From positions 102,531-166,530 of the forward strand of contig JAZNSQ010000019.1 of NCBI GenBank assembly GCA_045591265.1: a DNA stretch of 64,000 nt, read 5' to 3'. Made by a program: the position numbers and the translations under genes. Each line of letters begins with the position of its first letter. Position 1 is the first letter of the stretch. This DNA comes from Clostridia bacterium (GTDB lineage: Bacteria > Bacillota > Clostridia > UMGS1883). This document shows, piece after piece, positions 1-64,000 of the stretch. Under the pieces are notes generated by a model. The model did not search any database. It worked only from the letters and a program-made list of their open reading frames with translations, and was not told where the DNA came from.

Positions 1-570
1 TTTTAGCATTTCATCGCAATTTAGATTTTTCCAGTCAAGTGAGTCAACAGACCACTGAATGTAAGTTTTCCCCATTCTTTCGGAGGTTTCTATAACCGTA
101 TTATTATAGTCGCCTGACGGTGCGCGAAAAAGCGTGGGGCGCACGCCGGTAATAGTTTCTATAGCCTCATCACACTTTTTTATGTCTGCCTCTATTTCTT
201 CCATAGAAAGAGCAGTGTAGGACGCGTGATTAAAGCTGTGGTTTCCGATTTCGTGTCCCGCGTCATAAAGCTTTTTTACGCTTTCTGGGTAATTTTCGGC
301 CCAAGTGCCAAGCACAAAAAAGGTTGCCTTGCAATTATGCTTATCTAAAACGGAAATTATTTCGTCAATGTCTCCATCTCCCCATGCGCAGTCAAAGGTT
401 ATTGCTATTGCATCTTTCCCGCCAACACTGTAAATGGGGATTTTCCTTTCCTCCGAAACGGTGGACGCACTCATTCCGCCCGTGCGAAGCGCAAAGGCGC
501 AAAAACACACGAGCACGCTTATAAGCACAAAGGTATAAAGATGATATTTGTCGGTAACAAAAATCCACAT
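1..570 (-). CDS. Polysaccharide deacetylase (CE4/NodB, PdaB-like sporulation family), 3' end truncated by window
   Basis: Manual minus-strand translation from ATG at 570: N-terminal hydrophobic stretch, IPIYSV..IAITFDCAWG, later IQWSVDSLDWK motif. Confidence 0.85.
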   Translation of the reverse strand, partial: MWIFVTDKYHLYTFVLISVLVCFCAFALRTGGMSASTVSEERKIPIYSVGGKDAIAITFDCAWGDGDIDEIISVLDKHNCKATFFVLGTWAENYPESVKKLYDAGHEIGNHSFNHASYTALSMEEIEADIKKCDEAIETITGVRPTLFRAPSGDYNNTVIETSERMGKTYIQWSVDSLDWKNLNCDEMLK

Positions 571-797
571 AAAAATCCCACTCCCTCTTATAAATCTATA
601 CTCAAAAACTTAAAAAATGAGGGGAAATTTTAAAACAGCAAAAAAAGAATAGAATTACCGCAAAAAAATATGAAAAATTTGCAAATTTTGCTTGCATTTA
701 ATGTGGTAATGGTTTACAATGAGTTTGAACTTGAAAATACGGGTTTTTTACTGCAAAAATCCGAGTTTAAGGTTATAAAATGTAAGGAGAAATACTT

Positions 798-3641
798 ATG
801 AAGCAGGATATGTTTATCGACATTGCCCAAAGCGGAATTGGCGGCAGGGTTGAGCTTCTTTATGAACCCGGTCCCGCGGTTTACAAAAAGAAAAAAAGTG
901 TTTTAAAAAACGAAGGCAAAAGCCCTATTGTAACTGATAAAAAAATCAGTACAAATGAAGAGCTTAAGGCTGAACTTAAAAAAATGAGAGAGCTTTACGC
1001 ACCTTACCTTGAAAATTACGCACCCAGGGTAGAGTGTCTTAATGAAAAAATCCAGATTCGTGACTTTTTGCTTGATGGAAAGGAAAAGGTTACAATCCCT
1101 CATTATGAAGGACCTGTAGGGCTAGCTAAAAAAGTCTATGAATCAGAATTTGTTATAGAAAAAATGCCCGCGGAAAATAAGGCAACCTTTATCTGCTTTA
1201 AAGGCGTTGACTATATTGCAGAGGTTTTTGTAAATGATGAATTTGCAGGAAGGCATGAGGGCTTTTTCTCTCCCTTTGAGTTTGAAATTTCAGACCTCAT
1301 TAAAGAAGGAAAAAACACCCTCCGTGTAAATGTTAAAAATGACTTCCGCTTTAATGGTGACACAAATGGTCCGACAGGTGAGTATTTAGAGGGTGATAAG
1401 CTCTACGCCGCAACAGGCCTTGGCTGGGATGACGCAAAGCTTGGCTGGCACCACTGTCCTGCAGGTATGGGTATATACAATGACGTCTATGTAGAAATAA
1501 GAAACAAAACACATATTTCTGATGTTTTTGTGCGCCCCAATATTAAAAACAAAACTGCTGAAGTTTGGATTGAAATCAATAATACAGAGCATAAGCCAAA
1601 GGATGTAGAATTCTTAATTTCAATCTATGGTCAGAACTTTAAGAAAACAGTTATTGAAAAGGAAAAATTTGTTTCTTCAACAACTCACACCGTAGGTATG
1701 GGTGACAGTCTTACTGAGGCGATGGTTAAAGACTCAATCGGTAAGCCGATGGCAACCCCAGCTTACAGAGGTAAAAATCTTTATAAGTTTACCATTGAAA
1801 TTGACGACTTAAAGATTTGGGAGCTAACCGCGCCTTACCTTTATCAGGTTCAGGCAGAGCTTATCTATAACGGAGAAATTACAGATAACCGCGCGCGTCA
1901 GTTTGGTATGCGTGAATTCAGGCAGGATTTAGATAACAAGCCTTACGGAATGTTTTACTTAAACGGCAAGAAAATCCGTCTTCGCGGTGCAAACACAATG
2001 GGATTTGAGCAGCAAGACGTTCTTCGCGGTGATTTTGACCAGCTTATTGACGATATCTTGCTTGCTAAAATATGTAATATGAACTATTTCCGTCTTACAC
2101 AGCGTCCTGTACAAGATGAGGTTTATGAGTACTGTGACAGACTTGGCTTTATGACGCAGACTGACCTTCCGATTTTCGGTTGTGTAAGAAGACCTATGGT
2201 TTGTGAGGCAGTTCGTCAGGCGGAGGAGATGGAGCGTTTAATCCGTAATCACGCTTGTAACGTTATAATTTCTTATATAAATGAGCCGTTCCCGAATGCT
2301 AAAAACGCGCCACACCGTCATCTTACAAGAGACGAGATGGAAGTTTTCTTTGAGATGTGTGACAGAGTGGTTAGACTTTCTAACCCTGACCGCGTGATTA
2401 AGCATGTTGACGGTGACTATGACCCGCCGACAGAGGGTATGCCCGATAACCACTGCTACCCCACATGGTATAATGGTCACGGCATTGATGTAGGTAAGCT
2501 ACACAGAGGTTACTGGATGAATGTTAAGCCTGACTGGTACTATGGTTGCGGTGAGTATGGCGCAGAGGGACTTGAAGCCGTTGAAACAATGAAAAAGTAT
2601 TATCCTCCCGAATGGGTGACAGAACCGTTTGACCCGCACCACATTATTGCGGAGCAGACAGGTGACCTTCACTATTTCTTCTTCGACACTCAGCACGATA
2701 TAAATTCGTGGGTTGAAAAGAGTCAGGAGTATCAGGCTTTCGGAACAACTATTATGACAGAAGCCTACAGAAGAAATTCACTTATGGTTTCAAATGCAAT
2801 TCACCTCTTTATCGATGCATGGCCGAGTGGCTGGATGAAAACCATTATGGATTGTGACCGTATTCCAAAAAAGGCATACTTTGCATACAAAAATGCGCTT
2901 GAGCCGATTTTAGTCAGCCTCAGGACAGACCGCTTTACATACACTTCAGGCGAAAAAGTAAGTATTGAAGCAATTATCTGTAACGATACAAACAGAACTG
3001 ACAATCTCACAATGAATTATGAGGTTTACAAGGGCGATAAGCTTCTTTACACGGGAAGCGCCCCCGCGAAACTTAAGGATTGCGATGTTTCGTACGTATC
3101 TGACATTATATTTACAGCTCCGAAGGTTAGTGACAGAGAAACATTTACAGTAAAGGGCATTCTTACGGATGCGCAAAACAAAGTTGTTTCTCACAACTTG
3201 CTTAATATTGAAGTTTTTGAGCCTGTAGAAATAGCTAAAAATGATGATGTTATATTCATAGGACCGCTTGACGCAGGTGAATACTTGGTTGCAGGTGAAA
3301 AGGTTAAGGTTAAGGAGTGCGGAATGCTTCCTCTTAACTTTGCATCAAGAAATACGGGCCATAAATTTGTTGAAGGCTTTAAAGAAAACGATATTTCATA
3401 CTGGTTTAATGAAAAAGAAGATATGATTACTCCTCTTCTTTATGCTACATTTACGTCCGATGGCTTTACGCCTGTTGTAACAAGCGGAAATCTTAATGAC
3501 GAGGGCCACTGGGATAAAGCGCTTGCAGTCGGTGTTAAGGAATACGAAGGTAAGCTTTATGTAATTTGCCAGCTTGATTTAAGACAGGAAAACCCCGCAG
3601 CAAAACGACTTCTTAAAAACATTTACGATTATAAAAAATAA
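798..3641 (+). CDS. Glycoside hydrolase family 2-like protein
   Basis: 947 aa; FKGVDY..V.VN..GRHEG.F.PFEF sugar-binding domain, W....PYLY, FG.R.F, LNGK.I.LRGAN, INE putative acid/base; RBS AAGGAG. Confidence 0.8.
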   Translation: MKQDMFIDIAQSGIGGRVELLYEPGPAVYKKKKSVLKNEGKSPIVTDKKISTNEELKAELKKMRELYAPYLENYAPRVECLNEKIQIRDFLLDGKEKVTIPHYEGPVGLAKKVYESEFVIEKMPAENKATFICFKGVDYIAEVFVNDEFAGRHEGFFSPFEFEISDLIKEGKNTLRVNVKNDFRFNGDTNGPTGEYLEGDKLYAATGLGWDDAKLGWHHCPAGMGIYNDVYVEIRNKTHISDVFVRPNIKNKTAEVWIEINNTEHKPKDVEFLISIYGQNFKKTVIEKEKFVSSTTHTVGMGDSLTEAMVKDSIGKPMATPAYRGKNLYKFTIEIDDLKIWELTAPYLYQVQAELIYNGEITDNRARQFGMREFRQDLDNKPYGMFYLNGKKIRLRGANTMGFEQQDVLRGDFDQLIDDILLAKICNMNYFRLTQRPVQDEVYEYCDRLGFMTQTDLPIFGCVRRPMVCEAVRQAEEMERLIRNHACNVIISYINEPFPNAKNAPHRHLTRDEMEVFFEMCDRVVRLSNPDRVIKHVDGDYDPPTEGMPDNHCYPTWYNGHGIDVGKLHRGYWMNVKPDWYYGCGEYGAEGLEAVETMKKYYPPEWVTEPFDPHHIIAEQTGDLHYFFFDTQHDINSWVEKSQEYQAFGTTIMTEAYRRNSLMVSNAIHLFIDAWPSGWMKTIMDCDRIPKKAYFAYKNALEPILVSLRTDRFTYTSGEKVSIEAIICNDTNRTDNLTMNYEVYKGDKLLYTGSAPAKLKDCDVSYVSDIIFTAPKVSDRETFTVKGILTDAQNKVVSHNLLNIEVFEPVEIAKNDDVIFIGPLDAGEYLVAGEKVKVKECGMLPLNFASRNTGHKFVEGFKENDISYWFNEKEDMITPLLYATFTSDGFTPVVTSGNLNDEGHWDKALAVGVKEYEGKLYVICQLDLRQENPAAKRLLKNIYDYKK

Positions 3642-3653
3642 GGAGGAAAAAAT

Positions 3654-4838
3654 ATGAGCACAGTAAAGGTATTATTTGCAGGTGACTTTTGCATCCGTCA
3701 CAGCGGTGTAGAGCATATGAATGACCAGGAAATCCCGGGCATTGCAGCGCCTGTCAAAGCAGTAACAGAAAAGTATGACATTTCTGTGGTTAATGTAGAA
3801 ACTGTTTTTACAGATAACCCAACCCCCACAAAAAAATCAGGTCCCAACATTTCTTCACCCGTAAAGGCACTAGACCTTCTTTTAAAGATGGGTTTTTCGG
3901 TTGGTGCATTTGCAAACAATCACTCAATGGACCAGGGTTATGAGCAGGGAAGAAATTCCTATGAAATGGTTAAAGAGGGAGGTATGGCTTGCATTGGATT
4001 TGGCAAAAACGTTGAAGAGGCATACGTACCTTACCGCACAACCGTAAATGGAAAGAAAATATCAATCTTCAACTTTGCAGAGCACGAATTTGTTGCAGCA
4101 ACAGAGTTTGAACCCGGTTTTGCACCGATTGACTTTATTGAGAATGCAAAGCTTATCCGTGAGGAAAAGAAAAATGCAGATGTAGTACTCGTTTATCTTC
4201 ATGCAGGTAATGAGCATTGTCCTTATCCGAGAGAGGGTGTGCTTAAGTACACTCACGCTCTCGTAGATGAAGGTGCAGATGCAATCATAATTTCGCATCC
4301 TCACTGCGTACAAGGTACAGAAGTTTATAAAGGAGCTCCGATTGCCTACAGTATGGGTAACTTCTTTATGGCTAAGAGAATTGTTTCTGAAAAAGAAACA
4401 TCAACCTGGAATATAGGTTATATGTCAAGTCTTGAAATTGACGAAAGCAATAAAGTATCACTTGAGATTATTCCTTATGAATTTGGAAGTGACTGCTCAT
4501 ACTTTAAGCTTCTCGAAGGAAGTGATAAGCAGGCATTCCTCGCTTACATAGACAGACTCTCAAAATTCATAGTTGAAACTCCCAAACAGGAATATGAGAA
4601 GTTTAAGCATGCATGGACAGTTAAATTTATAGAGGATGCTAAAAAAGATTATCTTGACCTCTTCTTAACTAAAGAGGAGTATAAAGAGGATATACTTTAC
4701 TTTATAAGAAACTGTTTCTCCTGCGAAACACATGCCGAAGTATTTTTAGATTACTATATACTTAAGACAGAAGGCAGACTTGGTGATTTTGATGAGTATA
4801 TAGAAATTCTTAAAGATATGCAAAAAAGACCATTCTAA
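3654..4838 (+). CDS. CapA/PGA_cap-family metallophosphoesterase
   Basis: AGD, NVE, ANNHSMD, LHAGNE, SHPHC, YSMGNF motifs typical of CapA family. Confidence 0.85.
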   Translation: MSTVKVLFAGDFCIRHSGVEHMNDQEIPGIAAPVKAVTEKYDISVVNVETVFTDNPTPTKKSGPNISSPVKALDLLLKMGFSVGAFANNHSMDQGYEQGRNSYEMVKEGGMACIGFGKNVEEAYVPYRTTVNGKKISIFNFAEHEFVAATEFEPGFAPIDFIENAKLIREEKKNADVVLVYLHAGNEHCPYPREGVLKYTHALVDEGADAIIISHPHCVQGTEVYKGAPIAYSMGNFFMAKRIVSEKETSTWNIGYMSSLEIDESNKVSLEIIPYEFGSDCSYFKLLEGSDKQAFLAYIDRLSKFIVETPKQEYEKFKHAWTVKFIEDAKKDYLDLFLTKEEYKEDILYFIRNCFSCETHAEVFLDYYILKTEGRLGDFDEYIEILKDMQKRPF

Positions 4839-4855
4839 AAGATAGGAGTAGAAAA

Positions 4856-5977
4856 ATGAGCGTACAGGAAGTAAACAAAAAGTATAATTCAAACGTGCCC
4901 GAGCATATTATGCCCGAGGAAATCGGTAACTCCTCTCTTTGGGAAAAAGAGGGAAGAGCCCGCCTTAAAGACATTCTTCAGAAAGAAGAATACGGTTATT
5001 TCCCCAAATATGACAACAAAAACACTACATTTGAAGTAGTGTTGGAAGAAAAAGTGCTTGGTATGGATGCTTGGCACAAAAAGATTGAAATCACAACAAA
5101 CTGCGATGGAAGAAGCCACACATTCCCCGCATATATGTTCACTCCCCTTGACAAAGAAAACGTACCGATGTTTCTTTACATAAACAGACTCGAGTGGATG
5201 CGCAGATGCGTATGCAAGGGAACGATAGATCAGCGTTACCCCTTAAGAGAAATCATAAGACGCGGCTATGGTTTAATCTTCTTTTGCACAGAGGATGTTT
5301 CATCAGAAATGCTTGACACACTTGTAGACTACCGTGAGGGTATCCACAATGCACTCGGCATTGATTCAGAAAACGAGTCAAACCTTGGTTCAATCGGTCT
5401 TTGGTCATTTGCAGCTATGCGCATTATGGACTATCTTGAAACAGATAAGCACGCCGACAGTAAGAGAGTTGCAGTAGTAGGTCACTCACGTCTTGGTAAA
5501 ACTGCGCTTCTCACAGGTGCATTTGATGAACGTTTTGCAATCACAATTTCAAACGATTCAGGTGCAGGCGGTGCAGCGCTCTTTAAAACAAAAGTGGGCG
5601 AACACACTGAATATATGGTAGAAACAATTCCTTATTGGTTCTGCAACAACTTTAAAAAGTACTACAAGAAAGAAGAAGATATGCCTTATGACCAGCATTT
5701 CTTGCTTTCTCTTGTTGCACCTCGTCCGCTTTATGTAGCAAGTGCAGTGCTTGATGAATGGTCTGACCCCAAGGCAGAGTTTGAATCAACACTTCTTGCA
5801 AGCGAAGTTTACGAAAAGGTTTATAATATGAAAGGTCTTGCATGCTCTGAGCAGCCCGCTCTTGACACACCCTGTCAGGAGGGTAACGTTGCTTACCACG
5901 TAAGAACAGGCCCCCACAATATCTTAAGATACGACTGGGATCAGTTTATGAACTTTGCAGATAAATACCTTAAATAA
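4856..5977 (+). CDS. CE15 glucuronoyl-esterase-like alpha/beta hydrolase
   Basis: GHSRLGKTAL nucleophile motif, SNDSGAGG, DQHFLLSLVAPRPLY, C-terminal GPH. Confidence 0.8.
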   Translation: MSVQEVNKKYNSNVPEHIMPEEIGNSSLWEKEGRARLKDILQKEEYGYFPKYDNKNTTFEVVLEEKVLGMDAWHKKIEITTNCDGRSHTFPAYMFTPLDKENVPMFLYINRLEWMRRCVCKGTIDQRYPLREIIRRGYGLIFFCTEDVSSEMLDTLVDYREGIHNALGIDSENESNLGSIGLWSFAAMRIMDYLETDKHADSKRVAVVGHSRLGKTALLTGAFDERFAITISNDSGAGGAALFKTKVGEHTEYMVETIPYWFCNNFKKYYKKEEDMPYDQHFLLSLVAPRPLYVASAVLDEWSDPKAEFESTLLASEVYEKVYNMKGLACSEQPALDTPCQEGNVAYHVRTGPHNILRYDWDQFMNFADKYLK

Positions 5978-5986
5978 TTAATTTGT

Positions 5987-6020
5987 AGAAAAATCTCATT
6001 TCATTATGAGATTTTTCTTT
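5987..6020. terminator. Bidirectional intrinsic terminator
   Basis: AGAAAAATCTCAT/ATGAGATTTTTCT inverted repeat between convergent genes. Confidence 0.7.
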
Positions 6021-6746
6021 TTATTCTGCATTTTGCATTCTGAATTCTGCATTCTTATAATATTTTACAATTCCTTCACATATCGCAGAAGCAAGCTTGT
6101 TTTGATATTCATAGGTGTTAAGCATTTGCTCTTCAGAAAAATTTGACAAAAATCCACACTCAACAATTACTGCGGGGATAGATGCGTTTTTCATAAGATA
6201 AAGAGAGTTTGGCGCGCAAGCAGCCTCTCTTTTCGATTTATTTTCAGGGATTTTACAAAGCTCCTTCTGAATGCTTTTTCCAAGGCTTTCGCTCTCCCCG
6301 AAATTCAAAGAGTAAAGCACCTGTGCCCCGCGATAGCGTGAATCGGTAAAGGTATTCATATGGATACTTACAAGCATATCGGCATTCGAAGAATTTATAA
6401 TTCTAAGGCGGTTTTTCATATCATTTACCTTTTTTTGAGAAATAGTTTTTCCCTCTTTAGTGGTGGCATCTTCACCTTTTCTTGTCATAATAACAGCGTA
6501 GCCATTTTTCTCAAGCTTCTTTTTAACAAGTCTTGTAACTTTAATATTAAGGGTGCTTTCGATACTTGCGTTCATTCCAATTGCGCCCCCGTCAGGAAAT
6601 CCATGCCCCGCGTCAAGAACAATTTTTCCGACAGGCTTTTTTGCAAAGACCGATGTTTTTCCTTTGTCAAAAAATATAAGAAGGCATATAAAACACATTA
6701 AAAAGCATATTATAGCGTAAAACTTCTTTTTTGAAATGACAATCAT
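6021..6746 (-). CDS. cwlD: N-acetylmuramoyl-L-alanine amidase (Amidase_3, CwlD-like)
   Basis: N-terminal TM, IVLDAGHG..DGGA, SIHMN, RGAQV, VECGFLSN. Confidence 0.75.
   Translation of the reverse strand: MIVISKKKFYAIICFLMCFICLLIFFDKGKTSVFAKKPVGKIVLDAGHGFPDGGAIGMNASIESTLNIKVTRLVKKKLEKNGYAVIMTRKGEDATTKEGKTISQKKVNDMKNRLRIINSSNADMLVSIHMNTFTDSRYRGAQVLYSLNFGESESLGKSIQKELCKIPENKSKREAACAPNSLYLMKNASIPAVIVECGFLSNFSEEQMLNTYEYQNKLASAICEGIVKYYKNAEFRMQNAE
6026..6053 (-). repeat. 4 x 7-bp tandem repeat AAT(G/T)CA(G/A) at 3' end of amidase
   Basis: + strand CTGCATT TTGCATT CTGAATT CTGCATT. Confidence 0.7.
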
Positions 6747-6868
6747 AATCGCACCCCCATTAATATATATAGCTCCTTAAAACTTATTATTCTTAAAAAT
6801 TAGTAATAATTGGCACAAAGCGTGAATATACTGTTTTATAGACAGTACATAAAAAGGAGTTGTAAACC

Positions 6869-7474
6869 TTGGAAAATAACATCATAACATTATCGGGAAT
6901 TGTAGAAACAGAGCCAATTTTCAGCCACAGCGTAGCAGAGGAAAACTTTTATTCGTTTACTCTTCGCGTGCCAAGGCTTTCGGAAACGGAGGACTTTTTG
7001 CCAATAACAATATCGGAAGAAATTTTTAATCCCGAGCTTATAAAAAAAGAAAACCCCTTAAAAGTGAGGGGTCAGCTTCGTAGCTATAATAAATACACCG
7101 AAACGAAAACAAGACTGATACTCACCGTCTTTGCCAAGGAAATATCTCTCCCGGATGAGCTTGACTCAAATCCCAACGAAATATTTGTAAACGGCTTTAT
7201 CTGCAAAGCGCCTGTTTATCGCAAAACCCCGTTCGGCAGAGAAATAACGGACTTAATTATCGCAGTAAACCGCGCATTTAACCGCTCTGACTATATCCCT
7301 GCAATCGCGTGGGGAAAAAACGCCGTCTTTTCAGAAAATCTTGAGGTTGGAAGTAACGTGCTTTTGTGGGGAAGACTGCAGTCGCGTAATTACAATAAAC
7401 GTCTTTCCGAAAACGAGGTTGAAACGCGCACGGCATACGAGCTTTCAATAACAAAAATAGAAAAAATAGCGTAG
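6869..7474 (+). CDS. ssb: Single-stranded DNA-binding protein, clostridial tandem-OB type
   Basis: Two OB-like halves (RLS..D.LP...GQLRSYN; RKTPFGREITD..AVNR..SDYIP..AWG..GRLQSR); TTG start with AGGAG. Confidence 0.8.
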   Translation: MENNIITLSGIVETEPIFSHSVAEENFYSFTLRVPRLSETEDFLPITISEEIFNPELIKKENPLKVRGQLRSYNKYTETKTRLILTVFAKEISLPDELDSNPNEIFVNGFICKAPVYRKTPFGREITDLIIAVNRAFNRSDYIPAIAWGKNAVFSENLEVGSNVLLWGRLQSRNYNKRLSENEVETRTAYELSITKIEKIA

Positions 7475-7475
7475 T

Positions 7476-7503
7476 TGACATAGCCTAAGGGAAGTGTTAA
7501 AAT
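7476..7503 (+). promoter_or_regulatory. sigmaA-type promoter upstream of SulP gene
   Basis: TTGACA-17 bp-TAAAAT. Confidence 0.55.
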
Positions 7504-7539
7504 AAAAGCATTCGTGATTTCACGAATGCTTATTTTTTT
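7501..7539 (+). terminator. Intrinsic terminator after ssb
   Basis: AAGCATTCGTGA/TCACGAATGCTT stem followed by T-tract. Confidence 0.65.
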
Positions 7540-7555
7540 AGTCGGGTGATAAATT

Positions 7556-9190
7556 ATGAAAATCTTTGAACCAAAACTTTTAGGAACACTTAAAAATTAC
7601 AACCGAAAGCTTTTTATAAGCGATTTAATCGCAGGAATTATAGTTGCAATTATTGCACTTCCGCTTTCGATTGCGCTGGCTATCGCATCGGGCGTAAGTC
7701 CTGAAAAGGGGCTTTACACTGCGATTGTTGCAGGCTTTGTAATTTCCTTTCTGGGCGGAAGCCGTGTAAACATTTCTGGCCCCACCGCAGCATTTGCAAC
7801 GATTGTTGCAGGCGTTGTGGCAGAGCATGGAATTAAAGGACTTGTAACTGCAACCGTAATTGCAGGATTAATCCTTATTATTATGGGACTTTGCAGAGTT
7901 GGTTCTCTTATAAAATACATACCCTACACGATTACAACAGGTTTTACTTCAGGCATTGCGCTTACAATTGTTATCGGTCAGCTTAAGGACTTTTTAGGTC
8001 TTACCTTTAAGCCCGGCACACACGCCGTTGAAACAATGGAAAAGGTAAAGGCAGTAATTGAATCAATTTCTACGATAAATATACAAAGTGTACTTGTCGG
8101 CATCGTTTCACTTTTAATTTTAATCGTATGGCCAAAAATCAGCAAAAAAATCCCCGGCTCACTTATTGTTGTAATTCTGGGAATTGTGGTTGTCAAGCTA
8201 TTTGGCATCGAGGTAAATACAATAGGTGATTTGTATACAATTACAAGGGCGCTTCCAATGCCCGCTATGCCGTCATTTGATTTAGGACTTATCCGCGCAG
8301 TGCTCCCAAGCGCATTTACCATCGCAATACTCGCAGGAATTGAATCACTTCTTTCTTGCGTTGTGTCTGACTCTATGATAGGGGATAAGCACAACTCAAA
8401 TACAGAGCTTATTGCTCAAGGTGCAGGCAACATTTTTTCAGGAATATTTGGCGGAATTCCCGCAACGGGCGCTATCGCAAGAACTGCCGCAAATGTAAAA
8501 AACGGCGGAAAAACTCCGCTTGCAGGCATTATCCACGCAGTAGTTTTACTTTTAATTCTCGTTGTTTTAATGCCTTATGCCGCATGGATTCCAATGCCCG
8601 TTATCGCATCCATCCTCTTTATCGTGGCATATAATATGAGTGAGTGGCGTCACTTCCTTGAAATCCTTAAAAAATCACCCAAAAGCGATATCGCAGTACT
8701 TATTTTAACCTTTATATTAACAGTTGTTTTCGACCTTGTTGTAGCGATTGAAATCGGTCTTCTTATTTCAGTTATCCTCTTTATGAAACGAATGAGCGAT
8801 GTAACAGAAGTGCGCTCCTGGAAAGAAGCGTCCGAAGATGACGAAAGAATGAAACAAATTCCCCAAAACACAAGTGTTTTTGAAATCAACGGACCTATGT
8901 TTTTTGCAACGACTGATAGGCTTCTTTCTCTTTTGGCAACCAAGGACACAAAGGTAGTAATTTTAAGAATGAGAAATATCCCGATGCTTGACTTTTCGGC
9001 AATCCGTTCGCTTAGAAGTATTTATGAAAGCTTTAACAAAAAGGGCATAACCCTTGTTTTATCGCACGTTAACCCACAGCCCTTAAAGGCACTTAAAAAA
9101 TCAGGCTTTTATGATGAAATCGGCGCAGAAAACTTTGCCCTAAACATTGATGATGCACTAAGTAAAGCAAGGGACATAGTGTCACAGTAG
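7556..9190 (+). CDS. SulP-family anion permease with STAS domain
   Basis: DLIAG..ALP..A.AIASG, ISGPT, ATGAIART, C-terminal STAS (GPMFF, DFSA). Confidence 0.9.
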   Translation: MKIFEPKLLGTLKNYNRKLFISDLIAGIIVAIIALPLSIALAIASGVSPEKGLYTAIVAGFVISFLGGSRVNISGPTAAFATIVAGVVAEHGIKGLVTATVIAGLILIIMGLCRVGSLIKYIPYTITTGFTSGIALTIVIGQLKDFLGLTFKPGTHAVETMEKVKAVIESISTINIQSVLVGIVSLLILIVWPKISKKIPGSLIVVILGIVVVKLFGIEVNTIGDLYTITRALPMPAMPSFDLGLIRAVLPSAFTIAILAGIESLLSCVVSDSMIGDKHNSNTELIAQGAGNIFSGIFGGIPATGAIARTAANVKNGGKTPLAGIIHAVVLLLILVVLMPYAAWIPMPVIASILFIVAYNMSEWRHFLEILKKSPKSDIAVLILTFILTVVFDLVVAIEIGLLISVILFMKRMSDVTEVRSWKEASEDDERMKQIPQNTSVFEINGPMFFATTDRLLSLLATKDTKVVILRMRNIPMLDFSAIRSLRSIYESFNKKGITLVLSHVNPQPLKALKKSGFYDEIGAENFALNIDDALSKARDIVSQ

Positions 9191-9209
9191 AGAAAATCTC
9201 TCCCACCCT

Positions 9210-9236
9210 AAAAGGCGTTTTACAAAACGCCTTTTT
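9210..9236 (+). terminator. Intrinsic terminator
   Basis: AAAAGGCGTTT/AAACGCCTTTTT. Confidence 0.7.
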
Positions 9237-9323
9237 ATTATTTTCTTAATTAACAAAAAACCTTGAAAAATTTTACGTAATATGGTAAAATAATACTATA
9301 TTTTGTAAAATAGGGTGATTTGT

Positions 9324-12300
9324 ATGTACCTTAAAAGAATAGAGCTTCAGGGGTTTAAATCCTTTGCCGAAAAAACCGTTATAGAAGTGCATCAGGGAAT
9401 TACTGCAATCGTTGGTCCTAACGGCAGTGGTAAGAGTAATATTTCGGATGCAGTTCGCTGGGTTATGGGTGAGCAAAGCGCAAAAACACTCCGTGGCGGA
9501 AAGATGGAGGACGTTATTTTTGCAGGCACGCAAAAGCGTAAGCCGCTGGGCTTCGCCGAGGTTTCGCTTGTGCTTGATAACTCCACCCATTTTCTTCCTT
9601 GTGAGTATGAAGAGGTTGAAATCTCCAGAAGGGTTTTTCGTAGCGGAGAAAGTGAATATTTAATTAACAGAAACCCCTGCAGACTTAAAGACATCAATGA
9701 GCTCTTTATGGATACAGGGCTTGGTCGTGATGGATATTCCATCATCGGTCAGGGCAAAATTGCGGAAATCGTTTCTGCAAAAAGTGAGGACCGCCGTCAA
9801 ATTTTTGAGGAAGCGGCAGGAATTTCAAAGTACCGCTACAGAAAAAATGAGGCGGAGCGTAAGCTTAATCACACGGAAGAAAACCTTACCCGTGTGCGCG
9901 ATATTTTAACCGAGCTTACTGAAAGAGTTGAGCCACTTCGCAGGCAAAGCGAAAAGGCAATCCGTTACCTTGATTTACGTGAGGAGCTTAAGGGTATTGA
10001 AATCAGCGCCCTCTTGGAAATAACAGACGTAAAAAGGGCAGAGGCGGAAAAAACAAAAATCCTCTTTGATAATGCCACACAGGAATTTGAACAGTCCAAA
10101 AAAATTCTTGACGAATATAACCAAAAAAGTGATGAACTTTATGCCACAATGAAAGAAACCGACTCGATTTTGGAAGAAAAAAGAGAGCGTCTTTCAAATT
10201 TGGAGGCGCAAAGCTCGTCAATCGAAAACAGAAAAGCAATCCTTAAAAATAATATTGAAAACCATAAGGCAAACATTTTCAGAATTGAAAGTGAGCTTGC
10301 GGGCTGGTCAAAGCGTGACGATTCGCTTAGGAATGCACACGTTGAAGCCGAAAAAGAAAAGGTAAGGATAAGTGCAAAGCTTGATGAGCTAAATCTTGAG
10401 CTTAAGGCACTCGAAAAATATGATGAGGAGCTTTCTCGTGAGCTTTCAAATCGTATGGCAAACCTTGAAGGCGCGCGTGATGATGTGCTTAAGCTTCGCC
10501 AGAAAAAGAGCGAGGCGCAAAGCAGAATTGACAGCATTGACCTTATCACTCAAAACATTGAAACGCGTCGTTTTTCAATCGAGGTGGATATTGCTTCAGC
10601 CAATGACGATATAAATACGCTTTCTTTAAAATCAAGAGAATTGAATGCTAAAAGCGAGGAAAAAGAAAAAGAAAAGCAAAAGGCAGAAAATGAAGTTTAT
10701 GAAGAAAATCAGAAGTTTCATAAGCTCAACAGCCTTATTACCGAGCTTAAAACTAAATATAACGATATTTCCAAAAGCCTTGGCGAAAAGCAAGGGCGTC
10801 TTAAAATGCTTGAGGAGATGGAGCGTGGGCTTGAGGGTTATGCACGCGGTGTCCGTGAGCTTTTAAAGGCAAAGGAAGAAGGAAAGTACACAGGCGATTT
10901 AAAAGGTGTTTTAAGCGCACTTATTTCCGTTGATAAAAAATACATAACCGCCGTTGAAACCGCACTTGGAAACACAATGCAAAACATTGTCGTAGATAGC
11001 GAAAACGATGCAAAAAAAGCGATAGAATACCTTAAGGAAAACCGCCTTGGAAGAGTAACATTTCTTCCCATTTCTTCGCAGGAGGCGAGAAGGCTTGATA
11101 ACGAGAAACGCGTTATGGAAAATGCGGGCGCATTATCAGTTGCAAGCGATGTTGTAGAGTGTGACAAAAAAATAAAAAATGTTATTGAGGCGCTTTTAGG
11201 AAGAACCGTTATTATGGAGGATATCGATTCTGCCATAAAGCTTGCAAAAGAAACGCATTACAAATTTAAAATTGTAACCCTTTCAGGTGAACTCCTTCAA
11301 CCAGGCGGAAGTATGACGGGCGGAAGCATAAACAAAGCGCAGGCACTTCTCGGCAGAAAAGAAGAAATCGAGATTCTTACAAAAGAGTGTGATAGGCTCG
11401 AATCCGACACTCAAAAGATAGAAGACGATATAGACGATGCAATAGAAAACGCTGAAAAAAGCAGACTCGCGGAAGAAAAGAAAAGAACTATTCTTTCTGA
11501 AATTGAGTCAGAAGCGCTTAAACTCCGTGCCGAGCTTGATATGAAAAATAGTCTTCTTGAAATGGCAAAGGAACGTGCACAAAAGCTCCAGAGCGAGAAA
11601 AAGCAGATTTCCGAGGAAAAGTCAGACACGGAAAACTCTATAAAAATGCTTCGTGAGGTGCTAGAAGGCTCTGACGCGCTTATAGAAAAGGCGGAGGAAA
11701 ATGTCCTTTCAAAGCAAAATGCAGTCCGCGAAATTTCAGAAAAACGTGAGGAGCATTCAGGCACAGTAATAAACAAAAAAATGGAGATAAATAATGCCCG
11801 GAAGGATGAAGAGGTTAATCAAAATAAAATTTCAGACATCCTAAAAAGCCTTGACAATTCTAAGACAGATTATAATGAGGCTCTCGGGCACAAAGATGCG
11901 GAAATTAATCTTATAAAAGAAATAGAAAAACAGCTTGAGGATAATGATGTTCTTATGAAAGAGTGCGTTTCCTCGCAGGAGGCTTTGCGCGAAGAAATTA
12001 AAACATATCTTTCAGGCAAAAGCGGAAGCGACGCAGAGCTTGAAAATCTTCGTGAAAAGATTAAAGATATTAATGAGCGCATCTTACTTATGCAAAGCGA
12101 AGTCGTAAGAATTGAAACAAGGAAAAACAAAATCGATGAAGACCTTGAGAGTGCCGCTAACAGACTTTGGGACGATTATGAGCTTACTTATAACAGCGCC
12201 CTTTCTCTTAAGCGTGACATCGGTTCGCTTTCCGAAGCACAAAAGAAAATTACAGAGCTTAAAGGCTCAATCCGCGCACTCGGGAATATTAATGTGGATT

Positions 12301-12890
12301 CCATAGAAGAATATAAAGAGGTTAAGGAAAGATACGAATTCTTAACAAGTCAGGTTTCTGATATGGAAAAAGCAAAGGGTGACCTTGAAAAATTAATTTC
12401 CGAAATGATGGAAATTATGAGGCAGCAGTTTGCCGAAAAATTCGAAATCATAAATGAGCTTTTTGCAAAAAGCTTTGTTGATTTATTCGGCGGCGGTCAG
12501 GCAAAGGCAAAGCTTACAAATCCGCTTGATACGCTTGAAAGCCCGATTGAAATTGAAGTTCAGCCCCCCGGAAAGAAGCTTCAGAGCATCACTCTTCTTT
12601 CAGGCGGTGAGCATGCGCTTACGGCAATTGCACTTCTTTTCGCACTTCTTCAGGTTTCGCCCGCGCCATTTTTAGTGCTTGATGAAATTGAAGCGGCACT
12701 TGATGACGAAAACGTATACCGCTTTGCCGATTATATAAGAAACTATCAGAGTAATACCCAGTTTGTAGTTATTACTCACCGTCGCGGTACTATGGAGTCA
12801 GCCGATATTCTCTACGGTGTAACAATGCAGGAAAAAGGAGTAAGCAGGCTTCTTTCAATGAAGCTTGATGACATAGCCATTGAAGAATAA
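9324..12890 (+). CDS. smc: Chromosome segregation protein SMC
   Basis: GFKSF, Walker A GPNGSGKSN, coiled coils, hinge GRVTFLP, LSGGE, LDEIEAALD; adjacent to ftsY. Confidence 0.97.
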   Translation: MYLKRIELQGFKSFAEKTVIEVHQGITAIVGPNGSGKSNISDAVRWVMGEQSAKTLRGGKMEDVIFAGTQKRKPLGFAEVSLVLDNSTHFLPCEYEEVEISRRVFRSGESEYLINRNPCRLKDINELFMDTGLGRDGYSIIGQGKIAEIVSAKSEDRRQIFEEAAGISKYRYRKNEAERKLNHTEENLTRVRDILTELTERVEPLRRQSEKAIRYLDLREELKGIEISALLEITDVKRAEAEKTKILFDNATQEFEQSKKILDEYNQKSDELYATMKETDSILEEKRERLSNLEAQSSSIENRKAILKNNIENHKANIFRIESELAGWSKRDDSLRNAHVEAEKEKVRISAKLDELNLELKALEKYDEELSRELSNRMANLEGARDDVLKLRQKKSEAQSRIDSIDLITQNIETRRFSIEVDIASANDDINTLSLKSRELNAKSEEKEKEKQKAENEVYEENQKFHKLNSLITELKTKYNDISKSLGEKQGRLKMLEEMERGLEGYARGVRELLKAKEEGKYTGDLKGVLSALISVDKKYITAVETALGNTMQNIVVDSENDAKKAIEYLKENRLGRVTFLPISSQEARRLDNEKRVMENAGALSVASDVVECDKKIKNVIEALLGRTVIMEDIDSAIKLAKETHYKFKIVTLSGELLQPGGSMTGGSINKAQALLGRKEEIEILTKECDRLESDTQKIEDDIDDAIENAEKSRLAEEKKRTILSEIESEALKLRAELDMKNSLLEMAKERAQKLQSEKKQISEEKSDTENSIKMLREVLEGSDALIEKAEENVLSKQNAVREISEKREEHSGTVINKKMEINNARKDEEVNQNKISDILKSLDNSKTDYNEALGHKDAEINLIKEIEKQLEDNDVLMKECVSSQEALREEIKTYLSGKSGSDAELENLREKIKDINERILLMQSEVVRIETRKNKIDEDLESAANRLWDDYELTYNSALSLKRDIGSLSEAQKKITELKGSIRALGNINVDSIEEYKEVKERYEFLTSQVSDMEKAKGDLEKLISEMMEIMRQQFAEKFEIINELFAKSFVDLFGGGQAKAKLTNPLDTLESPIEIEVQPPGKKLQSITLLSGGEHALTAIALLFALLQVSPAPFLVLDEIEAALDDENVYRFADYIRNYQSNTQFVVITHRRGTMESADILYGVTMQEKGVSRLLSMKLDDIAIEE

Positions 12891-12920
12891 CTAAATGGCT
12901 AACATTTGAGGAGTAATTAA

Positions 12921-13841
12921 ATGGAAAAAATGAGTTTGTTCTCAAAACTAAAGGATGGCTTAAGTGGCACCCGCAAGGCATTTTCAGAAAAAATAGAGGG
13001 TGTCTTCTCGGTTTTTAAAAAAATTGATGACGACCTTTATGATGAGCTTGAGGAAGCGCTTATAATGGCAGATATCGGCGGGGAAACTTCTATGGAAATC
13101 GTGGATGAGCTTCGAAAAAATGCCAAAGAAAAGCATATCTCGGATGCCGATACCTTAAAAGAAGAACTGAAAAATATAATTTCAAATATTCTTTCGGGAA
13201 AAGAGTCATCTTTAGTGCTTGACACAAAGCCAAGCGTAATCCTCGTAATAGGCGTAAACGGTGTCGGAAAAACCACAACGATTGGAAAGCTTGCTCATAA
13301 GCTTAAAGAGAAAGGCAAAAAGGTGATACTCGCAGCCGCGGATACCTTCCGTGCAGCAGCGGCAGATCAGCTCGAGATCTGGGCAGAGCGTAATGAGGTG
13401 GATATCATAAGACTAAACGAGGGTGCAGACCCTGCCGCCGTTATATATGACGGCTGTAGCGCCGCTAAAAGCCGTGGTGCGGATGTTCTCATCTGCGATA
13501 CTGCAGGCAGGCTTCACAACAAGAAAAACCTAATGGATGAGCTAAATAAAATTTACCGCGTAATTGCGCGTGAGCTTCCCGAATCTAAAAAGGAAACTCT
13601 TTTGGTGCTTGACGCGTCAACAGGGCAAAACGCCGTAAATCAGGCAGAAGAATTTAGCAAAGCTGCCGAAATAAGCGGAATTGTCCTTACAAAGCTTGAC
13701 GGAACTGCAAAGGGCGGAATAGTTGTAAACATCTCAAAAAAGCTCGGTATCCCCGTTAAATTCGTAGGCGTGGGTGAAGGAATTGATGACCTTCAGCCTT
13801 TTGACCCTGACAGCTTTTCAAAAGCACTTTTTTCTGAATAA
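12921..13841 (+). CDS. ftsY: SRP receptor FtsY
   Basis: GVNGVGKTTT, DTFRAAA, DTAGR, TKLDGTAKGG. Confidence 0.97.
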   Translation: MEKMSLFSKLKDGLSGTRKAFSEKIEGVFSVFKKIDDDLYDELEEALIMADIGGETSMEIVDELRKNAKEKHISDADTLKEELKNIISNILSGKESSLVLDTKPSVILVIGVNGVGKTTTIGKLAHKLKEKGKKVILAAADTFRAAAADQLEIWAERNEVDIIRLNEGADPAAVIYDGCSAAKSRGADVLICDTAGRLHNKKNLMDELNKIYRVIARELPESKKETLLVLDASTGQNAVNQAEEFSKAAEISGIVLTKLDGTAKGGIVVNISKKLGIPVKFVGVGEGIDDLQPFDPDSFSKALFSE

Positions 13842-13851
13842 AATTAAATTG

Positions 13852-13884
13852 AAAAAGCTAATGGCTGTGTTCATTAGCTTTTTT
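13852..13884 (+). terminator. Intrinsic terminator after ftsY
   Basis: AAAAAGCTAATG/CATTAGCTTTTTT. Confidence 0.7.
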
Positions 13885-13991
13885 CTATACATAGGATATT
13901 TAAAAACATATTTGCTATAAATCAATACAAAAATTCCTTGAAAATTAAGGGTATGTCTTTGTATAATTATAGTTAAAGGAGATGATTTTGT

Positions 13992-14978
13992 ATGTTAAGA
14001 GTAGCTATAATCGGCGCAGGCGGAGGTATTGCGTATTATCACATCCTTGCATATAAAGCTTTTGAAAAGCAAGGATTGGTAAAAATTTGTGCGTACTGTG
14101 ATGCGCATCCTGAATCATTAAAGTTTGATGATGACGTAAAAGTATACAGTGATTTTAACGAACTTTTGGAAAAAGAAAAAGGAAATCTTGATTTCGTTGA
14201 TATCTGTACTCCTACATTTTTACATAAGGAGATAACTGTAAAGGCACTTCGCGCAGGGCTTCATGTTCTTTGCGAAAAGCCCATGGCACTTAACGTTGAA
14301 GATACAGAGGAAATGATTCTTACCTCAAAGGAAACAGGCAAAAAATTAATGATTGCCCAGCTTTGCCGTTTTGATCAGCGCAATGAAAAAATAAAGGAAA
14401 TTATTGAAAACAAAACTCTTGGAAAGCTTAAGAGCATTGAATATTCAGGACACATAAAGAGTCTCCCCGTTGGTAAAGACGGTTGGTTTGCTAACTACAA
14501 GCTCTCCGGCGGACCTATCTTTGACGTGCATGTTCACGACACTGATATTCTCACATATTTTGTTGGTATGCCCGAAAGCTTAAGCGCTGTTTCAACTGAT
14601 ACAGATGTAAAGACTTATAACACTATTGCAGCAAACCTTTTGTATAAGGACGGAGTTTTTGCAAGCTACAGAGGTGACTGGAACGCAGCAAGCGGGCTTC
14701 ACGAGCCGGGAAGAGCACTCCGCTTCAACTTTGAAAACGGATATATCGTATTTAACAATAAAGAGTTTGTTTCAGTCAATGCTGATAATGAGTTTGTAGA
14801 TTTATCTATAAAAGATTTGCGTGAACCATTTGAATACGAAATAGAATATTTTATGGATTGCGTTGTTAATGATAAGCCATTTGATAAATGTCCGCCTGAG
14901 GAGTCATCAAACGCTATAAAGATTATATGTGCAGAGATGAAATCAGCAGACAACAAGGGCGAAAAGATAACATTTTAA
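13992..14978 (+). CDS. Gfo/Idh/MocA family oxidoreductase
   Basis: Rossmann GAGG, ICTPT..H, CEKP, SGG...D..VHD.D. Confidence 0.88.
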   Translation: MLRVAIIGAGGGIAYYHILAYKAFEKQGLVKICAYCDAHPESLKFDDDVKVYSDFNELLEKEKGNLDFVDICTPTFLHKEITVKALRAGLHVLCEKPMALNVEDTEEMILTSKETGKKLMIAQLCRFDQRNEKIKEIIENKTLGKLKSIEYSGHIKSLPVGKDGWFANYKLSGGPIFDVHVHDTDILTYFVGMPESLSAVSTDTDVKTYNTIAANLLYKDGVFASYRGDWNAASGLHEPGRALRFNFENGYIVFNNKEFVSVNADNEFVDLSIKDLREPFEYEIEYFMDCVVNDKPFDKCPPEESSNAIKIICAEMKSADNKGEKITF

Positions 14979-15007
14979 CTAAACAAAAATTATATGGAGG
15001 TATAAAT

Positions 15008-16027
15008 ATGGAAAAAAATTATCGTGTTGTTTTCCCGTCTAAAAGCAAAGTAGAAATCGTGGAATCTGAAATTCCTACACCCCGTGCCGGCGAAGTTTTA
15101 ATTAAAAACATCGTTACTCAGATAAGCACAGGAACAGAGCTTACACAGCTTGAACAGAATTTCAGTGAAGATTCAGACTGGAACAGACTTAAAAACTTTA
15201 TGGCTTATCCTATTTACCCCGGTTATTCAAGTGTTGGTGAAGTTATTGCCGTTGGTGAAGGATGTGACCCTTCTTTATTAGGTAAGAAAGTAGCATCAGC
15301 AGTCAGCCATCAGAAATATGAAGCATTTCCTGCTACTCACATCTCTGTTTTAGCTGATAATATTGACCCTGATGATGCAGTTTTCCAGACTCTTGCAGTT
15401 GTTGCTCTTGCAAGCATCAGAGTTGCAAAAATTGAGCCCGGCGAAACAGCTGTTGTTTTCGGTGCAGGCCTTATAGGTCAGCTCGTTGCACGTTTAGCTA
15501 AAATTGCAGGTGCGGTTAACGTTATTATTGCTGACGTATCTGAAAACAGATTAAAATATGCTCCTAAAGAAAAGGGCTTCTATGCAATCAATTCAGAAAA
15601 AGAAAGCGTTGAAGAACTTGTTAAAAAGGTTAACTTCGGAAACCTTGCTAATGTTGTTTTTGAAACCACAGCATATCCTCCTTTAATGGAAAAGGAATTA
15701 AAGTGTGCTGCAAAATTAGGAAGAGTAGTTGTATCAAGCAGTCCCAAGTCACCCTCAAAGGTTGATTTCCAGTACTGCAGTTCAATGGCATTAACTATAG
15801 TTAGTGCAGGTAATGGTATTGTTCACTCTCCTGTTGCAACACCCCAGAGCCCGTGGACAACAATCCGTGACAACCAGTACTTTGTTCAGCTTCTTGAAAA
15901 CGAGGAAATTTCTCTTAAAGAAATGGTAACTCATAAAGAAAGCTGGAAAAATGCAGTTGAGTTATATGAACTCTTAATGAAGGACAGAACTCAGGCTCTC
16001 GCTGTTCATCTTGACTGGAGAGACTAA
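15008..16027 (+). CDS. MDR-family (zinc-binding dehydrogenase-like) oxidoreductase
   Basis: ISTGTE, YPGYS.VGEV, GAGLIG; start ATG after GGAGG. Confidence 0.8.
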   Translation: MEKNYRVVFPSKSKVEIVESEIPTPRAGEVLIKNIVTQISTGTELTQLEQNFSEDSDWNRLKNFMAYPIYPGYSSVGEVIAVGEGCDPSLLGKKVASAVSHQKYEAFPATHISVLADNIDPDDAVFQTLAVVALASIRVAKIEPGETAVVFGAGLIGQLVARLAKIAGAVNVIIADVSENRLKYAPKEKGFYAINSEKESVEELVKKVNFGNLANVVFETTAYPPLMEKELKCAAKLGRVVVSSSPKSPSKVDFQYCSSMALTIVSAGNGIVHSPVATPQSPWTTIRDNQYFVQLLENEEISLKEMVTHKESWKNAVELYELLMKDRTQALAVHLDWRD

Positions 16028-16159
16028 ATTTAAAAATTTAAAACTTTAAATTGGAAAACCTAATAAAAATTGCCAGAATATATTTTTTCTCCTGTCAAAC
16101 ACTATTATCGTAAGCTCGAGATAAATCGGCTTATATTAAATTAAAAGGAGAAAAAGAAA

Positions 16160-16351
16160 ATGAGCAGATCAAAGAATTTAGTACCCGAAGCAAGAGAAGC
16201 GCTTAATCGTTTTAAGATGGAAGCAGCTAACGAAGTAGGTGTTACTCTTAATCAGGGTTACAACGGTGACAAAACAAGCCGTGAAAATGGTTCTGTAGGC
16301 GGCCAGATGGTTAAGAAAATGATTAAAGCCTACGAAGAATCAATGAAGTAA
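16160..16351 (+). CDS. alpha/beta-type small acid-soluble spore protein
   Basis: KMEAANEVG and SRENGSVGGQMVKKMI motifs. Confidence 0.93.
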   Translation: MSRSKNLVPEAREALNRFKMEAANEVGVTLNQGYNGDKTSRENGSVGGQMVKKMIKAYEESMK

Positions 16352-16360
16352 GAAATCTTT

Positions 16361-16398
16361 TAATTAATGGGATGCAGAAATTTCTGCATCCCATTAAT
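16361..16398 (+). terminator. Hairpin/terminator after SASP gene
   Basis: TTAATGGGATGCAGA/TCTGCATCCCATTAA. Confidence 0.6.
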
Positions 16399-16454
16399 AT
16401 TGACAAGAAAGCACTCCTTTGGTAAAATTAAAGCGGAAAAAGAGAGTGATAGTT

Positions 16455-17606
16455 ATGGAAAAAATACTTACCTACATACTTCAAAATAAAATCTTAAAAA
16501 AGCTCGTTTTAAGTAAAAGTAAGGACGAAAAGGTGCTTCGTGCAACAGGCAGGCTCATTGAAATTAAAAGCGAGGTCTATCTTGCAATAGAAACCTTTAT
16601 GACAGACGGTAAGGCAATCCAGAAGAATATAATGATAGATGACGCCGTAGATACACTTTTAGAATTAGTGCCTGGAAAGTTCGGTCAGTTAAATTTAATC
16701 ACAACACTTGGTGACTGTGAAATTAAAACTTCAAAAAAAGGGAAGATAACCGTTATAGACCACATAAAAAAAGGGGATATAAAAGAATCCGTCAGCTCGC
16801 ACAATAAAAAAAAGAAGTACATTCTTCCTGAAAATGAGCCGATTGACTTTTTAATCGCACTTGGCGTTTCGGATGAAAACGGTAGAATTTTTGATAAAAA
16901 GAGGTCAAAATTCCGCCAGATAAATAAGTTTTTAGAGCATATTGAAACTGTCCAAAAGGAAATTTGTGCGGGGAACGATGTTTACATTTTAGACCTATGC
17001 TGCGGAAAAAGCTATTTAAGCTTTGCGCTTTACTATTATTTTTCAAAAATTCTCGGTAAAAATGTTATAATGGACTGCGTTGACTTAAAGGAAGATGTAA
17101 TAGAGTATTGCACCTCTATAGCAAAAAAGCTTAATTATACTAATCTTAATTTTACTGCAGGCGATATCCGCAATTTTGAAATTAAAAGAAAGCCTGACCT
17201 TACGGTGTCACTTCACGCGTGCGATATTGCAACCGATATTGTTCTTGCAAAAGCAATAGATTCAGGCTCAAGGGTAATACTTTCCACGCCTTGTTGCCAT
17301 CACGAAATGTTTAATCAGTTAAAAAAGAAAAACGCACTTACTGACGTTTTGCTTGAGCATTCCATACTAAAGCAAAAATTTACGGACGCGCTTACTGATG
17401 CACTTCGATGCAAGGTGCTTGAGATTAATTCTTATAACACCGTGGCGCTCGAGCTTATTGACCCTGACGAAACGCCAAAGAATGTCTTAATCCGCGCCAT
17501 TAAAACGAAAACAGACGAAAAAAAGAAGCAGGCTCTTATAAAAGAGTATGAAGATATTTGCCTGGCTCTTGGTATTGAGCCGTTTCTTCAGAATTACGCA
17601 AAATAA
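16455..17606 (+). CDS. SAM-dependent methyltransferase (uncharacterised family)
   Basis: KFRQINKFLE, DLCCGKSYL, LHACD.ATD, PCCHH, TPKN. Confidence 0.8.
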   Translation: MEKILTYILQNKILKKLVLSKSKDEKVLRATGRLIEIKSEVYLAIETFMTDGKAIQKNIMIDDAVDTLLELVPGKFGQLNLITTLGDCEIKTSKKGKITVIDHIKKGDIKESVSSHNKKKKYILPENEPIDFLIALGVSDENGRIFDKKRSKFRQINKFLEHIETVQKEICAGNDVYILDLCCGKSYLSFALYYYFSKILGKNVIMDCVDLKEDVIEYCTSIAKKLNYTNLNFTAGDIRNFEIKRKPDLTVSLHACDIATDIVLAKAIDSGSRVILSTPCCHHEMFNQLKKKNALTDVLLEHSILKQKFTDALTDALRCKVLEINSYNTVALELIDPDETPKNVLIRAIKTKTDEKKKQALIKEYEDICLALGIEPFLQNYAK

Positions 17607-17636
17607 AAAAAAGGAATGGACTCCCATTCCTTTTTA
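17605..17636. terminator. Bidirectional terminator
   Basis: AAAAAGGAATGG/CCATTCCTTTTT between convergent genes. Confidence 0.65.
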
Positions 17637-17637
17637 T

Positions 17638-18207
17638 TTAACTGAAAAACAGTATTCCCAGTGCCGCCGAAAGAATGATAAGCATTATCGGCGATATCGC
17701 TTTTTTACAAAATCGCTTATATATAGAAGACGCACCAACTACAATTAAAAATATGATAATTGATTTAAAATCCGGGGAGAAGGAAGAGCGAATGCTCTCA
17801 ATTCCCGACAAAACGGAAATTATCATTGTAAGTCCCGTAGCGCAGATAAGAGCCGTAATAACAGGCTTTATTCCGCCCAGGACAGATTCTGTCGCTTTAT
17901 ACTTCATAAGATTATTCATAACCGTTGCAATAACAAGGATTATAACAAAAGAGGGGAGAACAACCCCAAGCGTTGCAAAAAGTGAGCCGAGAATTCCCCC
18001 TTGAGAAGACCCCACAAACGTTGCCATATTTATTGCAATAGGGCCCGGTGTAGACTCTGACACAGCGATAAAATTCATAATCTCACTTTGAGTAAGCCAA
18101 TTGTGCCTAAGGCATTGCTCTCTTATAACGGGAATCATCGCGTACCCACCGCCAAAGGAAAATGCGCCTATTTTAAGGAAGGTAAAAAATAACTTCAGAT
18201 ATATCAT
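17638..18207 (-). CDS. Short-chain chromate transporter (CHR) subunit
   Basis: SFGGGY, ESTPGP.A.N.AT motifs. Confidence 0.88.
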   Translation of the reverse strand: MIYLKLFFTFLKIGAFSFGGGYAMIPVIREQCLRHNWLTQSEIMNFIAVSESTPGPIAINMATFVGSSQGGILGSLFATLGVVLPSFVIILVIATVMNNLMKYKATESVLGGIKPVITALICATGLTMIISVLSGIESIRSSFSPDFKSIIIFLIVVGASSIYKRFCKKAISPIMLIILSAALGILFFS

Positions 18208-18782
18208 TTTTCTGCCTCCTTATTATTTTTTACTTTAAAGAGATAGGAAAAACCTCCAAGCACTGCCCCAATAAAAATAAGAAGTATTGAGGAAAGCTTT
18301 ATTGATAAAAGTGAGGTAGCTATAATTAAAAGAGTAATCAGTGCAAAAATCAAAAGATTAAAAGCATTTTTTTCAAGCTTTTTAAGCATTTTAAGTCCTG
18401 CTGATAATATAAGATATCCCACGCAGACCTGTATCCCGCGAAAAGCGTAATCTACATACTCTATCTTTAAAAAGGTATCAAAGAAAAGTGAAATTACATA
18501 GATAATAACAAAAGACGGCAAACAAACCCCCATCGTTGCAAAAAGTGAGCCGAAAATATGACCTACCTTATAGCCAATATATGTTGCAGAATTTATCGCA
18601 ATGGGGCCTGGGGTGGACTCTGCAATTGATATAATATCCATAAATTCATCATGCGAAATCCATTTTTTATTTTCGACAAATTCCCTTTCAATCAGGGCAA
18701 TCATCGCATATCCTCCGCCAAAAGTGAAAAGACCTATTTTAAAAAAAGATAAAAAAAGTCGGACAATATTTTTTTTAATCAT
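18204..18782 (-). CDS. Short-chain chromate transporter (CHR) subunit
   Basis: TFGGGY, ESTPGPIAIN motifs; overlaps partner by 4 bp. Confidence 0.88.
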   Translation of the reverse strand: MIKKNIVRLFLSFFKIGLFTFGGGYAMIALIEREFVENKKWISHDEFMDIISIAESTPGPIAINSATYIGYKVGHIFGSLFATMGVCLPSFVIIYVISLFFDTFLKIEYVDYAFRGIQVCVGYLILSAGLKMLKKLEKNAFNLLIFALITLLIIATSLLSIKLSSILLIFIGAVLGGFSYLFKVKNNKEAEK

Positions 18783-18863
18783 ACTAATCACCTTTTTTCA
18801 TTATACTATATTTTTCTCCATAAAACAACAATATATTAAATAATTTGAAAAACCAAAAATATG

Positions 18864-18951
18864 TTGACATAGCGCGCGAAAGGTGATAAATTATAATAAA
18901 TGCAATGGTTAGTTTCCCGTCCCCAACTATTGTTTGAGGACGGGCATTTTT
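18864..18951 (+). promoter_or_regulatory. Promoter plus leader hairpin with T-tract (possible attenuator) upstream of acyl-CoA ligase-iorAB
   Basis: TTGACA-17-TAAATT at 18864-18892; CCCGTCC../..GGACGGG stem 18916-18944 followed by TTTTT. Confidence 0.45.
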
Positions 18952-18995
18952 ATATGCTTTTTTCAAAAGAAATATAATGATAAAGGATGAGAAAA

Positions 18996-20636
18996 ATGCC
19001 AATTACGGACATACTCAAAAAAAATGCGGATTTTTATCCCAACGACATTAGCCTCGTTGAGATAAACCCCAAAAATGACAACCATATTAAGATGACTTGG
19101 CGTGAATATTCGCTTATTGAGTCACGCCCGAGTGAAGCCTACAGAAAAGAGCTTACCTGGAGTGAATTTAACAAGCAGGCAAATAAAACTGCAAACTTCC
19201 TTTTAACAAGAGGTATAAAAAAGAACGACAAGGTTGCAGTGCTACTTATGAACTGCATTGAGTGGCTTCCCATATACTTTGGTATTTTAAAAACGGGGGC
19301 GATTGCAGTTCCTCTTAATTACAGATATTCTTCCGATGAAATCAAGTACTGCCTTGATCTTGCAGACGTTGATGCAATCGTTTTCGGCCCCGAATTTATC
19401 GGGCGTGTAGAAGAAATTTGCGCAAGGTCAAAGAAGGTCAAACTCTGGCTCTACGTTGGAGAGGATTGTCCAACGTTTGCAGAAAATTATGAAAAACTTG
19501 CATCATACTGCTCCACCAAAGACCCGAAAATTTCTATTACGGATGAAGATTTTGCGGCAATTTATTTTTCTTCAGGAACAACAGGATTCCCAAAAGCAAT
19601 ACTTCATAAGCACCAAAGCCTTATGCACGCCGCGATGACGGAGCAAAATCACCACTCGCAAACAAAGGACGATGTGTTCTTGTGCATCCCTCCTTTATAT
19701 CATACGGGTGCAAAGATGCACTGGTTCGGAAGCTTCTTAGTTGGCGGTAAGGCAATACTCCTTAAGGGAATTAAGCCCGAGTGGATACTAAAAGCAGTAA
19801 GTGAGGAAAAGTGCACAATTGTGTGGCTACTCGTTCCGTGGGCGCAGGATATTATGGATGAGATTGAAAGCGGAGAAATAAAGCTTGAGGACTATGAGCT
19901 TTCACAGTGGCGCTTAATGCATATTGGCGCACAGCCCGTTCCGCCAAGCCTTATAAAAAGGTGGAAAGGGTATTTCCCAAATCACCAGTATGACACAAAC
20001 TACGGACTTTCAGAGTCAATCGGACCCGGTTGCGTGCATCTCGGTGTTGAAAACATACATAAGGTTGGCGCAATCGGAAAAGCAGGCTTTGGATGGCAGA
20101 CAAAGATTGTGGATGCCGAAAGAAATGAAGTAAAAAGAGGCGAGGTCGGAGAACTCGCAGTTAAAGGCCCAGGTGTAATGACTGAATATTATAAGGATGA
20201 AAAGGCAACGAAGGAGTCGTTAGACAATGGCTGGCTTTTCACGGGCGATATGGCACGAGAGGATGAGGACGGCTTCATTTTCTTGGTTGACAGAAAGAAA
20301 GACGTTATCATTTCAGGCGGTGAAAATCTTTATCCCGTACAGATTGAAGACTTCTTAAGAAAGAATGAATGTATAAGTGACGTTGCAGTAATCGGACTTC
20401 CCGATGCGCGACTTGGCGAAATTGCAGCGGCAATAATTAAGGTAAAAGACGGAATGACACTTACTGAAGAAGAGGTAGAGGACTTCTGCGCGGATATCCC
20501 GAGATATAAGCGTCCGAGAAAGATTATTTTTGCCGATGTTCCGAGAAATCCCACCGGAAAAATCGAAAAAGTAAAATTAAGAGAAATCTACTGCGGAGAA
20601 AGCGTTGTTGCGCAGCAAAACGAAATCAAAAAATAA
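18996..20636 (+). CDS. AMP-forming acyl-CoA synthetase (probable aryl-acid CoA ligase)
   Basis: SSGTTGFPK, YGLSE, TGD, DRKKD..ISGGEN, PRNPTGK; directly upstream of iorAB. Confidence 0.88.
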   Translation: MPITDILKKNADFYPNDISLVEINPKNDNHIKMTWREYSLIESRPSEAYRKELTWSEFNKQANKTANFLLTRGIKKNDKVAVLLMNCIEWLPIYFGILKTGAIAVPLNYRYSSDEIKYCLDLADVDAIVFGPEFIGRVEEICARSKKVKLWLYVGEDCPTFAENYEKLASYCSTKDPKISITDEDFAAIYFSSGTTGFPKAILHKHQSLMHAAMTEQNHHSQTKDDVFLCIPPLYHTGAKMHWFGSFLVGGKAILLKGIKPEWILKAVSEEKCTIVWLLVPWAQDIMDEIESGEIKLEDYELSQWRLMHIGAQPVPPSLIKRWKGYFPNHQYDTNYGLSESIGPGCVHLGVENIHKVGAIGKAGFGWQTKIVDAERNEVKRGEVGELAVKGPGVMTEYYKDEKATKESLDNGWLFTGDMAREDEDGFIFLVDRKKDVIISGGENLYPVQIEDFLRKNECISDVAVIGLPDARLGEIAAAIIKVKDGMTLTEEEVEDFCADIPRYKRPRKIIFADVPRNPTGKIEKVKLREIYCGESVVAQQNEIKK

Positions 20637-20655
20637 ACGAAAGGCCGAATATAAA

Positions 20656-22392
20656 ATGAAAAAACTATTATTAGGAAATGCAGCCGTTGCAAGGGGTGCA
20701 TATGAGGCGGGGGTAAGAGTGGTTTCTTCGTATCCCGGCACTCCCAGTACAGAGATAACAGAGGAAATGGCAAAATATGAGGATGTCTATGTAGAATGGG
20801 CACCCAATGAAAAGGTTTCGGCAGAGGTGAGCATTGGTGCATCAATAGCAGGTGCAAGGGCGATGAGCTGTATGAAGCACGTTGGCTTAAATGTTATGGC
20901 AGACCCTGTTTTTACCGTAAGCTATACAGGCGTAAACGGTGGACTCGTTTTCTGCGTTTGTGATGACCAGGGTATGCATTCATCACAAAATGAGCAGGAC
21001 TCACGCCACTATGCAAAGGCATCAAAAATTGCGATGCTTGAGCCAAGCGATTCTGCAGAATGTAAGGAATTTACAAAAAAAGCGTTTGAGCTTTCAGAAA
21101 AATTTGATACCCCCGTATTTATAAGACTTTCAACAAGAGTTTCACATTCACAGAGCTTAGTTGAAATAGAGGACAAGGAAGATATAGAGCTTAAGCCTTA
21201 TGAAAAGAACATTCCTAAAAATGTTATGATGCCCGCAATGGCAATTAAGCGCCACGTAATTGTGGAAGAAAGAATTAAAAAGCTTAAGGAATTTGCGGAA
21301 ACCTCCGAATTTAACACAGTTGAATTAAATGACACAAAAATCGGTGTTATAACAGACGGCGCGGCATATATGTATTCAAAGGAAGCGCTTGGAGAAAAAG
21401 CATCTTACCTTAAATTAGGTATGGTTTATCCTCTCCCTGAAAAGAAAATAAAAGAATTTTGCGAAAAGCACGACAAGGTTTTCGTGATAGAAGAGCTTGA
21501 CCCCATAATTGAAGAGCATTGTAAGGCGCTTGGTGTAGAGGTTATAGGAAAAGAAGTATTTACTCTTCTCGGTGAATACACCCCCAATATGATAAGAAAA
21601 GCAGTGCTTGGCGAGAACGCTCCCGAATCTAAAAAGTTAGATGAAGAAATCCCCGTTCGCCCGCCAGTAATGTGTGCAGGCTGCCCGCACAGAGGAACAT
21701 TCTACGTATTAAAGAAGCTTGGACTTGTAGTTTCAGGCGATATCGGTTGTTACACGCTTGGTGCAGTGGCACCGCTTGGGGCAGTTGATACGACTATCTG
21801 TATGGGTGCATCAATCTCGGCATCTATGGGTATGGCAAAGGCAAGAGGTGAGGAGTTTAATAAAAAACTGGTAGCAGTAATCGGCGACTCCACCTTTATT
21901 CATTCAGGTATAACAGGTCTTATCGACATAGTATACAATAAAGGAAATAATACCGTTATTATTCTTGATAACTCCATTACCGGTATGACAGGCCATCAGG
22001 ACAATCCCACAACCGGCTTTACTATAAGAAAAGAGCCTACAAAACAGGTTGACCTTCTTATGCTTTGTAAGGCGGTTGGAATAGATTACGTTACAGTGGC
22101 TGACCCGTTTGACGTAAAGAACTTTGAAAAGGTTGTTAAAGAGGAAGTAAATAGAGAAGCACCGTCAGTTATTATAGCGCAAAGGCCCTGCGCACTTCTT
22201 AAAGGCGTTAAATATGAAGGAAAATGCATTATTACAGAGGATTGCAAAAAATGTAAGCAGTGTAAAAAATTAGGCTGTCCTGCTATTATAGACGAAGGCG
22301 GAAACATCAAAATAGACTTAAATCAGTGTAATGGATGTGGACTTTGCGCAAATGTTTGTCCGTTTGACGCTATAAAAAAGGAGGAGAACTGA
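20656..22392 (+). CDS. iorA: Indolepyruvate:ferredoxin oxidoreductase alpha subunit
   Basis: YPGTPSTE, NEK, KHVGLNV, SSQNEQD, RPP.MCAGCPH, GDIGCY, GDSTF.HSG, C-terminal ferredoxin Cys motifs. Confidence 0.93.
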   Translation: MKKLLLGNAAVARGAYEAGVRVVSSYPGTPSTEITEEMAKYEDVYVEWAPNEKVSAEVSIGASIAGARAMSCMKHVGLNVMADPVFTVSYTGVNGGLVFCVCDDQGMHSSQNEQDSRHYAKASKIAMLEPSDSAECKEFTKKAFELSEKFDTPVFIRLSTRVSHSQSLVEIEDKEDIELKPYEKNIPKNVMMPAMAIKRHVIVEERIKKLKEFAETSEFNTVELNDTKIGVITDGAAYMYSKEALGEKASYLKLGMVYPLPEKKIKEFCEKHDKVFVIEELDPIIEEHCKALGVEVIGKEVFTLLGEYTPNMIRKAVLGENAPESKKLDEEIPVRPPVMCAGCPHRGTFYVLKKLGLVVSGDIGCYTLGAVAPLGAVDTTICMGASISASMGMAKARGEEFNKKLVAVIGDSTFIHSGITGLIDIVYNKGNNTVIILDNSITGMTGHQDNPTTGFTIRKEPTKQVDLLMLCKAVGIDYVTVADPFDVKNFEKVVKEEVNREAPSVIIAQRPCALLKGVKYEGKCIITEDCKKCKQCKKLGCPAIIDEGGNIKIDLNQCNGCGLCANVCPFDAIKKEEN

Positions 22393-22393
22393 T

Positions 22394-22960
22394 ATGACAA
22401 AAAGCATTATGATAGTAGGTGTCGGCGGTCAGGGAACACTTCTTGCAAGCAGAATACTCGGCAACACCGTTATAAATGAAGGCTTTGATGTAAAGGTTTC
22501 AGAGGTTCACGGTATGAGTCAGCGCGGGGGAAGCGTTGTAACTTATGTTAAGTTCGGAAAAAAGGTTTATTCTCCGATTATAGATGAGGGAGAGGCAGAC
22601 ATTATCCTTGCATTTGAAATGCTTGAGGCGTACCGTGCACTTCCGTATCTTAAAAAGGGCGGAAAAATGATTGTAAATAATCAGAAAATAAACCCCATGC
22701 CAGTAATTACAGGTGTGGCAAAGTACCCTGAAGATATTGAAAAAAAGCTTAAAGAAAGTGTAGAGTGTGTTTGTGTTGATGCGCTCGGCCTGGCAAAAGA
22801 GGCAGGAAACACAAAAGCTGTAAACGTAGCGCTTCTGGGCGTTATGGCAAAAAGCACTGACATAGAATACGAAAAGTGGATTGAAACAATTAAAACTACC
22901 GTTCCCGAGAAGTTCTTGAATGCGAATATAAAGGCATTTGAGCTTGGGTATAATTTGTAA
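22394..22960 (+). CDS. iorB: Indolepyruvate:ferredoxin oxidoreductase beta subunit
   Basis: GVGGQG, EVHGMSQRGGSV, N.KAF..G. Confidence 0.93.
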   Translation: MTKSIMIVGVGGQGTLLASRILGNTVINEGFDVKVSEVHGMSQRGGSVVTYVKFGKKVYSPIIDEGEADIILAFEMLEAYRALPYLKKGGKMIVNNQKINPMPVITGVAKYPEDIEKKLKESVECVCVDALGLAKEAGNTKAVNVALLGVMAKSTDIEYEKWIETIKTTVPEKFLNANIKAFELGYNL

Positions 22961-22968
22961 GTTGAAAT

Positions 22969-23012
22969 AAAAAAGAGGATGTAAAATAATTTTATTTTAC
23001 ATCCTCTTTTTT
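22969..23012. terminator. Bidirectional terminator
   Basis: AAAAAAGAGGATGTAAAATAA/TTATTTTACATCCTCTTTTTT. Confidence 0.75.
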
Positions 23013-23299
23013 TATTTTATTAAATTCACCACAAAATATGCCGAGAAGAATGAAAACAAAGCACACATTATACCCGCCAGAATTATAGGTGCTTTTTTAA
23101 CTTTTTTATCAGGAAGCATGGAAATGGGTTCGCGCACTTCACCCAGATACATACTCACAATTTTTTCTGCTTCTGAAACAGCATCGGCCAAGGCAGACTC
23201 TGCATCATCGCGCAGGATAAAAATTGCCTGCTCAATTTTAGGGGATTTAATATCATTGAGCACAACTATTTTACGTGTGTTATTATTCAAACAAATCAC
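23012..23299 (-). CDS. Hypothetical protein with C-terminal TM helix
   Basis: 95 aa ORF downstream of spoIIE, AAGGAG RBS, IEQAIFIL..A..EA..IV motif, hydrophobic C-terminus. Confidence 0.6.
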   Translation of the reverse strand: MICLNNNTRKIVVLNDIKSPKIEQAIFILRDDAESALADAVSEAEKIVSMYLGEVREPISMLPDKKVKKAPIILAGIMCALFSFFSAYFVVNLIK

Positions 23300-23344
23300 T
23301 CCTTTTTTAGATTATGCACACTGCCTTGTGATAATAAACATCAA

Positions 23345-25693
23345 TTATTCAATGTATGATGCAACGATTGTGATATCGTCAGGATTAGCATTTTTGCCAA
23401 GCTTTTTTGTGACGGCAAGAATTCTTTGTGCAAGGACCTCGGGCTCTTTTCCGTCAAACTCGGAAATGGTGTTTTTTATTTGCGGGCAGGCGCTTTCCGA
23501 AAGTGCCGTAGCACCGTCAGACACAAGCACAATCATACTCCCGCGCGTAGAATTAACCTCAAAAACGTTAGTTTCAAGTGTATTTGTCGCACCTATCGGA
23601 AGTGTGCGGGCATCAATGTGTGTGACGGTATCTCCGCATTTAGCAAAGGTGTCGGCACCGCCACGCTTATAGAATTTGCTTTTGCCGTCATCAAGATTGA
23701 TTATGCACAAATCAATTGCTGCTATAGAGCCGTTTGAGGAAAACAAAAGCATTGAATTAATCATACTAAGAGCTTCCTGCGGGGGAAGATGTGCCTCAAG
23801 AAGCCTTATTAACAGAGAGGCACATGCCTTGCTTTCTTTTCTTGCCATTTTTCCGCTTCCCATTCCGTCACAAAGAACTATTGCGTAATTGTGGCGGTCC
23901 AAAAGTGCATAGACAGAGTAGTCCCCGCTATGCTTTTTATTCTCCTTAACTGCATGCGCTATTGCACTGGTTATTGAAAAGTCAGGCTTTACAACGTATG
24001 TATGGCTGCACTCTCCACAACTGCGAAGGCCGCATCTTACAAAGCTTTTTCCAATTGAAGAATCAAGTACTTTGCAGACGGCGTTTTCGCATCTTCCAAA
24101 GCCTCCGCAACTCTCAAGCGTAATTCTTATTTGCATTTCGTCACCCGAACCCGAAACGTAAACTCCTTTAGGATTAATTCCCTCTTTTTTCAAACGATAC
24201 GCTATTTCGTCAGAAGCGACAAAGTCGCAGTCATCAATTTTTGATATATTATCAGCCGTAAGGCTTACCATTTTTGAGATTGACCCGAGTGCAGAAAAGA
24301 TGCAGTTCTGATATTCATAAATCCTGCTTGTCCAGATTAAATCATTTTTATAAATATCGTGCATTGCGCGAAAATCACCTATAAACTGCTCTGCACGAAG
24401 GCAGTGAACGGGGGCATCCTGGGGAGTAAGAGCTTCTCCGTTTTCTATTTTTAATGAAAGGTTATCAATCGACTCTTTAGTTTGTGTGCTGTCACGCCCC
24501 CAACAGTATTTGCGCAGTCCGCACCCGAGGCATGTCCTTTTTGCAGTTCTGTGATACATTATCATCTTGCTTGAGATTTCGCTTTGGCGAATAGAGGAAA
24601 TTGACTTAAAATCCTTTTCAAGCTTTTCTATTGCGCCTGCCGTGAATTTCACCACGCTTGAGGAGGCTTTTGTGTTTGGATGGGTATGACTCCCGATATT
24701 TTTTACTGCATCGTAGATTTTTTTGGGCATAAGGTAAAGGATGGATGCCGCAATCAAGGTGTCGGAAATATTTATAAGCACCTCGGTTGAGCCGTTTGAT
24801 AAAATTGTAATGACGGCATTTGATATTATAAAAGAAACGCAGCTTGCCCATCTTCCGTATTTGGAAAAGAATCCCGCGCAAAGCCCCGAAAAAGCAAAGG
24901 ATGCGGCACAGGCATCTATTCTGCCACGGCTGAGACACGAAATTATCCCCATAACAATTCCCGCGGCAGAGCCGTGAAGAGGGCCGAAGCTTGTCGCAAA
25001 GGCAAGCACAAAAAGGACGCACAGTATCCCTGAAAGTGAAAAAATTCCGCCAAGACCTGCAGAGCCGAAGCCACATATAGCGCCCCCTACTAAAAGTGAA
25101 AGTGAAACTGTTTCCTCTGTTGTAAGTGTGCGGCGAAATGTGGGAGAAAACAAAAGGGGAGACGCAATTAAAAATGCCCTCACGCCAAGCCAGAGTGTTG
25201 CACATTCAACAATCAAAACAACTAAATCGTAAATGAGAGGGTATCCGCCAAAGGACATTGTTGAAAACAGAATAAAGAGGCCTGACGATAAAAGTGATAA
25301 AAGTGCAAGTATGGCGCTCTGTTCCCTTGCGCGCGGTCTTTTTGATACAATTCTTTCATATATGAGAGAAAAGATGACTGCCGCAATTATGTACTTTCCG
25401 ACTGTTATAAAGCCACTGCCTCTAAAAATTAAGCCGAGGACTGAAAATATCATACATAAAAGTGCGTCCTTACTTTCGAATGATGCAACAAAGAAAGAAA
25501 AACCAAGCGGACTTGCTCCGCCGATAAGCTTTGTGCCTGAAAGCAAAAATGCAAGAATACACCTAAATAGAGTCTGGTGGGAATACCTTTTCTTAAAATA
25601 CTCCCATACCTGAAGGCTTTTTTTGGTTTTCTTCTTTGGTTTTTCTCGTTTTACAAGCGGTTTTAAAGTAAACCCGTTCATTTGTAATACCAT
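23345..25693 (-). CDS. spoIIE: Stage II sporulation protein E (membrane PP2C phosphatase)
   Basis: Multiple N-terminal TMs, C..C...CW motif, SGD, DGMGSG, SDG, DDIT. Confidence 0.88.
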   Translation of the reverse strand: MVLQMNGFTLKPLVKREKPKKKTKKSLQVWEYFKKRYSHQTLFRCILAFLLSGTKLIGGASPLGFSFFVASFESKDALLCMIFSVLGLIFRGSGFITVGKYIIAAVIFSLIYERIVSKRPRAREQSAILALLSLLSSGLFILFSTMSFGGYPLIYDLVVLIVECATLWLGVRAFLIASPLLFSPTFRRTLTTEETVSLSLLVGGAICGFGSAGLGGIFSLSGILCVLFVLAFATSFGPLHGSAAGIVMGIISCLSRGRIDACAASFAFSGLCAGFFSKYGRWASCVSFIISNAVITILSNGSTEVLINISDTLIAASILYLMPKKIYDAVKNIGSHTHPNTKASSSVVKFTAGAIEKLEKDFKSISSIRQSEISSKMIMYHRTAKRTCLGCGLRKYCWGRDSTQTKESIDNLSLKIENGEALTPQDAPVHCLRAEQFIGDFRAMHDIYKNDLIWTSRIYEYQNCIFSALGSISKMVSLTADNISKIDDCDFVASDEIAYRLKKEGINPKGVYVSGSGDEMQIRITLESCGGFGRCENAVCKVLDSSIGKSFVRCGLRSCGECSHTYVVKPDFSITSAIAHAVKENKKHSGDYSVYALLDRHNYAIVLCDGMGSGKMARKESKACASLLIRLLEAHLPPQEALSMINSMLLFSSNGSIAAIDLCIINLDDGKSKFYKRGGADTFAKCGDTVTHIDARTLPIGATNTLETNVFEVNSTRGSMIVLVSDGATALSESACPQIKNTISEFDGKEPEVLAQRILAVTKKLGKNANPDDITIVASYIE

Positions 25694-25715
25694 CCTTTCA
25701 GAAATTAGTATATTA

Positions 25716-25749
25716 ATTGTAGCACGTGAAAAGAAAATTTTTTGTCAAA
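25716..25749 (-). promoter_or_regulatory. spoIIE promoter with 21-bp spacer and Spo0A-like box over -35
   Basis: minus strand TTGACA-21 bp-TACAAT; TGTCAAA at 25743-25749. Confidence 0.55.
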
Positions 25750-25878
25750 CGGTGGAGCAGGAAAGAAAAATTTTCCGTCAAAAAACGGCAAATAAAGCCA
25801 CTTACTCTAACCTTGACATAGCAAAGCGCCTTGGTTTATAATAAATGAAGAACACAAAATGAGCTAAAGAGGTATAAT

Positions 25879-28485
25879 GTGGAAAGTAAAAATCGCATTG
25901 TAATAGGGATAATTGCGCACGTTGACTCGGGAAAGACCACTCTTTCTGAGGCAATGCTTTTTTCGTGCGGAGAAATCCGCTCTCTTGGGCGCGTTGACCA
26001 TAAAAATGCATTTTTAGATACTGATACACTTGAGAAGGAACGCGGGATTACGATATATTCAAAACAGGCAGTTTTGAATATGGAAAATTCCCGTATAACG
26101 CTTGTTGATACCCCGGGACACGTTGACTTTTCGCAGGAGACGGAGCGCGCCCTTTGGGTGCTTGATTATGCTGTTTTGGTAATAAGCGCAACAGACGGTG
26201 TGCAAAGCCACACCAAGACTCTCTGGAAGCTTTTGAGGAAAAGGGGTATTCCAACGTTTGTTTTTGTAAATAAAATGGATATTGCCTCTAAAACAAAAGA
26301 AGAGATAACAAGCTCCCTTTTAGAAAAACTTGGTGACGGATTTGTTGATTTTTCAAAGGAAAACTATGATGAAGATATAGCTCTTTTTGACGAAAGGCTT
26401 ATGGAAAATTACTTTCGGAACGGAAAGCTTGATAAAGAGGAAGTTAAAGAGGCGATAGGGGAAAGAAAGGTTTTTCCTTGTTATTTCGGGTCGGCCCTTA
26501 AAAATGAAGGGGTGGATAATCTTTTAAAAGGAATAGCCCAATTTTCACTTTTCAAAGCTAAAAGCGAAAGCTTTGGCGCGCGCGTCTATAAGATAGAAGA
26601 GGGTGCGCGGGGCGAAAAAATATCTTTTATGAAAGTAACAAGCGGGTCGCTTCGTATTAAGGATATAATTAAAACAAATGAAGAAGAAAAGGTTAATGAA
26701 ATAAGGATATATTCAGGCGCGGGGTTTGAAAATGTGCAGGAGGCACACGCAGGAGATGTGTGCGCCGTAACGGGACTTAATGGCACATACTCGGGACAAG
26801 GATTAGGATGCGAAAAGGACGCGCCGGGGCTTTTGCTTGAAAGTGCATTTGTTTATAAAATTGTTCCTTTAAATTGCACGGATTTACGTGTTTGTATGGG
26901 ATACCTTAAAAAGCTTGAGGAGGAAGAGCCTTCTCTTAAGGTAACATTTGATGATCATTCAGGAGAAATACGCCTTCACCTGATGGGTGAAATTCAGCTT
27001 CAGGTTTTAAAAAGAAAGCTTAAGGATAAATTCGGGCTTGATGCTGATTTTACGGAGGGGTCAATTGCATATAAAGAAACAATAGCATCCGCAGTCGAGG
27101 GGGCAGGGCATTTTGAACCGCTTCGCCATTATGCAGAGGTACATCTTCTTTTAGAGCCACTTTCTCGCGGAAAAGGTATTGTGATAGAAAATGACTGCAG
27201 TGAGGATACCCTTTCACGCACATATCAAAGACTTGTTCTTACGCATCTTGCAGAAAAAGAACATTTGGGGGTGCTTACAGGCTCGCCTATAACAGACATA
27301 AAGATAACTCTTAAGTCAGGAAAGGCACACGTAAAGCATACCGAGGGCGGAGATTTCCGCCAGGCAACCTACAGGGCAGTGCGCCATGGACTTCGGTGCG
27401 CAGAGTCTGTCCTTTTAGAGCCGTACTACGATTTCACGCTTGAAATTCCCATAGACGCAACAGGTCGCGCTATGACAGACCTTGAAAAAATGGGGGCAAG
27501 CATAAGTCCTCCCGCAATAAAGGAAGATATGGCAGAAATCAGAGGAAGGGCACCCGTGAGGGAGCTTTGCCATTATCAAAAAAATGTTACGGCATACACA
27601 AGGGGACTTGGCGTGCTTTCTCTTATGCCGGGGGGCTACGAGGAATGTAAAAACAGTGCGGAAATCATAGAGGAAATTGGCTATGACTTTGAAGGAGATG
27701 TAAATAACAGTGCAAATTCAGTTTTTTGCACGCATGGGGCAGCCTACACGGTGTCTTGGGATGAAGCACTTAACCATATGCACCTTCCAAGCATTATGAG
27801 TGAGAGTGAGTGTGAGCTTTCAATCCCGCAAAAAAGGGCAGAGATAAGAAAAAATTACACTGACGAAGAGCTTATGGAAATCTTTGAGCGTACCTACGGA
27901 AAGATTGAGCATAAGAACTACAACAAAATCAGGGAAAGAAGAAAAGAAACCGATGTTAAAAAGGTGCGTGCTGCGCCTCAAAAGGATGCACCTGAGTATC
28001 TGTTAATTGACGGCTACAATATAATCTTTGCATCGGAAACTCTTTCAAAAATTGCACAGGACAGTCTTGAGGATGCGCGCCTTCGACTTATCGAAATGGT
28101 GTGCGATTTAAAGATTTTTAAAGAAGAAAATATTATAATCGTTTTTGATGCGTATAGGGTAAAAGGCTCTGTGAGGGAAGTTGAAGAGATAAGAGGCATC
28201 AGCGTAGTATACACAAAAGAGGCGGAAACCGCGGATAACTTCATTGAAAAGGCAACAAGAAAGCTCGGCAAAAAACACTTCGTGCGCGTTGCAACGTCAG
28301 ACGCGTTAGAGCAGATGATAATCTTAGGAAACGGGGCACAGAGAATAAGCGCTACTTCCTTTATAAAAGAGCTTGAGGATACCGAAGAAAGAATAGAAGA
28401 AATGGTCAAAAATTACAACAACCAGACAAAACTTGGTGAAATTCTAAATAATGGTCAAAATTTCTTTAAAAAACTTGACGAATGA
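25879..28485 (+). CDS. TetM/EF-G-like translational GTPase fused to C-terminal NYN (YacP/Rae1-like) RNase domain
   Basis: AHVDSGKTT, ERGITI, DTPGH, NKMD; C-terminal LLIDGYNII, VFDAY, ETAD..IE, VATSD..EQ. Confidence 0.88.
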   Translation: MESKNRIVIGIIAHVDSGKTTLSEAMLFSCGEIRSLGRVDHKNAFLDTDTLEKERGITIYSKQAVLNMENSRITLVDTPGHVDFSQETERALWVLDYAVLVISATDGVQSHTKTLWKLLRKRGIPTFVFVNKMDIASKTKEEITSSLLEKLGDGFVDFSKENYDEDIALFDERLMENYFRNGKLDKEEVKEAIGERKVFPCYFGSALKNEGVDNLLKGIAQFSLFKAKSESFGARVYKIEEGARGEKISFMKVTSGSLRIKDIIKTNEEEKVNEIRIYSGAGFENVQEAHAGDVCAVTGLNGTYSGQGLGCEKDAPGLLLESAFVYKIVPLNCTDLRVCMGYLKKLEEEEPSLKVTFDDHSGEIRLHLMGEIQLQVLKRKLKDKFGLDADFTEGSIAYKETIASAVEGAGHFEPLRHYAEVHLLLEPLSRGKGIVIENDCSEDTLSRTYQRLVLTHLAEKEHLGVLTGSPITDIKITLKSGKAHVKHTEGGDFRQATYRAVRHGLRCAESVLLEPYYDFTLEIPIDATGRAMTDLEKMGASISPPAIKEDMAEIRGRAPVRELCHYQKNVTAYTRGLGVLSLMPGGYEECKNSAEIIEEIGYDFEGDVNNSANSVFCTHGAAYTVSWDEALNHMHLPSIMSESECELSIPQKRAEIRKNYTDEELMEIFERTYGKIEHKNYNKIRERRKETDVKKVRAAPQKDAPEYLLIDGYNIIFASETLSKIAQDSLEDARLRLIEMVCDLKIFKEENIIIVFDAYRVKGSVREVEEIRGISVVYTKEAETADNFIEKATRKLGKKHFVRVATSDALEQMIILGNGAQRISATSFIKELEDTEERIEEMVKNYNNQTKLGEILNNGQNFFKKLDE

Positions 28486-28539
28486 CGAGAAAAGTTATAT
28501 ACTAGGGGAAGTATGAATAATTAAGGAGGTAATATATAT

Positions 28540-31500
28540 ATGGCAAGAAATAAGAAAACTATGGATGGTAACACCGCCGCAGCATATGTCTCATATGCGT
28601 TTACTGACGTTGCAGCCATCTATCCCATTACACCTTCCTCAAACATGGCAGAGGTAACGGACGAATGGGCAGCAAAAGGTAAGAAGAATATGTTCGGCAG
28701 AACAGTAAAGATTGCTGAAATGCAGTCAGAGGGCGGTGCTGCAGGTGCAGTTCACGGTTCTCTTACAGCAGGTGCGCTTACAACTACTTACACAGCGAGC
28801 CAGGGTCTCTTACTTATGATTCCGAATATGTACAAAATAGCAGGTGAGCTTTTGCCGTCAGTTATTAACGTATCTGCACGTGCGCTTGCATCTCATGCGC
28901 TTTCTATCTTCGGTGACCATCAGGACGTATATGCATGCCGTCAGACAGGTTATGCTATGCTTTGTTCTGTAAACCCGCAGGAAGCTATGGACCTCGGTGC
29001 AGTTGCTCATCTTACAACAATTAAATCAAGAGTTCCGTTCCTTCATTTCTTTGATGGTTTCAGAACTTCTCATGAATATCAGAAGGTTGAATGCTGGGAT
29101 GACGAACAGCTTAAAAAGCTCGTTGATATGGATGCTGTTGAAGCATTCCGCCGTCGCAGTCTTAACCCCGAGCATCCCGCTCAGCGCGGTACTGCACAGA
29201 ACCCTGACGTTTTCTTCCAGGCAAAAGAAGCAAACAACAAGTTCTACGATGCAGTTCCCGACCTTTGCCAGGAATATATGGACAAGGTTAACAAGGAAAT
29301 CGGTACAGATTACAAGCTCTTTAACTACTACGGTGCTGCAGATGCAGAGCATGTAATAGTTGCAATGGGCAGTGCCTGCGATACAATCCAGGAAACTGTT
29401 GACTACCTTGTAAAGAATGGTGCTAAGGTTGGTCTTATCAAGGTTAGACTTTACAGACCTTTCAGCGCAAAACATCTTATCGAAGCTATCCCTGCTTCAG
29501 TTAAGAAAATCAGCGTTCTTGACAGAACAAAAGAATGCGGTTCAATCGGTGAGCCTCTTTACCTTGACGTTGTGGCTGCTCTTCGCGACAGCAAGTTTAA
29601 GGATGTAGAAATCTTTGGCGGTCGCTATGGTCTTGGTTCAAAGGATACAACTCCTGCACAGATTATCGCAGTTTACAATAATAATGATAAGAAGAGATTT
29701 ACAGTGGGCATCAATGATGATGTTACATTTACATCTCTTGAAATTACAGAAAATCCCGACACAACTCCTGAAGGAATTACAAGCTGTAAGTTCTGGGGTC
29801 TTGGTGCTGACGGTACTGTTGGTGCTAACAAGAACTCTGTTAAGATTATCGGTGACCACACTGATATGAACGTACAGGCTTACTTTGACTATGACTCAAA
29901 GAAGTCAGGCGGTCTTACAGTATCTCACCTTCGTTTCGGTAATGCTAAAATCACAAGCACATACCTTATCAATAAGGCTGACTTCGTTGCTTGCCACAAG
30001 GCTTCATATATCAGAAAATATGATATGGTTAGCGACGTTAAGCCCGGCGGTGTATTCCTTCTTAACTGCCCCTGGACAAAGGCTGAAGAATTTGAAGCTC
30101 ACATCCCCGGTCAGGTTAAGCGCTACATCGCAGAAAACAACATCCAGTTCTATGTAATTGACGGTGTTGCTATCGGTAAGGAAATCGGTCTTGGAAACAG
30201 AATTAACACTGTTCTTCAGAGTGCATTTTTCAAGCTTGCAAACATTATCCCTGCTGAAGATGCAATTCGCTACATGAAGGATGCAGCTACAGCTTCATAC
30301 TCAAAGAAGGGTGAAGCAATCGTTAAGATGAACCATGATGCTATCGATATGGGTGCAGAAAAGGTTGTTAAGGTTGACGTTCCTGCTTCCTGGAAGGATG
30401 CAAAGGATGAAGACCTTACTTCAAAGGTTGACGGAAGCGGTAAGCTTGTTGATTACATCAATAACATTCTTAACCCCATCAACTCTTTTGCAGGCATGAA
30501 GCTCCCCGTATCAGCATTCGTTCCTTACGCTGATGGTGAAGTTCCGCTTGGTTCTTCAGCATTTGAAAAGAGAGGAATTGCAATTGACGTTCCTGAATGG
30601 AGAAGCGAAAACTGTATCCAGTGTAACTTCTGTTCTTACGTTTGTCCTCACGCTTGTATCCGTCCTGTAGTTCTTACAGAGGAAGAAGCAAAGAATGCGC
30701 CTGAAGGCATCAAGTATATCAATATGACTGGTCTTAACGGACTTTACTTTGCAATGGCAGTATCTGTGCTTGACTGTACAGGTTGCGGTTCTTGCGCAAA
30801 CGTATGTCCCGGTAAGAAGGGCGAGAAGGCTCTCTTGATGCAGCCTCTCGAAACTCAGGAAGCTCAGCAGGCAGTATTTAACTACGGCACAAAGCTTCCC
30901 TCAAAGCCTGAAGTTCTTGAGAAATTTAAGGAAACAACAGTTAAGGGCAGCCAGTTCAAGCAGCCTCTCCTTGAATTCTCTGGCGCTTGCGCAGGCTGTG
31001 GCGAAACACCTTATGCAAAACTCGTAACTCAGCTCTATGGCGATAAGATGTATATTGCAAACGCAACAGGTTGTTCTTCAATCTGGGGTGGTAGCTGTCC
31101 GTCAACTCCTTATACAACAAACGAAAAGGGCGAAGGTCCTGCTTGGGCTAACTCACTCTTTGAAGATAACGCAGAATACGGCTATGGTATGTATCTTGCA
31201 CAGAACACTCTTCGTGAAGACCTTGTAAGCAAGGTAGAAGCAGTAAGCGAAAAGGCAAATGACGCAGATAAGGCAGTAATCGCTAAATACCTTGAAACAA
31301 AAGAAGATGTAAACGCTAACAAGGTTGCAACTGCAGAGCTTGTTGAAGTTCTTGCTAAAATGAACACACCTGAAGCTGCACAAATCCTTAAGGATAAAGA
31401 ATACCTTTCAAAGAAATCCGTTTGGATTCTTGGTGGTGACGGTTGGGCATACGATATCGGCTACGGCGGTCTTGACCACGTGCTTGCAAGCGGTGACGAT

Positions 31501-32058
31501 GTAAACATCCTTGTATTCGATACAGAGGTTTACTCAAACACAGGTGGTCAGTCATCTAAATCTACTCCTACAGGTGCTATTGCGAAGTTCGCAGCAGCAG
31601 GTAAGGAAGTTAAGAAGAAAGACCTTGCAGCTATCGCTATGAGCTACGGTTATGTATACGTTGCACAGGTTGCGCAGGGTGCTGATTACAACCAGTGTAT
31701 GAAAGCATTTGTTGAAGCAGGCACATACAATGGTCCTTCAATCGTTATTGCATACGCTCCGTGTATCAACCACGGTATCAAAGGTGGTATGAGCATCGCT
31801 CAGACAGAAGAAAAGAGAGCTGTTCAGGCTGGTTACTGGCATCTCTTCCGCTTCGACCCCAGAAGAGCAGAAGAAGGACTTAATCCCTTCCAGCTTGACT
31901 CTAAAGAGCCGACAGAAAGCTATGAAGAGTTCCTTATGAACGAAGTTCGTTACAATTCTCTTGCTCGCAGTAATCCTGACAGAGCAAAGGCACTCTTTGA
32001 AAAAGCAGCACAGACTGCAAAAGCTAAATATGAGCATCTTGTAGAGCTTGCAAAATAA
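28540..32058 (+). CDS. nifJ: Pyruvate:ferredoxin (flavodoxin) oxidoreductase
   Basis: YPITPS, SEGGAAG, two 4Fe-4S motifs (CIQCNFC, CTGCGSC), GACAGCGE, GDGW, YSNTGGQ. Confidence 0.97.
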   Translation: MARNKKTMDGNTAAAYVSYAFTDVAAIYPITPSSNMAEVTDEWAAKGKKNMFGRTVKIAEMQSEGGAAGAVHGSLTAGALTTTYTASQGLLLMIPNMYKIAGELLPSVINVSARALASHALSIFGDHQDVYACRQTGYAMLCSVNPQEAMDLGAVAHLTTIKSRVPFLHFFDGFRTSHEYQKVECWDDEQLKKLVDMDAVEAFRRRSLNPEHPAQRGTAQNPDVFFQAKEANNKFYDAVPDLCQEYMDKVNKEIGTDYKLFNYYGAADAEHVIVAMGSACDTIQETVDYLVKNGAKVGLIKVRLYRPFSAKHLIEAIPASVKKISVLDRTKECGSIGEPLYLDVVAALRDSKFKDVEIFGGRYGLGSKDTTPAQIIAVYNNNDKKRFTVGINDDVTFTSLEITENPDTTPEGITSCKFWGLGADGTVGANKNSVKIIGDHTDMNVQAYFDYDSKKSGGLTVSHLRFGNAKITSTYLINKADFVACHKASYIRKYDMVSDVKPGGVFLLNCPWTKAEEFEAHIPGQVKRYIAENNIQFYVIDGVAIGKEIGLGNRINTVLQSAFFKLANIIPAEDAIRYMKDAATASYSKKGEAIVKMNHDAIDMGAEKVVKVDVPASWKDAKDEDLTSKVDGSGKLVDYINNILNPINSFAGMKLPVSAFVPYADGEVPLGSSAFEKRGIAIDVPEWRSENCIQCNFCSYVCPHACIRPVVLTEEEAKNAPEGIKYINMTGLNGLYFAMAVSVLDCTGCGSCANVCPGKKGEKALLMQPLETQEAQQAVFNYGTKLPSKPEVLEKFKETTVKGSQFKQPLLEFSGACAGCGETPYAKLVTQLYGDKMYIANATGCSSIWGGSCPSTPYTTNEKGEGPAWANSLFEDNAEYGYGMYLAQNTLREDLVSKVEAVSEKANDADKAVIAKYLETKEDVNANKVATAELVEVLAKMNTPEAAQILKDKEYLSKKSVWILGGDGWAYDIGYGGLDHVLASGDDVNILVFDTEVYSNTGGQSSKSTPTGAIAKFAAAGKEVKKKDLAAIAMSYGYVYVAQVAQGADYNQCMKAFVEAGTYNGPSIVIAYAPCINHGIKGGMSIAQTEEKRAVQAGYWHLFRFDPRRAEEGLNPFQLDSKEPTESYEEFLMNEVRYNSLARSNPDRAKALFEKAAQTAKAKYEHLVELAK

Positions 32059-32067
32059 TAGTTAACT

Positions 32068-32098
32068 AAAAACACCGCAGATTCTGCGGTGTTTTTTT
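32068..32098 (+). terminator. Intrinsic terminator after nifJ
   Basis: AAAAACACCGCAG/CTGCGGTGTTTTTTT. Confidence 0.8.
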
Positions 32099-32197
32099 GT
32101 TTTATAAAATATACAAGTGAAAATCATTGGCAACTCCTGAAATATTTTTATGTTTGTGGTAGAATAATAACATAATTAGAGAAAGGAAGTTGTTCAA

Positions 32198-33040
32198 ATG
32201 TTTAAAGCAATAACCCAGGATTTAATTGAAAATTTTAGAAATTATCTAATTGACGAAGAAAAAGCGTCTGCTACACTGGAAAAGTACATGCGCGATATCA
32301 AGGCTTTTTATGAGTGGATCGGTGAGACTGAAATTGACAAGCGTAAGGTGCTTGATTACAAGGAATACTTAACATGTAAATTTGCTCCGGCATCGGTTAA
32401 CTCGATTTTATCTTCTCTTAACAGTTTTTTTTCATATAATAACTGGCATGAGTTGAAGGTTAAAATACTTAAAATACAAAAGCAGATTTTTGCTCAAAAC
32501 GACAGGATTCTTTCAAAATCAGAGTATGAAAGATTGCTTGACTCTGCAAAAGAAAAAAGCAACCAAAGACTGTATCTGTTGATGCAGACTATATGTGCAA
32601 GCGGAATACGTGTATCAGAGCTACAGTATATAACAGTTGAAGCCATAATGCAGAGAAAGGCAACTATTAATTGCAAAGGCAAAATGAGGGTTGTGATATT
32701 ACCCAAAGATCTTTGTAAAGTTCTTTTAGAATATGCGAAAAAACAAAAAATAGCAGGTGGTTCCATTTTTGTTACCAAAAAAGGAAAGCCACTTGATAGA
32801 AGCACTATATGGAAAATGATGAAATCCCTTTGTGAAAGTGCGGGAGTTTCTGAAAAGAAAGTGTTTCCGCATAATTTAAGACATCTTTTTGCACGCACCT
32901 TTTATACCTTACAAAAGGACATCGTAAGACTTGCAGATATATTAGGCCATTCGAGCGTAAACACCACGCGTATATATACAATGGAAAGCGGTGAAGTTCA
33001 CCGCCGGCAAATTCAAAAATTAGGACTTTTAAGAATATAA
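32198..33040 (+). CDS. Tyrosine recombinase (Xer-like, probable invertase)
   Basis: 280 aa with complete catalytic set: GIRVSEL (R), KGK (K), HNLRH (HxxR), LGH, TRIY (Y). Confidence 0.93.
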   Translation: MFKAITQDLIENFRNYLIDEEKASATLEKYMRDIKAFYEWIGETEIDKRKVLDYKEYLTCKFAPASVNSILSSLNSFFSYNNWHELKVKILKIQKQIFAQNDRILSKSEYERLLDSAKEKSNQRLYLLMQTICASGIRVSELQYITVEAIMQRKATINCKGKMRVVILPKDLCKVLLEYAKKQKIAGGSIFVTKKGKPLDRSTIWKMMKSLCESAGVSEKKVFPHNLRHLFARTFYTLQKDIVRLADILGHSSVNTTRIYTMESGEVHRRQIQKLGLLRI

Positions 33041-33050
33041 AATAAATCCC

Positions 33051-33068
33051 ACATAATCGAAATTATGT
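33051..33068 (+). repeat. Left dif-like recombination site (IR-L) ACATAA-TCGAAA-TTATGT
   Basis: Exact reverse complement of 33314-33331; embedded in perfect palindrome 33044-33075. Confidence 0.85.
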
Positions 33069-33107
33069 GGGATTTTTATTTCCTGATACAGTATTAATAG
33101 CGTGGAT

Positions 33108-33136
33108 ATTATATCATCCGCAAAGGAGCTTGTCAA
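33108..33136 (-). promoter_or_regulatory. Perfect sigmaA promoter with extended -10 inside invertible segment
   Basis: minus strand TTGACA-agctcctttgcggaTGa-TATAAT (17-bp spacer), A-rich UP-like region upstream. Confidence 0.85.
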
Positions 33137-33175
33137 TGATTTTTAAGTTTTTTTTTGAATTTTGTTACTTTTCAC

Positions 33176-33250
33176 AAAAAAATACATAGCCAAACAGACC
33201 AGTTTTATAAAATGAACAAAAAACCGGTCTATAAGCTATGCAATTTTTTT
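33176..33250 (-). terminator. Long interrupted hairpin with U-tract inside invertible segment
   Basis: CATAGC/GCTATG and AGACC.GTTTT/AAAAC.GGTCT stems; two A-C mismatches become G-U on minus strand; A7/T7 flanks. Confidence 0.5.
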
Positions 33251-33313
33251 AAAAAGATATGTGTATGCCATGGGTAATAGTTCCTTTTGATGTCTGATTC
33301 ATTATGTCTTGCA

Positions 33314-33331
33314 ACATAATTTCGATTATGT
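33314..33331 (-). repeat. Right dif-like recombination site (IR-R) ACATAA-TTTCGA-TTATGT
   Basis: Reverse complement of 33051-33068; embedded in near-perfect palindrome 33305-33340. Confidence 0.85.
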
Positions 33332-33361
33332 TGTAAGACAATTTTTTAAGAACTCTTGTAA

Positions 33362-33499
33362 TCAGCAATACATAAAAAGCTATTTATATTATATTTAACT
33401 AATGTGACTGTAATGCCGTACATAAGAGGGAAGGGTATCAACAAGGCAGATATGGAATTAGTAGAATTAATGCGCGTAATTGGAAGGTCAGGTAGGTAA
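33362..33499 (+). pseudogene. Possible GNAT acetyltransferase remnant
   Basis: Frame truncated by an upstream stop reads YLTNVTVMPYIRGKGINKADME, resembling GNAT motif A. Confidence 0.3.
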
Positions 33500-33502
33500 A
33501 TA

Positions 33503-33781
33503 ATGACTACTGAAAAGCAGATAAGAATTTTATTATGGTTGTTCGTTGTGATATGCGTCATAGCTGTACTTATAATGAAGTTTATCAAATCGTTATATTT
33601 CCCATTTGTTATGGAACGTGATTTTTTGCGTATGGAAATAGGTAGAAATCGCGGAAGAGAGAAAAGAAGGTGGGAACGAGAACTCAAATGGTTTTATATG
33701 TCTCATATTCCAATTATAGGAACTTTTCTTGCTTGGGAAAGCAAGAAAAGGTATAACCGAAAAAAGCGAAGAAAAATATAA
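33503..33781 (+). CDS. Small hypothetical membrane protein (N-terminal TM, basic C-terminus)
   Basis: 92 aa ORF, AGGT RBS-like, hydrophobic residues ~9-26. Confidence 0.65.
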   Translation: MTTEKQIRILLWLFVVICVIAVLIMKFIKSLYFPFVMERDFLRMEIGRNRGREKRRWERELKWFYMSHIPIIGTFLAWESKKRYNRKKRRKI

Positions 33782-33947
33782 TTAATCATTAGGTTTTACA
33801 TAAATAGTCAACAGAGATTGAGGAGCGTTGACACTACTACCTATAGGTAGATTTATATAAGTGGTTTCTTTTAATAACACGGCTGGGAAAATATTTTTGA
33901 AATAAATTAAATGAAAGCGCTTTAGGATAATACAGAGGTGGCAGTAA

Positions 33948-34130
33948 ATGAATAAAAAGAATGATAATAAAAATTCCCCTTGCCCAAATTGTAAAACGGG
34001 GATGGAGAGCTATATTATTGACCCTGGGTCTTGCACGTGCCCGTATCTTTGCTGCCTCAAGGAAAATGAATGTGCCTACTACGTTCCTATAAGCAAGGAA
34101 AAGAACGACAAATTTTCTCCTATTATATAG
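33948..34130 (+). CDS. Small Cys-rich hypothetical protein
   Basis: 60 aa, GAGGTG RBS, CPNC...CTCPYLCC.....C; followed by terminator. Confidence 0.6.
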   Translation: MNKKNDNKNSPCPNCKTGMESYIIDPGSCTCPYLCCLKENECAYYVPISKEKNDKFSPII

Positions 34131-34132
34131 TT

Positions 34133-34182
34133 AAAAAACATCGCGGGAATTTGGGATGATACCCTTCCTGCGGTGTTTTTTT
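34133..34182. terminator. Bidirectional terminator closing the islet
   Basis: AAAAAACATCGCGGGAA/TTCCTGCGGTGTTTTTTT. Confidence 0.65.
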
Positions 34183-34627
34183 ACACTGATATAATATTTA
34201 ACTTTTTTCTTTTGGCGTGTAAAAGCGTTTTGTCTGCGCCTGTTAGGTGGTTTTTTACGTAGCATATAATAAAGTTTGAGGTTTCGACCATATACTCGTT
34301 GCATTTAATTATGAAAAGTCGTTTTGGGGTGCTTTGGGGGATTGGTGCGACGATAATTTCGTCAAAGGCATTTTCGTAAAAATCTTTGTCTGTGTTAATT
34401 TCGCTCGTAAGATAGGGGATAACAAGGATGAGCTTTACGGGGTATTTCTTTTTAAGATTCCTTATCGCGCTTGCACTTAAGCGGTCAAATGCGCCGTAAT
34501 TTCCAACGCGAAATTCGGTGACATTTTCATTTAGTATCAGGTTTTCCGCATTTTTTATTATAGACGAAAAAATCTCACCATCGTCATATATATCACTGTG
34601 ACCTGCAAAACAACAAACTTTTTTCAA
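34181..34627 (-). CDS. SLOG-superfamily (DUF1273/YspA-like) protein
   Basis: CCFAGH, G.YG.FD, LVIPY, N.YMV..S...ICYV, GA..T...A; TTG start after GAGGTG. Confidence 0.72.
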   Translation of the reverse strand: MKKVCCFAGHSDIYDDGEIFSSIIKNAENLILNENVTEFRVGNYGAFDRLSASAIRNLKKKYPVKLILVIPYLTSEINTDKDFYENAFDEIIVAPIPQSTPKRLFIIKCNEYMVETSNFIICYVKNHLTGADKTLLHAKRKKLNIISV

Positions 34628-34758
34628 AATATACACCTCTTTTGTGTGTATTATAACACATAATAATATTAAATACAAACAAATTGTTATTAATACATAA
34701 CAATTTGTTTCTGCATATGCAGAATTTGTTAGGCTATAATGCTTATGAGGTGTTTTTT

Positions 34759-34986
34759 ATGAATCCAAAAAACTTCGATATATGGCTTGGAATAGGGCTT
34801 AATATACTTCACTATAGAAAAGAGCAGGGTATGACACAGATGCAACTTGCAGAAAAAGCTGGAATAAGTAATGCTTTTATGCAAAGGATTGAAACTGCAG
34901 CATCTTCTTGCACGCTTGACACGCTTATAGATATTGCAGATGCGCTTAAAATTCCGCTAAAGAAATTATTTGAATTTAAAGATTAA
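34759..34986 (+). CDS. XRE-family HTH transcriptional regulator
   Basis: IG.NI..YRKE.GMTQ.QLAEKAGIS....RIE. Confidence 0.88.
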   Translation: MNPKNFDIWLGIGLNILHYRKEQGMTQMQLAEKAGISNAFMQRIETAASSCTLDTLIDIADALKIPLKKLFEFKD

Positions 34987-35015
34987 AAATGTCAGCTGAT
35001 AGCTGACATTTTTTT
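34985..35015 (+). terminator. Intrinsic terminator
   Basis: AAAAATGTCAGCT/AGCTGACATTTTTTT. Confidence 0.75.
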
Positions 35016-35094
35016 ATGAAAAAAATTTTATCACCGACAAAAAACACTTTATTTCGACATCACACTATGATATAATAATATGGATATATTGTAG

Positions 35095-36381
35095 GTGATA
35101 GATTTGAATTTGCCTGAAGAATTTCTGCAAAGAATGAAAACAGACCTTAAAAATGAATATGAAAGCTTTGTTAAAAGCTACGAAAACCCGCCGTATATTG
35201 CACTAAGGGTAAATACTCTTAAGACTTCGGTTGAAGAATTTAAAGGAATTGTTGATTTTTGCGGCGGGAGTGTAGAGTGGTGTGAGGAAGGCTTTTACTA
35301 TGACGGGAAAAAGGGAAACCACCCCTCGAGCATTGCGGGACTTTTTTATTCGCAGGAGCCGTCAGCACAGATTAGTGCTGAGTTTTGCGACATAAAAAAG
35401 GGGGACAAGGTGCTTGACCTTTGCAGTGCCCCCGGCGGAAAAAGTACGCAGGCGGCGGCAAAGCTTTGTGGTGCAGGACTTTTGGTTTCGAATGAGCCAA
35501 TTCTCTCGCGTGCAAAAATTCTTAAGGAAAACATAGTCCGTATGGGAATTAAAAACGCAGTGGTCACAAATATGTATCCCGATAAAATGGAAAAGCATTT
35601 TGAAGGTTTTTTTGATAAAATAATTGTTGATGCCCCCTGCAGTGGTGAGGGGATGTTTAGAAAAGATGAAACTGCGGTAAGGGAGTGGAGCATAGAGCAT
35701 ACAATTTCCTGCGCACAGAGGCAAAGCCTTATACTTGACTCTGCATACAAAATGCTTAAATGCGGAGGAACTCTTGTATATTCTACCTGCACATTTTCAA
35801 AAGAAGAAAATGAAATGATGGCGGAAAATTTTACGAAAAAATATCCTGACATTTCGCTTTTACAAATGCACCGCCTTATGCCCCACAAAATTAAAGGGGA
35901 GGGGCATTTTTCCGCAGTATTTAAAAAAAGTGGAAATGAAAGTGACACTAAAAGAGCGCCGATAAAAACTGCGGATAAGAGCAGCATTGATATATACCGT
36001 GAATTTGAAAAGGAAAACCTAAATACATATCTTTCGGGGGATATAATTTCCTTTGGAGATGTTTTGTATCTTGCGCCCGAGCATATAGGAAGCCTTGACT
36101 CTCTTAAGTGCATTCTTTGTGGTCTTGAGCTTGGAGAGGTGCGAAAGGGGAGGTTTATCCCTGCGCATCATTTGTGTATGTCGCTTAAAAAAGAGGACTT
36201 TAAGCGCACGATATCCTTAAATGAAGGAGAAATAAGAAGGTATCTTTGCGGAGAGTCCATTGTGACTGAAGCGGAAAAAGGCTTTGGCGCGATGCTTTAT
36301 GAGAATAAATTTCCGATTGGTTGGTATAAATACAGCGAAAACCTAGCTAAAAATCATTATCCAAAATATTTGAGAGGATGA
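35095..36381 (+). CDS. rsmF: RsmF/RsmB-NOP family rRNA m5C methyltransferase
   Basis: QEPS, DLCSAPGGKS, DAPCSGEG, YSTCT, C-terminal KNHYPK. Confidence 0.85.
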   Translation: MIDLNLPEEFLQRMKTDLKNEYESFVKSYENPPYIALRVNTLKTSVEEFKGIVDFCGGSVEWCEEGFYYDGKKGNHPSSIAGLFYSQEPSAQISAEFCDIKKGDKVLDLCSAPGGKSTQAAAKLCGAGLLVSNEPILSRAKILKENIVRMGIKNAVVTNMYPDKMEKHFEGFFDKIIVDAPCSGEGMFRKDETAVREWSIEHTISCAQRQSLILDSAYKMLKCGGTLVYSTCTFSKEENEMMAENFTKKYPDISLLQMHRLMPHKIKGEGHFSAVFKKSGNESDTKRAPIKTADKSSIDIYREFEKENLNTYLSGDIISFGDVLYLAPEHIGSLDSLKCILCGLELGEVRKGRFIPAHHLCMSLKKEDFKRTISLNEGEIRRYLCGESIVTEAEKGFGAMLYENKFPIGWYKYSENLAKNHYPKYLRG

Positions 36382-36977
36382 AAACCGTGGCAAAAAATAA
36401 AACGTTTATATTGGCATCTAAATCACCCAGAAGAAAAGAGCTTCTTTACAGTATTGGTATAAAAGCAGAGATTATCCCTTCAAATGTGGATGAGTCAAAA
36501 GTTATTGGACTTTCTCCCGAGAAAATGGTGACAGAGCTTGCAATGCTTAAAACAACTGACGTTGCAAGGTCCTTTCGCGGGGACACTATAGTTATCGGTG
36601 CAGATACGTGTGTGTGCATTGAAGGTAGAATACTCGGGAAACCTCAAAACATTGAGGACGCAAAAAATATGCTTTCTTCCTTAAGCGGAAGAACGCACGA
36701 GGTTTATACGGGCTATTGTGTTTGCGACTGTAAAAGCGGAGTGTGCATTTCAAAATGTGAAAAAACGCTTGTTACCTTTAAAACGCTTACGGAGGATGAG
36801 ATTTCTCTCTACGTTAAAACGCGTGAGCCGATGGATAAGGCGGGTGCATACGGTATTCAGGGAAAGGGTGCAGTGTTTGTTGAAAAAATCGATGGTGATT
36901 ATGCAAATGTTGTGGGACTTCCCTTATGCGCACTTTCAAAGCTTTTAAACGAGGAATTTAACGTAGATATTTTTTAA
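36378..36977 (+). CDS. maf: Maf nucleotide pyrophosphatase
   Basis: LASKSPRR, GADT, LGKP, DKAGAYGIQ, NVVGLP. Confidence 0.95.
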   Translation: MKTVAKNKTFILASKSPRRKELLYSIGIKAEIIPSNVDESKVIGLSPEKMVTELAMLKTTDVARSFRGDTIVIGADTCVCIEGRILGKPQNIEDAKNMLSSLSGRTHEVYTGYCVCDCKSGVCISKCEKTLVTFKTLTEDEISLYVKTREPMDKAGAYGIQGKGAVFVEKIDGDYANVVGLPLCALSKLLNEEFNVDIF

Positions 36978-36990
36978 AGAGGTTGGTTTT

Positions 36991-37806
36991 ATGAAAAAGT
37001 TTTTTACTAAAAAAGTAATACTTCTCTTATCTTTAACCTTAATAGTAGCGCTCATCTCTTTTATATCAGTTAAAACGGGGACAAGTGCCGTTTCAAACAC
37101 TGTGGGCGTTGTTATTGCACCTGTTCAAAAGGTTTTTGCAAGCGGTATAAGGGTTATTAAAAATGCGGGGGAGAACATTTTAAATTCCTCCAAAAATGCG
37201 AAAGAGAATGAAAAGCTTAATAAAAAAGTGCTTTCACTTCAAGACGAAATCCGTATGCTTGAGGGGTACAAAACAGAAAACGAAAGACTGCATGAGCTTC
37301 TGGAGCTTAAAAATGCAAGTGAGGAAATTACCTACACTGCGGCAAATATTATCGGCAAAAGCTCAAGCGATATAAATAGCCTTCTTACGATTGACAAAGG
37401 CTCAAAGGACGGGGTAAGAAAAAATAGTATTGTAAAAGTTCCCGAGGGGCTTGTCGGCGTTGTAAGTGAGGTCAGTTTAAATTATGCAAAGGTAAAGACA
37501 ATATTTGATGCCGAAAGCTCTGTAAGTGCAATTTGCGCGCGTTCCTCGGATATGGGTATTGTTGAGGGGAAATTAGGTGCTTCGGGCAAAAATACGTGCG
37601 TTATGAACTATATAGATACCGACTCAAAAATAGTAGTGGGGGACAGTATTGAAACAACGTCTGCAGGCGGAATTTTCCCAAGCGGTATATTTATCGGCAA
37701 GGTAAAGTCAATTAAAACCGATGAAAGAAATCTGTCACTTAATGCAGTCATTGAAGCAGGAGCTAAAATAAGTAACATTGACAAGGTTATGGTAAGTATT
37801 AACTAA
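36991..37806 (+). CDS. mreC: Rod shape-determining protein MreC
   Basis: TM, coiled coil (ENERL..LL), IDKGS.DGV, GLVG, GGIFP.GI.IG. Confidence 0.9.
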   Translation: MKKFFTKKVILLLSLTLIVALISFISVKTGTSAVSNTVGVVIAPVQKVFASGIRVIKNAGENILNSSKNAKENEKLNKKVLSLQDEIRMLEGYKTENERLHELLELKNASEEITYTAANIIGKSSSDINSLLTIDKGSKDGVRKNSIVKVPEGLVGVVSEVSLNYAKVKTIFDAESSVSAICARSSDMGIVEGKLGASGKNTCVMNYIDTDSKIVVGDSIETTSAGGIFPSGIFIGKVKSIKTDERNLSLNAVIEAGAKISNIDKVMVSIN

Positions 37807-37821
37807 AAAGGAGGGAGAAAA

Positions 37822-38310
37822 ATGAATAAGGTAATTAAATTTTTACTTGTGTACGTAAGCTTTCTTTTGCAGTCACTCGTATTTTCCAATGTTAAAATCT
37901 TATCAGTTTCTCCCGATTTACTTGTAATTACAATTATTCTGGTTGCAATTTACTCTGAAAGCACTTTTGCTGCAATACTTGGGGCATTCGGGGGGCTTTT
38001 AGAAGACGTGATGTGCGGAGGCCTTTTTGGTGAAGGCTTAATTACATACGCCTATCTTGCACTCCTTTGCGCACTTTTAGTTGACAAGAAGAACCTAAAT
38101 TCCCCCATAATCATGGCGTGGATTTCATTTGTATGCACTGCTCTTTTTGAGATTTTTAGGGGGATTTTCTATATTGTTTTTTCTAAAGGAATGCCCGTTT
38201 CACATATAGGGAAAGCCATCCTTGTAAACGGAGTATTTTCAATAGTTGTGGCATTTTTAAGCGTTCTTATAATAGAAAAGATTAAAGAAAAAAAGGCGGT
38301 GAAACAGTGA
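37822..38310 (+). CDS. mreD: Rod shape-determining protein MreD
   Basis: Hydrophobic 162 aa, PDL, GLLED, between mreC and PBP2. Confidence 0.85.
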   Translation: MNKVIKFLLVYVSFLLQSLVFSNVKILSVSPDLLVITIILVAIYSESTFAAILGAFGGLLEDVMCGGLFGEGLITYAYLALLCALLVDKKNLNSPIIMAWISFVCTALFEIFRGIFYIVFSKGMPVSHIGKAILVNGVFSIVVAFLSVLIIEKIKEKKAVKQ

Positions 38311-40331
38311 AAAACAAAAGATACTCATTTTTAAATATTGTTCTTTTGGTTGTTTTCATGGTTTTTATCGGCAAGCTTATAAATCTGCAGGCGGTAAAAG
38401 GTGAGTACTACGAGAATAAAAGTGATGTGAGGACAACCAGATACGTTGAATTAATTGCTCCGAGGGGGCAGATTTTTGACCGTTACGGAAGATGCCTTGT
38501 GAAAAATAAAACGGGCTATAACCTTTACATTCAGTCAAACCTTAAAAATAAGAACAAGGGATTAAATAATCTAATCAGTAATCTTATAAAAGACATTCCT
38601 GACGCGGGAAGCTTTATGGCGGAATTAATCCCGATTAAATATGAAAACGGGGCGTACAGTTTTTCGGAAGGTAAAGAAAGAATAAAGCTGTGGAAAAAAC
38701 AAAACGGGTATGAAACTAAAGATACGGCAAAGGAAATTATAAAAAAGCTTGAGGAAAGGTATTTTTCGGAGGAAGATAATTTTACAAAGGAAGATGCGCT
38801 TCTTATTCTATCTGTAAGGCTTGATATGTCAAGACGCGGATTTTCTGTGTCATCGCCATATCTTTTTATGGAGGATGCAACGCTTTCGCAAATTTCAGTT
38901 ATAAAAGAGCAAAGCGAAAAGTTTTCTGACGTAAGCATTGTTGCGCAACCCGTAAGGGATTATCCGCATGGCTCACTTGCGGCGCACATTTTAGGAAGAG
39001 TGGGCGTTGTAAGTTATGACGAATATAATTCTTTTAAAGAAGACGGTTACACCATAAACTCAAACATTGGTAAAAACGGAATAGAAAAGTATCTTGAAGA
39101 CTATCTCCGCGGAGAAAATGGGACAGGCAGTATTGAGCAAAGTGAAAACGGCTACAGTATAAATCAGAAAATGGAAAAAGAGCCAGTTTCCGGGCGCGAT
39201 GTAACGCTTACAATAGACCTTGATTTGCAGCTTGCCTGCGAGGATGCCCTAAAAAGCACGATAGAGGAAATTAAAGGTGCAGGCGGTGACGGAGAAAATG
39301 CCGACAGCGGAAGCTTAATAGTTATCGATGTAAACACGGGTGAGGTGCTTGCAATGGCATCATACCCGTCATACGATATAGATTCTTTCAGCAAGAATTA
39401 CAACAATCTTTTAAATGACCCGTCAAAACCGCTTTTTAACCGTTCGCTTTCGGGAATTTATTCCCCAGGCTCAACATTTAAGCTTCTGGTGGCTTCGGCA
39501 GCACTTGAGGAAAATATAATTACCCCCGATGAGAGAATTTTTGATACGGGTAAATATAAATTCTTTACTGACTACCAGCCGTCTTGCTGGATATACTCGC
39601 AGACGGGTGCAACACACGGATATGTAAACGTAAGTGAGGCGATAAGGGATTCGTGTAACGTATTTTTCTATGACGTGGGAAGAAGACTCGGCATAGAAAA
39701 GATAAACAGCTACGCTGAAAAATTTGGCTTTGGTCAAAAAAGCGGGATTGAGCTTTCGGCAGAAGAAAAGGCAGGTGTAGTTGCAAGTCCCCAAAACAGA
39801 AAAAAGAGTGGTGGCATATGGTACCCCGGTGACGTCTGCCAGACGGCAATCGGGCAGTCGGATACGCTTGTTACTCCTCTTCAGCTTGCAAATTACATTG
39901 CAACCGTTGCAAACGGCGGAACAAGATATAAACCTCATATTATAAAATCTGTTAAAAATGCAAGCGGAAAAGAGTCTAAAGAAACCCAGCCTGAAGTGCT
40001 TAGCTATATCAATCTTAAACGCGAAAACTACGATGCCGTTTCAAAAGGAATACGAATGGTTGTAACAGAGGGTACGGGGCAAAGCGCCTTTTTGGGATGC
40101 AAAACGACAGTTGCTGCAAAAACGGGTAGTGCGCAAACCGCAAATGGTCAGACAAACGGAATTTGTGTTGCCCTTGCGCCTTACGAAAATCCCACAATTG
40201 CGGTAGCCTGCGTAATAGAAAAAGCAGGAAGCGGTTCAAAAACGGCAATTGCAATAAGAAAAATTGTTGACGCGTATTTTAGCAGTGAAGAAACTGAGAA
40301 TAGTGAAGGATTTAATAAACTGACAAAATAA
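38307..40331 (+). CDS. mrdA: Penicillin-binding protein 2 (class B)
   Basis: APRG.I.DR, PGSTFK (SxxK), SCN, KTG. Confidence 0.9.
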   Translation: MKNKRYSFLNIVLLVVFMVFIGKLINLQAVKGEYYENKSDVRTTRYVELIAPRGQIFDRYGRCLVKNKTGYNLYIQSNLKNKNKGLNNLISNLIKDIPDAGSFMAELIPIKYENGAYSFSEGKERIKLWKKQNGYETKDTAKEIIKKLEERYFSEEDNFTKEDALLILSVRLDMSRRGFSVSSPYLFMEDATLSQISVIKEQSEKFSDVSIVAQPVRDYPHGSLAAHILGRVGVVSYDEYNSFKEDGYTINSNIGKNGIEKYLEDYLRGENGTGSIEQSENGYSINQKMEKEPVSGRDVTLTIDLDLQLACEDALKSTIEEIKGAGGDGENADSGSLIVIDVNTGEVLAMASYPSYDIDSFSKNYNNLLNDPSKPLFNRSLSGIYSPGSTFKLLVASAALEENIITPDERIFDTGKYKFFTDYQPSCWIYSQTGATHGYVNVSEAIRDSCNVFFYDVGRRLGIEKINSYAEKFGFGQKSGIELSAEEKAGVVASPQNRKKSGGIWYPGDVCQTAIGQSDTLVTPLQLANYIATVANGGTRYKPHIIKSVKNASGKESKETQPEVLSYINLKRENYDAVSKGIRMVVTEGTGQSAFLGCKTTVAAKTGSAQTANGQTNGICVALAPYENPTIAVACVIEKAGSGSKTAIAIRKIVDAYFSSEETENSEGFNKLTK

Positions 40332-40342
40332 TGAGGTAGACT

Positions 40343-40927
40343 ATGGCGCTTATTAACGTTAAAGGAAATGGTGAAGAGATAATTCTTCACTTTTCAAAGG
40401 AAACTGCCAAAGATGAAATAGAAAATGATCTTTTAAGTCTTAAAGAGAAAAACGCCTCCTTTTTTACGGGTGAAAATATGTTCTTTTCTTATGAGGGAAT
40501 ATATCTAACGTATAAGGAAGAGGTGGAGCTTTCTTCTCTTATAGAAAAAGTGTTTCACGGCGCGCATCTTAAAAAGAAAAATATACTTACAGAGAAAGAG
40601 ATTTTACACAGTCTTTGTGATAATGAGACTCTTTGCAGTGTGTTTTACGGGTCAGTAAGAAGCGGTGAAAAAATCTGTGCGCGAGGTGATGTGCTTTTAT
40701 ACGGTGATGTAAATCCGGGTGCAGAAATTGAGGCAAAGGGTAATATAACAATTATTGGTGCGCTTCGCGGAAATGCCTGCACTGAAAAAGGACTGATTTT
40801 TGCGACTGAGATGATGCCCGCGCAAATAAGAATAGGTAAAAACATATCATATAATAAAAAGAACGAAAATGTCGGAACTTGTATTGCGAGGGAAGAAAAC
40901 GGCGAAATAATATTAGACCGTTTATAA
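40343..40927 (+). CDS. minC: Septum site-determining protein MinC
   Basis: VRSG...GDVNPGAE..A.GNI..G.LRG. Confidence 0.88.
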   Translation: MALINVKGNGEEIILHFSKETAKDEIENDLLSLKEKNASFFTGENMFFSYEGIYLTYKEEVELSSLIEKVFHGAHLKKKNILTEKEILHSLCDNETLCSVFYGSVRSGEKICARGDVLLYGDVNPGAEIEAKGNITIIGALRGNACTEKGLIFATEMMPAQIRIGKNISYNKKNENVGTCIAREENGEIILDRL

Positions 40928-40983
40928 AAATAGTGTAGACGGAGTATTCATTTTATGGTAAAATTATCTTGCGAGGTGAGAAA

Positions 40984-41763
40984 ATGGGCGAGATTATAGT
41001 TGTTACAAGCGGTAAGGGCGGAGTTGGTAAAACCACCACCACGGCAAACATAGGTGCGGCTCTTGCGCTTTTAGGGAAAAAAGTAGTAATGATAGATACT
41101 GACATCGGGCTTCGTAATCTTGATGTTATAATGGGTCTTGAAAACAGAATAGTTTATGACCTTGTAGATGTGGTTGAAAATAAGTGCGACTACACAAAGG
41201 CGCTTGTCCGTGACCGCCGTTTTGAAAATCTTTTTCTTCTTCCTGCGGCACAGTCACGCGATAAAAGTGCAGTGACCACAACGCAGATGAAGCATCTCAT
41301 TAGAAAAATTGAGGATAGCTTTGATTACATACTGATTGACTGCCCCGCAGGAATTGAGCAGGGCTTTGAAAATGCAGTGGCTGCAGCAAAAAAGGCGATT
41401 GTTGTTGCTATGCCCGAGGTTTCAAGCGTGCGTGATGCTGACAGAATTATTGGACTTCTTGAAAAGCACGACATAAAGGATATAAAGCTTGTTATAAATA
41501 AGCTCCGTCCCAAAATGGTTGACAAGGGGAGTATGCTTGGAATAGAAGATATGCTTGAGATACTTGCAATAGACCTCCTTGGCGTTGTTCCCGATGATGA
41601 GGATATTATAATATCTGCAAATAAGGGAGAGTATGTTTCGCTTTTAGAAAAATCAATTGCAGGACAAGCTTATAAGAATATTGCATCAAGGCTTGACGGA
41701 AAAGAAATTCCGCTTGTAAAATTTAAAAAACCCTTTTTGACAAAATTGTTTAAAAGGGGGTAG
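40984..41763 (+). CDS. minD: Septum site-determining ATPase MinD
   Basis: SGKGGVGKTT, DIGLRNLD, DCPAGIE, SVRDADR, amphipathic C-terminus. Confidence 0.96.
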   Translation: MGEIIVVTSGKGGVGKTTTTANIGAALALLGKKVVMIDTDIGLRNLDVIMGLENRIVYDLVDVVENKCDYTKALVRDRRFENLFLLPAAQSRDKSAVTTTQMKHLIRKIEDSFDYILIDCPAGIEQGFENAVAAAKKAIVVAMPEVSSVRDADRIIGLLEKHDIKDIKLVINKLRPKMVDKGSMLGIEDMLEILAIDLLGVVPDDEDIIISANKGEYVSLLEKSIAGQAYKNIASRLDGKEIPLVKFKKPFLTKLFKRG

Positions 41764-41769
41764 CGTTAT

Positions 41770-42015
41770 ATGAGAAAGCTTTTTTTTAATATAGCGCATT
41801 CCTCTAAAAACGATGCAAAGAAAAGACTTAACGCGCTTCTTTCAAAAGAGCGCGAGGAAATACTTCAAAGTAATAAAACAGAGAAACTGATAAAAGAGAT
41901 AAAAGCGGTGCTTTTAAAATATACCAAGGAAAATGCCCCGCAACCAACCGTTAAAGCTAATCTTTCGGGAGAAAAGCTGACGCTTAATTTAACATTATCT
42001 CTGAAGGCAAGGTAG
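41770..42015 (+). CDS. minE: MinE-like topological specificity factor (divergent)
   Basis: S...AK.RL..LL..ER motif, position after minD. Confidence 0.7.
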   Translation: MRKLFFNIAHSSKNDAKKRLNALLSKEREEILQSNKTEKLIKEIKAVLLKYTKENAPQPTVKANLSGEKLTLNLTLSLKAR

Positions 42016-42037
42016 ATAGGCAAAAGGAGAGCAGAAG

Positions 42038-42454
42038 ATGAACATTGCATTAATTGCACATGATAGAAAAAAAGAGCTTATGGTACAGTTTTGCATAGCA
42101 TATAAAGGCATTTTGGGAAAGCATAATCTTTGTGCTACTGCAAAAACGGGAGGGGTTATAAGCGAGGAAACAGGTCTTGAGGTAACTTGCTTTATGACAG
42201 GCTCTGAAGGTGGCTCACAACAGATCGGTGCACATATTGCGTATGACGAAATAGACGCAGTTATCTGTTTTCGTGACCCTCTTACTCCACAGCCCAATGA
42301 CCCTGACTATCAGGAAATATTCAGGCTCTGCGATGTGCATAACATCCCTCTTGCCACAAATATTGCTATGGCGGAGGTTTTAATTCACGGTCTCGAGCGC
42401 GGTGACCTTGAGTGGCGTGATATAATAAATCCCGACAAGCACAAATCCTTTTAA
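42038..42454 (+). CDS. mgsA: Methylglyoxal synthase
   Basis: [28 protein letters not shown]. Confidence 0.92.
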
Positions 42455-42467
42455 AAGGAAGATTAAT

Positions 42468-43649
42468 ATGAGTTTAAACGAAACACCATCCTCACAAAGA
42501 ATACATATAGGATTTTTTGGACGAAGAAATGTGGGAAAATCAAGCTTGGTTAACGCCTTTACAGGGCAGAGTATGTCGGTTGTATCCGATGTGCTTGGAA
42601 CTACCACAGACCCCGTAAGTAAAGCTATGGAGCTTTTGCCCCTTGGTCCCGTTCTCATTATTGATACCCCAGGCATTGATGACGAGGGAAAGGTGGGGGC
42701 GCTTCGCGTAAAGCGCAGTGAGGAAATTTTAAAAAGAGTTGACGTGGCGGTTTTAGTCTGTGACGGTGCTTTGGGAATAACAAAGCACGAAGAAGAGCTT
42801 ATCCGCACTTTTAAAGAAAAAAATATCTCATACATAGTTGTATATAACAAAGCAGACACTGTAGAAAAAAGAGAAAAGGATGTTTTCTACGTAAGCGCTA
42901 AAGACGGGGAAAACATAAATCTTCTTAAAGAAAAAATTGCAAAAATAATTCCGCAAAAAGAAAAAACCTCCATTTTAGGAGGAATTGTAAATAAGGGCGA
43001 TTTTGTAGTTTTAGTAACCCCGATTGATGAATCTGCGCCAAAGGGAAGGCTTATCCTTCCGCAACAGCAAGTTATCCGAGAACTTTTAGATATCGGTGCA
43101 ATAGCCGTTGTGACAGGGGTGGAGGAACTTTCCAAAGCACTTGAAAAAATAAAGCCAAGCCTTGTTATAACTGACAGTCAGGCGTTTAAAAAAGTCGCAC
43201 AAATCGTGCCCGAAAATACAATTCTTACGTCGTTTTCAATTCTTATGGCAAATTATAAAGGCTTTTTAGAAAGCGCAGTTGAAGGTGTAAAGGAGCTTTC
43301 AAAGCTTAAAGATAACGACAAGGTTTTAATTTGTGAGGGTTGTACTCATCACAGACAATGTAACGATATAGGAAGCGTAAAGCTTCCTAAGTGGATTTTG
43401 GAATTTACAAATAAAAAATTGGAATTTACAAATACTGCAGGGAGAGATTTTCCCGAAGATTTAAGTAATTACTCACTCGTCATTCACTGCGGGGGTTGTA
43501 TGATAACAGACAGAGAAGTAAAGGAAAGGCTTAATTCTTCCCAAAAACAAAAAATTCCATTTACGAATTACGGCATTGTGATTGCCCACATAAACGGAAT
43601 TTTAAAGAGAAGTATTGAGGTTTTTCCAAGCCTTTACGAAAAAATATGA
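42468..43649 (+). CDS. hydF: [FeFe]-hydrogenase maturation GTPase HydF
   Basis: GRRNVGKSS, GTTTDPV, APKGRLILPQ, CTHH, HCGGCM. Confidence 0.93.
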   Translation: MSLNETPSSQRIHIGFFGRRNVGKSSLVNAFTGQSMSVVSDVLGTTTDPVSKAMELLPLGPVLIIDTPGIDDEGKVGALRVKRSEEILKRVDVAVLVCDGALGITKHEEELIRTFKEKNISYIVVYNKADTVEKREKDVFYVSAKDGENINLLKEKIAKIIPQKEKTSILGGIVNKGDFVVLVTPIDESAPKGRLILPQQQVIRELLDIGAIAVVTGVEELSKALEKIKPSLVITDSQAFKKVAQIVPENTILTSFSILMANYKGFLESAVEGVKELSKLKDNDKVLICEGCTHHRQCNDIGSVKLPKWILEFTNKKLEFTNTAGRDFPEDLSNYSLVIHCGGCMITDREVKERLNSSQKQKIPFTNYGIVIAHINGILKRSIEVFPSLYEKI

Positions 43650-43651
43650 AA

Positions 43652-44164
43652 TTAATGAACTGTAACCTGTAAGTCATGCGGATTGATGACATAAAGGGTG
43701 CGGTTCATTTTTTTTGCATATCTCACGGTGTAAGCCGTGCCACCCGAAAAAGTGCCGTTCCAAAGGCAGATGACGGCGGATGAATTATCCACCATATACT
43801 GATTGCGTGTAAGCATACAGCTTTTGGTATAGATGGGGCTTATCAATGTTTTTGTGCTGCATTTTTTTAAAAGCTTATTATATATTTTTTTGTCGCTTTC
43901 ATTCCATAACTCCGCCTGATTAGGGCAGGGAATAACGGCATGAAGACGGATATTTGGATTTTTTTTCGCTTTTTTTATAATCAGCTCTGCTGCGAAGGTA
44001 TCAAAGCCAAGCGCCATTCCCGAGTAAAAATCAGTATAACCCTCTTTTATTAAATCATCAATTAAATTTTCAAGAATTTTAATCATTTTTTTATGCCGCG
44101 CGTCATTTCTGTTATTCCCCCAGGGAAGCTGTTTTGGTCTGTGACCTGTAAAACAACAATTCAT
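43652..44164 (-). CDS. SLOG-superfamily DUF1273/YspA-like protein
   Basis: CCFTGHRP, SGMALGFD, RNQYMVD, GGTAYTV.YA. Confidence 0.85.
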   Translation of the reverse strand: MNCCFTGHRPKQLPWGNNRNDARHKKMIKILENLIDDLIKEGYTDFYSGMALGFDTFAAELIIKKAKKNPNIRLHAVIPCPNQAELWNESDKKIYNKLLKKCSTKTLISPIYTKSCMLTRNQYMVDNSSAVICLWNGTFSGGTAYTVRYAKKMNRTLYVINPHDLQVTVH

Positions 44165-44212
44165 ATTTATCACAACCTTTATCCCATTATAACACATCTT
44201 TTCAGAAAATGC

Positions 44213-44224
44213 AAACAAATGTTC
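44213..44224 (-). promoter_or_regulatory. Possible LexA (SOS) box overlapping -35 of SLOG gene promoter
   Basis: minus strand GAAC-ATTT-GTTT; promoter TTGCAT-17-TATAAT at 44186-44214. Confidence 0.45.
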
Positions 44225-44285
44225 GAAAATTTTTATGTATAATTTTTAAGAATTTACCTATAATGAAAGTGAAGGAGTTGAGAAT

Positions 44286-44498
44286 ATGGATAATACAGCT
44301 TTAGTAATTGCAATTATCGGTGCAATCAATTGGGGCTCAATCGGACTTTTCGGCGTTGACCTTGTTGCAACACTTTTCGGTGGGCAGGCATCAGTTTTAA
44401 GCAGAATTATATATACTGTCGTTGGTATTGCAGGCTTATGGTGTATAACTCTTTTATTCAAAGAAAAAATTCCTGTAAAGGATGCCCGTTCTCACTAA
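44286..44498 (+). CDS. DUF378 small membrane protein
   Basis: IIGAINWG.IG.F..DLVA...SRIIY..VG. Confidence 0.85.
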   Translation: MDNTALVIAIIGAINWGSIGLFGVDLVATLFGGQASVLSRIIYTVVGIAGLWCITLLFKEKIPVKDARSH

Positions 44499-44523
44499 AA
44501 AATAAAGATGCCTGTTGGCATCT

Positions 44524-45096
44524 TTATTTTTTTCTCTTTTTTTTCTTGACGGAAAATCCAAAATTTCCGATATGCTTTCCAAGCTCATAGTAGCTTCCGT
44601 GCATAAAGGCGATAAGATTTGCCTTCCAAAGTGTTATCCTGCCGTTTTTATCAATGAGAGAATCATCTACATTAACAGAAACAATTTCCGAAATAAAACA
44701 GTCGTGAGTGCCTAAGGAAAGCTTTTCTTTAACCTTGCATTCGATATTTACGGGGCATTCGGAAATTAAGGGGGCATTTTTCAGCATCCCTTTTTGCGCG
44801 GTTAAGTGAAATTCTTTGAATTTATCAATATCGCGCCCGCTTTTAACCCCGCAGGTGTCGCAGACAGAAGCTAAATTTTTTGGCACAAGGTTAATTACAA
44901 ATTCGCCCGTTTTTTCAATTATATCGTAAGAATATCGCTCTTTCCTTACAGATATATAGGTAATCGGGGGATTAGTACACATAGTGCCTGTCCACGCGAC
45001 TGTAATTATATTGTTTTTCTCCCCATCGCCGCATGATACCATTACGGGCGGAACAGGAGACAAAATAGCATTTCCCTTAAATGTGGTTTTACTCAT
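44524..45096 (-). CDS. Flavin reductase-like protein
   Basis: PVP..VSC, NIITVAW, R.S....GEFVIN, CG..SGRD.DK, LGTHD.F. Confidence 0.85.
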   Translation of the reverse strand: MSKTTFKGNAILSPVPPVMVSCGDGEKNNIITVAWTGTMCTNPPITYISVRKERYSYDIIEKTGEFVINLVPKNLASVCDTCGVKSGRDIDKFKEFHLTAQKGMLKNAPLISECPVNIECKVKEKLSLGTHDCFISEIVSVNVDDSLIDKNGRITLWKANLIAFMHGSYYELGKHIGNFGFSVKKKKRKK

Positions 45097-45104
45097 AAAT
45101 TCAC

Positions 45105-45776
45105 CTATATAACATAAAAGAATATGCAGAAAAAGTGCATAAGGCTTGCTAAATCAACAAACAGATGGAATAGGGAATGGACATAGCATTTTTTCTTGCC
45201 GATGCCGTAAAGAACTGCGCCTATTGTATAAAGAATTCCGCCAAGTGCAAGAAAAACAATCCCGCCTGTGCCGATTGCCTGATATGTTACCTTCATAAAT
45301 GCGATTATGCACCAACCCATAAGGATATAACAAATCATAGAAAATTTTTTGTACTTATTTAAGTCAATCGCAGTAAATGTTGTTGCAATCGCAGTAAGTG
45401 ACCAGACAATGCCGAATATAAGCCACGCGATAAAGGGATTTTCTTTTCTGATTGCACATAACACAATAGGTGTATAGGTTCCGGCAATCATAAAGTATAT
45501 AGCGCAGTGGTCAATTACCTGAAGTACTTTTTTGGCAGTTGAATCAGGGAGCCCGTGATAAATGCTTGACACCGTAAAAAGCGTTATTAAACAAATTCCG
45601 TAAACAAAAGAAGAAATAACGCCGATAATACTATTGTGAAGGATAGAAAATATCACACACAAAATAAGATATATTACACCAAGTCCCCCACCTACGATAT
45701 GAGTTGTCATATTGATTGATTCTTCCCTTTTTGTATAAATGGGAAGTATTCTGTCAGCAAGTCTTGTTCTTTTCAT
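45105..45776 (-). CDS. Hemolysin III / PAQR membrane protein
   Basis: EESIN..TH, SS.YH, DH.AIY..IAGTYTP, H..FH.FV. Confidence 0.88.
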   Translation of the reverse strand: MKRTRLADRILPIYTKREESINMTTHIVGGGLGVIYLILCVIFSILHNSIIGVISSFVYGICLITLFTVSSIYHGLPDSTAKKVLQVIDHCAIYFMIAGTYTPIVLCAIRKENPFIAWLIFGIVWSLTAIATTFTAIDLNKYKKFSMICYILMGWCIIAFMKVTYQAIGTGGIVFLALGGILYTIGAVLYGIGKKKCYVHSLFHLFVDLASLMHFFCIFFYVI

Positions 45777-45787
45777 ATTCTACCTCA

Positions 45788-46543
45788 TTATTCACCCAAA
45801 AGATCATCCATATTGTAAAGACCCGGGTTTTTTCCTACTAAAAAGAGTGCTGCCCTGATTGCGCCAACAGCAAAAATTTCTTTACTTGTCGCAGTGTGCT
45901 TTATTTCTATTATCTCATCATTTCCGCAAAATAACACATCATGCTCGCCAACAATTGTTCCGCCGCGAACCGCGTGAATACCGATTTCGTTTTTGCTTCT
46001 CTTTTTCCTTGAACTGTGACGGTCATAGACATAGTTATTGTCAGAAGGAATAGAGGAGTTTATTGCATCCGCAATAGCAAGTGCCGTTCCGCTTGGAGCA
46101 TCGATTTTCTGGTTGTGATGCTTTTCAATTATTTCGATATCAAAATTTTCATAAAGGAGTGTTGCCGCCTTTTTTGCAAGCTTTATAATGAGGTTAACGC
46201 CAAGACTCATATTGGCACTGAAAAATACAGGCGTAGATTTTGATGCCTCATAGAGGCTTTCCATCTGCGATTTGTCAAGCCCTGTTGTGCAAACAACGAT
46301 GGGCTTTTTATTTTTTATTGCATAGGAGAGAGAGCCTTCAAGAGAAAGGGGATGAGAAAAGTCAATAATAACATCTGAGTCCTCTTTAGCATCTTCAAAG
46401 CTTTTATATACCGGTACGCCATTTTTCTCCTCGGTATTTATATCTACACCAAATGAAATTTCAGAGGAAGGGTTACCTTCTAAAGTTTTGCAGATAACCT
46501 GTCCCATTTTTCCGTTTATTCCTACGAGTGCAATTTTAATCAT
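45788..46543 (-). CDS. dapB: 4-hydroxy-tetrahydrodipicolinate reductase
   Basis: G..GKMG, IDFS, CTTG, EKHHNQKIDAPSGTA. Confidence 0.96.
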   Translation of the reverse strand: MIKIALVGINGKMGQVICKTLEGNPSSEISFGVDINTEEKNGVPVYKSFEDAKEDSDVIIDFSHPLSLEGSLSYAIKNKKPIVVCTTGLDKSQMESLYEASKSTPVFFSANMSLGVNLIIKLAKKAATLLYENFDIEIIEKHHNQKIDAPSGTALAIADAINSSIPSDNNYVYDRHSSRKKRSKNEIGIHAVRGGTIVGEHDVLFCGNDEIIEIKHTATSKEIFAVGAIRAALFLVGKNPGLYNMDDLLGE

Positions 46544-46594
46544 AAATATCACCATCACTTGTAAAGGGCTGTTAAAAAACAGCCCTTAAAAATT

Positions 46595-47488
46595 TTATTT
46601 TATTAAACCATAATCACGAAGTGATTTTTTAAGTCTTTCTACGTTTTCAGGCGCCATTTCACAAAGGGGAAGACGAACGCCTCCAGCATTGTGACCGAGA
46701 ATGTTCATAGCTTCCTTTACGGGAATTGGGTTAACCTCACAGAAAAGTGAATCGATAAGGTCAATCGCCTCAAGCTGCATTTTACCAGCCTTCTTAAAGT
46801 CACCCTCGAGAGCGTATTTCATCATATCGTGGGTTTCCTTCGGGCATATGTTTGCAAGAACTGAAATTGTGCCCTTGCCACCCATTGCTACCATTGCAAC
46901 GTTTAAGTCATCACAGCCTGAATAAAAGTCAATCTTGTCACCGCAAAGTGAAAGCATTTTGATAACCTGACTCATATCGCCTGAAGCTTCCTTCATACCG
47001 ATAATGTTTTCGTGCTCTGAAAGAGCAAGAAGTGTCTGCGGCTGAATGTTTACGCCTGTTCTTGAAGGCACGTTGTAAAGGATAATCGGGATATTGACGC
47101 TGTCTGCAAGTGTTGTATAGTGCTTTATAAGACCGCGCTGTGTTGTTTTGTTGTAGTACGGTGTTACAAGTAAAAGCCCATCTACACCAGCCTTTTCGGC
47201 TTCCTTACAAAGTGCAACGCCGTGGCGCGTGTCATTTGAGCCTGTGCCTGCAATAACGGGAATACGCCCGTTTACTACTTTTACAATATGCTCAATAACC
47301 TTTAAATGCTCACTATCATCCATTGCGGAAGCTTCACCTGTAGTTCCGCAGGCAATGATGGCATCTGTTTCATTTTCAATCTGAAATTCCAAAATGTCAG
47401 TAAGTGCTTTTAAGTCGGGATTTCCGTTTTTGTCAAACGGTGTTACGACTGCACAGCAGGAACCTGTAAAAAGTGGTTGTCTTGACAT
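46595..47488 (-). CDS. dapA: 4-hydroxy-tetrahydrodipicolinate synthase
   Basis: GTTGE, PYYNK, YNVPSRTG, KEASG, NPIPVK. Confidence 0.96.
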   Translation of the reverse strand: MSRQPLFTGSCCAVVTPFDKNGNPDLKALTDILEFQIENETDAIIACGTTGEASAMDDSEHLKVIEHIVKVVNGRIPVIAGTGSNDTRHGVALCKEAEKAGVDGLLLVTPYYNKTTQRGLIKHYTTLADSVNIPIILYNVPSRTGVNIQPQTLLALSEHENIIGMKEASGDMSQVIKMLSLCGDKIDFYSGCDDLNVAMVAMGGKGTISVLANICPKETHDMMKYALEGDFKKAGKMQLEAIDLIDSLFCEVNPIPVKEAMNILGHNAGGVRLPLCEMAPENVERLKKSLRDYGLIK

Positions 47489-47509
47489 ATAAATAACCCC
47501 CTCGGTTAA

Positions 47510-48505
47510 TTAATCCATATATTCAATAAGCTTTTTAGCAATCTGAACTGCATTGGCTGCTGCACCCTTACGGATGTTATCCGCAACAACCCAGAGGTTT
47601 ACACCGCTTTCCACGCTTTCATCACGGCGAATTCTTCCGATAAAGGTATCGTTTGAGCCTGTTGCATTAATTGCCATCGGGTAGATGTTATTTGCGGGGT
47701 CATCCTCTACAACTACGCCCGGTGCATTTTTAAGAACTTCAAAAAGCTCCTTAAGATCAAACGGCTTTTCAAATTCAACATTTATTGATTCGCTATGGCT
47801 GTTAAACACAGGAACACGAACTGTTGTTGCAGTGATTTTAATATCATCTCTGCCAAGAATTTTGCGTGTTTCGTTGACCATCTTCATTTCTTCCTTTGTG
47901 TAGCCGTTGGGAAGGAATGAATCAATGTGGGGAAGGCAGTTGTTTGCAATAGGATGCGGGAACTTTTTAGGTGCTTCTCCGTTAAGTCCATCCTTAAGGT
48001 CGTTCCAGCCGCCAAGACCTGCGCCTGATACTGCCTGATATGTAGAATAAACAATTCTCTTAATTTTGTACTTATCGTCAAGAGGCTTAAGTGCAACCAT
48101 AGCCTGAATTGTTGAACAGTTGGGGTTTGCGATAATTCCGTTGTTCTTCTTAATATCCTCGGGATTAACCTCGGGAACAACCAAGGGAACATCCTTATCC
48201 ATACGCCAAGCACTTGAATTGTCAATTACAATACAACCCTTGCTTGCGGCGATGGGTGCAAACTTTTCACTGATTGAACCGCCTGCACTAAAGAGAGCGA
48301 TATCAATTCCTCTGTCAAAAGAGTTTTCAGTAAGCTCTTCGATTTCATATTCTTTGCCCATAAATTCTATTTTAGTACCTGCACTGCGTTTAGATGCAAA
48401 GAGGTAATAATTCTCAACGGGAAGTTTTTCTTCTTCAAGAACCTTAAGGAAGGTTCTGCCTACCATACCTGTTGCGCCGACTACGGCAACATTAAGTTTT
48501 TTCAT
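47510..48505 (-). CDS. asd: Aspartate-semialdehyde dehydrogenase
   Basis: GATGMVG, NPNCSTI, QAVSGAG, HSE, DNIRKGAA.N. Confidence 0.96.
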   Translation of the reverse strand: MKKLNVAVVGATGMVGRTFLKVLEEEKLPVENYYLFASKRSAGTKIEFMGKEYEIEELTENSFDRGIDIALFSAGGSISEKFAPIAASKGCIVIDNSSAWRMDKDVPLVVPEVNPEDIKKNNGIIANPNCSTIQAMVALKPLDDKYKIKRIVYSTYQAVSGAGLGGWNDLKDGLNGEAPKKFPHPIANNCLPHIDSFLPNGYTKEEMKMVNETRKILGRDDIKITATTVRVPVFNSHSESINVEFEKPFDLKELFEVLKNAPGVVVEDDPANNIYPMAINATGSNDTFIGRIRRDESVESGVNLWVVADNIRKGAAANAVQIAKKLIEYMD

Positions 48506-48544
48506 TAAAATCATCCTTTCAATATATGTATCCATATTAGGTGA

Positions 48545-48573
48545 ATTATACCACCAAATAGGGGTTATGTCAA
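48545..48573 (-). promoter_or_regulatory. Consensus sigmaA promoter of asd-dapA-dapB
   Basis: minus strand TTGACA-17 bp-(TGg)TATAAT. Confidence 0.75.
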
Positions 48574-48697
48574 TTTATTTAAGAGTAAAACACGAAAAAA
48601 ACATTGATTTTTTTTTATAATAAGGTAAAATTAAAGGAAAGGGAATATTTTTGTCGAAAAAAACAAAGGATGCAACAGAAAGTGAGGGAAAAGTACC

Positions 48698-49981
48698 ATG
48701 AAATTATCCAAAGTAATTTTGACGATGCTTTTTATAATTCTATTAAGTACGATGCATTCATATGCATTTGAATATAAAAGTGAGGTTAAGGTAGGCTTAA
48801 AATACGGAGAAAGTTCAAAAAGCTTTACTGTAAGCTCCGAAGGCGGGGTAAATGTGTTTGTTGCGTCAACGGGTGAGCTTATGTATCAATCCTTGCCAAA
48901 CGAAAGTATTTACATAGAATTAACACCGCAGAGCTTTTTAAGCAGTGGAAAATTTGAAATAAGCACAACAGATACAATCTCAATTCAACCGCAAAACGGT
49001 GCACTTATTGAGTGTGACACGAAAAAGTACCGCGGATATATTATTGCGAAAAGAGAGTCAGGCACTCTTACCGTTATAAATGCCGTGGGTACAGAGGATT
49101 ATGTTGCAAGTGTTTTAGGAAAAGAAATGAGCTATTCGTGGCCCAAAGAAGCACTTAAGGCGCAGGCGGTTTGTGCAAGAAACTTTGTTTTATGCAGAGG
49201 AAATACACACAAAAATTATGATTTTGATGTTTGCTCTACAACGCACTGCCAGGTTTACGGTGGCTTTAGCTCGGAGCATGAAAATACAAGGGCTGCCACG
49301 AAGGAAACAGAGGGAGTTTTAGTCAGATACAACGGCGAGGTTGTGCCTCTATTCTTCTATGCTACAAGCGGTGGAATGACAGAAAGCGTTGAAAACGTGT
49401 GGGGAAATCCGCTCGGATATTTAAAAAGTGTTCCTGATGAGTATGAAAACCCCCAGAAAGCATCAAAGTATACTTGGAGTGCTACTCTTACAAAGGACGA
49501 AATTGAAACAAAACTAAAAAGTGCAGGGGCGTCAATTGGCAGTCTTAACAATATAACTGTAGACACTATTACCCCAAGCGGAAGAGTTACGAAAATGACT
49601 TTTCACGGAGATAGCGGGTCGTACAGCACAAAACTTGAAAAATGCAGAACGATACTTGGTCTTTACAGCCAGAAATTCACTGTATCGGGGGATAAAAGCG
49701 CGGCAATTATCACAACGGCAGGGGCGTCAGTCGGGCCATATATTGCACAAAATGCAGAAGGTAAAAAAGCGATTTCTTCCTTGCGCGCCATTGACGGAAG
49801 CGGTATAGTGCGTGAAGTAAAGATTGATGGCGAAGGCTCTACGGTTTATAACATAAATGGCGGAGGCTATGGCCATGGAGTCGGTATGAGCCAGTGGGGT
49901 GCACGCGGAATGGCAGAAAACGGCTTTACATATGATGAAATCTTAAACCACTATTTTACGGACATTACAATAGGAGAATAA
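48698..49981 (+). CDS. SpoIID/LytB domain protein
   Basis: Signal peptide, [31 protein letters not shown]; upstream of queA. Confidence 0.88.
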
Positions 49982-49982
49982 A

Positions 49983-51005
49983 ATGAACACAGACGAATTT
50001 GACTACTATCTGCCCGAGGAGCTTATTGCGCAGCATCCGCTCTTGGATCGCTCTTCCTCAAGGCTTCTTGTAGTAAATAAAAACGAAAACTCATATAAGG
50101 ACGATACGTTTAAAAATATAAAAAACTATCTCTCCGAGGGAGATTGCCTTGTTTTAAATAACACCAGGGTTATTCCTGCACGTCTTTACGGAAAAAAGAA
50201 AAACACGGGCGGACTTGTTGAAATACTTCTTCTTCACAGAAACAGTGAAAAAGAGTGGGAAATTATGATAAAGCCGGGGAAACGCGCGCATATCGGAACG
50301 GAATATGAGTTTGGCGACGGAAAATTAAATATGAAAATCAAAGATATTCTCGAAGGCGGTAACAGACTGGCGGAGTTTTCATATGAAGGGCTTTTTGAAA
50401 ATGTACTTGACGAGCTTGGGGAAATGCCACTTCCTCATTATATAAAAGAAAAGCTTACTGACAAGGAAAGATATCAAACTGTTTATGCAAAGTACGAAGG
50501 CAGTGCTGCTGCACCTACGGCAGGGCTTCATTTTACAAATGAGCTACTTGATGAAATAAGAGAAATGGGCGTTAAAATTGCTTTTGTTACGCTTCACGTG
50601 GGACTCGGCACATTCAGACCAGTAAAGGTAGATGACGTAACAAAGCATAAAATGCACTCTGAATACTACACTGTTTCAGAGGAGTCTGCAAAAATTATAA
50701 ACGAAACCAAAAAAAGCGGGAAAAGAGTAATATGCGTTGGTACAACAAGTACGAGAACGGTTGAAAGCGCAACCCAAAATGGTGAAATTAAGCCCCAGAG
50801 CGGATGGACAGACATTTTTATCTATCCCGGGTATGAATTTAAAATGACGGATGCACTTATAACAAATTTCCACCTCCCAAAATCTACTTTGGTTATGCTT
50901 GTAAGTGCACTTGCGGGAAAGGATAATATTTTTCGGGCGTATCGACACGCGGTAGAAGAAAAATACAGATTTTTCAGCTTTGGTGATGCGATGTTTATAG
51001 AGTGA
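49983..51005 (+). CDS. queA: S-adenosylmethionine:tRNA ribosyltransferase-isomerase
   Basis: [49 protein letters not shown]. Confidence 0.97.
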
Positions 51006-51105
51006 AAAAGGGATGTGAAATACATTCCTTTTTTAATTGACTTGACCTTTTTATTATGATAAAATCATAATAAGGTAGTTTAAAAAATATAAGGGGAGTT
51101 ACGAA

Positions 51106-52038
51106 ATGGAAAAGAAGGAATTACTTAAGCATATTGGTTCAATCGAGCAGATAGGTGGAATTAAAGATTACATATTAAACGACGGAAAGGCAAAGGGCGT
51201 GCGTGCTATAGAAATTAACACAGGTAAAGTGCGCTTTGTTGTGCTTCCCGACAGAGGAATGGATATTGCGCAGGCTTTTTATAAAGAGCATGCGATAAGC
51301 TGGCTTTCAAAAACAGGAGTTACTGCCCCCGCGTTTTACGATAAGGATGAAAAAGAGTGGCTTCGTGGCTTTTACGGCGGGCTTATTACTACCTGCGGTT
51401 TAAAAAACATTGGCGGCCCCTACAAGGAATGTGGACTTCACGACAGAATTGCGCATATCCCTGCCGAAAAGGTAAGCGTATTTGCTGAGTGGATTGATGA
51501 CGAATACGTTATGAAGATTTCGGGCGAAGTGCATCAGAGCGCTGCACTTGGCGAAAATGTTGTTTTAAAGAGAACTATTATCGCAAAGCTCTTTGATGAT
51601 AAATTTACTGTTAAAGACGTTGTGGTAAACAATGGCTTTGAAGATGAAAATATTGCTCTTTGCTATCACTGTAATTTTGGCTATCCGCTTGTGAGAGAAA
51701 ACTCAAAGGTGCTTGGCGTGCCAGCGGAGCATAGTGTTGTGGGGGAGCCAACACATGGATTTGTGGAAGAGTGTATTGATGTTTCTCACGAGGGAGACGT
51801 TGCCACTGCGGGAATCGAAAATGGTGAGATTGGTGCATATATCACCTACGAAAGAAAAAATCTTCCTGATTTCCTTATGTGGAAAATGTATGGCGAAAGT
51901 GACTACGTAATAGGTCTTGAGCCGAGAACTACGTCTCTTGGCGGAGGAGATGTTGAAAAAGAGGGTAAGTATGTTACTCTTAAGCCGTTTGAAGAATACG
52001 AAACAAAGCTTGTATTTACCTTTAAAGAATTAAAGTGA
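51106..52038 (+). CDS. DUF4432 / aldose-1-epimerase-like protein
   Basis: DRGMDI, F.GGL..TCG, LH, YHCNFGYPL, GLEP. Confidence 0.75.
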   Translation: MEKKELLKHIGSIEQIGGIKDYILNDGKAKGVRAIEINTGKVRFVVLPDRGMDIAQAFYKEHAISWLSKTGVTAPAFYDKDEKEWLRGFYGGLITTCGLKNIGGPYKECGLHDRIAHIPAEKVSVFAEWIDDEYVMKISGEVHQSAALGENVVLKRTIIAKLFDDKFTVKDVVVNNGFEDENIALCYHCNFGYPLVRENSKVLGVPAEHSVVGEPTHGFVEECIDVSHEGDVATAGIENGEIGAYITYERKNLPDFLMWKMYGESDYVIGLEPRTTSLGGGDVEKEGKYVTLKPFEEYETKLVFTFKELK

Positions 52039-52047
52039 GGTAAAATA

Positions 52048-53301
52048 ATGATAAAGGATATTTGCAGACAGATTGACGAAAAAAAGGAGGAGCTTTTTGA
52101 GCTTCTTGGTTCATTTATTAAAATAAATTCTGAAAATTTTTCAAGCCATGGTAATGAAGAGGAGTTGGCAAGATTTATTTATAAGATTTGCCTTGATTTA
52201 GGTCTTGAAAGCGAAATTTACTCTCCTCTAGATGTAGAGAATTTTAAAAATCATCCCGATTATGTTGACGGACATAATCTTGAAAACAGATATAATGTAA
52301 CTGCGCGCTGGCACGGCAAAGAAAATGTTGATGAGCTTACGCTTATGGCGCACACAGATACTGTTGAAATAGGTAATTTATCAGGCTGGGATTTTGACCC
52401 GCTTTCTGGCGAAGTGCGTGACGGGAAAATACTCGGGCGCGGGGCGTGTGACGACAAATACGCGTTAGCCGCTGCACTTTTTGTAATAAAGCTTTTAAAG
52501 GAAAATGGCTTTACACCTAAAAAGAACATTATTTTCTCTGCATATTCCGACGAAGAATACGGCGGTTCTCACGGAGCGCTTGCCGCGGTTTTAAAATATC
52601 CTACAGACCGCATTGTGAGTCTTGACTGCGTAGACGGTGTAATCTGGCACTGCGGTTCAGGCGGCCAGGTGGTTACATATAACTTCCATACAAAAGAAAC
52701 CGTAGACAGTGCAGGTAAAGCGGGATACGCACTTAATACTGTGATGCAGGTGCTTGAAAAGTTTAAGGAAAACAGATTTAATGAGTTAAGCGCTAACCCA
52801 TACTACAAGGGAACTGAAATTCCTTCGCAGTCACTTCGTTATATGGAGGTGCGCGCAGGGGATAACGGACTTGAGCTTGGTAAGGGCAAGGTAAACTTTG
52901 TATTTTATACCGATAAATCAAAGGAAGAAATATACAAGGAATTCAGTGAAATTGAAAAAGAACTTCAAAAAAAGCTTGAGCCTCTTGGAATAATAGGTGA
53001 CGGATTTGAAGAAAACACACGCTTTTTCCATTACGTGTATACCGAGCCTGACAGTGAAGACATCAAATGTATGCTTGAGGCTTCAAGGGAGGCTGCAAAT
53101 AAAGAGCTTAAGGTTGTAGGCTCGTGCCTTTCTGATTTGTCTGTTATATCAAAGTATGGCTCAAATAAAGCATATGGCTTTGGTATCGGGCGTGACTTTA
53201 GCGAGATAGGCGGGGCGCATCAGCCAAACGAATTTGTTGAATGTGACAAATTATTAGAATATACTAAAACAATAGCAGCATATATATTAAAATCCTGCTA
53301 A
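52048..53301 (+). CDS. M20/ArgE-DapE family metallopeptidase/deacylase
   Basis: AHTDTV, GRGACDDK, DEE, AHQPNE. Confidence 0.85.
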   Translation: MIKDICRQIDEKKEELFELLGSFIKINSENFSSHGNEEELARFIYKICLDLGLESEIYSPLDVENFKNHPDYVDGHNLENRYNVTARWHGKENVDELTLMAHTDTVEIGNLSGWDFDPLSGEVRDGKILGRGACDDKYALAAALFVIKLLKENGFTPKKNIIFSAYSDEEYGGSHGALAAVLKYPTDRIVSLDCVDGVIWHCGSGGQVVTYNFHTKETVDSAGKAGYALNTVMQVLEKFKENRFNELSANPYYKGTEIPSQSLRYMEVRAGDNGLELGKGKVNFVFYTDKSKEEIYKEFSEIEKELQKKLEPLGIIGDGFEENTRFFHYVYTEPDSEDIKCMLEASREAANKELKVVGSCLSDLSVISKYGSNKAYGFGIGRDFSEIGGAHQPNEFVECDKLLEYTKTIAAYILKSC

Positions 53302-53324
53302 AAGATTTTGAAAGGTTTATTATT

Positions 53325-54440
53325 ATGAAAAAAATCCTTGCATTTATTTTCATTTTAATAATGGTAATGCCGACTGTGGCTTCGGGCTACGAAGATACAC
53401 CTGTAGGGGTAGTAATAGACGGGGTGCCGACAAGGCTTAATCCCACGCCTGTTATTCGCGACGGGGTTACTTACGTCAGTGTACGTGCGCTTGCGAAAGA
53501 GTTTGGGTTTTCCTACAAGGATTACGTGCAGCCCAAAAGCGCAATTATAGAGTCGGATAGGATTTCTGTATGCATTAGCCCTGAAAACAACCAAATGACT
53601 GTTGTTGATCTTACGGGGACATCTATCTACGAGTATGTTTTCCATTCTCTTTCATCTCCTTGTGTTTATATGGATGGAAGTCTTTCAATTCCTGTCCGTG
53701 ATTTTGCAAAGGTATTTAACTGCACAGTAAACTTTGATAAAACAAATAATAAGGTTCTCTTAACCTCTGTAATACACACTGAAGATAATATAGAGATAAC
53801 GGTTTCAGATAACAATACGTCGGAAATTATCCAGCCTGACGAGGAAGTTGTCTTGGATATGTCGGCCTTTCTTCCGGAAAATCACGTGTACTATTTTCAG
53901 AACGAGGAGGAGTTTAATCTTCCCAATTTCGGAAGCGGATATTGCTGGGTTTGCTCGTATGCGATGCTGATTTCAAACGTAAAGGGTATAAAAGTAACGC
54001 CAAATGATGTAGAAGCAGTAAATCTTAAAAGAACACAAAACGGCGCGTATTGCTATCACTATGATATAGTTACGGAGTTTAACGTTTACTTAACCTCGGC
54101 ACTTCCTGAAAAAAGCATTTTTTACGGCGGAAGGGATATGATTTCGGGAGGAACGTTTATAAATAATCCCAATAAGTCGGATGACGTTACGCGCGCAGCA
54201 CTTCAGGAGGCGCTTCGCCTTCATCCCGAAGGCGTTATGGTAAGGTACGCGGATTTCCCGCATACGATGGTGGCAGTTGGCTATGAAAACGGTAAAATTC
54301 TCTTTTATGACCCCGCACCAACATCGTCCGGAAGTTACGATACCACAGGCAGATACAAGGGCGTTGAATTTGAAAAAACCTGTGTTTATACAAAAGGCTA
54401 TTCAATTTCAGATATAACATTTATGCAAGCATTAAAATAG
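53325..54440 (+). CDS. Secreted protein: copper-amine-oxidase N-terminal (stalk) domain plus C39-like cysteine peptidase domain
   Basis: Signal peptide; G.TYVSVR.LA..FG / IPVR..A..F stalk motifs; Q..CWVCSYAM, HTMVAVGY, FYDP. Confidence 0.6.
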   Translation: MKKILAFIFILIMVMPTVASGYEDTPVGVVIDGVPTRLNPTPVIRDGVTYVSVRALAKEFGFSYKDYVQPKSAIIESDRISVCISPENNQMTVVDLTGTSIYEYVFHSLSSPCVYMDGSLSIPVRDFAKVFNCTVNFDKTNNKVLLTSVIHTEDNIEITVSDNNTSEIIQPDEEVVLDMSAFLPENHVYYFQNEEEFNLPNFGSGYCWVCSYAMLISNVKGIKVTPNDVEAVNLKRTQNGAYCYHYDIVTEFNVYLTSALPEKSIFYGGRDMISGGTFINNPNKSDDVTRAALQEALRLHPEGVMVRYADFPHTMVAVGYENGKILFYDPAPTSSGSYDTTGRYKGVEFEKTCVYTKGYSISDITFMQALK

Positions 54441-54451
54441 GAGGAAATTTT

Positions 54452-55474
54452 ATGATTACCAAAAGATTATTCGGAAAAGTTGATGAAAAAGAAGTATACG
54501 CTTATCTTCTTGACAATTTAAACGGTTTTTCTGCTGAAATTATTACATACGGCGGAATTGTGCGCACACTAAATTACAAGGGAAAAGACGTGGTGCTTGG
54601 CTACGACACTATTGAGGATTACCAAAATAACCCCGATTATTTTGGTGCTCTTATCGGAAGAAACTCAAATAGAATTGAGGGTGCAGCATTTACTTTAGGC
54701 GGTGTAGAGTACAAGCTTTTTGCAAACGATAACAGAAGCAATCTTCATGGCGGTAAGGTAGGCTTTAACTCAAGAATATGGGATGCAGAAGCAATAGACG
54801 GTGAAGAACCCGCGCTTAAGCTTTCACTTTTCTCACCTGATATGGAAGAGGGCTTCCCCGGAAACTTAAACGTAACTGTGACTTACACTCTTGCAAAGGA
54901 TAATTCTCTCGATATTCATTATGAGGCAGTTTCAGATAAAGACACTGTTGTAAATCTTACAAACCACTCATACTTTAACTTAAACGGTCACGAAAGCGGA
55001 AATGTTGATAATCATACTCTTATGTTTAATTCTTCTTTCTATACACCAAACACTGATGAATGTATTCCTTACGGTGAGGTGCTTTCAGTTAATGGTACTG
55101 CATTTGATATGCGTAAGCCTACCCGCCTTGGCGATGTGTTTGCCTCAAATGATGAGCAGGTAAAGATGTTTGGCGGAATTGACCATAACATTGTAATAGA
55201 TGGCTCTGGCATGCGCCTTTGTGCAGAGTATGTGGGAGATATTTCAAAAATCAAGATGCAGGTTTACACTGACCTTCCCGCAATTCAGCTATACACCGGT
55301 AATAATCTTAAGGGAAACAGAGTGGCAAAGGGTGGAATTAAATATCCTCTCCATGGTGCAATCTGTCTTGAAACGCAAACCTTCCCGAATAACTTAAAAT
55401 ATACTCATTTCCCAACTTCTATTGTAAAGGCAAATGAAAAGTACGAAACCGAAACAAAATACAAATTTATATAA
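54452..55474 (+). CDS. galM: Aldose 1-epimerase (galactose mutarotase)
   Basis: GRNSNRI, LHGG, GFPG, NLTNHSYFNL, DHN, QLYT, CLETQ. Confidence 0.92.
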   Translation: MITKRLFGKVDEKEVYAYLLDNLNGFSAEIITYGGIVRTLNYKGKDVVLGYDTIEDYQNNPDYFGALIGRNSNRIEGAAFTLGGVEYKLFANDNRSNLHGGKVGFNSRIWDAEAIDGEEPALKLSLFSPDMEEGFPGNLNVTVTYTLAKDNSLDIHYEAVSDKDTVVNLTNHSYFNLNGHESGNVDNHTLMFNSSFYTPNTDECIPYGEVLSVNGTAFDMRKPTRLGDVFASNDEQVKMFGGIDHNIVIDGSGMRLCAEYVGDISKIKMQVYTDLPAIQLYTGNNLKGNRVAKGGIKYPLHGAICLETQTFPNNLKYTHFPTSIVKANEKYETETKYKFI

Positions 55475-55487
55475 ATAAGGGAAATGT

Positions 55488-55527
55488 AAAAAAAGGAGAT
55501 GTAAAAAAGTATTTACATCTCCTTTTT
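55488..55527 (+). terminator. Intrinsic terminator after galM
   Basis: AAAAGGAGATGTAAA/TTTACATCTCCTTTTT. Confidence 0.7.
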
Positions 55528-55599
55528 ATATTGACACTTTTGAATTGTTGATATAAACTGTAATATAGGAATTTATGGATAATTTTAGAAGGTGAATTT

Positions 55600-56310
55600 A
55601 TGCGACTTCAAAAATATATAGCGGAATGTGGCGCATCTTCAAGGCGTGGTGCAGAAAAGCTTATAAGCGAGGGAAGAGTCAGCGTAAACGGAGAAGCTAT
55701 AGATTTTATGGGCTTTGAGGTTAGCGAAGATGACGTTGTGGCGCTTGATGGCGTTATTCTCAAAAAAGAAGAAAAAAAGTATTATATTATGCTTAATAAA
55801 CCCAAAAACTATGTAACAACCGTATCGGATGATTTAGGAAGACCTACCGTTATGGAGCTTGTGCTTGATATCCGCGCAAGGCTATACCCGGTGGGAAGGC
55901 TCGATTTTGACACAACGGGGCTTCTAATTATGACAAATGACGGTGACTTTACAAATAAAGTAACGCATCCGAGTCACGCTATAAATAAGGCTTATATTGC
56001 GCGTGTAAAAACTCCGCTTACAGAAGAACAATTATCTCTCCTTCGCAAAGGAGTTATAATTGACGGAGTTAAAACATCTGAAGCAGGCGCGGAAAATGTT
56101 AAAAATCCAAAGCACGGGGCAGAGGTTAAGATTACAATTCACGAGGGAAGAAATCGTCAGGTAAGAAAAATGCTCGATTCTGTTGGCGCGGAGGTTTTGT
56201 CACTTAAAAGAATTTCGATAGGCTCGCTTGCACTCGGTAATCTTCCTGAAGGAAAGTGGAGACACTTAAGCGAGGCAGAGGTAAATAAATTAAGGGGTAA
56301 GAAAAAATGA
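55600..56310 (+). CDS. rluB: RsuA/RluB family rRNA pseudouridine synthase
   Basis: S4 domain RLQKYIA..SRR.AE, GRLD, EGRNRQVRKM. Confidence 0.88.
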   Translation: MRLQKYIAECGASSRRGAEKLISEGRVSVNGEAIDFMGFEVSEDDVVALDGVILKKEEKKYYIMLNKPKNYVTTVSDDLGRPTVMELVLDIRARLYPVGRLDFDTTGLLIMTNDGDFTNKVTHPSHAINKAYIARVKTPLTEEQLSLLRKGVIIDGVKTSEAGAENVKNPKHGAEVKITIHEGRNRQVRKMLDSVGAEVLSLKRISIGSLALGNLPEGKWRHLSEAEVNKLRGKKK

Positions 56311-56648
56311 TACGAGTAAATATTATTGAAAATAAAGCGGTTATTGATTCCATAGTTGATAATGCGGATGAAAACACTCTTGTAGCGTGGGCGCAGGAGG
56401 ATGAAAAAAGTCACGGATATTGCGTTTTTGATAAAAGCGGCGAAATAAAAGAGGTTATAGAAAAGGAAGACGTTTTTGAGCTTCTTATAAGGGCAACCTT
56501 AAATTCTCTTGATTTAAGAGGGGTTAAGGAGGGCTACTGTAATAAAAAGAGCCTTTTCCCAAAGTTAAAAATGCTTGGGTTTAAGGAGAGCGGGGACAGG
56601 TGCTTTACAGACATAAATGAATTTTTTAAGCCTTGCTGTTCAAAGTAA
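56307..56648 (+). CDS. Hypothetical protein
   Basis: 113 aa, overlaps rluB stop by 4 bp; ends FFKPCC. Confidence 0.6.
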   Translation: MIRVNIIENKAVIDSIVDNADENTLVAWAQEDEKSHGYCVFDKSGEIKEVIEKEDVFELLIRATLNSLDLRGVKEGYCNKKSLFPKLKMLGFKESGDRCFTDINEFFKPCCSK

Positions 56649-56761
56649 AATAAATAAAAAATAAGTGAAAATATTGTTGAAAAACCAATAGCTTTGTTAT
56701 ATAATATTTGGTAAAATGGGATTGATTTGGATATATTTAGATTAAGCGGGAGGTAAAACGT

Positions 56762-58225
56762 ATGAGTTCCATTGAAAAAGTGTCCGAGCTTATAAGCAAG
56801 AAGGCAGAAATTGCTTTAGGCGGCGGAAAAGAAAAAATTGATAAACAACGAGAAAAAGGCAGCCTTACTGCACGTGACAGAATATCCGCCTTTTTAGATG
56901 AAGGAAGCTTCATTGAAATTGGTGCATTCGTAAGCGCGAGGGAATCTTTTACAGCGGCAGACGGCGTTGTAACAGGCTACGGTACTGTTGACGGAAGATT
57001 AGTTTATGTCTATTCAGAAGACATTACAGTTCTTTCAGGTGCAGTTGGTGAAATGAATGCCGAAAAAATCGTTAAGATATTTGATTTAGCTCTTAAGATG
57101 GGCGCGCCTGTTGTGGGAATGCTTGATAGTGACGGCGTGAGACTAAATGAAGGTGCATTTATGCAGGCAGGAATGGGGAAAATCCTTTCTGCAGTATCAA
57201 AGGCAAGCGGTGTTATCCCGAATATAAGTATAGTATTTGGTAACTGTATGGGTGCAAGCGCGATAGCAGCATCTATGAGTGACTTTGTTATAGTGAATGA
57301 AAAAACAGGCAGACTTTTTGTAAGCGGTCCGTCAGTTATTGAAGCTGCATCGAGCAAAAAAGCTCCGTCTTTAAATGAAAGCGGAAACGCGCACTTTACA
57401 TCGGAAAGTGATACAGATGCCCTTGGAATTGCAAGACTTTTGCTTTCATATATTCCGTCAAACAATCTTGCGGATGCATTCTTGTTTGAAAGTGCGGATG
57501 ATGCTAACCGTCCCTGCAGCATTTTAAATAATACAGATGCTGTTGATGACGTAAGAATTGCAATTTCAGAAATTGCAGACGATAAGGCGTTTTTCGAGGT
57601 TCAGCAAGGCTATGCCGAAGAAGCCTCAATCGGATTTATCCGTCTTAACGGCGCAAGCGTTGGAGTTATCGGCACAAATGGAAAAGAGCTTTCAGGTAAG
57701 GCTGTTCAGAAAATTTCAAGATTTGTTCGTTTCTGTGATTGCTTTAACACCCCGATTCTTACTCTTACAGATGTTGACGGATTTGTAGTAAGTGCGGCAG
57801 AGGAAGAATACGGCTTGGCCAGAAAATGCGCAAACCTTGTGTATGCATTTACGGGCGCAACAGTGCCGAAGGTAAATGTAGTTATTAAAAAAGGCTACGG
57901 CACAGCTTTTGCAATTCTTAATTCTGCGCAGGCAGGGGCAGACGTTGTATTTGCTTATCCCACTGCCCAAATTGCACCGCTCAATCCTGAAATGGGAATT
58001 CGCGTTATATATAATGAAAGAATGCAAAATGGCGAAAGTAAGGATGCTCTTATAGAAGAGTATAAAGAAAATGAAGCATCAGTATACGAAAGTGCAAAAG
58101 CAGGATATATTGATGACGTTATAAATCCTGAAGAAACACGCCAGAGAGTTATTGCAGCTTTTGAAATGCTTGCAAGTAAGCGCGCAACCAATCCTTCACG
58201 CAAGCATGACAATATGCCACTTTAA
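56762..58225 (+). CDS. Acyl-CoA carboxyltransferase (methylmalonyl-CoA decarboxylase alpha / PccB-like)
   Basis: LTARDRI..DEGSF.E, DGVVTGYG, FVRFCD.FN.P, IDDVI.P..TR, RKH.N.PL. Confidence 0.88.
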   Translation: MSSIEKVSELISKKAEIALGGGKEKIDKQREKGSLTARDRISAFLDEGSFIEIGAFVSARESFTAADGVVTGYGTVDGRLVYVYSEDITVLSGAVGEMNAEKIVKIFDLALKMGAPVVGMLDSDGVRLNEGAFMQAGMGKILSAVSKASGVIPNISIVFGNCMGASAIAASMSDFVIVNEKTGRLFVSGPSVIEAASSKKAPSLNESGNAHFTSESDTDALGIARLLLSYIPSNNLADAFLFESADDANRPCSILNNTDAVDDVRIAISEIADDKAFFEVQQGYAEEASIGFIRLNGASVGVIGTNGKELSGKAVQKISRFVRFCDCFNTPILTLTDVDGFVVSAAEEEYGLARKCANLVYAFTGATVPKVNVVIKKGYGTAFAILNSAQAGADVVFAYPTAQIAPLNPEMGIRVIYNERMQNGESKDALIEEYKENEASVYESAKAGYIDDVINPEETRQRVIAAFEMLASKRATNPSRKHDNMPL

Positions 58226-58237
58226 GAGGTGATTTAT

Positions 58238-58594
58238 ATGGAACTTAATGTGAAAAATATAATCGCCGAAGGTTTAGCATACACCGTTATGGGAGTGGTT
58301 GTTGTCTTTTTAATTCTTATTATCATAATGTTTGTAATTAAGGCAATGGAGCTCTTTAGCGGTGAAAAAGCAGAAAAGACAGTAAAGCCAGAACCCGTGC
58401 AGGAGGATTCTTTGCCGGAAGTTAAAGAAGTTAAAAAGGCAGACGATACAGAGCTTATCGCAGTAATAACTGCGTGCATCGCGGCATCAATGGGAAAAAG
58501 CGCAAGCTCGCTTATAATTCGTTCTTATAAGAAAATACAAGGCGATGTGTGGAATAAACAAGGTCGCCGTGAAATTTTGGAAAACAGATTTTAG
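58238..58594 (+). CDS. OadG/MmdD-like decarboxylase membrane subunit
   Basis: N-terminal TM, ELIAVI.A.IA, W...GR. Confidence 0.8.
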   Translation: MELNVKNIIAEGLAYTVMGVVVVFLILIIIMFVIKAMELFSGEKAEKTVKPEPVQEDSLPEVKEVKKADDTELIAVITACIAASMGKSASSLIIRSYKKIQGDVWNKQGRREILENRF

Positions 58595-58606
58595 GAGGAT
58601 AAAGCA

Positions 58607-59002
58607 ATGAGAAAATTTATAGTAAATGTAAACGGTAATTCATATGAGGTTGAGGTTGAAGAAGTAGGCGGTGTAGCCGTAGCTCCTGTAGCCTCGGCAC
58701 CTGCGGTAGCTTCTGCGCCTGCAGCAACTCCTGCACCTTCAGCACCCGCAGCAGCACCAGCGCCTGCACCAGCTCCTGCAGCACCTGCAAATGGTACAAA
58801 GGTCAATGCACCTATGCCGGGAACAGTTGTGGATATCCGCGTTTCAAACGGAGCACAGGTTAAAAAAGGTGACGTTATAGTTATTTTGGAAGCTATGAAA
58901 ATGGAAAACGAAATCGTGGCTCCCTGCGATGGCACTGCAACTGTTGTAGCTACAAAGGGTCAGACAGTAAACAGCGGTGATTTACTCGTATCTCTTTCTT
59001 AA
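58607..59002 (+). CDS. Biotin carboxyl carrier protein
   Basis: Ala/Pro linker, APMPG, EAMKMENE. Confidence 0.93.
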   Translation: MRKFIVNVNGNSYEVEVEEVGGVAVAPVASAPAVASAPAATPAPSAPAAAPAPAPAPAAPANGTKVNAPMPGTVVDIRVSNGAQVKKGDVIVILEAMKMENEIVAPCDGTATVVATKGQTVNSGDLLVSLS

Positions 59003-59037
59003 TTTGACGAGAATAATTAAGAATGGAGTGGTAAATC

Positions 59038-60285
59038 TTGCTGAGTAACTTATTAGATAAAATTGTTTCCGGTTTTGCAAATTTCTTTGCAAATACAGGT
59101 GTTGCCGACATGGTTTCACCTGACGGAATTGTATGGTGGAAAACTGTTGTTATGATTGTAATTGCGTGCGTGCTTTTATATCTTGCAATAGTTAAAAAGT
59201 TTGAGCCTCTCTTACTTTTGCCGATTGCCTTCGGTATGCTTTTGGCTAACCTTCCGCTTGGAGGGGTAATGCATCCCGAACTCTTTTTAGGCGAGAGTAT
59301 AGATTACGGCATGGTACTTAAAAAAGGCGGTCTTTTAGACCTTTTGTATCTTGGTGTTAAGCTTGGAATTTATCCTCCGCTTATTTTCCTTGGGATAGGA
59401 TGTATGACGGACTTCGGTCCTCTTATTTCAAATCCGAAAAGCATTCTTTTAGGTGCGGCAGCACAGATTGGTGTGTTTATTACATTCCTTGGTGCAATTC
59501 TTCTCGGGGCATTTCAAATTGGCGGTTTTGGTGCAGACGGCACTATGGAAACAATCTTTAAGGAAGCTGCATCAATCGGTATTATAGGCGGTGCAGACGG
59601 TCCTACCGCGATATATGTAACAAAAACACTTGCACCATCTCTTTTAAGTGCGATTGCCGTTGCGGCATATTCATATATGGCGCTCGTTCCAATCATTCAG
59701 CCGCCGATTATGAAAGCACTTACCACAAAAGAGGAAAGAATGATTGTTATGGAGCAGCTTCGCCCCGTATCACAAAAAGAAAAAATACTTTTCCCGATAA
59801 TTGTAACGATAGTTGTAGTTTTGCTTGTTCCCGATGCAGCACCCCTTGTTGGTATGCTTATGCTCGGCAACCTCTTTAAAGAAAGCGGAGTGGTGGACAG
59901 AATAAGTAAAGCGGCACAAAATGAGCTTATGAATATTATAACAATATTCCTTGGCGTAACAGTTGGTGCAACCGCTACTGCAGACACATTTATTACACCA
60001 AAAACACTTCTTATTATCTGCCTTGGACTTACCGCATTCTCTGTAAGTACGGCAGGCGGTGTTATCTTTGGAAAAATAATGTGCAAGATGACGGGTGGAA
60101 AGGTTAATCCTCTTATCGGTAGTGCAGGCGTAAGTGCAGTGCCGATGGCGGCAAGAGTATCACAAACTGTAGGGCAGAAGGAAAACCCCTCAAACTTTCT
60201 TCTTATGCACGCGATGGGACCAAACGTTGCAGGCGTTATAGGAAGTGCCGTTGCGGCGGGAGTATTCCTCTCACTCTTTAAGTAA
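59038..60285 (+). CDS. oadB: Na+-translocating decarboxylase beta subunit
   Basis: [35 protein letters not shown]. Confidence 0.93.
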
Positions 60286-60312
60286 TGCGGAAAAAGAAAG
60301 GATAGAATTAAA

Positions 60313-61716
60313 ATGGCTAATAAAGGCGTTAAAATAACAGAAACAATTCTTCGTGACGCGCATCAGTCTCTTATCGCTACAAGAATGACAACTGAAGAAA
60401 TGCTTGGTGCAGTGGAACTGCTCGATAAGGTTGGCTACAATGCTCTTGAAGCTTGGGGCGGTGCAACGTTTGACAGTTGCCTTCGTTTCCTTAATGAAGA
60501 CCCGTGGGAAAGACTTCGCAAAATTAAGGACAAGGCTAAAAATACTCCTCTCCAGATGCTTTTCCGTGGACAAAATATCCTCGGATATCGCCATTACGGA
60601 GATGACGTTGTAGAATACTTTGTTCAAAAGTCTATTGCAAATGGTATAGATATTATAAGAATCTTTGATGCGCTTAATGACGTGAGAAACCTTAAAACTG
60701 CAATCGATGCGACAGTTAAGGAAAAAGGACACGTGCAGGCGGCAATTTCATACACAATAAGCCCCGTGCATACAAACGAAAGCTTTATAACACTTGCAAA
60801 ACAGCTTGAGGATATGGGCGCAAGCTCAATTTGTATTAAGGATATGGCAGGTCTTCTTACTCCTTACAATGCATACGACCTTGTAACAGGCATGAAAAAG
60901 GCAGTTAAAATCCCGATTGAGCTTCATACTCACTACACAAGCGGTGTTGCTTCAATGACATATCTTAAGGCTATTGAGGCAGGGGTTGATATTGTGGACT
61001 GTGCGCTTTCACCATTTGCGCTTGGTACATCACAGCCTGCAACAGAGGCTATGGTTGCAACGCTTGAGGGTACAGAGTTTGACACAGGCTATGACCTTAA
61101 TCTCCTTAGCGATATTGCGGACTACTTCAGACCAATCCGTGAAAAGTATATAGCAAACGAAACACTTAATCCCAAGGCGCTTGCAGTTGATGTAAATACT
61201 CTTAAATATCAGGTTCCGGGCGGAATGCTCTCAAACCTTATTTCACAGCTTAAACAGCTTGGCGCAGAAGATAAGTTCCAGGAGGTTCTTAAGGAAGTTC
61301 CACGCGTTCGTGAGGATGCAGGTTTCCCGCCACTTGTAACTCCTACAAGCCAGATTGTAGGTACACAGGCAGTGTTTAACGTAGTTCTTGGAGAAAGATA
61401 CAAAAATGTTACCAAGGAATTCCGCGGACTTATCCGTGGTGAATATGGTAAAACTGCGGTAGATGTTGACCCCGAATTTGCAAAGAAGATTATCGGGGAT
61501 GCACCAATCATTACCGGCAGACCTGCTGACGACATTCCAAATGAGCTTGATAAGTTCAGAAGCGAAATATCTGAATATATTGAGCAGGATGAAGATGTGC
61601 TTAGCTATGCACTCTTTGGCCCTGTAGCAACAAAGTTCTTTGAGTACCGTCAGGGACAAAAGTATAAAATAGATAATGAACTTGCAAATAAGGACGAAAA
61701 TATCCACCCAATGTAA
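60313..61716 (+). CDS. oadA: Oxaloacetate decarboxylase alpha / pyruvate carboxyltransferase (no biotin domain)
   Basis: RDAHQSL.ATR, WGGATFD, IKDMAG, HTH, PGGM, PLVTPTSQ. Confidence 0.9.
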   Translation: MANKGVKITETILRDAHQSLIATRMTTEEMLGAVELLDKVGYNALEAWGGATFDSCLRFLNEDPWERLRKIKDKAKNTPLQMLFRGQNILGYRHYGDDVVEYFVQKSIANGIDIIRIFDALNDVRNLKTAIDATVKEKGHVQAAISYTISPVHTNESFITLAKQLEDMGASSICIKDMAGLLTPYNAYDLVTGMKKAVKIPIELHTHYTSGVASMTYLKAIEAGVDIVDCALSPFALGTSQPATEAMVATLEGTEFDTGYDLNLLSDIADYFRPIREKYIANETLNPKALAVDVNTLKYQVPGGMLSNLISQLKQLGAEDKFQEVLKEVPRVREDAGFPPLVTPTSQIVGTQAVFNVVLGERYKNVTKEFRGLIRGEYGKTAVDVDPEFAKKIIGDAPIITGRPADDIPNELDKFRSEISEYIEQDEDVLSYALFGPVATKFFEYRQGQKYKIDNELANKDENIHPM

Positions 61717-61743
61717 TTTGGGAATGAAAAAAGTCCAGAACGC

Positions 61744-61773
61744 AAAATGCACCTCGGAAGAGGTGCATTTTTT
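61744..61773 (+). terminator. Intrinsic terminator
   Basis: AAAATGCACCTC/GAGGTGCATTTTTT. Confidence 0.75.
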
Positions 61774-61859
61774 GTATTTTATTATTGAAATAGATTAAAC
61801 GAAATGGTATAATAAAGAAAATAGGGTAACTATAATTTTTTTCGGAAGGACAGATTATT

Positions 61860-62543
61860 ATGAAGATACTTATAGTGGATGATGAAAAGCTCCTTGTTAA
61901 AGGAATTAAATTTAATCTTGAGCAGGACGGCTATGAAACAGAGGTGGCTTATGACGGTGAGGAAGCGCTTCGTTTAGCGCGTGATAAAAGCATTTCTCTT
62001 ATCGTGCTTGACCTTATGCTTCCCAATGTTGACGGCCTTACTGTTTGCCAGAAGATAAGAGAATTTTCTACCGTTCCGATAATAATGCTCACTGCAAAAA
62101 CAGAGGATATGGATAAAATACTCGGTCTTGAGTACGGGGCTGACGACTATCTTACAAAGCCGTTTAATATCTTAGAGCTTAAAGCGAGAATTAAGGCTAT
62201 TTTAAGAAGAAGCTCAAATATAGGCACATCTTCTTCAAAGACGACTGCTACAATAGGCGGGGTAGAGCTTGACTATAATCTAAGAAGAATAAGAATTGAT
62301 AATAAGAGTATTGAACTTACATCAAAAGAATTTGACCTTTGTGACCTCTTTGTGTCAAATCCCGGAAAAGTATATTCAAGAGATAATCTTCTTGACATAG
62401 TGTGGGGATATGATTATCCCGGCGATATAAGAACAGTTGACGTTCACGTAAGACGTCTTCGTGAAAAAATAGAGCCTGATGCTGCCAATCCCACGTACAT
62501 ACTTACAAAATGGGGGGTAGGTTACTATTTTAAAGAAAATTAA
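61860..62543 (+). CDS. OmpR/PhoB-family response regulator
   Basis: VDDE, LDLMLP, LTAK, GADDY.TKPF, RTVDVHVRRLREK, WGVGY. Confidence 0.95.
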   Translation: MKILIVDDEKLLVKGIKFNLEQDGYETEVAYDGEEALRLARDKSISLIVLDLMLPNVDGLTVCQKIREFSTVPIIMLTAKTEDMDKILGLEYGADDYLTKPFNILELKARIKAILRRSSNIGTSSSKTTATIGGVELDYNLRRIRIDNKSIELTSKEFDLCDLFVSNPGKVYSRDNLLDIVWGYDYPGDIRTVDVHVRRLREKIEPDAANPTYILTKWGVGYYFKEN

Positions 62544-62550
62544 GGAGAGT

Positions 62551-63951
62551 ATGCAAAGTATACGCATACAGCTTGTACTTACGTATTTTATAATTATTGT
62601 TCTTACAATTATACTTGTAGGAACATATCTTACAAATTCAATGAGGCAGTATACATTAAGCCAAAAGAAAATGCAAACGCTTTCGCAGGCAAATGTTATT
62701 GCAGGATACATCTCACAGTATCAAGATTTAAGCGAGGAAAGCATAAACTTTTTACTTGAGCAGCAACAGGTTGCAAGTGACTGCAGGGTGCTTATGCTCG
62801 ATACCGATGCCAAGGTTTTGTATGATTCAAATAATGGTATTATGCAGGGAATATATATGCCTACAAGCACAATACTTGACGCAATACAGGGGCAGAATGC
62901 ATCGGAGGAAATAACAGAAACTGATGAGGAATTAATTATCGGTGCGGCAGTTCCCACGATTAAAGATAAAAAGGTAACGGGAGTTATTTATTATCAGGTT
63001 TCTGCAACTGATACAGTTGGATTTATGAATCAGCTTTGGGTTACGATGCTTATGCTTGCAGTGCTTATAAGCGTTATTATAGGTGTGGTCAGCTTTATTA
63101 TGGCGGGGATAATTACGGCGCCGATAACGAGCCTTACCCAAAAAATAACCAAAGCGGCAGACGGAAACACTGACTTTTTCATAGAAGAAAAAACGGGTGG
63201 TGAGATTGGAAAGCTTATCGACTCTTTTAATAAGATGACAAGGCAAATCCAGACTCAGGAGGAAAAAAGACAGGAGTTTGTTTCAAATGCCTCGCACGAG
63301 CTTAAGACACCGCTCAGTTCAATTAAGCTTATAAGTGACTCTCTTTTAAATGTGCCTGATGCACCGCGCGAGATGACAAACGAGTTTTTGACGGATATGA
63401 ATATTCAGGTAGAAAGGCTTACGCGTATAATAGATAAGCTTCTGACTCTTACCAGAATGGATAACGACAAAACGGTATCTACGTTAGAATTTGCGGTAAC
63501 TGACCTTACAGACCTTTGCTCAAATATAGTAAAGGCGCTTCGCCCGCTTGCAGAACAGAAGAAAATCTCCCTTATTTATAATGCAGATACTCCCATTTAT
63601 TCAAAGATTGAACGTGACAGAATGTGGGAGGCTATCTATAACATTATCGACAACAGTATCAAGTATACTAAAGAAGAGGGTAGCGTAGAGGTAAGTCTTT
63701 TTAAAGAAGAAAATAATGCTATCATAACCGTCAAGGATACGGGTATCGGAATAGCATCCGAAGAAAAATATAAAATATTCGACAGATTTTACCGCGTGGA
63801 TAAGGCGCGCGCCAGAGAAACAGGCGGAACGGGGCTTGGTCTTTCAATCGCACTTGCATCCGTTGAGCTTCACGGCGGAAACATTCAGGTCGAAAGTGAG
63901 GAAGGTGTGGGCAGTACCTTCCGCATAATTATTCCCATAACGTTTAAATAA
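62551..63951 (+). CDS. HAMP-domain sensor histidine kinase
   Basis: Two TMs, HAMP, SHELKTPL, N...N..KY, DTGIG, RFYRVD, GGTGLGL. Confidence 0.95.
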   Translation: MQSIRIQLVLTYFIIIVLTIILVGTYLTNSMRQYTLSQKKMQTLSQANVIAGYISQYQDLSEESINFLLEQQQVASDCRVLMLDTDAKVLYDSNNGIMQGIYMPTSTILDAIQGQNASEEITETDEELIIGAAVPTIKDKKVTGVIYYQVSATDTVGFMNQLWVTMLMLAVLISVIIGVVSFIMAGIITAPITSLTQKITKAADGNTDFFIEEKTGGEIGKLIDSFNKMTRQIQTQEEKRQEFVSNASHELKTPLSSIKLISDSLLNVPDAPREMTNEFLTDMNIQVERLTRIIDKLLTLTRMDNDKTVSTLEFAVTDLTDLCSNIVKALRPLAEQKKISLIYNADTPIYSKIERDRMWEAIYNIIDNSIKYTKEEGSVEVSLFKEENNAIITVKDTGIGIASEEKYKIFDRFYRVDKARARETGGTGLGLSIALASVELHGGNIQVESEEGVGSTFRIIIPITFK

Positions 63952-63972
63952 TGTTTGAAAGGAAGGGATAAT

Positions 63973-64000
63973 ATGAAAAAAGCATTATCTTTAGCATTAG
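63973..64000 (+). CDS. Start of a probable exported protein (truncated by window)
   Basis: RBS-like AAGGAAGGG then ATG: MKKALSLAL. Confidence 0.45.

Follow-up and report, generated by a model that had tools for sequence, protein, structure and literature searches.

The window, a stretch of 64,000 nucleotides from a Clostridia bacterium, very probably contains a self-contained invertible-promoter switch (inverton), an explanation that we hold with high confidence as a whole, including a layer of hairpins built into its recombination sites. It is carried by the anatomy of the locus, its conservation among relatives, the presence of both orientations in homologous loci, the co-variation of cores and arm pairs, and a recombinase with its catalytic motif set intact. 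We infer that this recombinase catalyses the flip and that promoter and hairpins work as predicted. The compact cassette, defined from sequence alone as recombinase, site, promoter and site, is organized as follows:

32068 to 32096, plus strand: hairpin resembling a terminator, downstream of the preceding 1172-aa gene (13 pairs followed by a T run; -18.9 kcal/mol, z -6.4)
32198 to 33040, plus strand: Xer-like tyrosine recombinase of 280 aa (Pfam Phage_integrase, structure matches, catalytic motifs)
33044 to 33075, no strand: putative left recombination site, CCCACATAA-type inverted half-sites around the core TCGAAA (33057-33062), 14-pair palindrome
33057 to 33325, no strand: predicted invertible segment, core to core, 269 bp, with 245 nt between the exact 18-nt repeats
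33108 to 33136, minus strand: consensus sigma-70 promoter TTGACA-17-TGnTATAAT (12/12 plus TG), directed at the recombinase 3' end
33305 to 33340, no strand: putative right recombination site, GCAACATAA-type half-sites around the core TTTCGA (33320-33325), 16-pair palindrome with a T run on the plus strand
33503 to 33781, plus strand: small membrane protein of 92 aa with a basic tail (ORF), the first gene in reach of the flipped promoter
33948 to 34130, plus strand: Cys-rich protein of 60 aa (ORF), the second putative cargo gene
34130 to 34182, plus strand: strong terminator-like hairpin closing the putative two-gene cargo unit (-28.2 kcal/mol, z -7.2, computed over 34125-34185)

The recombinase, repeats and promoter that an earlier note on this DNA had described were all found at the positions it gave. 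The two copies of the 18-nt inverted repeat (33051-33068 and 33314-33331) are 100% complementary, and the gap between the recombinase stop, whose last base is 33040, and the first of them is 10 nt, as had been claimed. The minus-strand promoter read from 33136 to 33108, TTGACA-17-TATAAT with a TG extension, agrees with the consensus at 12 of 12 positions and is the sole match of this quality among 17 promoter-like matches in 31900-34700. The remark that this promoter has no gene to drive is likewise borne out, the minus strand being free of ORFs of at least 40 aa from the promoter to the recombinase stop. Because the overlap regions TCGAAA and TTTCGA are asymmetric and inverted, strand exchange between them would flip the 269-bp segment rather than delete it. 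The hairpin at 32068-32096 marks the left boundary of the switch module, and the gene after the cargo unit is convergent (34181-34678, minus strand). An Rfam scan over 32000-34800 gave no match reaching the gathering score.

The 280-aa protein, which we presume to be the invertase of the segment, matches Pfam Phage_integrase with 99 bits and carries N-terminal SAM-like domains. Its best NCBIfam matches are XerA (152.7 bits, cut-off 220), XerD (136.4, cut-off 329.6) and XerC (120.1, cut-off 335.15), every one under its cut-off, with XerS at 68.5 against 267; the FimB/FimE-type invertase models NF007370 and NF007371 yielded 33.6 and 27 bits (cut-offs 221 and 222). The nearest solved structures are those of XerA (5hxy, E 1.9e-22) and XerD (1a0p). 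The motifs bearing the catalytic residues are intact, namely GIR at 136-138, HNLR at 225-228, GH at 250-251 and IY at 259-260. Elsewhere in the genome, there are 14 further Phage_integrase matches, two of which score above the switch recombinase.

Each recombination site consists of two inverted half-sites around a 6-bp centre, as in dif. When up to two mismatches were allowed, the 18-mer was found at only two positions in the 1.96-Mb genome, both at the switch, and the reversed control pattern was found at none; the looser pattern CATAA-N6-TTATG occurred 14 times, compared to 5.3 expected from base composition. We collected 122 loci that encode a recombinase homologue at 58-100% identity. A site of the CATAA-N6-TTATG form lies at most 150 nt past the homologue's stop in 113 of them, and in 99 of the 122 a site at most 150 nt after the stop is accompanied by a downstream partner with the exact reverse-complement core. 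The remaining loci have the partner upstream of the gene (2), run off the contig (7), carry a truncated gene (6), have a single site (5) or are without a site by the strict pattern (3). Across the family, 22 different cores were observed, none of them palindromic, and in all 99 loci a change in one core is matched in its partner. The variation falls mostly in the central 4 nt of the 6-nt core, 21 of the 22 core types having the form T-NNNN-A; the flanking CATAA and TTATG are invariant by construction, since the loci were classified with that pattern. Of 401 genomes sampled from the class, 91 encode homologues, with up to 6 modules per genome, and the architecture is kept in 18 of 20 more distant loci from other families in this class (48-68% identity). 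Going by these homologues, the switch belongs to a very large family in Clostridia and is no one-off.

Given its relatives, the recombinase could instead serve a Xer/dif dimer-resolution module, as does xerS beside difSL, or the site could be the attachment site of an integrating element, in either case with no inversion switch. The best-matching families of the enzyme, XerA, XerD and XerC, would suit such a role, as would the layout of the site: in the passages of PMC5357621 that deal with it, dif has two half-sites around a 6-bp central region and the XerS gene directly adjoins its site. However, all Xer family scores are far under their cut-offs, and the other Phage_integrase matches in the genome include two stronger ones. 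Moreover, the sites come as inverted pairs 212-400 nt apart that flank a promoter, and the module is present in multiple copies in a single genome. Dimer resolution and element attachment were rejected on the paired inverted sites around a promoter, the multiple copies and the low Xer scores, and together they retain hardly any probability.

As the earlier note had proposed, homologous loci were compared for the paired sites and the internal promoter; both are kept, and both orientations are present. In 92 non-redundant loci, the inner segment measures 212-400 nt (median 247), and a sequence pattern for a promoter with at least 10 of 12 matches occurs no more than 90 nt from a segment end in 91, lying 25-44 nt away in 79 of these 91. 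The promoter points toward the recombinase in 50 loci and toward the cargo in 41, with one locus N-masked; by a stricter promoter pattern, the same 92 loci comprise 45 recombinase-facing, 33 cargo-facing and 14 without a promoter. The split of 50 versus 41, along with the 99 of 122 loci that have a reverse-complement-core pair, supports the ON/OFF switch that the earlier note had proposed. Since the loci are related, these counts, those given below and the Mann-Whitney p-values computed alongside them overstate independence.

Alignments of individual segments likewise capture both states. The window's segment aligns over 1-247 to that of locus L004 in the same orientation (78%), and over its full length in reverse to L005 and L006 (74-75%), where the right flank is collinear and where the inverted left junction that the earlier note had written out is present. 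Within their flanks, L005 and L006 show no synteny to the window, and we take both to be homologous modules, not strict orthologues. A precise flip was seen between two MAG loci, L087 and L094, whose flanks are collinear at 97.4% and 96.2%, with the 280-nt segment reversed at 97.5%. Within a single genome, G069, three paralogous cassettes have collinear recombinase genes (91-92%), with the segment of one running opposite to those of the others (90-93%). Mapping orientation onto the recombinase phylogeny of 90 loci requires at least 24 changes, compared to 30.0 +/- 2.5 with shuffled labels, which indicates that flips are frequent on evolutionary timescales.

In the mechanism that we propose, the recombinase would bind four half-sites of the form nnCCACATAA or nGCAACATAA, which would compose two dif-like sites whose arms are inverted and flank a 6-bp overlap region; the predicted promoter sits about 40 nt from one segment end. 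As assembled, the promoter aims at the recombinase 3' end and would run into the left-site hairpin, so that the cargo would be OFF. After a flip, it should lie at 33246-33274 on the plus strand, and in this ON state transcription would cross the right site into the 92-aa gene and then the 60-aa gene. The same rearrangement is predicted to alter the hairpins. In the OFF state, the half-sites would be matched such that both sites form long palindromic terminators, the left one halting the promoter's own transcript before it enters the recombinase gene in antisense and the right one keeping read-through out of the cargo. Each site would become a hybrid of two arm types in the ON state, leaving a weak A/T stem of 7-8 pairs.

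Several observations bear on this hairpin layer. Centred on each site is a longer palindrome (33044-33075 and 33305-33340) with a T-rich run after it, and for this reason both score as intrinsic terminators; the left site as assembled looks terminator-like on both strands. The hairpin energies in the window as assembled are -17.3 kcal/mol (z -5.7) on the left and -19.8 kcal/mol (z -6.2) on the right, as compared to -5.9 and -4.9 kcal/mol in its computed flipped form. The family behaves alike, with mean energies of -12.0/-16.2 where the promoter points toward the recombinase versus -6.4/-8.0 where it points toward the cargo. Beyond CATAA, the contiguous stretch shared by two arms measures 4.4 nt for OL-IP and 3.1-4.3 nt for ID-OR in either state, whereas it measures 1.5-2.5 nt for the remaining four pairings. 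On the promoter's strand, the left site has a stem of at least 10 pairs with a T-rich tail in 31 of 50 recombinase-facing loci and in 10 of 41 cargo-facing ones. On the plus strand, a terminator is predicted at the left site in only 5 of the 50 recombinase-facing loci and at the right site in 19 of the 50, and a 'double lock' is thus not universal. Taken from these predicted structures, the site hairpins would terminate transcription.

Both sites being strong hairpins followed by T-rich runs, they might also be read as plain Rho-independent terminators that serve the recombinase gene and an unannotated transcript, respectively, share a loop-proximal stem by chance and undergo no recombination. 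Yet exact reverse-complement cores maintained through 22 variants in 99 of 122 loci are not expected by chance, and ordinary terminators would not border a segment that is seen reversed between 97%-identical loci. We consider this reading extremely improbable and rejected it, as it is contradicted by the alignments in both orientations, the 99 core pairs, the paralogues of G069 and the L087/L094 pair.

Promoter inversion as a means of phase variation has been studied extensively in Bacteroides and E. coli; within Clostridia, the detailed work comes mostly from C. difficile. In Mycoplasma, the Xer-like recombinase Xer1 (vpma/vsp) lies beside an inverted locus, where it controls surface proteins by shuffling one promoter among several surface-protein genes via many sites; by description, the present two-site ON/OFF cassette differs from such many-site shuffling. 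A related layout is that of E. coli fim (FimB/FimE, fimS), in which, as the passages on fim in PMC2784873 describe, a tyrosine recombinase sits beside an invertible segment of about 300 bp with the promoter for surface-structure genes. Similar to fim, the recombinase is adjacent here and ON/OFF would be set by promoter orientation; unlike fim, the enzyme is not of the FimB/E type, there is one enzyme instead of two, and the sites are dif-like with long palindromic arms. For C. difficile cwpV, the same source, where it treats this locus, describes a 195-bp invertible segment upstream of a cell-wall protein gene, a recombinase RecV of the XerC/XerD family, and an intrinsic terminator that forms at the junction of repeat and segment in the OFF orientation only (PMC2784873). 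The window shares with cwpV the Clostridia host, a XerC/XerD-like recombinase and a short segment, and may resemble it in an orientation-dependent terminator, going by the predicted hairpins. In cwpV as described there, the segment does not contain the promoter and recV sits at another locus, whereas here the promoter is inside and the recombinase adjacent; furthermore, the predicted state-dependent hairpins are built here from the recombination half-sites themselves, at both borders. With the single-recombinase systems XerA, XerH and XerS, the switch has in common XerA as best family and structure match and the inverted half-sites around a 6-bp centre. It departs from them in having two inverted sites per module versus one per replicon, in being multi-copy and in its presumed outcome, promoter inversion instead of dimer resolution.

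The earlier note did not recognise the switch as a described system. A full-text literature search with short strings from both sites returned unrelated papers only, and the main-text literature searched on invertons, Xer-like inversion and invertible promoters in Clostridia yielded no description of site or cassette, bar one possible exception. This exception is inverton group 139 of the hCom2 gut survey, 32 of whose 33 invertons are from Clostridia, nearly all of them near a tyrosine-type recombinase/integrase ('invertase group 35') oriented beyond the inverton's control (PMC11892184). Of the two examples given there, one has 13-nt repeats 228 nt apart and the other 25-nt repeats 206 nt apart, and the orientation ratio of both changed in culture (PMC11892184). 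Host class, sizes and adjacent recombinase are, by description, compatible with the present family, and this PhaseFinder-type survey has probably already detected the same class, a large Clostridia family, as group 139. The passages on group 139 do not describe the dif-like layout, the arm pairing and hairpins, the core variants, the cargo or the distribution found here (PMC11892184).

Taken jointly, the features of the family can be read as a portable, single-protein, Xer-derived switch with four half-sites in two matched pairs, whose sites would be state-dependent terminators dissolved by the flip, whose 22 cores would make mutually orthogonal switches, and whose copies would stand before surface-protein operons in about a quarter of sampled Clostridia genomes. 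This combined reading is tentative, and we doubt it slightly more than we believe it. If the arm pairing is true, one DNA element would be both recombination site and conditional terminator. The switch may further make surface variation accessible to study in those gut and rumen Clostridia that are uncultured, and a single 280-aa recombinase with many natural cores could serve as a genetic tool in anaerobic Firmicutes.

The usual cargo of the family consists of a TetR-like regulator together with a small membrane protein and with surface proteins that are SLH or adhesin-like, and cassettes also precede a GGDEF protein and cell-wall hydrolases. The two small genes named as cargo by the earlier note do lie downstream of the switch, but they form a reduced version of this usual set, comprising the small membrane protein and the 60-aa Cys-rich protein only. 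For the 92-aa protein, tblastn revealed homologues downstream of the switch in 38 other loci. For the 60-aa protein, a single homologue was detected, encoded in L091 at the equivalent place within a homologous operon (46% across 43 aa), and its sole family match is a sub-threshold zinc-ribbon; neither protein has an above-threshold match in Pfam, NCBIfam or PHROG. Two genes of L045, the nearest syntenic relative, namely the TetR-like one and that for a large secreted surface protein, have no counterpart anywhere in the genome, and by this loss of cargo the copy could be decaying.

The family might accordingly flip while this particular copy no longer does so, or does so without consequence, its cargo having decayed to two small ORFs. 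Besides the genes missing relative to L045, such a locked copy would fit the fact that no orientation-mixed contigs were seen, in material that consists of contigs only. On the other hand, the recombinase is untruncated and retains its catalytic motifs, the two copies of the 18-nt repeat match perfectly, the promoter matches the consensus at every position, and the 92-aa gene is intact and belongs to the protein family conserved in those 38 other loci. We regard a fossil switch as unlikely, and the inverton in the window would continue to switch.

Regarding the organism's own population, a second assembly of the same species was not found in a metagenome scan (12 loci, best 83%) or a genome-contig scan (best 87%). 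Logan contigs with matching sequence came from 6 sets, each with a share of at most 0.50 and none of them RNA. In sets X1 to X4, which are assembled contigs and not reads, no strand-change joint is listed. Two short skip joints in X3, with sides of 20 and 23 nt, probably come from relatives. The contigs of X2 and X3 leave 33138-33254 without cover, and in X1 the left site is interrupted by a contig break, the first contig reaching 33063 and the following one starting at 33051. Promoter inversion offers a possible explanation for assembly breaks at switch loci.

The elements of the putative switch were all recovered as an earlier note had described them: a tyrosine recombinase gene, paired 18-mers and a minus-strand promoter between them. 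The features of the locus and its surroundings are as follows.

28540-32058, plus strand: 1172-aa ORF just upstream of the switch
32198-33040, plus strand: tyrosine recombinase, 280 aa (843-nt ORF)
33044-33075: left palindrome of 14 pairs, centred on the left 18-mer, then a T-rich run
33051-33068: left 18-mer, starting 10 nt past the recombinase stop
33136..33108, minus strand: predicted promoter TTGACA-17-TATAAT (12/12, with TG extension), between the 18-mer copies
33305-33340: right palindrome of 16 pairs, centred on the right 18-mer, then a T-rich run
33314-33331: right 18-mer, exact reverse complement of the left, with 245 nt between the copies
~34130-34182: strong hairpin ending the cargo unit (folding prediction)

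A search allowing up to 2 mismatches found the 18-mer nowhere else in the 1.96-Mb genome. In a Pfam profile search, the recombinase matched Phage_integrase (99 bits) and, at its N-terminus, SAM-like domains. Alignments and motif positions identify R138, H225, R228, H251 and Y260 as the usual catalytic residues, accompanied by the lysine in a CKGKMR hairpin. The nearest solved structures are XerA (5hxy, E 1.9e-22; 4a8e) and XerD (1a0p). Among curated family models XerA, XerD and XerC ranked best, each far under its cut-off, and FimB/E-type invertase models scored lower; by score, it qualifies for none of the curated Xer or invertase families that were tested. Because the genome contains 14 further Phage_integrase matches, 2 of them stronger, we regard this protein as an extra recombinase and not as the sole Xer candidate.

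Since each 18-mer sits in a palindrome followed by a T-rich run, both sites can also be called terminator-like, and their folding energies (-17.3 and -19.8 kcal/mol) were reached by 0 of 200 shuffles. These hairpins raise the obvious rival explanation that the two sites are simply two terminators. Evidence bearing on this point came from 122 loci with a recombinase homologue (58-100% identity), drawn from the organism's own GTDB family (a match in 39 of 64 genomes, at most 4 per genome), from metagenome contigs (12 loci) and from species-representative genomes, taking the best 80 of 118 relatives, which are uncultured Clostridia MAGs, from animal guts by title. Classified by the pattern CATAA-N6-TTATG, 99 of the 122 loci have a site within 150 nt past the stop and a downstream partner whose core, the central 6 nt, is exactly reverse-complementary. 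In 2 others the partner lies on the upstream side of the recombinase gene, 7 meet a contig end within 450 nt, 6 carry a recombinase that is truncated, 5 show one site only and 3 have no site of this strict pattern. Dropping 7 duplicates from the paired-site loci left 92, with 22 core types, none palindromic, and an inner segment of 212-400 nt (median 247). Because first core and partner core vary together in 99 of 99 loci, the pairs bear the signature of a tyrosine-recombinase overlap region, not of a terminator, which argues against the two-terminator explanation.

An invertible segment was further indicated by the relatives, which display it in both orientations. Under the strict promoter pattern, the promoter faced the recombinase in 45 of the 92 loci and the cargo in 33, with none found in 14; a looser rule (score at least 10/12, at most 90 nt from a segment end) gave 50 and 41, with 1 locus N-masked, counts that are not independent trials given that the loci are mutually related. 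In 79 of 91 loci, 25-44 nt separate the end of the -10 element from the site closest to it. Locus L004 can be aligned with all of the window's 247-nt inner segment in the same orientation (78%), and L005 and L006 with the segment reversed (74-75%) and the sequence to its right still collinear; the flanks of the latter two showed no synteny with the window. Both contain the flipped left junction that the earlier note had predicted and written out. Between the MAG loci L087 and L094, the recombinase (97.4%) and the downstream sequence (96.2%) are collinear, with a 280-nt segment reversed at 97.5%. Likewise, genome G069 has three paralogous cassettes whose recombinase genes are collinear at 91-92%, one of them with its segment inverted with respect to those of the remaining pair (90-93%). 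Mapped on a FastTree tree of 90 recombinases, orientation requires at least 24 changes, compared with 30.0 +/- 2.5 for shuffled labels (6 of 500 shuffles need as few), so that orientation is almost uncoupled from phylogeny. The note's reading as an invertible switch therefore holds, on the strength of homologous segments in both orientations and co-varying paired cores, and its proposed check among homologues returned paired sites and promoters pointing either way. As judged from sequence, the window locus is a real, well-formed invertible promoter switch, in which the recombinase is the presumed invertase and the promoter a predicted one.

We next compared the site arms. The outer arms, which stay fixed, are here called OL and OR; of the inner arms, IP is the one beside the promoter and ID the remaining one. 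Most OL and IP arms belong to the CCACATAA type, and ID and OR tend toward GCAACATAA. In either present orientation, OL and IP match over 4.4 contiguous nt beyond CATAA and ID and OR over 3.1-4.3, the other four pairings being weaker (1.5-2.5 nt). These two pairs are the ones that meet when the promoter points toward the recombinase. In that state, site folding energies in the family average -12.0 and -16.2 kcal/mol, versus -6.4 and -8.0 in the other, and the window sites go from -17.3 and -19.8 kcal/mol as assembled to -5.9 and -4.9 in a script-computed flipped form. If a stem of 10 or more pairs with a T-rich tail is taken as terminator-like, the most consistent predicted terminator in the family is the left site, read along the strand of the promoter; it qualifies in 31 of 50 recombinase-facing versus 10 of 41 cargo-facing loci. 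On the plus strand, the right site qualifies in 19 of 50 versus 1 of 41, and the left site in only 5 of 50. We infer a hairpin layer in which the sites would double as state-dependent terminators. In the OFF state, the short promoter transcript would end before it enters the recombinase gene in antisense direction, with the cargo shielded from read-through; a flip would turn the promoter and weaken both hairpins.

Across an even sample of Clostridia, recombinase homologues (E <= 1e-40) occur in 91 of 401 genomes, which represent 59 of 218 genera, and a single genome can hold as many as 6 copies. Among 20 fetched distant loci (48-68% identity), 18 have, past the stop, a site of this form plus an inverted partner, with 116-294 nt between repeats; in one of the remaining 2, the contig ends 549 nt past the stop.

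Past the right site, clustering and Pfam identified a TetR-family regulator of ~187 aa as the most frequent cargo (64 of the 92 loci). A small membrane protein of ~87 aa is cargo in 36 of 92 by clustering, and tblastn found homologues of the window's 92-aa protein in 38 other loci. Also frequent is either an SLH-domain protein (24/92) or a large secreted protein with hints of GLUG or pectate-lyase-like adhesive domains (23/92). Among the other cargoes are a Listeria-Bacteroides-repeat protein, a GH25-CHAP-dockerin protein and an SPFH/zinc-ribbon protein, as well as two pairs: an acyltransferase ahead of an AMP-binding enzyme, and a YpsA-like protein ahead of a GGDEF protein. The last pair is seen in L079 (4128-6839; YpsA-family gene, 32.4 bits); in the window, the gene convergent on the cargo unit (34181-34678, minus strand) has a weak, below-cut-off YpsA/SLOG-family match (19.3 bits).

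The nearest relative, at 87% identity, is L045 (another label for locus L004), and its possession of the same large upstream gene makes it syntenic with the window: the last 350 aa of the 1172-aa ORF, which by eye looks like a pyruvate:ferredoxin oxidoreductase, are 96% identical to its counterpart. Between that gene and the recombinase, L045 carries two minus-strand ORFs (1622-2777; 239 and 148 aa) that had no Pfam match; the window has only ~140 nt there (32097-32197). L045 cargo consists of a TetR-like gene, a small membrane protein and an ORF of 365+ aa. Of these, the window has just the small membrane protein; its only other cargo is a 60-aa Cys-rich protein, whose one homologue occupies the same operon position in L091. 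Homologues of the L045 TetR-like and large proteins were found nowhere in the window organism's genome, so the switch there would control a reduced unit.

The switch is a variant of already known inversion logic and not a new kind. It follows the logic of the fim switch and the Bacteroides promoter invertons, and single-recombinase Xer systems come closest to its protein and site; PMC5357621 describes the dif layout, with xerS adjoining its site. The C. difficile cwpV switch is a precedent for an orientation-dependent terminator, but its promoter lies outside the segment and its recombinase is encoded elsewhere (PMC2784873). According to a defined gut community survey (PMC11892184), 'inverton group 139' has 32 of 33 invertons from Clostridia, nearly all with a tyrosine recombinase nearby, and two examples, one with 13-nt repeats 228 nt apart and one with 25-nt repeats 206 nt apart, both shifted orientation ratio during culture. 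Judged by this description, the group is probably of the same class as the window switch. Text searches of the literature returned no description of the site, arm pairing, core variants or cargo found here. Interest lies in the size and uniformity of this switch family in Clostridia, in the portability of the cassette and in recombination sites possibly doubling as conditional terminators.

In L017 and L024 (genomes G042 and G036), the partner site precedes the recombinase start by ~84 nt and the stop by 924 nt, and the other site follows 126-139 nt past the stop, with the promoter between the stop and that second site; by this arrangement, the whole recombinase gene would flip along with the promoter. 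An extra tandem site copy, 32-35 nt from one site and on either side of the segment, occurs in 24 of 92 loci (for example L004, at +272 and +305 past the stop, and L025, at +14 and +47); a promoter ~70 nt rather than ~40 nt from the outermost site goes with an extra copy at that end. Such copies could offer alternative points of crossover or serve as accessory sites for binding. The G069 cassettes (L132, L133 and L134, on three contigs) are 90-93% identical and share one core; as their similarity stops just beyond the right site, the cassette has been copied in front of different genes, and with identical cores on separate contigs, large rearrangements between the copies could also arise. In sequencing run X1, two successive Logan contigs meet inside the left site, the first ending at 33063 and the second beginning at 33051, and the fetched loci L018, L028 and L013 also end at or just past a site; metagenome assemblies may regularly break at loci of this family.

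Follow-up and report, generated by a model that had tools for sequence, protein, structure and literature searches.

The locus described in the current study probably represents a promoter switch that is inverted by a tyrosine recombinase and has its crossover sites at the tips of hairpins which exist in one orientation only. Judged from the sequence evidence presented below, the probability of this interpretation is about two in three. The locus lies in the window, that is, the whole stretch of 64,000 nt of Clostridia DNA that was analysed, and all coordinates refer to positions within it. As assembled, the internal promoter of the switch faces the recombinase gene and points away from the genes to the right; this state is referred to as OFF, and the opposite orientation as ON. 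The anatomy of the switch, its inversion among relatives, the OFF-specific pairing of the site arms (with covariation) and the restriction of the T-run to one strand are all directly observed features.

The recombinase gene, the two sites and the invertible segment

The recombinase is encoded by an intact ORF of 280 aa (nt 32198 – 33040, plus strand), the stop codon of which lies 3 nt before the left hairpin. A Pfam profile search assigned the protein to PF00589 (E = 3.3e-28) and recovered N-terminal SAM-like domains as well. The nearest solved structure is that of XerA (PDB 5hxy, E = 1.9e-22), in an alignment that spans the HxLRH and GH...Y motifs, and XerA is also the best NCBIfam match, at 152.7 bits against a cut-off of 220 bits. 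There is no other close copy in the genome, the next match sharing just 28% identity. This Xer-like tyrosine recombinase is presumed to be the invertase of the switch. A role in Xer dimer resolution (XerC, XerD or XerA acting at dif) was rejected on the basis of the XerA score given above and of those for XerD (136.4 bits; cut-off 329.6) and XerC (120.1 bits; cut-off 335.15). An integron-type integrase was likewise rejected, the corresponding NCBIfam model scoring 61.3 bits relative to a cut-off of 265. A possible promoter for the recombinase gene is located at nt 32137 – 32165 (plus strand), a weak call made from consensus matching only (CTGAAA and TAGAAT, 17 nt apart, the latter preceded by TG; matches at 9 of 12 hexamer positions). 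Between nt 31900 and 34400, no Rfam family reached its gathering score.

Directly downstream of the recombinase gene is the left recombination site (nt 33044 – 33075), a palindrome with a perfect 14-bp stem and a CGAA loop, which is preceded by an A-rich stretch and followed by the T-rich sequence TTTTTATTT. The right site (nt 33305 – 33340) has a 16-bp stem with one G.T pair (G33311/T33334) and a TTCG loop, and continues into ATTTTTT at nt 33341 – 33347, so that the feature as a whole, on the plus strand, covers nt 33305 – 33347. Both hairpins were confirmed in place, exactly as the preliminary description had drawn them. Common to both sites is a perfect 18-bp inverted repeat, the core (nt 33051 – 33068 and nt 33314 – 33331), and the 245 nt between the two copies (nt 33069 – 33313) make up the invertible segment. 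The four nucleotides at the centre of the core are inverted between the sites, CGAA on the left (nt 33058 – 33061) and TTCG on the right, and are the sole cue to the direction of each copy. A search of the window for the 18-mer with up to 3 mismatches found these two places only (0.17 chance matches expected), and the same was true of the 1.96-Mb genome with up to 2 mismatches. The recombinase is therefore without a second target that carries the shared core.

When folded as RNA, the left site reached -17.3 kcal/mol on the plus strand (z = -4.55) and -18.7 kcal/mol on the minus strand (z = -4.84), and the right site -19.8 kcal/mol (plus; z = -7.31) and -15.1 kcal/mol (minus; z = -4.19). In none of the four cases was any of 200 dinucleotide shuffles as good. 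In a consensus scan, both strands of the left site were terminator-like, as opposed to the plus strand alone at the right site. Perfect stems of at least 12 bp have 514 matches in this genome (nested loop sizes being counted separately), so the size of the two hairpins is ordinary. What is unusual about them is the shared core, the adjoining recombinase gene and their behaviour across the family. Their resemblance to the normal terminators of the genome argues for a terminator function rather than against it.

The segment carries a predicted sigma-70 promoter of full consensus (nt 33108 – 33136, minus strand), comprising TTGACA, a 17-nt spacer with TG, and TATAAT (12 of 12 hexamer matches), which points leftward at the 3' end of the recombinase gene. 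Inversion was simulated by flipping the segment between the two site centres and refolding the hybrid sites. The left site fell to -5.9 kcal/mol (plus) and -5.6 kcal/mol (minus), and the right site to -4.9 and -7.7 kcal/mol, compared with the native values given above; only the 7-bp stems of the core were retained. The earlier claim that strand exchange leaves hybrid sites with stems of about 7 bp is borne out by these values (-4.9 to -7.7 kcal/mol), and its corollary, that inversion would remove both locks, holds in silico for this window, where both long stems are lost. The locus has the features expected of an invertible promoter, namely a tyrosine recombinase, inverted repeats with an asymmetric centre and a predicted internal promoter.

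To the right of the switch, a leader of 155 nt (nt 33348 – 33502, plus strand; no Rfam family at gathering score) occupies the place where relatives usually have a gene for a TetR-like protein. The first cargo gene of the window (nt 33503 – 33781, plus strand) encodes 92 aa with a hydrophobic N-terminus and a basic tail, and its homologs (cluster c2) follow the switch in 36 of 81 loci; the protein gave no Pfam or NCBIfam match and no usable match in the protein Atlas. The second (nt 33948 – 34130, plus strand) encodes a cysteine-rich, zinc-ribbon-like protein of 60 aa with a weak zinc-ribbon family match, below cut-off, and a homolog downstream of the switch in locus L085. A hairpin at nt 34130 – 34184 (plus strand), with 20-nt arms that are 85% complementary and a T-run after them, probably ends the cargo operon. 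Among the relatives, 57 of 81 loci have as their first gene after the right site one that codes for a protein of about 187 aa with a TetR domain at its N-terminus, and the next gene usually specifies a small protein of 80 – 100 aa, the homolog of nt 33503 – 33781; the small cargo proteins had no family match. The TetR-like gene is missing from the window and from the whole genome, as it is from L004, L006 and L011.

Homologous loci and inversion among relatives

Close homologs of the recombinase occur in 40 of 61 sampled relatives, the genome of the window included. Among representative genomes 118 relatives of the recombinase were found, of which the best 80 were kept; almost all are recorded as uncultured Clostridia from animal guts. 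From the 110 loci that were fetched, 13 duplicates were removed, and the remaining 97 have two sites in 52 cases, three in 32, one in 9, none in 3 and four in 1. In five of the nine one-site loci the contig ends no more than 153 nt after the recombinase stop codon, and two of the three loci with no site end there as well. A set of 82 loci was retained after leaving out the one-site and no-site loci, the four-site locus (L082), L105, in which the spacers are not exact inverted complements, and L008, the third site of which is distant and degenerate. Counts out of 82 come from related loci and so overstate independence, but each locus serves as its own control when its two states are compared.

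The conserved half-site is about 9 bp long (C, then C or A, then ACATAAT) and is arranged around the 4-nt centre. There are 15 types of centre in the 82 loci, none of them palindromic, and in 51 of the 52 two-site loci the two centres are exact inverted complements. Centres that vary, are non-palindromic and are inverted complements of each other are as expected of a strand-exchange region.

The internal promoter, as predicted from sequence, was found in all 82 loci, with 10 – 12 of 12 hexamer matches and with the TG in 76. The distance between its -10 hexamer and the core it faces is 27 – 39 nt (median 38), and since the promoter lies at least 27 nt from the cores, the definition of the states is independent of the arms. 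It faces the recombinase in 42 loci (OFF) and away from it in 40 (ON). At least 24 changes of orientation are needed on the recombinase tree, a number reached or undercut by 32 of 300 sets of shuffled labels (mean 27.4, sd 2.3). Near-identical loci are found in different states (L092 and L104; L009 and L063; L094/L096 and L099), and all four reachable states are represented among the three-site loci. When L003 and L004 are compared with the window, their flanks align on the plus strand and their segments on the minus strand (77 – 78% identity over 284 nt). Inversion is therefore a natural event among the relatives.

Folded attC-like sites were considered as substrates for the enzyme and rejected, as the sites in the ON state are without long hairpins, yet orientation has flipped many times. 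It follows that palindromy is not needed for recombination.

Logan contigs from four DNA runs were also inspected. None spans the stretch, and they break at both sites. Where contigs have loose ends, in run X4 (after nt 33068) and run X2 (before nt 33314), the sequence goes on into the arms of the opposite state. These ends belong to contigs that are about 94% identical to the window, and so derive from relatives and not from this strain. In run X3 there are two joints, one from nt 33070 to 33301 and the other from nt 33072 to 33310, with sides of only 20 – 23 nt.

Hairpins of the right and left sites in the two states

For every one of the 82 loci both states were computed, one being the natural state and the other produced by flipping in silico, with the promoter defining which was which. 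The right site differs markedly between them, having a median fold on the plus strand of -22.2 kcal/mol in OFF and -10.1 kcal/mol in ON. It is more stable in OFF in 75 of the 82 loci, by at least 5 kcal/mol in 62, and there is no locus in which ON is the more stable by 5 kcal/mol. Intrinsic terminator features (hairpin plus T-run, to which the survey was confined) were called where a stem of at least 11 bp, with G.U allowed and no more than one mismatch, is followed by at least 6 T in the next 8 nt. Stems were found by explicit extension of the arms, because minimum-energy folds pair A-tracts with T-runs and so hide the tails. The plus strand of the right site qualified in 64 of 82 loci when OFF versus 5 of 82 when ON, and the minus strand in 6 versus 4; other thresholds did not alter this picture. 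If only the natural states are counted, the figures are 30 of 42 OFF genomes and 1 of 40 ON genomes.

The arms of the right site have also changed in concert. In the 35 natural OFF right sites, 86.2% of cells are paired, compared with 30 – 45.5% when the partner columns are slid, and the covariation score is 0.421 relative to 0.138 in shuffles, none of 500 shuffles reaching the observed value. Ten pairs have changed on both sides, with up to six pair types at one position. In the ON genomes the partner of the right arm is found at the left site, at a distance of about 260 bp, and the two have remained complementary. Of the 666 cells contributed by 74 distinct arm pairs, 505 are Watson-Crick when paired as in OFF and 250 when paired as in ON. 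The cells that are not Watson-Crick comprise 50 G.U and 24 A.C in the OFF pairing, against 73 and 71 in the ON pairing, which served as control; an excess of G.U over A.C fits selection on an RNA helix made from the plus strand. We read the right site as an OFF-specific intrinsic terminator, the halves of which lie on either side of the crossover point. The preliminary description had asked whether homologs keep palindromic arms by compensatory changes, and at the right site they clearly do. It had also held that the right hairpin blocks read-through into the cargo. The OFF-specific hairpin and T-run on which that claim depends are widespread (64 versus 5 of 82), and they would probably act in this way.

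Exceptions were also seen. The right site hardly differs in stability between OFF and ON in 14 of the 82 loci, most of which have other cargo or no T-run; L024 has a 16-bp hairpin and T-run in both states. The OFF terminator call is missing in 18 of the 82, many of them with different cargo. Of the 56 loci with TetR-like cargo, 50 have the split terminator, compared with 14 of the 26 others, some of which have little downstream DNA. An independent-pairs test on the tree, underpowered with only 7 supported pairs, gave about 4 pairs in the expected direction and 0.1 in the other (median p 0.125).

The left site presents a different picture. Its family-wide form is a core hairpin of 9 – 10 bp that faces the OFF promoter and has a minus-strand T-run. 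Under a loose rule the numbers of loci with this minus-strand hairpin and T-run are nearly equal in the two states, at 79 (OFF) and 76 (ON) of 82. The site as a whole is more stable in OFF in 72 – 73 of 82 loci. Beyond the core hairpin the extension consists for the most part of an A-tract opposite a T-tract, and its covariation is weak (0.104 versus 0.082 in shuffles, reached by 16 of 500). Arm symmetry among homologs is thus nearly universal at the left site as far as the short hairpin is concerned, and weak in its support from covariation further out. Terminator features on the plus strand are rare: the strict rule finds them in 7 of 82 loci, one of which is the window, and the loosest in 22 of 82. 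In most relatives, therefore, the recombinase transcript would run through the segment and, in OFF, end at the right terminator. The left hairpin had been proposed to stop both the recombinase mRNA and the antisense transcript from the internal promoter. For the antisense transcript the features that this would require are nearly universal in the family; for the recombinase mRNA they are present in the window and in few other loci.

Proposed mechanism, alternatives and known systems

In the mechanism proposed here, each hairpin has one half inside the segment and the other outside, and a crossover in the 18-bp core would swap the inner halves. With the switch OFF, a transcript running leftward from the internal promoter would meet the left hairpin and its minus-strand T-run about 25 nt after its start. 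A stop at this point would shield the recombinase gene from antisense transcription and leave only a short RNA of about 60 nt. Rightward transcription of the recombinase gene would be stopped at the left hairpin (in this window) and again at the right hairpin and its T-run, leaving the cargo silent. With the switch ON, both long stems would collapse to about 7 bp, and the promoter would face right, about 30 nt upstream of a right site that is now harmless. The transcript from the promoter and read-through from the recombinase gene would then both enter the cargo, which would supply the 92-aa and 60-aa proteins here, and a TetR-like regulator and a small protein in most relatives. Termination at the hairpins, switching of the cargo and continued flipping in this strain are predictions from sequence.

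The arrangement of the arms could instead be mainly a DNA-level tuning of recombination, in which one state is the poorer substrate, switching is biased and the RNA hairpins are incidental. This is unlikely, but has points in its favor. Under this interpretation the half-sites would be A/A and B/B in OFF and A/B at both sites in ON, an arrangement that is the principle of lox66/lox71 and that follows directly from the arm tables; moreover, the half-site types do differ beside the core, the left outer arms ending in CC in front of the core in at least 90% of loci and the right arms mostly having CA there. Recognition of a B-type arm by a protein would not, however, give right arms that beyond about 9 – 10 bp are unconserved and covary freely, with six pair types at single positions. 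The strand specificity of the T-run after the right hairpin (64 of 82 loci on the plus strand versus 6 on the minus strand) and the excess of G.U over A.C in the OFF pairing also speak against it, and the 42 OFF and 40 ON assemblies show no strong directional bias. Tuning of recombination and termination are in any case compatible, as the first does not exclude the second. Slightly less probable than such tuning is that the hairpins are RNA 3'-end or stability elements and not insulators, so that orientation would set the level of recombinase and hence the rate of switching, similar to fimE. The left site is without strict plus-strand terminator features in 75 of 82 loci, where the recombinase transcript would reach the right hairpin in OFF, and for fimE there is a precedent in that the length and stability of the recombinase mRNA are described as dependent on the orientation of the switch (PMC2784873). 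A hairpin with a U-run is, however, first of all a terminator, and this possibility largely overlaps with the split-terminator reading preferred here.

It is improbable that the switch is a fossil in this genome, its hairpins now serving only as fixed terminators of an ordinary kind between the recombinase gene and the small genes. The loss of the TetR cargo and the ordinary size of the hairpins would fit a fossil, as would the fact that two orientations were not seen for this strain, the contigs of the four DNA runs breaking at both sites; against this, the 280-aa recombinase ORF is intact, there is no mismatch between the 18-bp cores, and the promoter agrees with the consensus at 12 of 12 positions. 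Long palindromes can also be homogenised without selection, and quasi-palindrome correction during replication could give part of the arm matching in this way. That the palindromes are nothing but a functionless by-product of such template-switch correction, acting in the commonest state of the lineage, is very improbable. The covariation of the left-site extension, little above that of shuffles, agrees with a mutational origin. The pairing, however, is always that of the state with the promoter toward the recombinase, even in the 40 ON genomes where the partner arm is some 260 bp away, the T-run is strand-specific, G.U exceeds A.C, and 50 of the 56 loci with TetR cargo carry the split terminator.

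A broader proposal goes beyond the split-terminator reading of this locus, and is possible but on balance doubtful. It would make these loci a widespread family of switches in gut Clostridia, in which one crossover would re-aim a consensus promoter, dismantle a terminator whose halves, about 260 bp apart in ON, are kept complementary by selection, and turn a short recombinase message into a polycistronic one that includes a TetR-like regulator. In OFF, the left hairpin may form the 3' end of an abundant RNA of about 60 nt, and how fast and in which direction the switch flips may be governed by the half-site arrangement (A/A and B/B versus A/B). Such a system would amount to a phase-variable regulon that carries its own insulation and feedback. 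The usual TetR-like cargo would imply that phase-variable regulons occur in uncultured Clostridia of animal guts, and the right site would be a clear example of selection keeping up the pairing between two stem halves that stand apart in half of the genomes.

Accounts of invertible promoters usually present a simple two-state device and seldom explain its leakiness or its interference with the recombinase gene next to it. The design proposed here would offer a compact answer, as terminators with recombination sites at their tips would be present in the silent state only, leaving OFF insulated in both directions and ON unobstructed. Among engineered systems, lox66/lox71 and synthetic invertible terminators show that the exchange of arms can give state-dependent sites and that terminators can be flipped by switches. 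Such systems flip whole terminators or alter protein affinity, and do not have a hairpin split across the crossover point; the split-terminator layout is thus a ready design idea for recombinase-based genetic circuits. A search of the open-access and bioRxiv literature found no description of terminators centred on recombination sites or of the present TetR-linked switch, which is not proof of absence.

The closest natural parallel is the cwpV switch of C. difficile, for which a stem-loop with a 9-bp stem and a poly-U tract was predicted where the left repeat adjoins the invertible region, in the OFF orientation only (Emerson et al. 2009, PMC2784873). Its authors regarded the mechanism as unique to their knowledge, and placed the promoter outside the switch (PMC2784873). 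A stem-loop and U-run at the junction of repeat and segment, present in one orientation only, was likewise found in the window and, at the right site, in most of the 82 loci, so that in both systems inversion makes or breaks a predicted intrinsic terminator. Unlike cwpV as described there, in which the promoter is outside and upstream and the terminator is the sole control, the promoter here is inside the switch, and the recombinase is encoded directly upstream and reads into it. The hairpins also differ, that of cwpV being reported as a single 9-bp junction hairpin at one repeat, while those described here are centred exactly on the crossover cores and reach 14 – 21 bp, with one at each end in the window.

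The fimS switch of E. coli, in the accounts cited here, is similar in having its promoter inside a segment of about 300 bp, an upstream recombinase gene that is transcribed into the switch, and a transcript whose 3'-end fate depends on orientation (PMC2784873, PMC9993118). The terminator that follows fimE is orientation-dependent too, but the same account gives it as Rho-dependent and located within the switch, and does not present the fim repeats as stems of a terminator (PMC2784873). Two recombinases, FimB and FimE, act on fimS, as opposed to the one adjacent enzyme here. The flgB switch of C. difficile resembles the present one in that inversion controls expression after the start of transcription, via termination in one orientation, but the reports on it name Rho factor as the mediator, rather than a hairpin built from recombination sites (PMC7446863, PMC5386303). 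The family described here combines an internal promoter like that of fimS with junction terminators like that of cwpV, centred on the crossover cores and, in the window, present at each end. If the split-terminator reading is correct, it would extend the single described case of an intrinsic terminator made by inversion, that of cwpV, to a switch that carries its own promoter and to a large family.

Cargo genes beyond the right site

The recombinase switch usually has as its cargo a TetR-family regulator (PF00440, E = 7.2e-06) about 187 aa long, whose gene lies beyond the right site in 57 of 81 loci, for instance at nt 2754–3323 of L002, one of the homologous switch loci from gut Clostridia genomes (designated here by L-numbers). 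This gene starts about 88 nt past the right core. Such a cargo implies that both the regulator and its regulon are phase-variable. The TetR-family cargo gene is absent both from nt 33348–33502 of the window and from the whole genome to which the window belongs, and the locus of the window has lost this gene.

In three distant loci (L025, L028 and L071), a gene for a YpsA/SLOG-like protein directly follows the switch. A weak homologue of this protein is encoded in the window on the minus strand (nt 34181–34678), about 850 nt beyond the right site (nt 33305–33340), and is divergent from an HTH_3 gene on the plus strand (nt 34684–34986). Between the two divergent genes lies a palindrome (nt 34677–34710) whose 14-bp arms match perfectly around a 6-nt centre; it looks like an operator for the HTH_3 repressor.

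Genomic context of the module

A pyruvate:ferredoxin oxidoreductase gene (nt 28540–32058) is located upstream of the recombinase gene (nt 32198–33040, plus strand) in just one of the 97 non-duplicate loci, that of the window itself, so that the module occupies genomic contexts that differ from one genome to another, and it may be mobile or frequently relocated. In the window, the terminator following the oxidoreductase gene (nt 32068–32096) and that following the cargo (nt 34165–34184) share a 13-nt stretch, so that terminator halves resembling each other flank the recombinase-switch-cargo module as a whole. The resemblance could be due to chance, or could be the trace of an insertion.

Contig ends and joints at the switch

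The contigs of seven loci (L023, L039, L040, L061, L068, L095 and L103) stop within 153 nt past the recombinase stop codon, i.e. at the switch. This is the pattern that would be expected if coexisting orientations in the sampled populations had broken the assemblies. In X3, one of four DNA sequencing runs compared with the window as assembled contigs, two short contigs link the left and right sites, skipping 230–237 nt (window nt 33070–33310). The flanking sides of these joints are just 20–23 nt in length, and the joints may be a repeat artefact.

Loci with a third site

A third site is present in one third of the switch family (32 of 97 loci, including L002, L007, L009, L010, L012, L044, L046–L048, L063 and L067), a form that is absent from the window. 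It lies 32–34 bp from another site, with 14–16 bp between the cores. With the promoter OFF (directed towards the recombinase gene) and the small segment of these loci at the right-hand end, an inner 9-bp hairpin is enclosed by the terminator halves, i.e. the paired arms of the right-site hairpin. Since the position of the small segment varies among the three-site loci (left in some, right in others), and the promoter segment is seen in both orientations, all four states of a mini-shufflon occur.
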